A stretch of DNA of 20,000 bases from an uncultured virus (IMG/VR IMGVR_UViG_3300025096_000011) (taxonomy: Duplodnaviria; Heunggongvirae; Uroviricota; Caudoviricetes): IMG/VR virus record IMGVR_UViG_3300025096_000011. The stretch is one strand, 5' to 3'. Made by a program: the position numbers and the translations under genes. Within the stretch, counting starts at the first letter, position 1, and each line of letters opens with the position of its first letter. This document shows positions 1 to 20,000 of the stretch, one piece after another. Under the pieces are notes generated by a model. That model ran no database searches, had not been told where the DNA came from, and saw only the letters and a program-made list of their open reading frames with translations.

Positions 1-540
1 GCTAAATGGTAGTCCGCGTTCCATTACAGGTGTGCTATCAACTACCAACCGTAACCTTGCGGGCGTGGAGGTCACAATCCTCCTATCAGCCGCGTCCATA
101 GTACCCCCATCATGGTCCCACACGTAGAAAGGGCGCCAGATAGATAGGTAAGTTGATATGTCGATGTGGCTGACACTTGGGTAGGGCAAGAAAAACTTGA
201 TTGATGTACCTGCAATCGTTCCATATCTTTCGGGGTGGTGCGCATGGCTATACGGAGTACCGCCAGCGGGAGTGCTTTGGCTAAAGTATTCGACAGTCAG
301 CAGAGAAGCGGTACCGAAAGACTTTGACATTAACGTCGGCCACACATGCGATTTATGTACCGGCCAGTTTCTTTCACCAGGACCTGTAAGGGCAAACGAG
401 CCATCACCTAAGCGCCCATTCAACGAACCATAGATACTATTTTCAGGTTGATTAGGCGAATACAGATTGACGGCGTGTTTTTCCGTGTCGAAAACACTGC
501 CTTCGCTATAGATCGCGGTATCGTGCAGAGTAAAACTCAT
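1..540 (-). CDS. Putative tail fibre/spike-like structural protein, 5' part (runs off the left edge; not in the ORF track)
   Basis: ATG at 540-538 overlaps the TGA of the upstream 756-aa gene (ATGA coupling). Manual translation is open for 180 codons to base 1 (MSFTLHDTAIYSEGSVFDTEKHAVNLYSPNQPENSIYGSLNGRLGDGSF...). The N-terminus resembles that of the upstream tail protein. Function is inferred from position. Confidence 0.7.
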   Translation of the reverse strand, partial: MSFTLHDTAIYSEGSVFDTEKHAVNLYSPNQPENSIYGSLNGRLGDGSFALTGPGERNWPVHKSHVWPTLMSKSFGTASLLTVEYFSQSTPAGGTPYSHAHHPERYGTIAGTSIKFFLPYPSVSHIDISTYLSIWRPFYVWDHDGGTMDAADRRIVTSTPARLRLVVDSTPVMERGLPFS

Positions 541-2807
541 TCGGATGACACAGCGGCAACAAGCGTTGTAAACGTAGGTACCACGCTGTCAGTATGCCCA
601 AAATCAATAAGCATAGCTGAAAGGTTTGCACCACTTAACCCTACTGTCGGACCATAAAATGTGTTGGTTTCTGCTCCTGCGACGAACAAAGCAACACCAT
701 CGATTACCATGTTTTGTGAACTCTCTTGCATGTGACCGAGCGAGGTAGTGTTTTCTTTGGCACCACCAGGGGCATAGTCCCAATATGTCCAGTCGAGCCA
801 CGGTCTACTAACCATCATTTGAAGACTCAAGTTTACTTGGTTGGCTAGGGGCCTCGCATCTCTAAACTCGCTGTCAGTTTCAAGTGTTGGGTGCTCTCTC
901 CAGTTATTAAACTGATTCACAAACACCTCAGAACGGGGGGGAATAACCCAATCGCTGTCACTTTGACCTTTAATATGAAATCCAAGACGGAAGAACCCAA
1001 ACACACCTGCGTTAGAGTATGCCCTTTTTGTTTGCTGGCTTTCCACCACGAGTTTGTGATAAAACCCGCCCGGGGAACTCCCGGCGGCTGAAGCCCCGTC
1101 GAAGTTTATAAAGGAAGATACGCCGCTATTGGGAATAAAACTAGTCCCCCCAGTATCGGGAATAAAACTAGACCCCCCAGAGCCGCCCGTCTTATCTGGA
1201 GCACTCTTGGTAAGACTTACAAAGTCAACACTCCCATCTTTACTTGCAAACGCATGCCTGTGGCCGTGTAGTAAAAGCACTTGTACGTCTGCGGTGATTA
1301 ACAACGCTCTGTTACGGTTGGCTTTATACGCGAACTCAGAGCGAAGAGCGCAAAAGCCTTGATCTTTTTCACGCCAAAGCGATGAAAGGTTAGGAACAAC
1401 CTGAGTTGCTATCGAGTGGTTTGTGCTTGTTACTATCGGACTTACACTTGACTCATCGTGGTCTGTAAGCAGTGAGTCAGAATAGTTGAGTCGTTCTTCA
1501 TTGTGCGAACGAACTGCCCACATACACCAACCAGATGTATCTTTCGTAGCGCCTGTGGCAGGGTACCCCTCTTTGTGATCCCAAGTAATCTTAGGTGTGT
1601 GTGGATTATAGTCGCTCTCACCTAACCACGCCCGCGCAATAAACTCCGAGTCAGGTCTTCGATTGTGGTAAGTAAATCCGCTGTAGCCATACTCAGTCTT
1701 TGCGTGAAGACCTATTTGGTCGAAACTGACTATGGGGCCGCCCATCATGTGTTCGGGTCGAAACGCGCCAGGAGCGATGTTACCTTTGCGCAATGCGGAT
1801 AGCGCAGATGCGGCACTACTTATGCTGTCTCCTGGGTTAAACAGTTCTTGGTCTATGAAAGGCGGAGAGTTTACTGACTCTGACGAAACAGGTGAACCTA
1901 CTCGGGTAGGTAGTGTGATGACGTTAAGTGACGCGTTCATCACGCCGACTTTATTGTGCTCCACCCTGTTCCCATATTGTTTGGAAAATCTATCATCATC
2001 AAGTCTTCGTACGACGAGTTCGACTACACAGTTACCAGGTGAGATGTCAACAATGGTGCCGAGCCTACAAGGCCAAGCAGCGGTACCTAAAGCGGATCTT
2101 TGCGGGGTCTTTTCCCCTGACGGCCCCGGAAACTGAACTCTCTCGTCATCGGCAAGCCGTTCCGTTTTGAGTTGTATCGGTACGATGCCTTGCTGTTGAT
2201 CATCATGACACCCCGTCACTGAATCATCGATAACGCGGCCGTTTACACGCAAGGCCCACTGAACCATCGCGCCGTAGGATTTTCGTGGGTACGACGTTAA
2301 ACCTGTAGTTCTTGGTGAAGGCCAAGCTTCATCTATATTAAAATCACCGTATTGATAATGATGGCCTGGGAAGGGAGTTCGGCCGATGATTCCATCACGG
2401 TCTTCTAAAGGTAGGGTGAAGGCATACCAGAGATGTTGACCGATTCCCGAAAGCCAAAGCCTTGATGTCTCGGTTACATACCCTTGGTCGACCACGCAAA
2501 CTGTTTGCCAACCAGACTTTTCCGCGAAAAGAACGGGACCCTGTGGTTGGGTAGGTTCGGTAGTGCCTCCGTTTCCAATACCATAAATACGAAAGTCGTT
2601 ACTACCTACCCGAGACGTGAACTTACAAGAACCAAAGGCGCCGCTGTCTGCGAGTAGCGGGTTGATGTTCGTGTTTAAACCACTAAAGTTAGTAGCGCCC
2701 AAGTTCCCTGATAGTTGCTCTGCCGCAGGTGCAACCTCAAGAGTCAGGTTGTCTGGGTCAAGAACCTCGCTGTTTTTGAGCACATGTTTCGGGAACTCGT
2801 AAGGCAT
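537..2807 (-). CDS. Putative tail fibre/tail appendage protein, 756 aa
   Basis: Long ORF coupled by TAATG to the nozzle gene. It is G/S-rich with likely beta structure. The N-terminal 'F....EVLDP..L.......LSGNL...NF' segment looks like a podovirus fibre attachment module. It lies directly after the nozzle gene. Confidence 0.55.
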   Translation of the reverse strand: MPYEFPKHVLKNSEVLDPDNLTLEVAPAAEQLSGNLGATNFSGLNTNINPLLADSGAFGSCKFTSRVGSNDFRIYGIGNGGTTEPTQPQGPVLFAEKSGWQTVCVVDQGYVTETSRLWLSGIGQHLWYAFTLPLEDRDGIIGRTPFPGHHYQYGDFNIDEAWPSPRTTGLTSYPRKSYGAMVQWALRVNGRVIDDSVTGCHDDQQQGIVPIQLKTERLADDERVQFPGPSGEKTPQRSALGTAAWPCRLGTIVDISPGNCVVELVVRRLDDDRFSKQYGNRVEHNKVGVMNASLNVITLPTRVGSPVSSESVNSPPFIDQELFNPGDSISSAASALSALRKGNIAPGAFRPEHMMGGPIVSFDQIGLHAKTEYGYSGFTYHNRRPDSEFIARAWLGESDYNPHTPKITWDHKEGYPATGATKDTSGWCMWAVRSHNEERLNYSDSLLTDHDESSVSPIVTSTNHSIATQVVPNLSSLWREKDQGFCALRSEFAYKANRNRALLITADVQVLLLHGHRHAFASKDGSVDFVSLTKSAPDKTGGSGGSSFIPDTGGTSFIPNSGVSSFINFDGASAAGSSPGGFYHKLVVESQQTKRAYSNAGVFGFFRLGFHIKGQSDSDWVIPPRSEVFVNQFNNWREHPTLETDSEFRDARPLANQVNLSLQMMVSRPWLDWTYWDYAPGGAKENTTSLGHMQESSQNMVIDGVALFVAGAETNTFYGPTVGLSGANLSAMLIDFGHTDSVVPTFTTLVAAVSSE
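1104..1180. repeat. In-frame 27-bp-period tandem repeat (two near-identical copies plus one degenerate copy) encoding GGSSFIPDT/GGTSFIPNS/GVSSFINFD
   Basis: GGGAATAAAACTAGTCCCCCCAG at 1131-1153 vs GGGAATAAAACTAGACCCCCCAG at 1158-1180 (22/23 identical), with a degenerate copy from 1104. Confidence 0.85.
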
Positions 2808-5221
2808 TAAATATCCTCTCTACCAGGTATTCTTGCTCTCGGATTACCCGACGTTGCCACTGAAACGTCAAAGGCAAAAGAAGCAATCTCAACTGACCCA
2901 CCGCTCCCATCTATGGCGGTTTCTATCTCAAAGCACCAAGTATTCACAGTGCTCATGTTAACTGGTATTTTACGCCAAAATAGTCTCGGTCGTTGGTTTC
3001 GACTACTACCAATAACGGCCAAGTCGCCAACATCGGCCACTATTTCAGTGCCTTCGTCTGTTCCAACCGACTTAACTACGAGTTCATCCACTACTTGTGT
3101 AGAGCCGTTTTTGTAAAACTTCAAGCGAAACGAAGCGTTCTCCGTGTCAACCAGACCGAGATACATGGTACGCACGTTCACGGGAGTAAGTGAGTTTTGG
3201 TCTGCTCTAAGCCAGCCTGACCGGTAAACAGCTTTGTGCGAAAAGTCGCAGGTCACAGAACTTGCAGCCGTTTCTCGGTTTAGTACGTAGACGCTGGGCC
3301 CGCGACGATGTAAGGGGTCACTCTGCTGCCCACCAAACCTCTGTAAATAGAGTATACCTGCCGTGTCTTCCTTCGATATTGATACAGAAGAGATGTAAAA
3401 AACGTCGGTTGCCGCTGCTAAGCACATGTTTCGGGAATCCCGAGTTACTGCGAAGCTTGAGATGTGCATGTTGTAGTTGATCTCGCGCCAGTAGTCACCG
3501 TCGAAGCACAAAATCAAACTTTGGGCTGTTGAGCCAGCCTCACAAACAGCGCAGCGGTACTCTCCACTATCGGGGTCAATCACAGCGGCAGCAAGCCTAA
3601 GCCTGTTCCGGTTAACGTAAACCTTCATGGTTCTGTCAATCGCGGTGCTGATCAGGTTGATGGCCCCGCCTTGGAGAGCGTAGAAGCCGTCACGACCTAA
3701 CCAGATTAGCGAGCCGTCACGCATGACTTGGATACTCTGCGGTGCGACACAGCCGACACCGTGCGTAATCGGTGTTGGTGCTGCAAAGTCATCCAGTGCG
3801 TATACGGTTGTCTCGGTAAAAGCGAGTAGCTGATTGTTGTGAGAGAACAGAGCGGTAATCTCTTCACCACCACTATCGGGAAACGTGAAGTCAATGGCGC
3901 TAAATGTTCCTGGGTACCCCTGTTCAGAGCGCATTACCATGCCAGGGGAGCCCGAGATGTTGCCAATGATGAGCCTGCCCTGGTGTACGCACATAACTTT
4001 GAATATCGGGATGGCTACGGTAGGTACCATGTCATCGCCTAACTCTGCGTCAGGAACATTATCAGGGAAGTCAAAGTCGCCAGCAGCCGATAGACGTGTC
4101 ACAAGTCTTGGAGTTGGACCTACGTTATCAATGTCAGGTGTGCGGTAAATGTTTACGGCAACTACGTCGCTTGCGCGTGCGGTTTCTTTTATGCTGACGC
4201 CGGAAGTTACCCAAGAGTTATCAGCTTGAGACCCGATAGGTGTGTGGTCAGGCAAAGAACAGCGCAAAAGAAACTGACGTTGAACGTCTTTGATCTCAAG
4301 ACCTAACGTTTCTTCAAGCTTAGCAATGATCCCCTCAACACCATCACTACCACCACGAATCGGATTAGCGCTGTGTGGCTGTATATGGACTGCATTTGAC
4401 CTTGAAGATGTAGCAGAGCGGTTACCAAACTGATCTTCGTATTGTACGTGATAAATAAAGTGGCCTGCGAGCACACCACCACCGTCACCGGATAGCATGT
4501 CACCGGCCGTCCCGATGTTGCCTTCCCAAGAGTACCCATGTGAGTTGGGGTAGAATGAATCACGCCCTACGATGTCCACGCCCGTTGGACCCTCCGCAAT
4601 CGGAGCGCTTGGAATGTCTCTGAATCCAAGCTTAAATGCCGTACCTTCGGGTGTAATGATATGAGCCTGGTCCAACCCGTTGTTAAAAATGACGAAGTCG
4701 TTGAACACCACAAACTGGTGAGGAAAAGTTACAGGGCCTGTGAGTTTTTGCTGGTCACTTGTAAGCGCTGTTAAATCCGTGAGTACCGGTAAGAAGTTCG
4801 GTTGGTGATAAACACCCTCTTCAGCATAGCTGCTGCCACCTGTTCCACCTGTATTCCACGGTTTATGCAGATACAGTTTTGAGCCCGCAGACACGAAAAG
4901 CATATCAGCACACTTGTCGAACAGTCGGGCATGAAAGACGGTACCCAAGGGTGTACTACATGAGTACGTCCACCCATCATAACCTTCGGTTAAAACCTCG
5001 GGGCACCCCGTTTCTTGGGGCCAGTACCCCTCGCTTATGCTTGCTTTACGATCAGATGCTATTTCATACGGTGTGATGAGCGGTATTGTACGAAGTGTAC
5101 CGTCTCTCGTGACGCCAAAGTTTTGAACATGCTGACCTAAAGCCTGCGGAGAATACTGAACCTCGGCCTGCCCAGGGGGAATGACCCATTGAAGTACCTG
5201 CTGTTGTGCTGGAGAGGCCAA
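2807..5221 (-). CDS. Tail nozzle protein (T7 gp12 tubular B / P22 gp10-like), 804 aa, TTG start
   Basis: Beta-propeller-type motifs typical of podovirus nozzles: GEEITAL..LLAFTETTVYAL..ITHGVGCVAPQSI..LIWLGRDGFY..IS..I. Size of about 800 aa and position downstream of the adaptor fit. Confidence 0.7.
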   Translation of the reverse strand: MASPAQQQVLQWVIPPGQAEVQYSPQALGQHVQNFGVTRDGTLRTIPLITPYEIASDRKASISEGYWPQETGCPEVLTEGYDGWTYSCSTPLGTVFHARLFDKCADMLFVSAGSKLYLHKPWNTGGTGGSSYAEEGVYHQPNFLPVLTDLTALTSDQQKLTGPVTFPHQFVVFNDFVIFNNGLDQAHIITPEGTAFKLGFRDIPSAPIAEGPTGVDIVGRDSFYPNSHGYSWEGNIGTAGDMLSGDGGGVLAGHFIYHVQYEDQFGNRSATSSRSNAVHIQPHSANPIRGGSDGVEGIIAKLEETLGLEIKDVQRQFLLRCSLPDHTPIGSQADNSWVTSGVSIKETARASDVVAVNIYRTPDIDNVGPTPRLVTRLSAAGDFDFPDNVPDAELGDDMVPTVAIPIFKVMCVHQGRLIIGNISGSPGMVMRSEQGYPGTFSAIDFTFPDSGGEEITALFSHNNQLLAFTETTVYALDDFAAPTPITHGVGCVAPQSIQVMRDGSLIWLGRDGFYALQGGAINLISTAIDRTMKVYVNRNRLRLAAAVIDPDSGEYRCAVCEAGSTAQSLILCFDGDYWREINYNMHISSFAVTRDSRNMCLAAATDVFYISSVSISKEDTAGILYLQRFGGQQSDPLHRRGPSVYVLNRETAASSVTCDFSHKAVYRSGWLRADQNSLTPVNVRTMYLGLVDTENASFRLKFYKNGSTQVVDELVVKSVGTDEGTEIVADVGDLAVIGSSRNQRPRLFWRKIPVNMSTVNTWCFEIETAIDGSGGSVEIASFAFDVSVATSGNPRARIPGREDI

Positions 5222-5232
5222 GGTTCAATCTC

Positions 5233-5700
5233 TTAAAACGATACTTGTTCGCGTTTCTTCCAAGTCATCGAAAGAAGTTCAGGGGCAGACGGGTTCCCTC
5301 GTAGGTCAGGCACAGCCTTATACGCGCGTGCGCGCCAAGACATGTAGCGCTCACCAGCCACAGGAGGCGGCAAAGGCAACTCTTCCAGCTTGTCTGGCTC
5401 AGTACCTTCGTCGAAAACAATCTCGCTGCTACCAGCAACGGGGCTTGCGCCAACAGGTAAGAATGAGTTGGTTGTGCGATGATATACCCAACCTTTCGGG
5501 CGCCAATCTGTGTGCGTAATCGGGTTCGCGTGAGATGAGACAAACTCGAATCCATTGCGCGTGATTAAAACAGAGTGCCAAAAAGTCGGATCTTCTTTGT
5601 TGTATTTGAGGCTGGTGACCATCGCCTCTTCGATTTGACCGTCGAGGTTTTGGCGCTCAAGTGTGTCGCCAATCGCGGGTCGGGGTAGTTTGAATGACAT
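5233..5700 (-). CDS. Hypothetical protein, 155 aa
   Basis: Strong Shine-Dalgarno (AAGGAGGT) just upstream of the ATG. It fills the gap between the adaptor and nozzle genes. No recognisable motif. Confidence 0.75.
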   Translation of the reverse strand: MSFKLPRPAIGDTLERQNLDGQIEEAMVTSLKYNKEDPTFWHSVLITRNGFEFVSSHANPITHTDWRPKGWVYHRTTNSFLPVGASPVAGSSEIVFDEGTEPDKLEELPLPPPVAGERYMSWRARAYKAVPDLRGNPSAPELLSMTWKKREQVSF

Positions 5701-5729
5701 GCAACCTCCTTACGTTGTGTTGCGTCCCA

Positions 5730-5738
5730 ACTATAACA
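5730..5738 (-). promoter_or_regulatory. Candidate extended -10 promoter TGTTATAGT
   Basis: Matches TGnTAnnnT and lies in the 58-bp intergenic gap, 29 nt upstream of the 5700 start. Confidence 0.4.
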
Positions 5739-5758
5739 GGGTGGACAGAATACTAAAA

Positions 5759-8257
5759 CTAACTATCCTGTTTCAGTGATGCGTAGTTGCCAAATAGGCC
5801 GTTTCGAGACCGATAAGACGTACCCCCGATGATCGAAGTAGGTTCGACAATCTTAGCTGGGTTCGCGTAGCGTGATCGGTATCTCCGAGCCAACTCAGTA
5901 TACCGATCTAAGTGAACTTGTGCACCTGCCTGATCGGCTCCATCGAGCAAGGCTACGTAGTACGCAGACAACTCAATCAAAGCGGATATAGCGTCACGTT
6001 GGATTGGCGGAGTATCCTGGTCATCAATCAGTTTCTTGGGTAGCCGCGAAACGCGCAAATCAAGTTCGTATCGACTATCTTGTACCGGATAAGTTTTGTA
6101 CGCATAGTACCCCGTACTATGGCGCAAAGGTCGTTCAATGTCATACAAACAACTACCACGCCAAAAGAACTGACAGGCGGCTTGAGGGTTAGCGGCGAAC
6201 TCATCGTACGTAGGCTCTACTTCACACAGCAGGTAAAACTTATTACCCGTTTCTGTATTCGCCATTGCGCCTTGGCTACCTATCCCGCCGGCTATACCCC
6301 TACCTTCATAAGCATTATGCGAAACATAAAAACGAAGGCGCAAACCACTTCGGCCAAATCGTTGCGTATACGGGTCCGAGAAACCCAACATAGCGTCAAT
6401 ATTAGTCGCTTTTACTAAGATTGCGCCCTTAGTCATCAGATTCGTGGGGTCTAAGAATACCGTTTCCGCTGGAGACGGCGCACTCTCCCAAGTAGGGTCA
6501 GTTATACCTGCGATACTTGTAGACGAAGTAGGTCGTAAAGTAGACGCATGAATCCCTTGTGTATGTGCCCAGTTAATCTCAATCTCGGACGACAAACCTC
6601 GATGACCTTTAGGTGCAATGTTAGGTGCTTGCTGCCATTCTTTGTCTCTCCGACCCCAGACGTACGTGTAGCACACTGACCACGTACCCTGCCTCAGAGA
6701 CTCGTGGTCACCCGAAGGAACCAGTAGGTCAGCTAAGCCGCCTAGAGCCCCACTATCACCACCTGGTAACGGCTTAGATAGCAACTCATGCACCCAAGGT
6801 GCGATATTTTGAGTGACGTAGTTCAGCTTCGGTGGTTCAGTAGGTGCGGGTAGTTGGAAGTGTCTACCTCTGAACATGCGAACAGGTCTACCTTCCGTGT
6901 CACCCTGATAGTCTCGCATACCAGCACGGTCAGCACCGGCTGTGTCAATGGACCATATTTGCTGTTGGGTCTCATCGTAGACAACAGCGGGCTCATGAAG
7001 TTCAGTCACATCATCCCGAAGAAAGAACTCAGGTTGGTAGATACGAAACTCCATAGGTTCACCGACCGTCTGTTGCTTAATCTCGCGGGACACTCTCTTC
7101 CACGATTGGGTTTGTGGGTCGTATACAGAACCTACCACTAGCTTCGTATACCACGACCACCCGTCTAAGTTGTTTCTCCACGGCCTGTCCAAAGTCACCA
7201 TGTACTGTCTTCTTTGATGAAACTCTCTGTCGGGATTTGGTCGCTGATTGGTCTGTGCTTTTTGACCATTATTCTCATTACTATGCAAGGAAACCGCCGG
7301 TTCTCGGTTCTTCTTAAACAGTTGAGTCGGGTCATGGTCAAAGACTTCAAAGTCTTTCGTCTTAGTAGACAAAGAACGAACAGTTACGTCGTAGCTGGGA
7401 TCTGCCGCAAAGGGCAACTTCTTCGCTTGGAGGGCACCACCATAACTATCAAACGTACTGAACTTTATGCCGCGACTGCGTAACTTCGCACGAAACTGAG
7501 ACAGAAATGCCTGGTTAACTTCCTCAACTGGAAGTCCGTTAGCCTGGGCAATGCTTAGTTTGTCTGCTGCGTCTTGCCTGCTGCTCGCCTTGAACGCAGC
7601 AACAGCACTCTTGGTACCTGCACCCGCAAGATACTCATTAACAAATACCTTGGCCACGTTATTCGCTGACGCTTTATTTTGAGTATAGTCATACTCTTCT
7701 CGAAACTGCGCCATTGCCGCTTTAGTAATCTTATTGGCTTCTTCTGTAGCCTTAGAAGTTCGTACAAAACTAACAGCTTTCTGGCCAACTGCTATATTGC
7801 TAGCCGTACCAAAAGGTCGAATGTTCAACCGTGTCATAGCGTAGCTTTGATCGTCAAAAAAGAACTCGCGGCATTGGCGACGATGCCACCGACCCGATGG
7901 GTCCTTGACTTCGATGTGCATAATGCCATCCCACTCACCAGTACATCTTGGCCGCCAAGTTGTGAGTGACCTAGTTGAATCAATCGGCACCCCGTTCTTA
8001 TCGACAAATAGCAGCAAACGTTTATCTGTGGGATGACAGACTAAGTAAGCTTTTACGTAGTCGTCGCCACTTTTCTGCGGCGGCTGGAGCACGACATGTT
8101 CTTCGTCAGGAATGAGTGCTTCGGGTACATCACCTGCAAGACGATCAAGTGCCTGGTTGATTGCGCTATTTAGCTTTTCGTCGAGTGATTTTCCGCTGCT
8201 ATCCCACGCACGCATAGCAAGAAGTCTTTGACGCAACGAACCAAGAGAAACATTCAC
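5759..8257 (-). CDS. Head-tail adaptor (tail tubular A / gatekeeper-type) with large internal insertions, 832 aa, GTG start
   Basis: The N-terminal helices (SLGSLRQRL..WD....LDEKLNSAINQALDRL) and the C-terminal L.DDQDTPPI...ISALIELSAYY....D..AQ..LDRY pattern match podovirus adaptor termini. SD GGAGG. It lies between the capsid genes and the nozzle. Confidence 0.6.
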   Translation of the reverse strand: MNVSLGSLRQRLLAMRAWDSSGKSLDEKLNSAINQALDRLAGDVPEALIPDEEHVVLQPPQKSGDDYVKAYLVCHPTDKRLLLFVDKNGVPIDSTRSLTTWRPRCTGEWDGIMHIEVKDPSGRWHRRQCREFFFDDQSYAMTRLNIRPFGTASNIAVGQKAVSFVRTSKATEEANKITKAAMAQFREEYDYTQNKASANNVAKVFVNEYLAGAGTKSAVAAFKASSRQDAADKLSIAQANGLPVEEVNQAFLSQFRAKLRSRGIKFSTFDSYGGALQAKKLPFAADPSYDVTVRSLSTKTKDFEVFDHDPTQLFKKNREPAVSLHSNENNGQKAQTNQRPNPDREFHQRRQYMVTLDRPWRNNLDGWSWYTKLVVGSVYDPQTQSWKRVSREIKQQTVGEPMEFRIYQPEFFLRDDVTELHEPAVVYDETQQQIWSIDTAGADRAGMRDYQGDTEGRPVRMFRGRHFQLPAPTEPPKLNYVTQNIAPWVHELLSKPLPGGDSGALGGLADLLVPSGDHESLRQGTWSVCYTYVWGRRDKEWQQAPNIAPKGHRGLSSEIEINWAHTQGIHASTLRPTSSTSIAGITDPTWESAPSPAETVFLDPTNLMTKGAILVKATNIDAMLGFSDPYTQRFGRSGLRLRFYVSHNAYEGRGIAGGIGSQGAMANTETGNKFYLLCEVEPTYDEFAANPQAACQFFWRGSCLYDIERPLRHSTGYYAYKTYPVQDSRYELDLRVSRLPKKLIDDQDTPPIQRDAISALIELSAYYVALLDGADQAGAQVHLDRYTELARRYRSRYANPAKIVEPTSIIGGTSYRSRNGLFGNYASLKQDS

Positions 8258-8266
8258 GGTGCCTCC

Positions 8267-8305
8267 AAAAGACGAAGGGGGCGGAGCCCGAAAGCCACGC
8301 CCCCT
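8267..8305 (-). terminator. Rho-independent terminator after the capsid/cement genes
   Basis: Minus strand reads AGGGGGCG-T-GGCT-TTCG-GGCT-C-CGCCCCCT followed by TCGTCTTTT. The 8-bp outer stem (8276-8283/8298-8305) is perfect and the loop is UUCG. Confidence 0.7.
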
Positions 8306-8306
8306 A

Positions 8307-8315
8307 AGTATATCA
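8307..8315 (-). promoter_or_regulatory. Candidate extended -10 promoter TGATATACT
   Basis: cgTGaTATACT in the intergenic gap, directly upstream of the terminator hairpin. Confidence 0.35.
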
Positions 8316-8327
8316 CGAAGTAGTTAA

Positions 8328-8885
8328 CTACCACACACCGTTAATCCAGCATGTTGCCTTGTCTCCCGAAGAAGAACCAGCATCGGCTTCAAGAGCCATT
8401 GCAAAGACACATTCAAGATTGTCGGTAGTTGCATCAGCGTTGAGCGTGATTGTGTCAGCGATACCCGCAGTGCTTGCGTGAGCGACCAAACGATCACCTT
8501 GAGCAACACCACCGTCACACTGAACTTCACCAGCACCCTTTGCAATGATCCAACCGTACTCACCTGCGGCAATCGCACCACCAGCTACTCCAAGAATCCG
8601 ATACACATGAAGTGTCGCGGTGGAGAGCAGTCCGTGAAAGGATGCGTAATCGCTGTTATCCAGCATGATTACGTTACCTTCCGCAAACGCCGATGAATCA
8701 TCGTTGTAAACGAAGATCCACTCCCGATCACCATAATGAGTCGAGTTAGCAGCGGTTACTTCGTCCGCTTTTTGCGTACGGCGAGTACCTACAGGGTATG
8801 CCTCAAAGGAATATGTAGCAGCCGGCCAATCTTTGCCAACTGCTCCATCGACGACAGAAGCGCCTGAACTAAAAGTACCACTCAT
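8328..8885 (-). CDS. Capsid cement/decoration (minor capsid) protein, 185 aa (start at 8885 rather than 8906)
   Basis: ATG at 8885-8883 overlaps the MCP TGA and has SD GGAGGT at 8891-8896. Motifs PVGTR..REWIFV, GVAGGAIAAGEYGWI and VAQGDRLV are typical of cement proteins that follow an MCP. Confidence 0.65.
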   Translation of the reverse strand: MSGTFSSGASVVDGAVGKDWPAATYSFEAYPVGTRRTQKADEVTAANSTHYGDREWIFVYNDDSSAFAEGNVIMLDNSDYASFHGLLSTATLHVYRILGVAGGAIAAGEYGWIIAKGAGEVQCDGGVAQGDRLVAHASTAGIADTITLNADATTDNLECVFAMALEADAGSSSGDKATCWINGVW

Positions 8886-9955
8886 GCAGCACCTCCAGCA
8901 ACACACCCTTGAGCGGGAGTCTTGGTGCAGATCAAGTTTCCTTGCATAGTGAACACAGCAGTCACAACATCTTGGTCACCAACACGTTCCTTGAACTCGC
9001 TAATGGTCGGTGCTTCCGCCATTGCAAACTCCATAAAGTCAGTGTTCAAGAAGTAAGCTGCTCCCTCGTCAGGTGCGTAAGTAGCGCCCGATGCAGGAGT
9101 AGTTGTCATGATTGATGCGTCCAGGTCAAGAGAAGAATAGACCTGAGCGATACCGAGTTCGAGGCCAAGCATTGTGCTCTTTTCAGTCTTGTCTTCGACG
9201 ACTGAAACGCGAACGTTGCTCAACTTATCGTTCTCGAAGTTGGCGAATGTGTCATCATCAAAGATGCACAAGTCTGGACCCTTACCCATTCCACCAGCGT
9301 AGTGAGCGCACTTACGATACAAAGAACGAAGAATCTTCGTACCTGTTGTACCATAAGCACCCATTTCAGCGTACTGGTTGAAGTGGAAGTAAGAAGAAGA
9401 CTTGGTCACATTCTGAACCTTGTCACCTTGGCTGGCAGGGGGTTGCCAGTCGAGAAGACCGTGAGCGACGCCAGTACCGATACCGGTAGAGACGTCACCG
9501 TTCAGAGTGAGCAGACCAGCCAGTTCAGAGGTGTTGAAGACAATACCGCGACTCGTACCTGTAAGTAGGTAAGAGTTGATGTCTGCCTTCGCACCCTCAA
9601 GAACAGTCTTGGGATACTCTTCAATGAGACGGATCACAGCGAGTTTTCCGCTGTTCATCTGAAGTTCTTTCTTGGGAATGTTGATCGCAACAGCGAGCCT
9701 ATGAGGTTCGACCTGGAACTTACGGATCTCTTGACGACGAGTCATGTTAAGAAGTTCGTCACCAACGTAGATACCGACACCACGAGCAGGAGCACCACCA
9801 GAGAAAGTACGCTCGATGAGTGTACCGCTCTCCATTGGAATCCGTGCTTTCTTGTCAAGCGCCTCAAAAAGTTCACTGCTACGAACAAATGAGTTCACCA
9901 GGGGACCACGAAGGTCCTCAAAGGTGGTGTTCAAAAGTTCAGTAGAGATGGACAT
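8882..9955 (-). CDS. Major capsid protein (HK97 fold expected), 357 aa
   Basis: Motifs I...ELQMNSGKLAVIRL, YFLNTDF, DQDV......GNL.C....QG resemble podovirus MCPs of the BPP-1-like type. Size fits, and it is followed by a cement gene and a terminator. Confidence 0.8.
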   Translation of the reverse strand: MSISTELLNTTFEDLRGPLVNSFVRSSELFEALDKKARIPMESGTLIERTFSGGAPARGVGIYVGDELLNMTRRQEIRKFQVEPHRLAVAINIPKKELQMNSGKLAVIRLIEEYPKTVLEGAKADINSYLLTGTSRGIVFNTSELAGLLTLNGDVSTGIGTGVAHGLLDWQPPASQGDKVQNVTKSSSYFHFNQYAEMGAYGTTGTKILRSLYRKCAHYAGGMGKGPDLCIFDDDTFANFENDKLSNVRVSVVEDKTEKSTMLGLELGIAQVYSSLDLDASIMTTTPASGATYAPDEGAAYFLNTDFMEFAMAEAPTISEFKERVGDQDVVTAVFTMQGNLICTKTPAQGCVAGGAA

Positions 9956-9998
9956 TTTGTACCTTAGCTAAGTATGAAAGTAGTTTGATTCAACCGTC

Positions 9999-10056
9999 GC
10001 CTGCCCTGACCAACCCACACGGACCTTTCGGCTACCCGAACAAACTTGGGGGGTGC
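9999..10056 (-). ncRNA. Candidate structured cis-regulatory RNA in the MCP 5' leader
   Basis: Inner hairpin CGG-GUA-GCC-GAAA-GGU-CCG (10038-10020) with a GNRA loop, nested inside CCAA/UUGG and GCACCC/GGGCAGGC pairings. Confidence 0.45.
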
Positions 10057-10064
10057 GTATATTA

Positions 10065-10093
10065 CTTCTACACTACGTATGTGATCTTGACAA
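10065..10093 (-). promoter_or_regulatory. Candidate sigma70-type promoter for the capsid operon (TTGTCA-17 bp-TAGAAG)
   Basis: -35 at 10093-10088 and -10 at 10070-10065 with a 17-bp spacer. It ends just before the structured leader and is overlapped by a 7-bp inverted repeat CTACACT/AGTGTAG (10068-10074/10093-10099). Confidence 0.4.
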
Positions 10094-10125
10094 GTGTAGG
10101 GTCGACTTAATCAACAACATTAGGG

Positions 10126-10278
10126 TTAGCGCTTGTCTTTCGCTTGCTTGCCGCCTTGTTGTTTCTTCTTTAGCTGCTTCATCGTAATCATGAGTAGTTT
10201 ACGCTTACCACGGGGTTCAGACTGTTCGTTTTTCTTGCTGTTACGTGTTGTGTAGCGAACGTCGCTTCCAATAGGCAT
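10126..10278 (-). CDS. Small Lys/Arg/Gln-rich basic protein, 50 aa (MPIGSDVRY...QAKDKR)
   Basis: 3' part of the track's 144-aa ORF. ATG at 10278 has AGGAAG just upstream and avoids overlap with terL. Confidence 0.55.
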   Translation of the reverse strand: MPIGSDVRYTTRNSKKNEQSEPRGKRKLLMITMKQLKKKQQGGKQAKDKR

Positions 10279-10311
10279 AACTACTTCCTGATGTGCTTTA
10301 TCGTACTTCCG

Positions 10312-10320
10312 TGATACCAT
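10312..10320 (+). promoter_or_regulatory. Candidate extended -10 promoter TGATACCAT for the terminase-portal operon
   Basis: cgTGaTACCAT, 18 nt upstream of the terL ATG. Confidence 0.35.
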
Positions 10321-10338
10321 GATCACATAGGTGGTGCA

Positions 10339-12006
10339 ATGGCGCAAACGAAAGCAAGTGTGGAAGGTTCGAGACCAATCGGACTGCCAAGTGGGGCAAA
10401 GCTTGCTCATGTAGACGGACTCAACATGGTCAAGATACAGGCCATGTTCGCCACACCAGACGCATTTGTGTCTATGTGTCAGATTGTGCGTGAAGACGAG
10501 TCTACAGGATACATGAACCCCACACCTACTCAAAAACGGTTGCTGCATGCTGCGGCACAAAACCGCTGGGTCATGGTAAATAAGTTTCGTCAGGCAAAGA
10601 TTACTACAGTTAGTGTCATGCTCTTGTTGCGTGACTGCATGTATCTAAGCGGTGTAAAGGGTACACTGATCGCTGAGCGTCAAGACACTGCCGAGGATGT
10701 GTTCGAGCGAATCTTGTTTGCCTATCATAGATTACCAAGTGATGTAAGGATGCCATTGGCCCCTGGCCGCAAGGCCGGGGCGACCCAAATACATTTCCTG
10801 CACGGTGGAGGCATTAAGGTACTCACAGCAGGTGGGCGCTCCCCTGCGGTCGGTCGATCCATTGACCGTCTCATCATCACAGAGTTTGGTGAAGCGCAGT
10901 GGCAGCGCAAAGCGGCGGTCAACATCTTCCCCACAATCAACAAGCGCCCAAACGCACGGGTCATCTTGGAGTCCACTCCTGGGCGAGCCGGGTCACACCA
11001 CGAACAGATGTGGCACTCTACAATGGAAGGACGTGGCCGCTTTAAGCCTCTGTTCCTAAACTGGTGGGATGACGATAGTTGTCGTGTACCAGCCGAAGGG
11101 TTCGTACCGACAGACTCTGAGATTGCGTACCGAGCACGTCATCCAGGTATGTCTGACGAGAACCTTGCGTTCAGGCGGTTAGGTCTTGAGACTGAGTTTG
11201 TCGGTGACCATAGGTTATTTACATCTAAGTATCCATCCGACCCTTATGATGGTTGGATCGGTTCACTGAACCCCGTCATGCCGGTAGACGTACTCAAGCC
11301 TGCATTGGCCAAGGCAGTCAACGACCCGAGTATCGGTCTGCACGGGTGTAATGAACTCGACCCACCCAAAGCAGGTACCAAGTACATCATCACGGCTGAC
11401 CCTGCTGGCTTCGGCGCACGGGGCGATAAGTCTGCCCTGACCGTGTGGGACGCGCATGAGAGACGTGAGATAGCCTTTTGGGAAGAGCGGGAAGACCCGG
11501 CAAAGTTTGCTCGTCGACTACTCACGGTGCAAAAACATTACAATGGTGGAATGTTAATCGTTGAGTCGAACGCAACAGCCTGTATTGCCATTCTCCGAGA
11601 CTCCGGGGCAAAGAACCTCCTGTGGACCGATCGCAGTCACCCAGGCTGGTACGCCACAGACAAGCGCATCCAAGAAGCAGAGGCACGTCTGGTACGCATG
11701 ATCCGGCAGGGAGACATCGAAGTGCGTAGTCGCGGCCTTTTGCACCAACTTGTGAACTACGATGGTAGTCGCAAGAAACGTGCGAAGGGACTCGATGGCA
11801 CCACACACCACTTCGACCGTGCCCGAACAGCCGTCATGGCCGCTGACATTTTGTCAAAAAGAAAGTTCACCAAAGTACAGGATGAGGTACCATCGTCGAC
11901 GTATGTACCCGGTCAGGTCACCATTAAGGACCTTGACAAGATTAAGCACTCAGAGAAAATGCGTTACAGAAACCCGTACAAACCTGCGTCAAGGTTTGGA
12001 GGTTAA
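10339..12006 (+). CDS. terL: Terminase large subunit, 555 aa
   Basis: Q motif (PTPTQKRL), Walker A-like VNKFRQAKITT, Walker B LIITEFG, motif III ILESTP, and RNase H-like nuclease motifs IITADPA, GDKSA, IVESN, HFDRA. SD AGGTGG. Confidence 0.92.
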   Translation: MAQTKASVEGSRPIGLPSGAKLAHVDGLNMVKIQAMFATPDAFVSMCQIVREDESTGYMNPTPTQKRLLHAAAQNRWVMVNKFRQAKITTVSVMLLLRDCMYLSGVKGTLIAERQDTAEDVFERILFAYHRLPSDVRMPLAPGRKAGATQIHFLHGGGIKVLTAGGRSPAVGRSIDRLIITEFGEAQWQRKAAVNIFPTINKRPNARVILESTPGRAGSHHEQMWHSTMEGRGRFKPLFLNWWDDDSCRVPAEGFVPTDSEIAYRARHPGMSDENLAFRRLGLETEFVGDHRLFTSKYPSDPYDGWIGSLNPVMPVDVLKPALAKAVNDPSIGLHGCNELDPPKAGTKYIITADPAGFGARGDKSALTVWDAHERREIAFWEEREDPAKFARRLLTVQKHYNGGMLIVESNATACIAILRDSGAKNLLWTDRSHPGWYATDKRIQEAEARLVRMIRQGDIEVRSRGLLHQLVNYDGSRKKRAKGLDGTTHHFDRARTAVMAADILSKRKFTKVQDEVPSSTYVPGQVTIKDLDKIKHSEKMRYRNPYKPASRFGG

Positions 12007-12267
12007 ATGGCCAACTACAACGAAATAACGAGCAACCCGTCGAACCGGGCAGCAACTGAAGTAGTTAAGCGCGGCGGTAGAGTCGTCACAGACAAGTCAA
12101 TGGTCGTTGTGACAACCGCAGGTGACCGACTAACTCTTAAACCTGTAGAAATAACCCTAAGAGCCAATAAGATTGTTAGTCGACGACTACAACCTGGCGG
12201 TCAGGTAACAACGAACTACCTACCCCAAATACCCGATCAGGTGTCTTTGATCGAAGGAAGTGACTAA
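12007..12267 (+). CDS. Hypothetical protein, 86 aa
   Basis: SD GGAGGT. Starts immediately after the terL stop and is coupled by TAATG to the next gene. Confidence 0.7.
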   Translation: MANYNEITSNPSNRAATEVVKRGGRVVTDKSMVVVTTAGDRLTLKPVEITLRANKIVSRRLQPGGQVTTNYLPQIPDQVSLIEGSD

Positions 12268-12605
12268 TGGGTAAGGGTAGAGGGATAATGGCCGAGGGCT
12301 TCAAAGACTCAGGTGGCCCTGGTAAGTGGATGATGCGATCACCCAAGGCGTTGTTTAAGAAGGGAAAAACAGCGGAGCAACGCAGCGCTTTTATGATGAC
12401 CGGCAGTTTCGGGGGCTACTCGTCACAAAGAGAGTTATCGACTAAACAGAATGAACTTCTCAGTAAGGCGCTCAGAAAAATGGGGCTTTCGTCATCCCAA
12501 GTAATGGGCGCGACTTACGGCTTAAAAGGAACGCCAAGAGAAGTTATAGAGACTGCGCTGACACGCGCACAGAAGATGCAGGATGGTGGCGGAAACAATG
12601 GATAA
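12267..12605 (+). CDS. Hypothetical basic Gly/Lys/Met-rich protein, 112 aa
   Basis: Translationally coupled on both sides. SD AAGGAAG. Confidence 0.65.
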   Translation: MGKGRGIMAEGFKDSGGPGKWMMRSPKALFKKGKTAEQRSAFMMTGSFGGYSSQRELSTKQNELLSKALRKMGLSSSQVMGATYGLKGTPREVIETALTRAQKMQDGGGNNG

Positions 12606-14319
12606 ACTTAATCAACTTATCGACAAGCACCTATCGTTCTACCAGAAGAACGAAAAGAAGTCGTTTGATCGGGCGCGTAGGTTCTATCGCGGAGACTTCT
12701 TTTCAAACAAAGGAGCCTCGGATCTTGGCGACTCGGGTAACTCACTGCTAAGTTCCAAGAACCTTGTGTACGCCATCGCAGATACTGCGGTATCGGCGCT
12801 ACTTGGGCCCAACCCGGTTGTTGCAGCAAACCCGAGAAACCCGGACAGTGAGGACGCAGCGCCGGCAGTCAACGGTTTTATGGAGTACGTGTTTCACTCC
12901 AACAAGATGCGTAGACGCGCAGCCACGGCACTGATTGATGCCGTTCTCTGTAAGCGCGGTATCTTCAAGACTGGTTGGAGTACCGTAGAAGACCGCCCTG
13001 TCGTCAAGGTAGTCGACCCGAGCGCGCTGTTCTTCGACATGACTGTGCGCGACGTAGACGATGTGCGTTACTGGTTGGAAGCTACAGTCATGCCATGGTC
13101 TGAGTTCAAGGCACGCGTACAATCTGGGCGGTATAAATCCGAAAAGCTTGGGGACATTCGACCCGATCGCTACCCAAGTTGGATGCTCGACCGGTCACAA
13201 AAAGGTCAGACGAACACAGTACGTGATTCGTTTCAATGGGTCACAGTATGGGAATACTACGATCGCCAACGAAACATCGTACAGCACTACGTAAAGCAAG
13301 CTGACGCCGTCGTGTTTGAAGACAAGATCGACTACATTCCATACAGCATGTTCAGCTTGAACCACTCAGGCGTTGACTGTTTGGGTCTCAGCGAAGTCCA
13401 GTTGATTCTCGACCAACAACAAACGGTCAATGATTTGCTCAGTCACATGAAGCAGATCACCTACCTAATGATTCCGAGGATTCTGTACGATGCAGGACGA
13501 ATCACAGAAGAGGATCTGAACAAGGCAGTTGAGTCGTCAACCGGTGCGTTCATTGGTGTAGCGCCTGAGAACAGCGAAGCACTGCGAAACTTAGCCACAT
13601 TGTTTTACCCAATGCCGATGCCTGATTCACCGCAGGGAGTTAAGGAGTTCATCGCTCGACAGGAAGACGATGCAGCTTTTATATCTGCACTTGCTGAGGC
13701 CGCACGGGGACAGGTTACTGGGGCCAGGACCGCGACCGAAATGGCAATCATCGATTCCCAAATGCGGAACCGTCTTGCCACCCGCGAAGGACACCTCAAC
13801 GATTCCCTTCAAGACGTGGCTGCGAAGGCTTTTTACCTCTCGAAACTCTACATGAGTGAGGCCAAGACGGTTCGAGTCTCAGGCGAACGTCGGTGGGATA
13901 CAGTTACAATAGACTCAATCGCAGACGTGCTGGTCGACTTTGAGATGACCACACATCACCCAATGCAACGCAACCCCGCAGTTGTGTTGGAGTCCATGAT
14001 TCAGATGCTTCCGATGCTGGTCCAGAGCCCGCACATTGATGTACGTCAACTGACGGAAGAACTCATCGAAGGTATCGGACTATCGAAGAACGTACTGATG
14101 CCGCCAAAGGATGCTGCAATGAGCGCTGCTGCTGCACAACAACAAGAGTTGATGATCGCAGGTGCTCAGTCGCCAGACGGTGCAAGTCAGGCTCTCACAG
14201 ACACGCAACAGGCTCTCGACGAGAACGTTGTCGAAATAGCCCCAGGGGCAGCACCCGCAGAGGCCGCGCCAGAAGAGGTGTTAGCTGCTGGTGGTGGCGC
14301 ACCGATACGCCAGCAATAG
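12598..14319 (+). CDS. Portal protein (podovirus type), about 573 aa
   Basis: Follows terL. Motifs DAVLCKRGIFKTGW, VDPSALFFD, TVWEYYD and the ARTATE clip signature, with a low-complexity acidic/Ala C-tail. ATG 12598 is preferred over 12583 because of GGTGGCGG upstream. Confidence 0.88.
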   Translation: MDKLNQLIDKHLSFYQKNEKKSFDRARRFYRGDFFSNKGASDLGDSGNSLLSSKNLVYAIADTAVSALLGPNPVVAANPRNPDSEDAAPAVNGFMEYVFHSNKMRRRAATALIDAVLCKRGIFKTGWSTVEDRPVVKVVDPSALFFDMTVRDVDDVRYWLEATVMPWSEFKARVQSGRYKSEKLGDIRPDRYPSWMLDRSQKGQTNTVRDSFQWVTVWEYYDRQRNIVQHYVKQADAVVFEDKIDYIPYSMFSLNHSGVDCLGLSEVQLILDQQQTVNDLLSHMKQITYLMIPRILYDAGRITEEDLNKAVESSTGAFIGVAPENSEALRNLATLFYPMPMPDSPQGVKEFIARQEDDAAFISALAEAARGQVTGARTATEMAIIDSQMRNRLATREGHLNDSLQDVAAKAFYLSKLYMSEAKTVRVSGERRWDTVTIDSIADVLVDFEMTTHHPMQRNPAVVLESMIQMLPMLVQSPHIDVRQLTEELIEGIGLSKNVLMPPKDAAMSAAAAQQQELMIAGAQSPDGASQALTDTQQALDENVVEIAPGAAPAEAAPEEVLAAGGGAPIRQQ

Positions 14320-14328
14320 GAGACTAAA

Positions 14329-15213
14329 ATGGGTGTAGAAAAGAAACCGGGTGCGATCTCAACCGATCAAACCGCTGGAAACGTTTTACAGCGCATGCGA
14401 GAAGATGAGGACGAAGAACAAACAATCTCACTTGGGGGCAAGGGCGAGGCAGGTACAGGCACTGTAACCGTGCCCGAGGGCACCCCAACTCAGCAACGCA
14501 AATACGCGAAAGCTGTACACCTTCGCAAATACCCTGACCTTGCCGAAAAACTAGACGCACAAAAAAGAGAGGTGCAGAAAAGTTTTAGCTTCGATAGCAG
14601 TAAGCCTGGGGCTGGATTGGTATACCAATCTAAAGAAGAAGACAAAGATAAAGAAGCTTTCCGCAAGTTTTTTGAAGAAGCCGACGAACAAACACCTGTG
14701 CACGACGAGCCTCTATCCGAGGAAGACAAGGCAGCGAATGTAGCGATCGAAAAAGAAGACCGAGCAGAGAAGTGGAAAAAAGCTGCGGGGCAGGCAGTCG
14801 AACGCGGCAAAAAACAACCTAAGCGTCAAGGACAGACGGGTGGTGACGAAGAAGATGAGGGCACCAATGGCGGTGGTGATCCGGTGAAAACTTCGGGTGC
14901 CGCTGACGTGAACGCTGAACTCTATGCGCCTCACCTGGAGGGTAGTGAGGACATGACTCCTGAACAACTCATCCAAAAGGCTTTCGACGCAGCAGCAAAG
15001 AACTACGGACAATCATACGAAGACAGACAGCCGTATACCGAAGAGGGTGTAGAGATTGACGGCATCCCGTACTCGAAAGAAACGTATGAATCAGGGGAAG
15101 TGTTTTTAGTGCCTACAGGCGAAGAGGGAGACCTCATGCGTGCTCACGACGACAAAGCACAAAGAGAAAAGTTTAAGGCGAATAAAGCTAAGATGGAGGC
15201 ATTTGGGTTGTAA
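14329..15213 (+). CDS. Hypothetical highly charged (E/D/K-rich) protein, 294 aa
   Basis: SD AGGAG. TAATG coupling to the next gene. Likely disordered. Confidence 0.7.
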   Translation: MGVEKKPGAISTDQTAGNVLQRMREDEDEEQTISLGGKGEAGTGTVTVPEGTPTQQRKYAKAVHLRKYPDLAEKLDAQKREVQKSFSFDSSKPGAGLVYQSKEEDKDKEAFRKFFEEADEQTPVHDEPLSEEDKAANVAIEKEDRAEKWKKAAGQAVERGKKQPKRQGQTGGDEEDEGTNGGGDPVKTSGAADVNAELYAPHLEGSEDMTPEQLIQKAFDAAAKNYGQSYEDRQPYTEEGVEIDGIPYSKETYESGEVFLVPTGEEGDLMRAHDDKAQREKFKANKAKMEAFGL

Positions 15214-15695
15214 TGAGTTTTAGAACAAACAATATCGAATGTACTGGCTGCGACTTCTTTGAATACGAAGTGTTCTACCGCACATCAGAGGGCCCACCCG
15301 ACTGTCCTGAGTGCGGTAGCGAACGTAAGATGAGTTTCAAAGGGTTCAGCTTTGCGATCCACGGCCAGGGCTACGGTTCATTTGCACCAGTCGACTTTGG
15401 TGTCATGGGTAAGGCTGAGACAAAAGAAGACTATGATCGGTGCGTAGCTGCCATTCAAAAGAAGTTCCCCGGCAAGCGCGTCGAGGTATCCCACGAAAGC
15501 GATACGCAAAAAAGCACACGATTAGACGAACTTCGGCACCGTTCCTTCAAGCAACGCAAGAGCCACGGTATTGACGAGAACATGCGTAAGGGTATCCGTG
15601 AGCACCAGAAGCGCCGAGCACAAGAACACTTGGCTGTTGGAAACACAAAGACAAGGATCGCTTCTGCTGCTGACTTAGTAAAAGGCAAAGAGTGA
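15213..15695 (+). CDS. FmdB-like zinc-ribbon protein, 160 aa
   Basis: CTGC...CPECGS zinc ribbon at the N-terminus and a basic C-terminus. Such genes are common after podovirus portals. Confidence 0.7.
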   Translation: MSFRTNNIECTGCDFFEYEVFYRTSEGPPDCPECGSERKMSFKGFSFAIHGQGYGSFAPVDFGVMGKAETKEDYDRCVAAIQKKFPGKRVEVSHESDTQKSTRLDELRHRSFKQRKSHGIDENMRKGIREHQKRRAQEHLAVGNTKTRIASAADLVKGKE

Positions 15696-15883
15696 TACTG
15701 AATGAGAGCAAGCTACGCTACGTGCTCGACATGCCGTATCAAGATGCGTACGTCTATGAGCACATGAGAAGCGGAGAGCGTAGAATACTCACAGGTAAAA
15801 GCATCGCAAGTCATGGGCTGACTCAAGCCTGGAAACTCGCCAAGAAAAAGAAGCCTGCGAAGCAGGAACCAACAACTGACTAA
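15692..15883 (+). CDS. Hypothetical small basic protein, 63 aa
   Basis: GTGA overlap with the upstream stop. Fills the gap in the operon. Confidence 0.5.
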   Translation: MILNESKLRYVLDMPYQDAYVYEHMRSGERRILTGKSIASHGLTQAWKLAKKKKPAKQEPTTD

Positions 15884-15890
15884 TCCTACG

Positions 15891-15899
15891 TGGTATGTT
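15891..15899 (+). promoter_or_regulatory. Candidate extended -10 promoter TGGTATGTT
   Basis: cgTGgTATGTT in the intergenic gap, 26 nt upstream of ATG 15926. Confidence 0.35.
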
Positions 15900-15925
15900 A
15901 CACCACATATATTAAGGAGACTCCC

Positions 15926-16609
15926 ATGCCCACCGATCCCAAAACAGGTAAGAAACTTCCATACGCTGGAGAACCTGGAGCACCCGAAGATGCGCCACCC
16001 ATGCCCGAAGGCGAAGGTGCCGCGCAAGAGGTCATCCCTGATCGTGACTTGGTGCCACTGGCAAATGAGGCCGACTCTTTGATGCTGGGTGACATGCTGA
16101 ACAATGTCGAAGGCGCGTTGGGCCCGCAAGAAACAAGTCCTGCTGACATGACCGAAGAAGACATGGCGGGCGACGACGCAACCATGGACACGAAGCCCCT
16201 CGAAGATATGTTGGGTGTTTCTCCTGAGCGCGCGTCACAAATCTTAGCAGCGGCGCAAATGATGCCTCAGATGGAAGGTAAGTCACCTACAGAGATCGCA
16301 GAAATGCTGGCTGGTGACATGCAACTTCGCATGCAGGTAGAGAAGATTGCTGCGCGTACAGCGGACACAGCGACGGAAGACGCGGCTTTGGAAGCTGATA
16401 TGGCTCCAGCCGAAGAACCACCAGCCGAAGAACCTATGCCTGAAGAGGCTGAAGGTGGCCCATCAATGGCTAAAGCGTTGACCGGTGCCGCTGGTTTTGG
16501 GTCTGCGTCACCCATAGGCGCGAAACTGACTGATGCCGTAGGTGGTGTCTCCGGTATGTTTGGGGCTACCAAGGCCGCGATGAAATCGGCAGTAAAGAAA
16601 TCAAAATAA
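15926..16609 (+). CDS. Hypothetical acidic Pro/Glu/Ala/Met-rich protein, 227 aa (start 15926 rather than 15890)
   Basis: SD TAAGGAG before ATG 15926. N-terminus MPTDPKTGKKLPY, basic C-terminus. Confidence 0.7.
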   Translation: MPTDPKTGKKLPYAGEPGAPEDAPPMPEGEGAAQEVIPDRDLVPLANEADSLMLGDMLNNVEGALGPQETSPADMTEEDMAGDDATMDTKPLEDMLGVSPERASQILAAAQMMPQMEGKSPTEIAEMLAGDMQLRMQVEKIAARTADTATEDAALEADMAPAEEPPAEEPMPEEAEGGPSMAKALTGAAGFGSASPIGAKLTDAVGGVSGMFGATKAAMKSAVKKSK

Positions 16610-16633
16610 CCACTCAAGCAACAAGGGGAAATA

Positions 16634-17590
16634 ATGTTTGAAGAAGACAACGAAGCCGTAGACGAAGCAGTATCCACCGAATCAGTTGAATCGTCGGAGC
16701 CTGTAGAGTCAGTACAAGAATCAGTCGAGGTAGCCTCTGACTCTGTTGAGTCTACCGAAACTGCGGCAGACGCATTGGAAGCAGCACCTGACGTCCTTGA
16801 TTGGAACGGTGAACTTGAGTCAATCCAAAAAGAGGCTTGGTACACCGGACTCGACGAGAACATTCGAGACGTTGTGCAGCGGGGCATGACTGCGAAGTAT
16901 CGCAACTATGAACGCGGTTACACCAAAGCGTTCCAAGAAGCGGCCGTCAAGCGTCGTGCCTTAGACACCAGAGAGAAAGAGATTCGTGACACCGAACTTC
17001 GTGTACAGAAGTGGCTGCATGGTGATGTCGACCCAATGGCTGAGAAGCAACGTGAGATGGAGTTGCTACGCGCTAACCATTCATCTGCGCTCGACACGCT
17101 TCGCAAAGAGCATGAGCAAGCTGTTCTGAAGCAACAAACAAGCCACACGACCACGATTGATGAGTTGATTGCGGCGCGTGAGGCTGCTGAAGAACGTGCG
17201 CGTAACTTTGAGCATGCAGAGGCGCAGCGGGAGCAAGCAGCACTGGATGCCGAAGTAGACAACTTCGAGAGTTGGATTCAGGAAGCTGCGCCTCACGTCT
17301 ACAATGACAAAGACGCGCTGTACGCCTTGTGTGTTCAGGTTGCCAGTAACATTCCGAAGGAATCTGCACTGCGTATGGTTCTTGCTGGATACCCGGCGCC
17401 TGAACCAGAACAGGCACCTGAACCCGCGCCAGTCGAACCAGCACCAGTGCCTGATGCCGTCGAAATGATGAACATGGGTGCGAGCCCTGCGGCCAACACA
17501 ACGGAGCAAACCAACCTTTCGTTCGACGAACGTATGGATCTATTGCGTCGTCAGTACATGGCAGAAGCCGCTACCCAACAAGGCGGATAG
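16634..17590 (+). CDS. Capsid scaffolding protein, 318 aa
   Basis: Acidic E/S-rich disordered N-terminus, YERGYTKAFQEAA motif followed by a long coiled coil, then a Pro-rich linker and a short C-terminal helix. This is the typical podovirus scaffold architecture. SD AAGGGG. Confidence 0.7.
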   Translation: MFEEDNEAVDEAVSTESVESSEPVESVQESVEVASDSVESTETAADALEAAPDVLDWNGELESIQKEAWYTGLDENIRDVVQRGMTAKYRNYERGYTKAFQEAAVKRRALDTREKEIRDTELRVQKWLHGDVDPMAEKQREMELLRANHSSALDTLRKEHEQAVLKQQTSHTTTIDELIAAREAAEERARNFEHAEAQREQAALDAEVDNFESWIQEAAPHVYNDKDALYALCVQVASNIPKESALRMVLAGYPAPEPEQAPEPAPVEPAPVPDAVEMMNMGASPAANTTEQTNLSFDERMDLLRRQYMAEAATQQGG

Positions 17591-17591
17591 T

Positions 17592-17638
17592 AAAAACCGC
17601 CCAACAGCAGCGGAAAAACAAACCTGCCGTTGGACGGT
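17592..17638 (-). terminator. Long hairpin plus U-tract; terminator for the leftward transcript and possibly also for the convergent plus operon
   Basis: Arms 17596-17610/17624-17638 form 15 bp. Two positions pair as G-U only on the minus strand, where a run of T follows. Confidence 0.65.
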
Positions 17639-17811
17639 AGCCGGTGGGCAAGACAACAAACATGCAAGACAACGTTCAAGATACCGGCTAAACCGATTGT
17701 ATCAGGGGGCGGGGCAAATGCCCAGGTAAAGTCCTCCCCCCACCCGGTAGGAATCGCCCATGCTCACGCTCCGAGATGGGAACAGACGATGTGGGTGGGG
17801 GGAGAACCTGG
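17596..17811 (-). ncRNA. Candidate structured RNA: array of three large hairpins
   Basis: 15-bp stem (17596-17638), 8-bp perfect stem TAGCCGGT/ACCGGCTA (17638-17690), and a ~90-nt stem-loop (17722-17811) with a 12-bp perfect CTCCCCCCACCC/GGGTGGGGGGAG helix. Confidence 0.5.
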
Positions 17812-17836
17812 ACGTTATTTCTTATCCGCCATGTCG

Positions 17837-18118
17837 TTAATACTCTCGACAACTGTGGATAATGCAGTCATGCCACTTCCAGTCCTTGGTCATGTAGTCA
17901 ATCAACTCTTTATTACGCGCAAACTTAAACGTAGGTATGAAGTGCATATCGGCTCGGAAGTCCTTGCACAGTTGAGTAATCTTACAGACGTACCGCTTGT
18001 TGTCATACTGCAATATCCAAGACCCATCGTCTGTTTGCGCGGTAACCTGCCCCTCAACTTGCTGAGTTGCGGCGGCTGGTTGACTAAGTAACATCATCAG
18101 TAGCAAAAGACCTCTCAT
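17837..18118 (-). CDS. Small predicted exported protein, 93 aa
   Basis: Signal-peptide-like N-terminus MRGLLLLMMLLSQPAAA. ATGA-coupled to the upstream gene. Four Cys. Confidence 0.6.
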   Translation of the reverse strand: MRGLLLLMMLLSQPAAATQQVEGQVTAQTDDGSWILQYDNKRYVCKITQLCKDFRADMHFIPTFKFARNKELIDYMTKDWKWHDCIIHSCREY

Positions 18119-20000
18119 AGTTCATCCTCTCTTTGTGACCGTACAGCGGCAGCAGCAGGAACGGCGGCACCTGCGCCATACAATCCGGTAGGCTTAAACT
18201 CACCGGTTACCTTACCTAAGTCCGGCGCATCAGCCGCCAACTTTAATGACGAATCATCGATCGCAATAATCGACAACGAGCCTGGGTCCTCAGCTATGTT
18301 CGTATAGATAACGCCATCAAACCCGTGCTTTTTGTAAATATCGCGTACCGACTGTGCTTCTACCGCCTCATTTAACCTGAGATTGGCTGACCCGTCCCAA
18401 TCTAATCCCGCGTTGCGTACCCTTAACTCGGCATCATCGAGATACTTTTTTAGGTCTGCCGCAAACTTTTTCTCATTCAGTCTCTCAGCAGACTTAATCG
18501 AGTCAAGTAGGACAGACTTTGCGCCCCACCCATATCCGTCAGGTAAAGGTAGTAGTTTATTGTACTTAAAGTAGAACACACGCTCCGCGTCATACGAAGG
18601 CTGAATCCTACCCTGACCGATAGGGTGGGGTGGTGGTTTTGGCTCAAATGGGTTTGCTAACTCATCGGCCCGAGAGGACCGTGCAAGCCGATACTCACGG
18701 TGTTGAGCAGCTTCTGTCGTCCCTGCGTGAAATCCGAACGAACGCCCCGCATCGTAGTCTATTGTAGTGCCGCGCATACCAGGGGTACTATGGTGAACAA
18801 CAAGCACATCTGGAGTGTACGCTACTTGATCGATATACTTTAAGTTATCGGGATTCGGAACTTGGGCAAGAAGTCGCTTATATGCGTCCGCGTACTTGTC
18901 GTTTAGCGCCTCCCTTGAATAGTTCTCCCAACCTGCATTGTCTCCTGTACTCAGCTTCGGTGTAAGACTTTCGGAAGGGATTTGTGTTGGTTCTATGCCG
19001 CCACTCCACCGCTTGAAGTGCGGCGACTCTATGCCCTTCTCTACCCATAGAGCCTTGGCTTCTTCAATCTCCGCTGGAGTGTAAGCCCCAGCAGTAGCGA
19101 TATCTGTGGCGGCGGGGGGCTTGATATTCGATCCCCAATAACCCCACTCCATAAGGTCATCGCCTGCCCAGTTAATATCTCGAAGCGGAACCTCGACGGC
19201 TACAACGTGCCAGTCCTCCTCACCAAATGCGTGATCTTCGGCATAAGTTTTAGATGGTGTCACCCAGTTACCCTTCTCAATCGTGCTTCCTGCGCTTTTT
19301 GGCATCGCTCGATAAATAGTAACCTTGGCGTCTGGATTCCCTGAGCCTGCTACAACCTTTTTCCAAAACTTCTGTGCTTCCTTGTCCTTACGCCAGTCGG
19401 TCGGGCTTCCGACGTACCAGTCTGGATGCTGAAGAATGTCTTTTGGAAAGTCGTCTGTAATGCCAATCTCGTCACCAGATGGGCCCTTCAAAGGTTGATG
19501 ACTCACCCGATAGTCGTCTGACTCTGCGGCGGGGTGCTTGGTCCGCCGCATGTTTAAGCTACCACCTTCGTCTTTCCAAAGTTGGGCAAGATCATCAAAC
19601 TCCATGTCCGTGTCTTGGTGGCGAAAACCCTTGTTGTGAAACACTTTCAATGACGCCAAACTCGACACTTGAGCGGATATTTCTTTGTCTGGATACGCTC
19701 TGAGGACTTCGTCGACAAGTTGACTACCTACACCTTGGCCCCGCTTTGATTCATCGACGACAAACTCGAAAATAGAATGAGCGTGATTGGGGGAAAAGGG
19801 AGAATCTTCAAACACCTCAATCTTCCCGCCAGGTAGGGAAAATACACTCGATGTCACTTTGTTTTGGCCGATAGTCTTTACTGTTTTGACCGGAGTTATC
19901 TTGGCGGCGGGGGGCTTGGCTGCGGTCGAGCCCGGGCGGGCAAACTCGGGTTCTACAACCTCAAGCCGATCAGAAAACTTACGGGGATTTTCTCTGTAGA
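18115..20000 (-). CDS. Polyvalent protein, C-terminal part: GNAT acetyltransferase + R-S/T-E-type ART-like domain + ART-PolyVal-like domain (5' end lies beyond the window)
   Basis: The frame stays open from 19857 to the edge (..YRENPRKFSDRLEVVEPEFARPGSTAAKPPAAKITPVKTVKTIGQNKV..). GNAT motif A VDESKRGQGVGSQL. Second domain VTIYRAM..GNWVT..YAEDH..EWGY. Third domain SPHFKRW..VVHHS..GFHAGT..AA..R..GFDGVIYTN..E.PGSLSII. Confidence 0.75.
   Translation of the reverse strand, partial: YRENPRKFSDRLEVVEPEFARPGSTAAKPPAAKITPVKTVKTIGQNKVTSSVFSLPGGKIEVFEDSPFSPNHAHSIFEFVVDESKRGQGVGSQLVDEVLRAYPDKEISAQVSSLASLKVFHNKGFRHQDTDMEFDDLAQLWKDEGGSLNMRRTKHPAAESDDYRVSHQPLKGPSGDEIGITDDFPKDILQHPDWYVGSPTDWRKDKEAQKFWKKVVAGSGNPDAKVTIYRAMPKSAGSTIEKGNWVTPSKTYAEDHAFGEEDWHVVAVEVPLRDINWAGDDLMEWGYWGSNIKPPAATDIATAGAYTPAEIEEAKALWVEKGIESPHFKRWSGGIEPTQIPSESLTPKLSTGDNAGWENYSREALNDKYADAYKRLLAQVPNPDNLKYIDQVAYTPDVLVVHHSTPGMRGTTIDYDAGRSFGFHAGTTEAAQHREYRLARSSRADELANPFEPKPPPHPIGQGRIQPSYDAERVFYFKYNKLLPLPDGYGWGAKSVLLDSIKSAERLNEKKFAADLKKYLDDAELRVRNAGLDWDGSANLRLNEAVEAQSVRDIYKKHGFDGVIYTNIAEDPGSLSIIAIDDSSLKLAADAPDLGKVTGEFKPTGLYGAGAAVPAAAAVRSQREDEL
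19107..19918 (-). repeat. Dispersed in-frame direct repeat CAAGCCCCCCGCCGCCA (K-P-P-A-A) at domain junctions, 3 copies
   Basis: TGGCGGCGGGGGGCTTG is identical at 19107-19123 and 19902-19918. GCGGCGGGGTGCTTG at 19526-19540 matches 14/15. Spacings are 378 and 417 bp. Confidence 0.85.

Follow-up and report, generated by a model that had tools for sequence, protein, structure and literature searches.

Why should the enzymatic domains of a large phage protein be separated by copies of the same GC-rich DNA word? The window, by which we mean the whole 20,000-nucleotide stretch analysed here, makes up the final 20 kb of a phage contig of 65,086 bp and raises this question through a reading frame (18115-19998, minus strand) that is open at the contig end. 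The initial annotation, made from the letters alone, proposed that the repeat is a recombination site at which domains are exchanged in frame, and this proposal is supported by precise deletions between alleles, by junction contigs in sequencing run X1 and by fixed codons. Cassettes are present or absent precisely at the repeat, alternative forms coexist in one run, the repeat is conserved at the DNA level, and cassettes are reordered in distant phages. We therefore consider it probable that the repeat acts as an in-frame joint in the DNA, at which alleles and phages differ in the presence, absence or order of whole cassettes, likely as a result of short-homology recombination without a dedicated recombinase.

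The genome encodes a terminase and a portal protein, both inside the window, as in the portal-terminase packaging of phages with polyvalent proteins. A family-A-like DNA polymerase, a primase-helicase, a Sak4-like annealing protein (E 1e-9), an exonuclease and a RusA-like resolvase are also encoded. The 1522-aa protein P0002 holds the window's protein unchanged, and sequence comparison showed that contig L021 overlaps both ends of our contig, so that the genome closes at about 72 kb. The sequencing runs that covered the phage best were marine. In the host search, a composite DNA pattern gave no matches in a collection of genome contigs, and a protein scan recovered a single actinomycete MAG contig with an uninformative 40% match to the ART-fold domain only. 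Comparable repeats were absent from the other large reading frames of the genome, including a second large protein (C1:30431-38488 on the phage's own contig, 2685 aa) with a peptidase M23 and a GNAT domain. Outside the window, at C1:4072-6951, eight copies of GGAGGTGAGTGATG (at most two mismatches) stand ahead of successive small genes; this word combines a ribosome site with a stop/start overlap and may mark a second, gene-level cassette array. Palindrome-like direct repeats of 16-17 nt in the long non-coding start of the contig (C1:615-1066) are possibly origin or regulator sites. In run X3, short contigs derived from other sequences pile up in large numbers at 17736-17817 of the window, downstream of the 93-aa neighbour of the gene, which suggests a conserved non-coding element.

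The repeats were rechecked and stand as first described: CAAGCCCCCCGCCGCCA occurs identically at 19918-19902 and 19123-19107, and CAAGCACCCCGCCGC (14/15) at 19540-19526. All three copies, spaced 378 and 417 bp apart, are in frame with the gene and encode KPPAA, KHPAA and KPPAA, respectively. The degenerate 16-mer has three occurrences compared with none in 200 shuffles, and no further match in the 65,086-bp contig at up to two mismatches. A scan for another copy beyond the window's end had been suggested, and P0002 indeed carries, upstream, KPPAS at residue ~737.

Table 1. Cassettes and joints of the polyvalent protein gene, in window coordinates.
Feature	Position	Strand	Remarks
Polyvalent protein gene, 3' 627 codons of 1522 aa (P0002)	18115..19998	-	Runs past contig end; upstream part read in L021
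End of cassette C0, helical domain	19919..20000	-	Commonest cassette in family
Joint copy 1 (KPPAA)	19902..19918	-	Left end of 795-bp deletion; contig fork in run X1
GNAT acetyltransferase cassette	19541..19901	-	Pfam PF13673/PF00583 over cut-off; missing in P0003, L021, L022
Joint copy 2, degenerate (KHPAA)	19525..19540	-	1 base off consensus in first 15
Predicted ART-fold cassette (C6)	19124..19524	-	Structure model; 82% identical copies in P0004, P0005, P0006
Joint copy 3 (KPPAA)	19107..19123	-	Right end of deletion; 3 different upstream sequences converge in X1
Constant C-terminal part	18115..19106	-	35-aa shared lead, ART-PolyVal-like domain, short Ala-rich tail

The GNAT domain assigned to the first interval was recovered by PF13673 (E 6e-6, 26.6 bits, cut-off 23.6). 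An ART-like domain had been proposed for the second; the matches listed for its structure model (pLDDT 85) are nearly all to ADP-ribosyltransferase-fold chains, but they are weak (best Z 5.3, rmsd 2.7, 73 aligned residues; best Foldseek E 0.07) and there is no Pfam match. Likewise, the ART-PolyVal-like part aligns to relatives bearing PF18760, which was found in five of them (hhalign 98.6%, a score that comes partly from the shared 35-aa lead), but has no direct PF18760 match. At least two unrelated enzymatic domains, the hallmark of a polyvalent protein, are therefore present in one polypeptide, the GNAT domain over the Pfam cut-off and the ART-fold domains as predictions. Cassette C0 is an all-helical domain of ~180 aa with invariant E-x-[VI]-G-D and Y-A-x-x-H-R motifs (alignment A2, window 19919-20000 with relatives). 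It is widespread in phage proteins and without a Pfam family; fold comparison gave generic helical-bundle matches only (best Z 8.9) and Foldseek none. Loci L120-L123 stop after C0, and L124 continues into an ART-PolyVal-like domain. Other in-frame direct repeats flank C0 in L124 (19 nt, residues 376 and 610) and L125 (up to 44 nt identical, ~1380-1990).

Four alleles of the gene, at least 99% identical, differ by three indels, two of which use a repeat. P0003 (1166 aa), L021 and L022 (1063 aa) show the precise copy 1-to-copy 3 deletion: they lack 265 codons and are at least 99% identical elsewhere. The deleted 795 bp correspond to the GNAT and ART-fold domains and have the 17-nt direct repeats CAAGCCCCCCGCCGCCA at their ends. 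L022 is additionally without a 309-bp (103-codon) cassette bounded by an identical 17-mer, CTGCCGACGTAGCCAAG, which overlaps the joint, the register shifting between the two events. The prediction that breakpoints of domain gain or loss fall at the repeat thus holds for the 795- and 309-bp indels but fails for the third, of 273 bp (91 codons; absent in P0003, L022 and run X2), which ignores the repeat and has only three shared bases. Directly before this indel lies a GGTP tandem linker (L021:9540-9590). L022 at first follows L021, but ahead of the joint five informative bases in a row agree with L014 instead; as judged from these bases, the patch is a short piece from another lineage that ends at the joint.

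Run X1, which may be the source sample of the contig, contains both forms: its contigs end at 19123 and 19902, forking at both repeats. A 43-nt record spans the L021 deletion junction without mismatch at a depth of 7.2, compared with 6.9 and 9.1 for the cassette-bearing records and 13.1 and 14.5 for the flanks; as per-contig means with no genome count, these depths only suggest comparable abundance. With an assembler k of 31, which we take to be the value used, a 17-nt repeat would give a junction record of exactly 43 nt. In the same run, a third, unrelated upstream sequence joins copy 3 at a depth of 2.1, and a contig break straddles copy 2, the other branch being absent among the records listed. 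Contig L010/L013 also starts exactly at copy 3. The 309-bp cassette appears as a retained record and a skipping loose end both in X1 and in X2, a run from a different study; the ART-fold cassette is present in X2, with no 795-bp junction among the records listed for that run. Runs X5-X24, with small shares, were kept out of the evidence, and X11 gave no cover. The initial annotation had suggested a search for repeat-to-repeat junctions. The deletion type was found in the X1 contigs, but the excised-circle type occurs in none of the run contigs, in which rare forms are dropped, and the X1 record 19519-19931 is unbroken through copy 1.

The same joint is found in other phages. Loci from DNA-pattern scans, in which most single matches were due to chance and in unrelated contigs (61 stretches in one scan), were kept only with a protein match to the family; L095, with one KPPAA and no family match, was left out. 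When 21 proteins, four of them alleles of the window's gene, were split at linker-like peptides, several cassettes recurred: C0 17 times, including a tandem pair in three genes, C6 and a DUF5591-like cassette four times each, and others twice. Their order varies. C6 lies before the DUF5591-like cassette in P0004 and P0005 and after it in P0006, and cassette A precedes C0 in the window's gene and follows it in P0010. Compared with P0004, which has one QPPAAA, P0005 has an extra 186-aa cassette (C0) between two. The same joint word is present in three phage lineages. Among the other joint carriers with a retrieved terminase, identity to the window's terminase is 21-23%; these carriers themselves fall into two groups about 70% apart. 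L024 and L104, with terminases 99.8% identical, have different cassette arrays. Against our reading, L017 and L027 have cassette A in common and the joint only in decayed form. We also considered whether the joint is intrinsic to its domains; this was ruled out, as 0 of 21 further C0-bearing reading frames of more distant phages carry it (27 loci minus six already-known carriers, several of the 21 being duplicates). The joint therefore marks a gene pool and not a domain.

That conservation acts on DNA was an inference from two identical copies and is now borne out more broadly. Among linkers chosen by peptide alone, KPP[AT][ASP], all 24 in distinct contexts read C AAG CCC CCC (background 0.039 each), so that synonymous codons are fixed; as the linkers share ancestry, these counts are non-independent events. 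The same holds for 13 of 13 linkers in loci found by protein search, compared with 0 of 10 control KPP sites in other long reading frames, six of which are an orthologous terminase motif with four codon strings in six phages. Four degenerate joints outside the peptide definition (KHPAA, two KPTAA and KPAAT) differ by two to three bases. Fourfold codon agreement was 813/902 (0.90) between linkers of different genes, compared with 466/1270 (0.37) and 0.31 for distant C0 pairs and 0.82 for close ones. DNA homology ends within 45 nt of a joint in 38 of 120 cases, compared with null means of 9.2 and 17.3 (maxima 19 and 31 in 2000 draws; sequence pairs not independent). The other 82 ends are away from the core, many of them falling in the N-terminal backbone or on conserved neighbour words such as GARAAK.

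How might the cassettes move? A crossover between two joints would delete or duplicate a cassette, by replication slippage or through annealing by the phage's Sak4-like protein with its exonuclease. A joint-cassette-joint fragment from a co-infecting phage could anneal in the same way and add or replace a cassette. With all joints in the same frame and translated as a Pro/Ala linker, any product would remain an open, foldable protein. Seventeen nucleotides is short for annealing proteins, which counts against the annealing route. Such proteins are described as promoters of recombination when substrates have diverged (PMC5499656). Within one gene, variant joints match each other exactly, over 17 nt in L030 and over 35 nt in L104; together with the other repeats around C0 in L124 and L125, this is as homology dependence predicts. 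By analogy with the polyvalent family (PMC5512222; PMC7824862), the protein may enter the virion and be injected, and the GNAT and ART-fold domains may then modify host or defence proteins, in which case a mixture of alleles would hedge against variable hosts. The joint is likely a common recombination point for reshuffling the phage's host-modifying payload.

The alternative that survives best places the specificity in the sequence itself, the core CAAGCCCCCC being the recognition or cut site of a recombinase or nuclease from the phage, a helper or the host, and the cassettes moving as circles in integron style. The 10-nt core is invariant in all 24 KPP-type linkers while their flanks vary, and one word serves three phage lineages. 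Several junctions also have a sharp 5' edge at C|AAG, which would also fit a sequence-directed cut. However, tyrosine (PF00589) and serine (PF00239) recombinases gave no matches in the 92%-complete contig, although such an enzyme may act in trans, and the tested gap ORFs were without a family match. The check for a recombinase or annealing protein thus returned only the Sak4-like protein. Across 29 junction windows there is no conserved hairpin or dyad, and no common fold. L030 and L104 have variant cores that work in pairs, the 309-bp cassette uses a shifted register, and no circle junction was seen at assembled depth. Given that variant joints pair, the register shifts, recombinase and shared hairpin are lacking and a Sak4-like protein is present, identity between copies appears to outweigh a fixed site, and we regard a site-specific enzyme as unlikely. 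The invariant core and the C|AAG edge nevertheless lend a sequence-directed route some plausibility. In its widest form, unrelated phages of one host would share a plug standard in which a factor of host or phage acting at CAAGCCCCCC moves mobile, possibly circular, in-frame effector cassettes. This is a fairly unlikely scenario; if true, it would amount to an integron-like system inside a single gene, with phage populations kept as payload mixtures.

Short-homology recombination must also be weighed against the view that old insertions or duplications left the repeats behind as passive scars, which now only cause frequent neutral deletions, gain and exchange no longer taking place. Direct repeats favour deletion even when there is no selection, and the allele differences seen directly can all be read as losses. 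Distant phages, however, hold the same cassettes in different orders and protein backbones, the inter-lineage patch of L022 ends at the joint, and synonymous sites of the joint are fixed where cassette interiors are saturated. This view therefore seems very unlikely. A peptide signal (protease site or spacer) or translation signal (pause or frameshift), to which DNA identity would be secondary, appears more improbable still. Polyvalent proteins have been proposed to be processed (PMC5512222), and KPPAA does sit between domains. But the wobble base before its lysine is C in 24 of 24 linkers though the preceding residue varies, synonymous sites are kept even where residues have drifted (H, T, S, P, Q), and stops in the other frames show no conserved distance. 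A repeated peptide in L016 (6507-9509) shows the synonymous changes expected: three copies of the GGPYIGPRGGKWAD module, two of them flanking an ART-fold domain, vary at synonymous sites and are therefore treated as a peptide repeat, likely a peptide-level signal; the three-copy repeat was found in no other viral contig searched. Finally, although all data are metagenomic assemblies and GC-rich repeats favour template switching, an assembly or library artefact is hardly credible, given that the 795-bp deletion recurs in three separate assemblies, in two of them together with linked substitutions next to the joint, that the second cassette forks in two studies and that the boundaries are the same in distant phages.

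Joints visible in DNA bear on how polyvalent proteins gain and reorder unrelated domains, a question standing since their description. Here, a single sample contains the alternative forms together, and a common pool of cassettes serves phages whose packaging genes are unrelated. Searching metagenomes for the joint could also yield naturally occurring, self-contained effector domains, the uncharacterised helical C0 being one example. As in the polyvalent proteins of Iyer et al. (2017, PMC5512222), a large protein of a portal-terminase phage unites unrelated enzymatic domains, here GNAT, predicted ART-fold and, in relatives, ART-PolyVal domains. The main text of that paper, in which the words 'linker' and 'shuffl' do not occur, raises cassette recombination only as a possibility for a Verrucomicrobium locus and describes no DNA joint. 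In agreement with the claim of novelty, our literature search, with subscription papers and supplements outside its scope, found no DNA joints in polyvalent proteins.

Integron gene cassettes form an ordered array of exchangeable modules with a recurring site at each boundary. The modules here are likewise ordered, exchangeable and bounded by a recurring site; unlike in integrons, there is no integrase in the 92%-complete contig and no attC-like hairpin, and the modules are domains in one reading frame. In T4-type phages, PeSL cassettes similarly use conserved short sequences as exchange points, but these are intergenic and shuffle whole genes, with circles demonstrated (PMC2839356), whereas our joints are in-frame and circles were not seen in contigs. 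Conserved motifs of the gp38 adhesin are also short exchange points, but swap homologous loops (PMC3157838). In contrast to both, whole unrelated domains are exchanged in frame here. The closest likeness is to domain movement (DoMo) in specificity genes of Type I/IIG restriction-modification systems (Furuta et al., 2011, PMC3077401), where in-gene direct repeats flank domains and recombination at these repeats is inferred to relocate, remove or add them. The same features were found here: flanking direct repeats within the gene, the same domain at different positions, and gain or loss at repeats. In DoMo, homologous TRDs move between two slots that have repeats of 37 and 49 bp, and do so within bacterial species (PMC3077401); the present cassettes are non-homologous (GNAT, ART-fold, DUF5591-like and helical domains) and not TRDs of a restriction-modification specificity subunit, with a ~17-nt joint, a variable number of slots and sharing among phages of ~22% terminase identity. 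The joint system works like DoMo, as in H. pylori hsdS, but belongs to no hsdS system. As a general mechanism, domain movement at flanking repeats is already known from other gene families; what sets the present case apart is the movement of unrelated domains within one phage reading frame across distant lineages. It also shows cassettes gained or lost precisely between alleles that are nearly identical, and contigs that fork within a single run.
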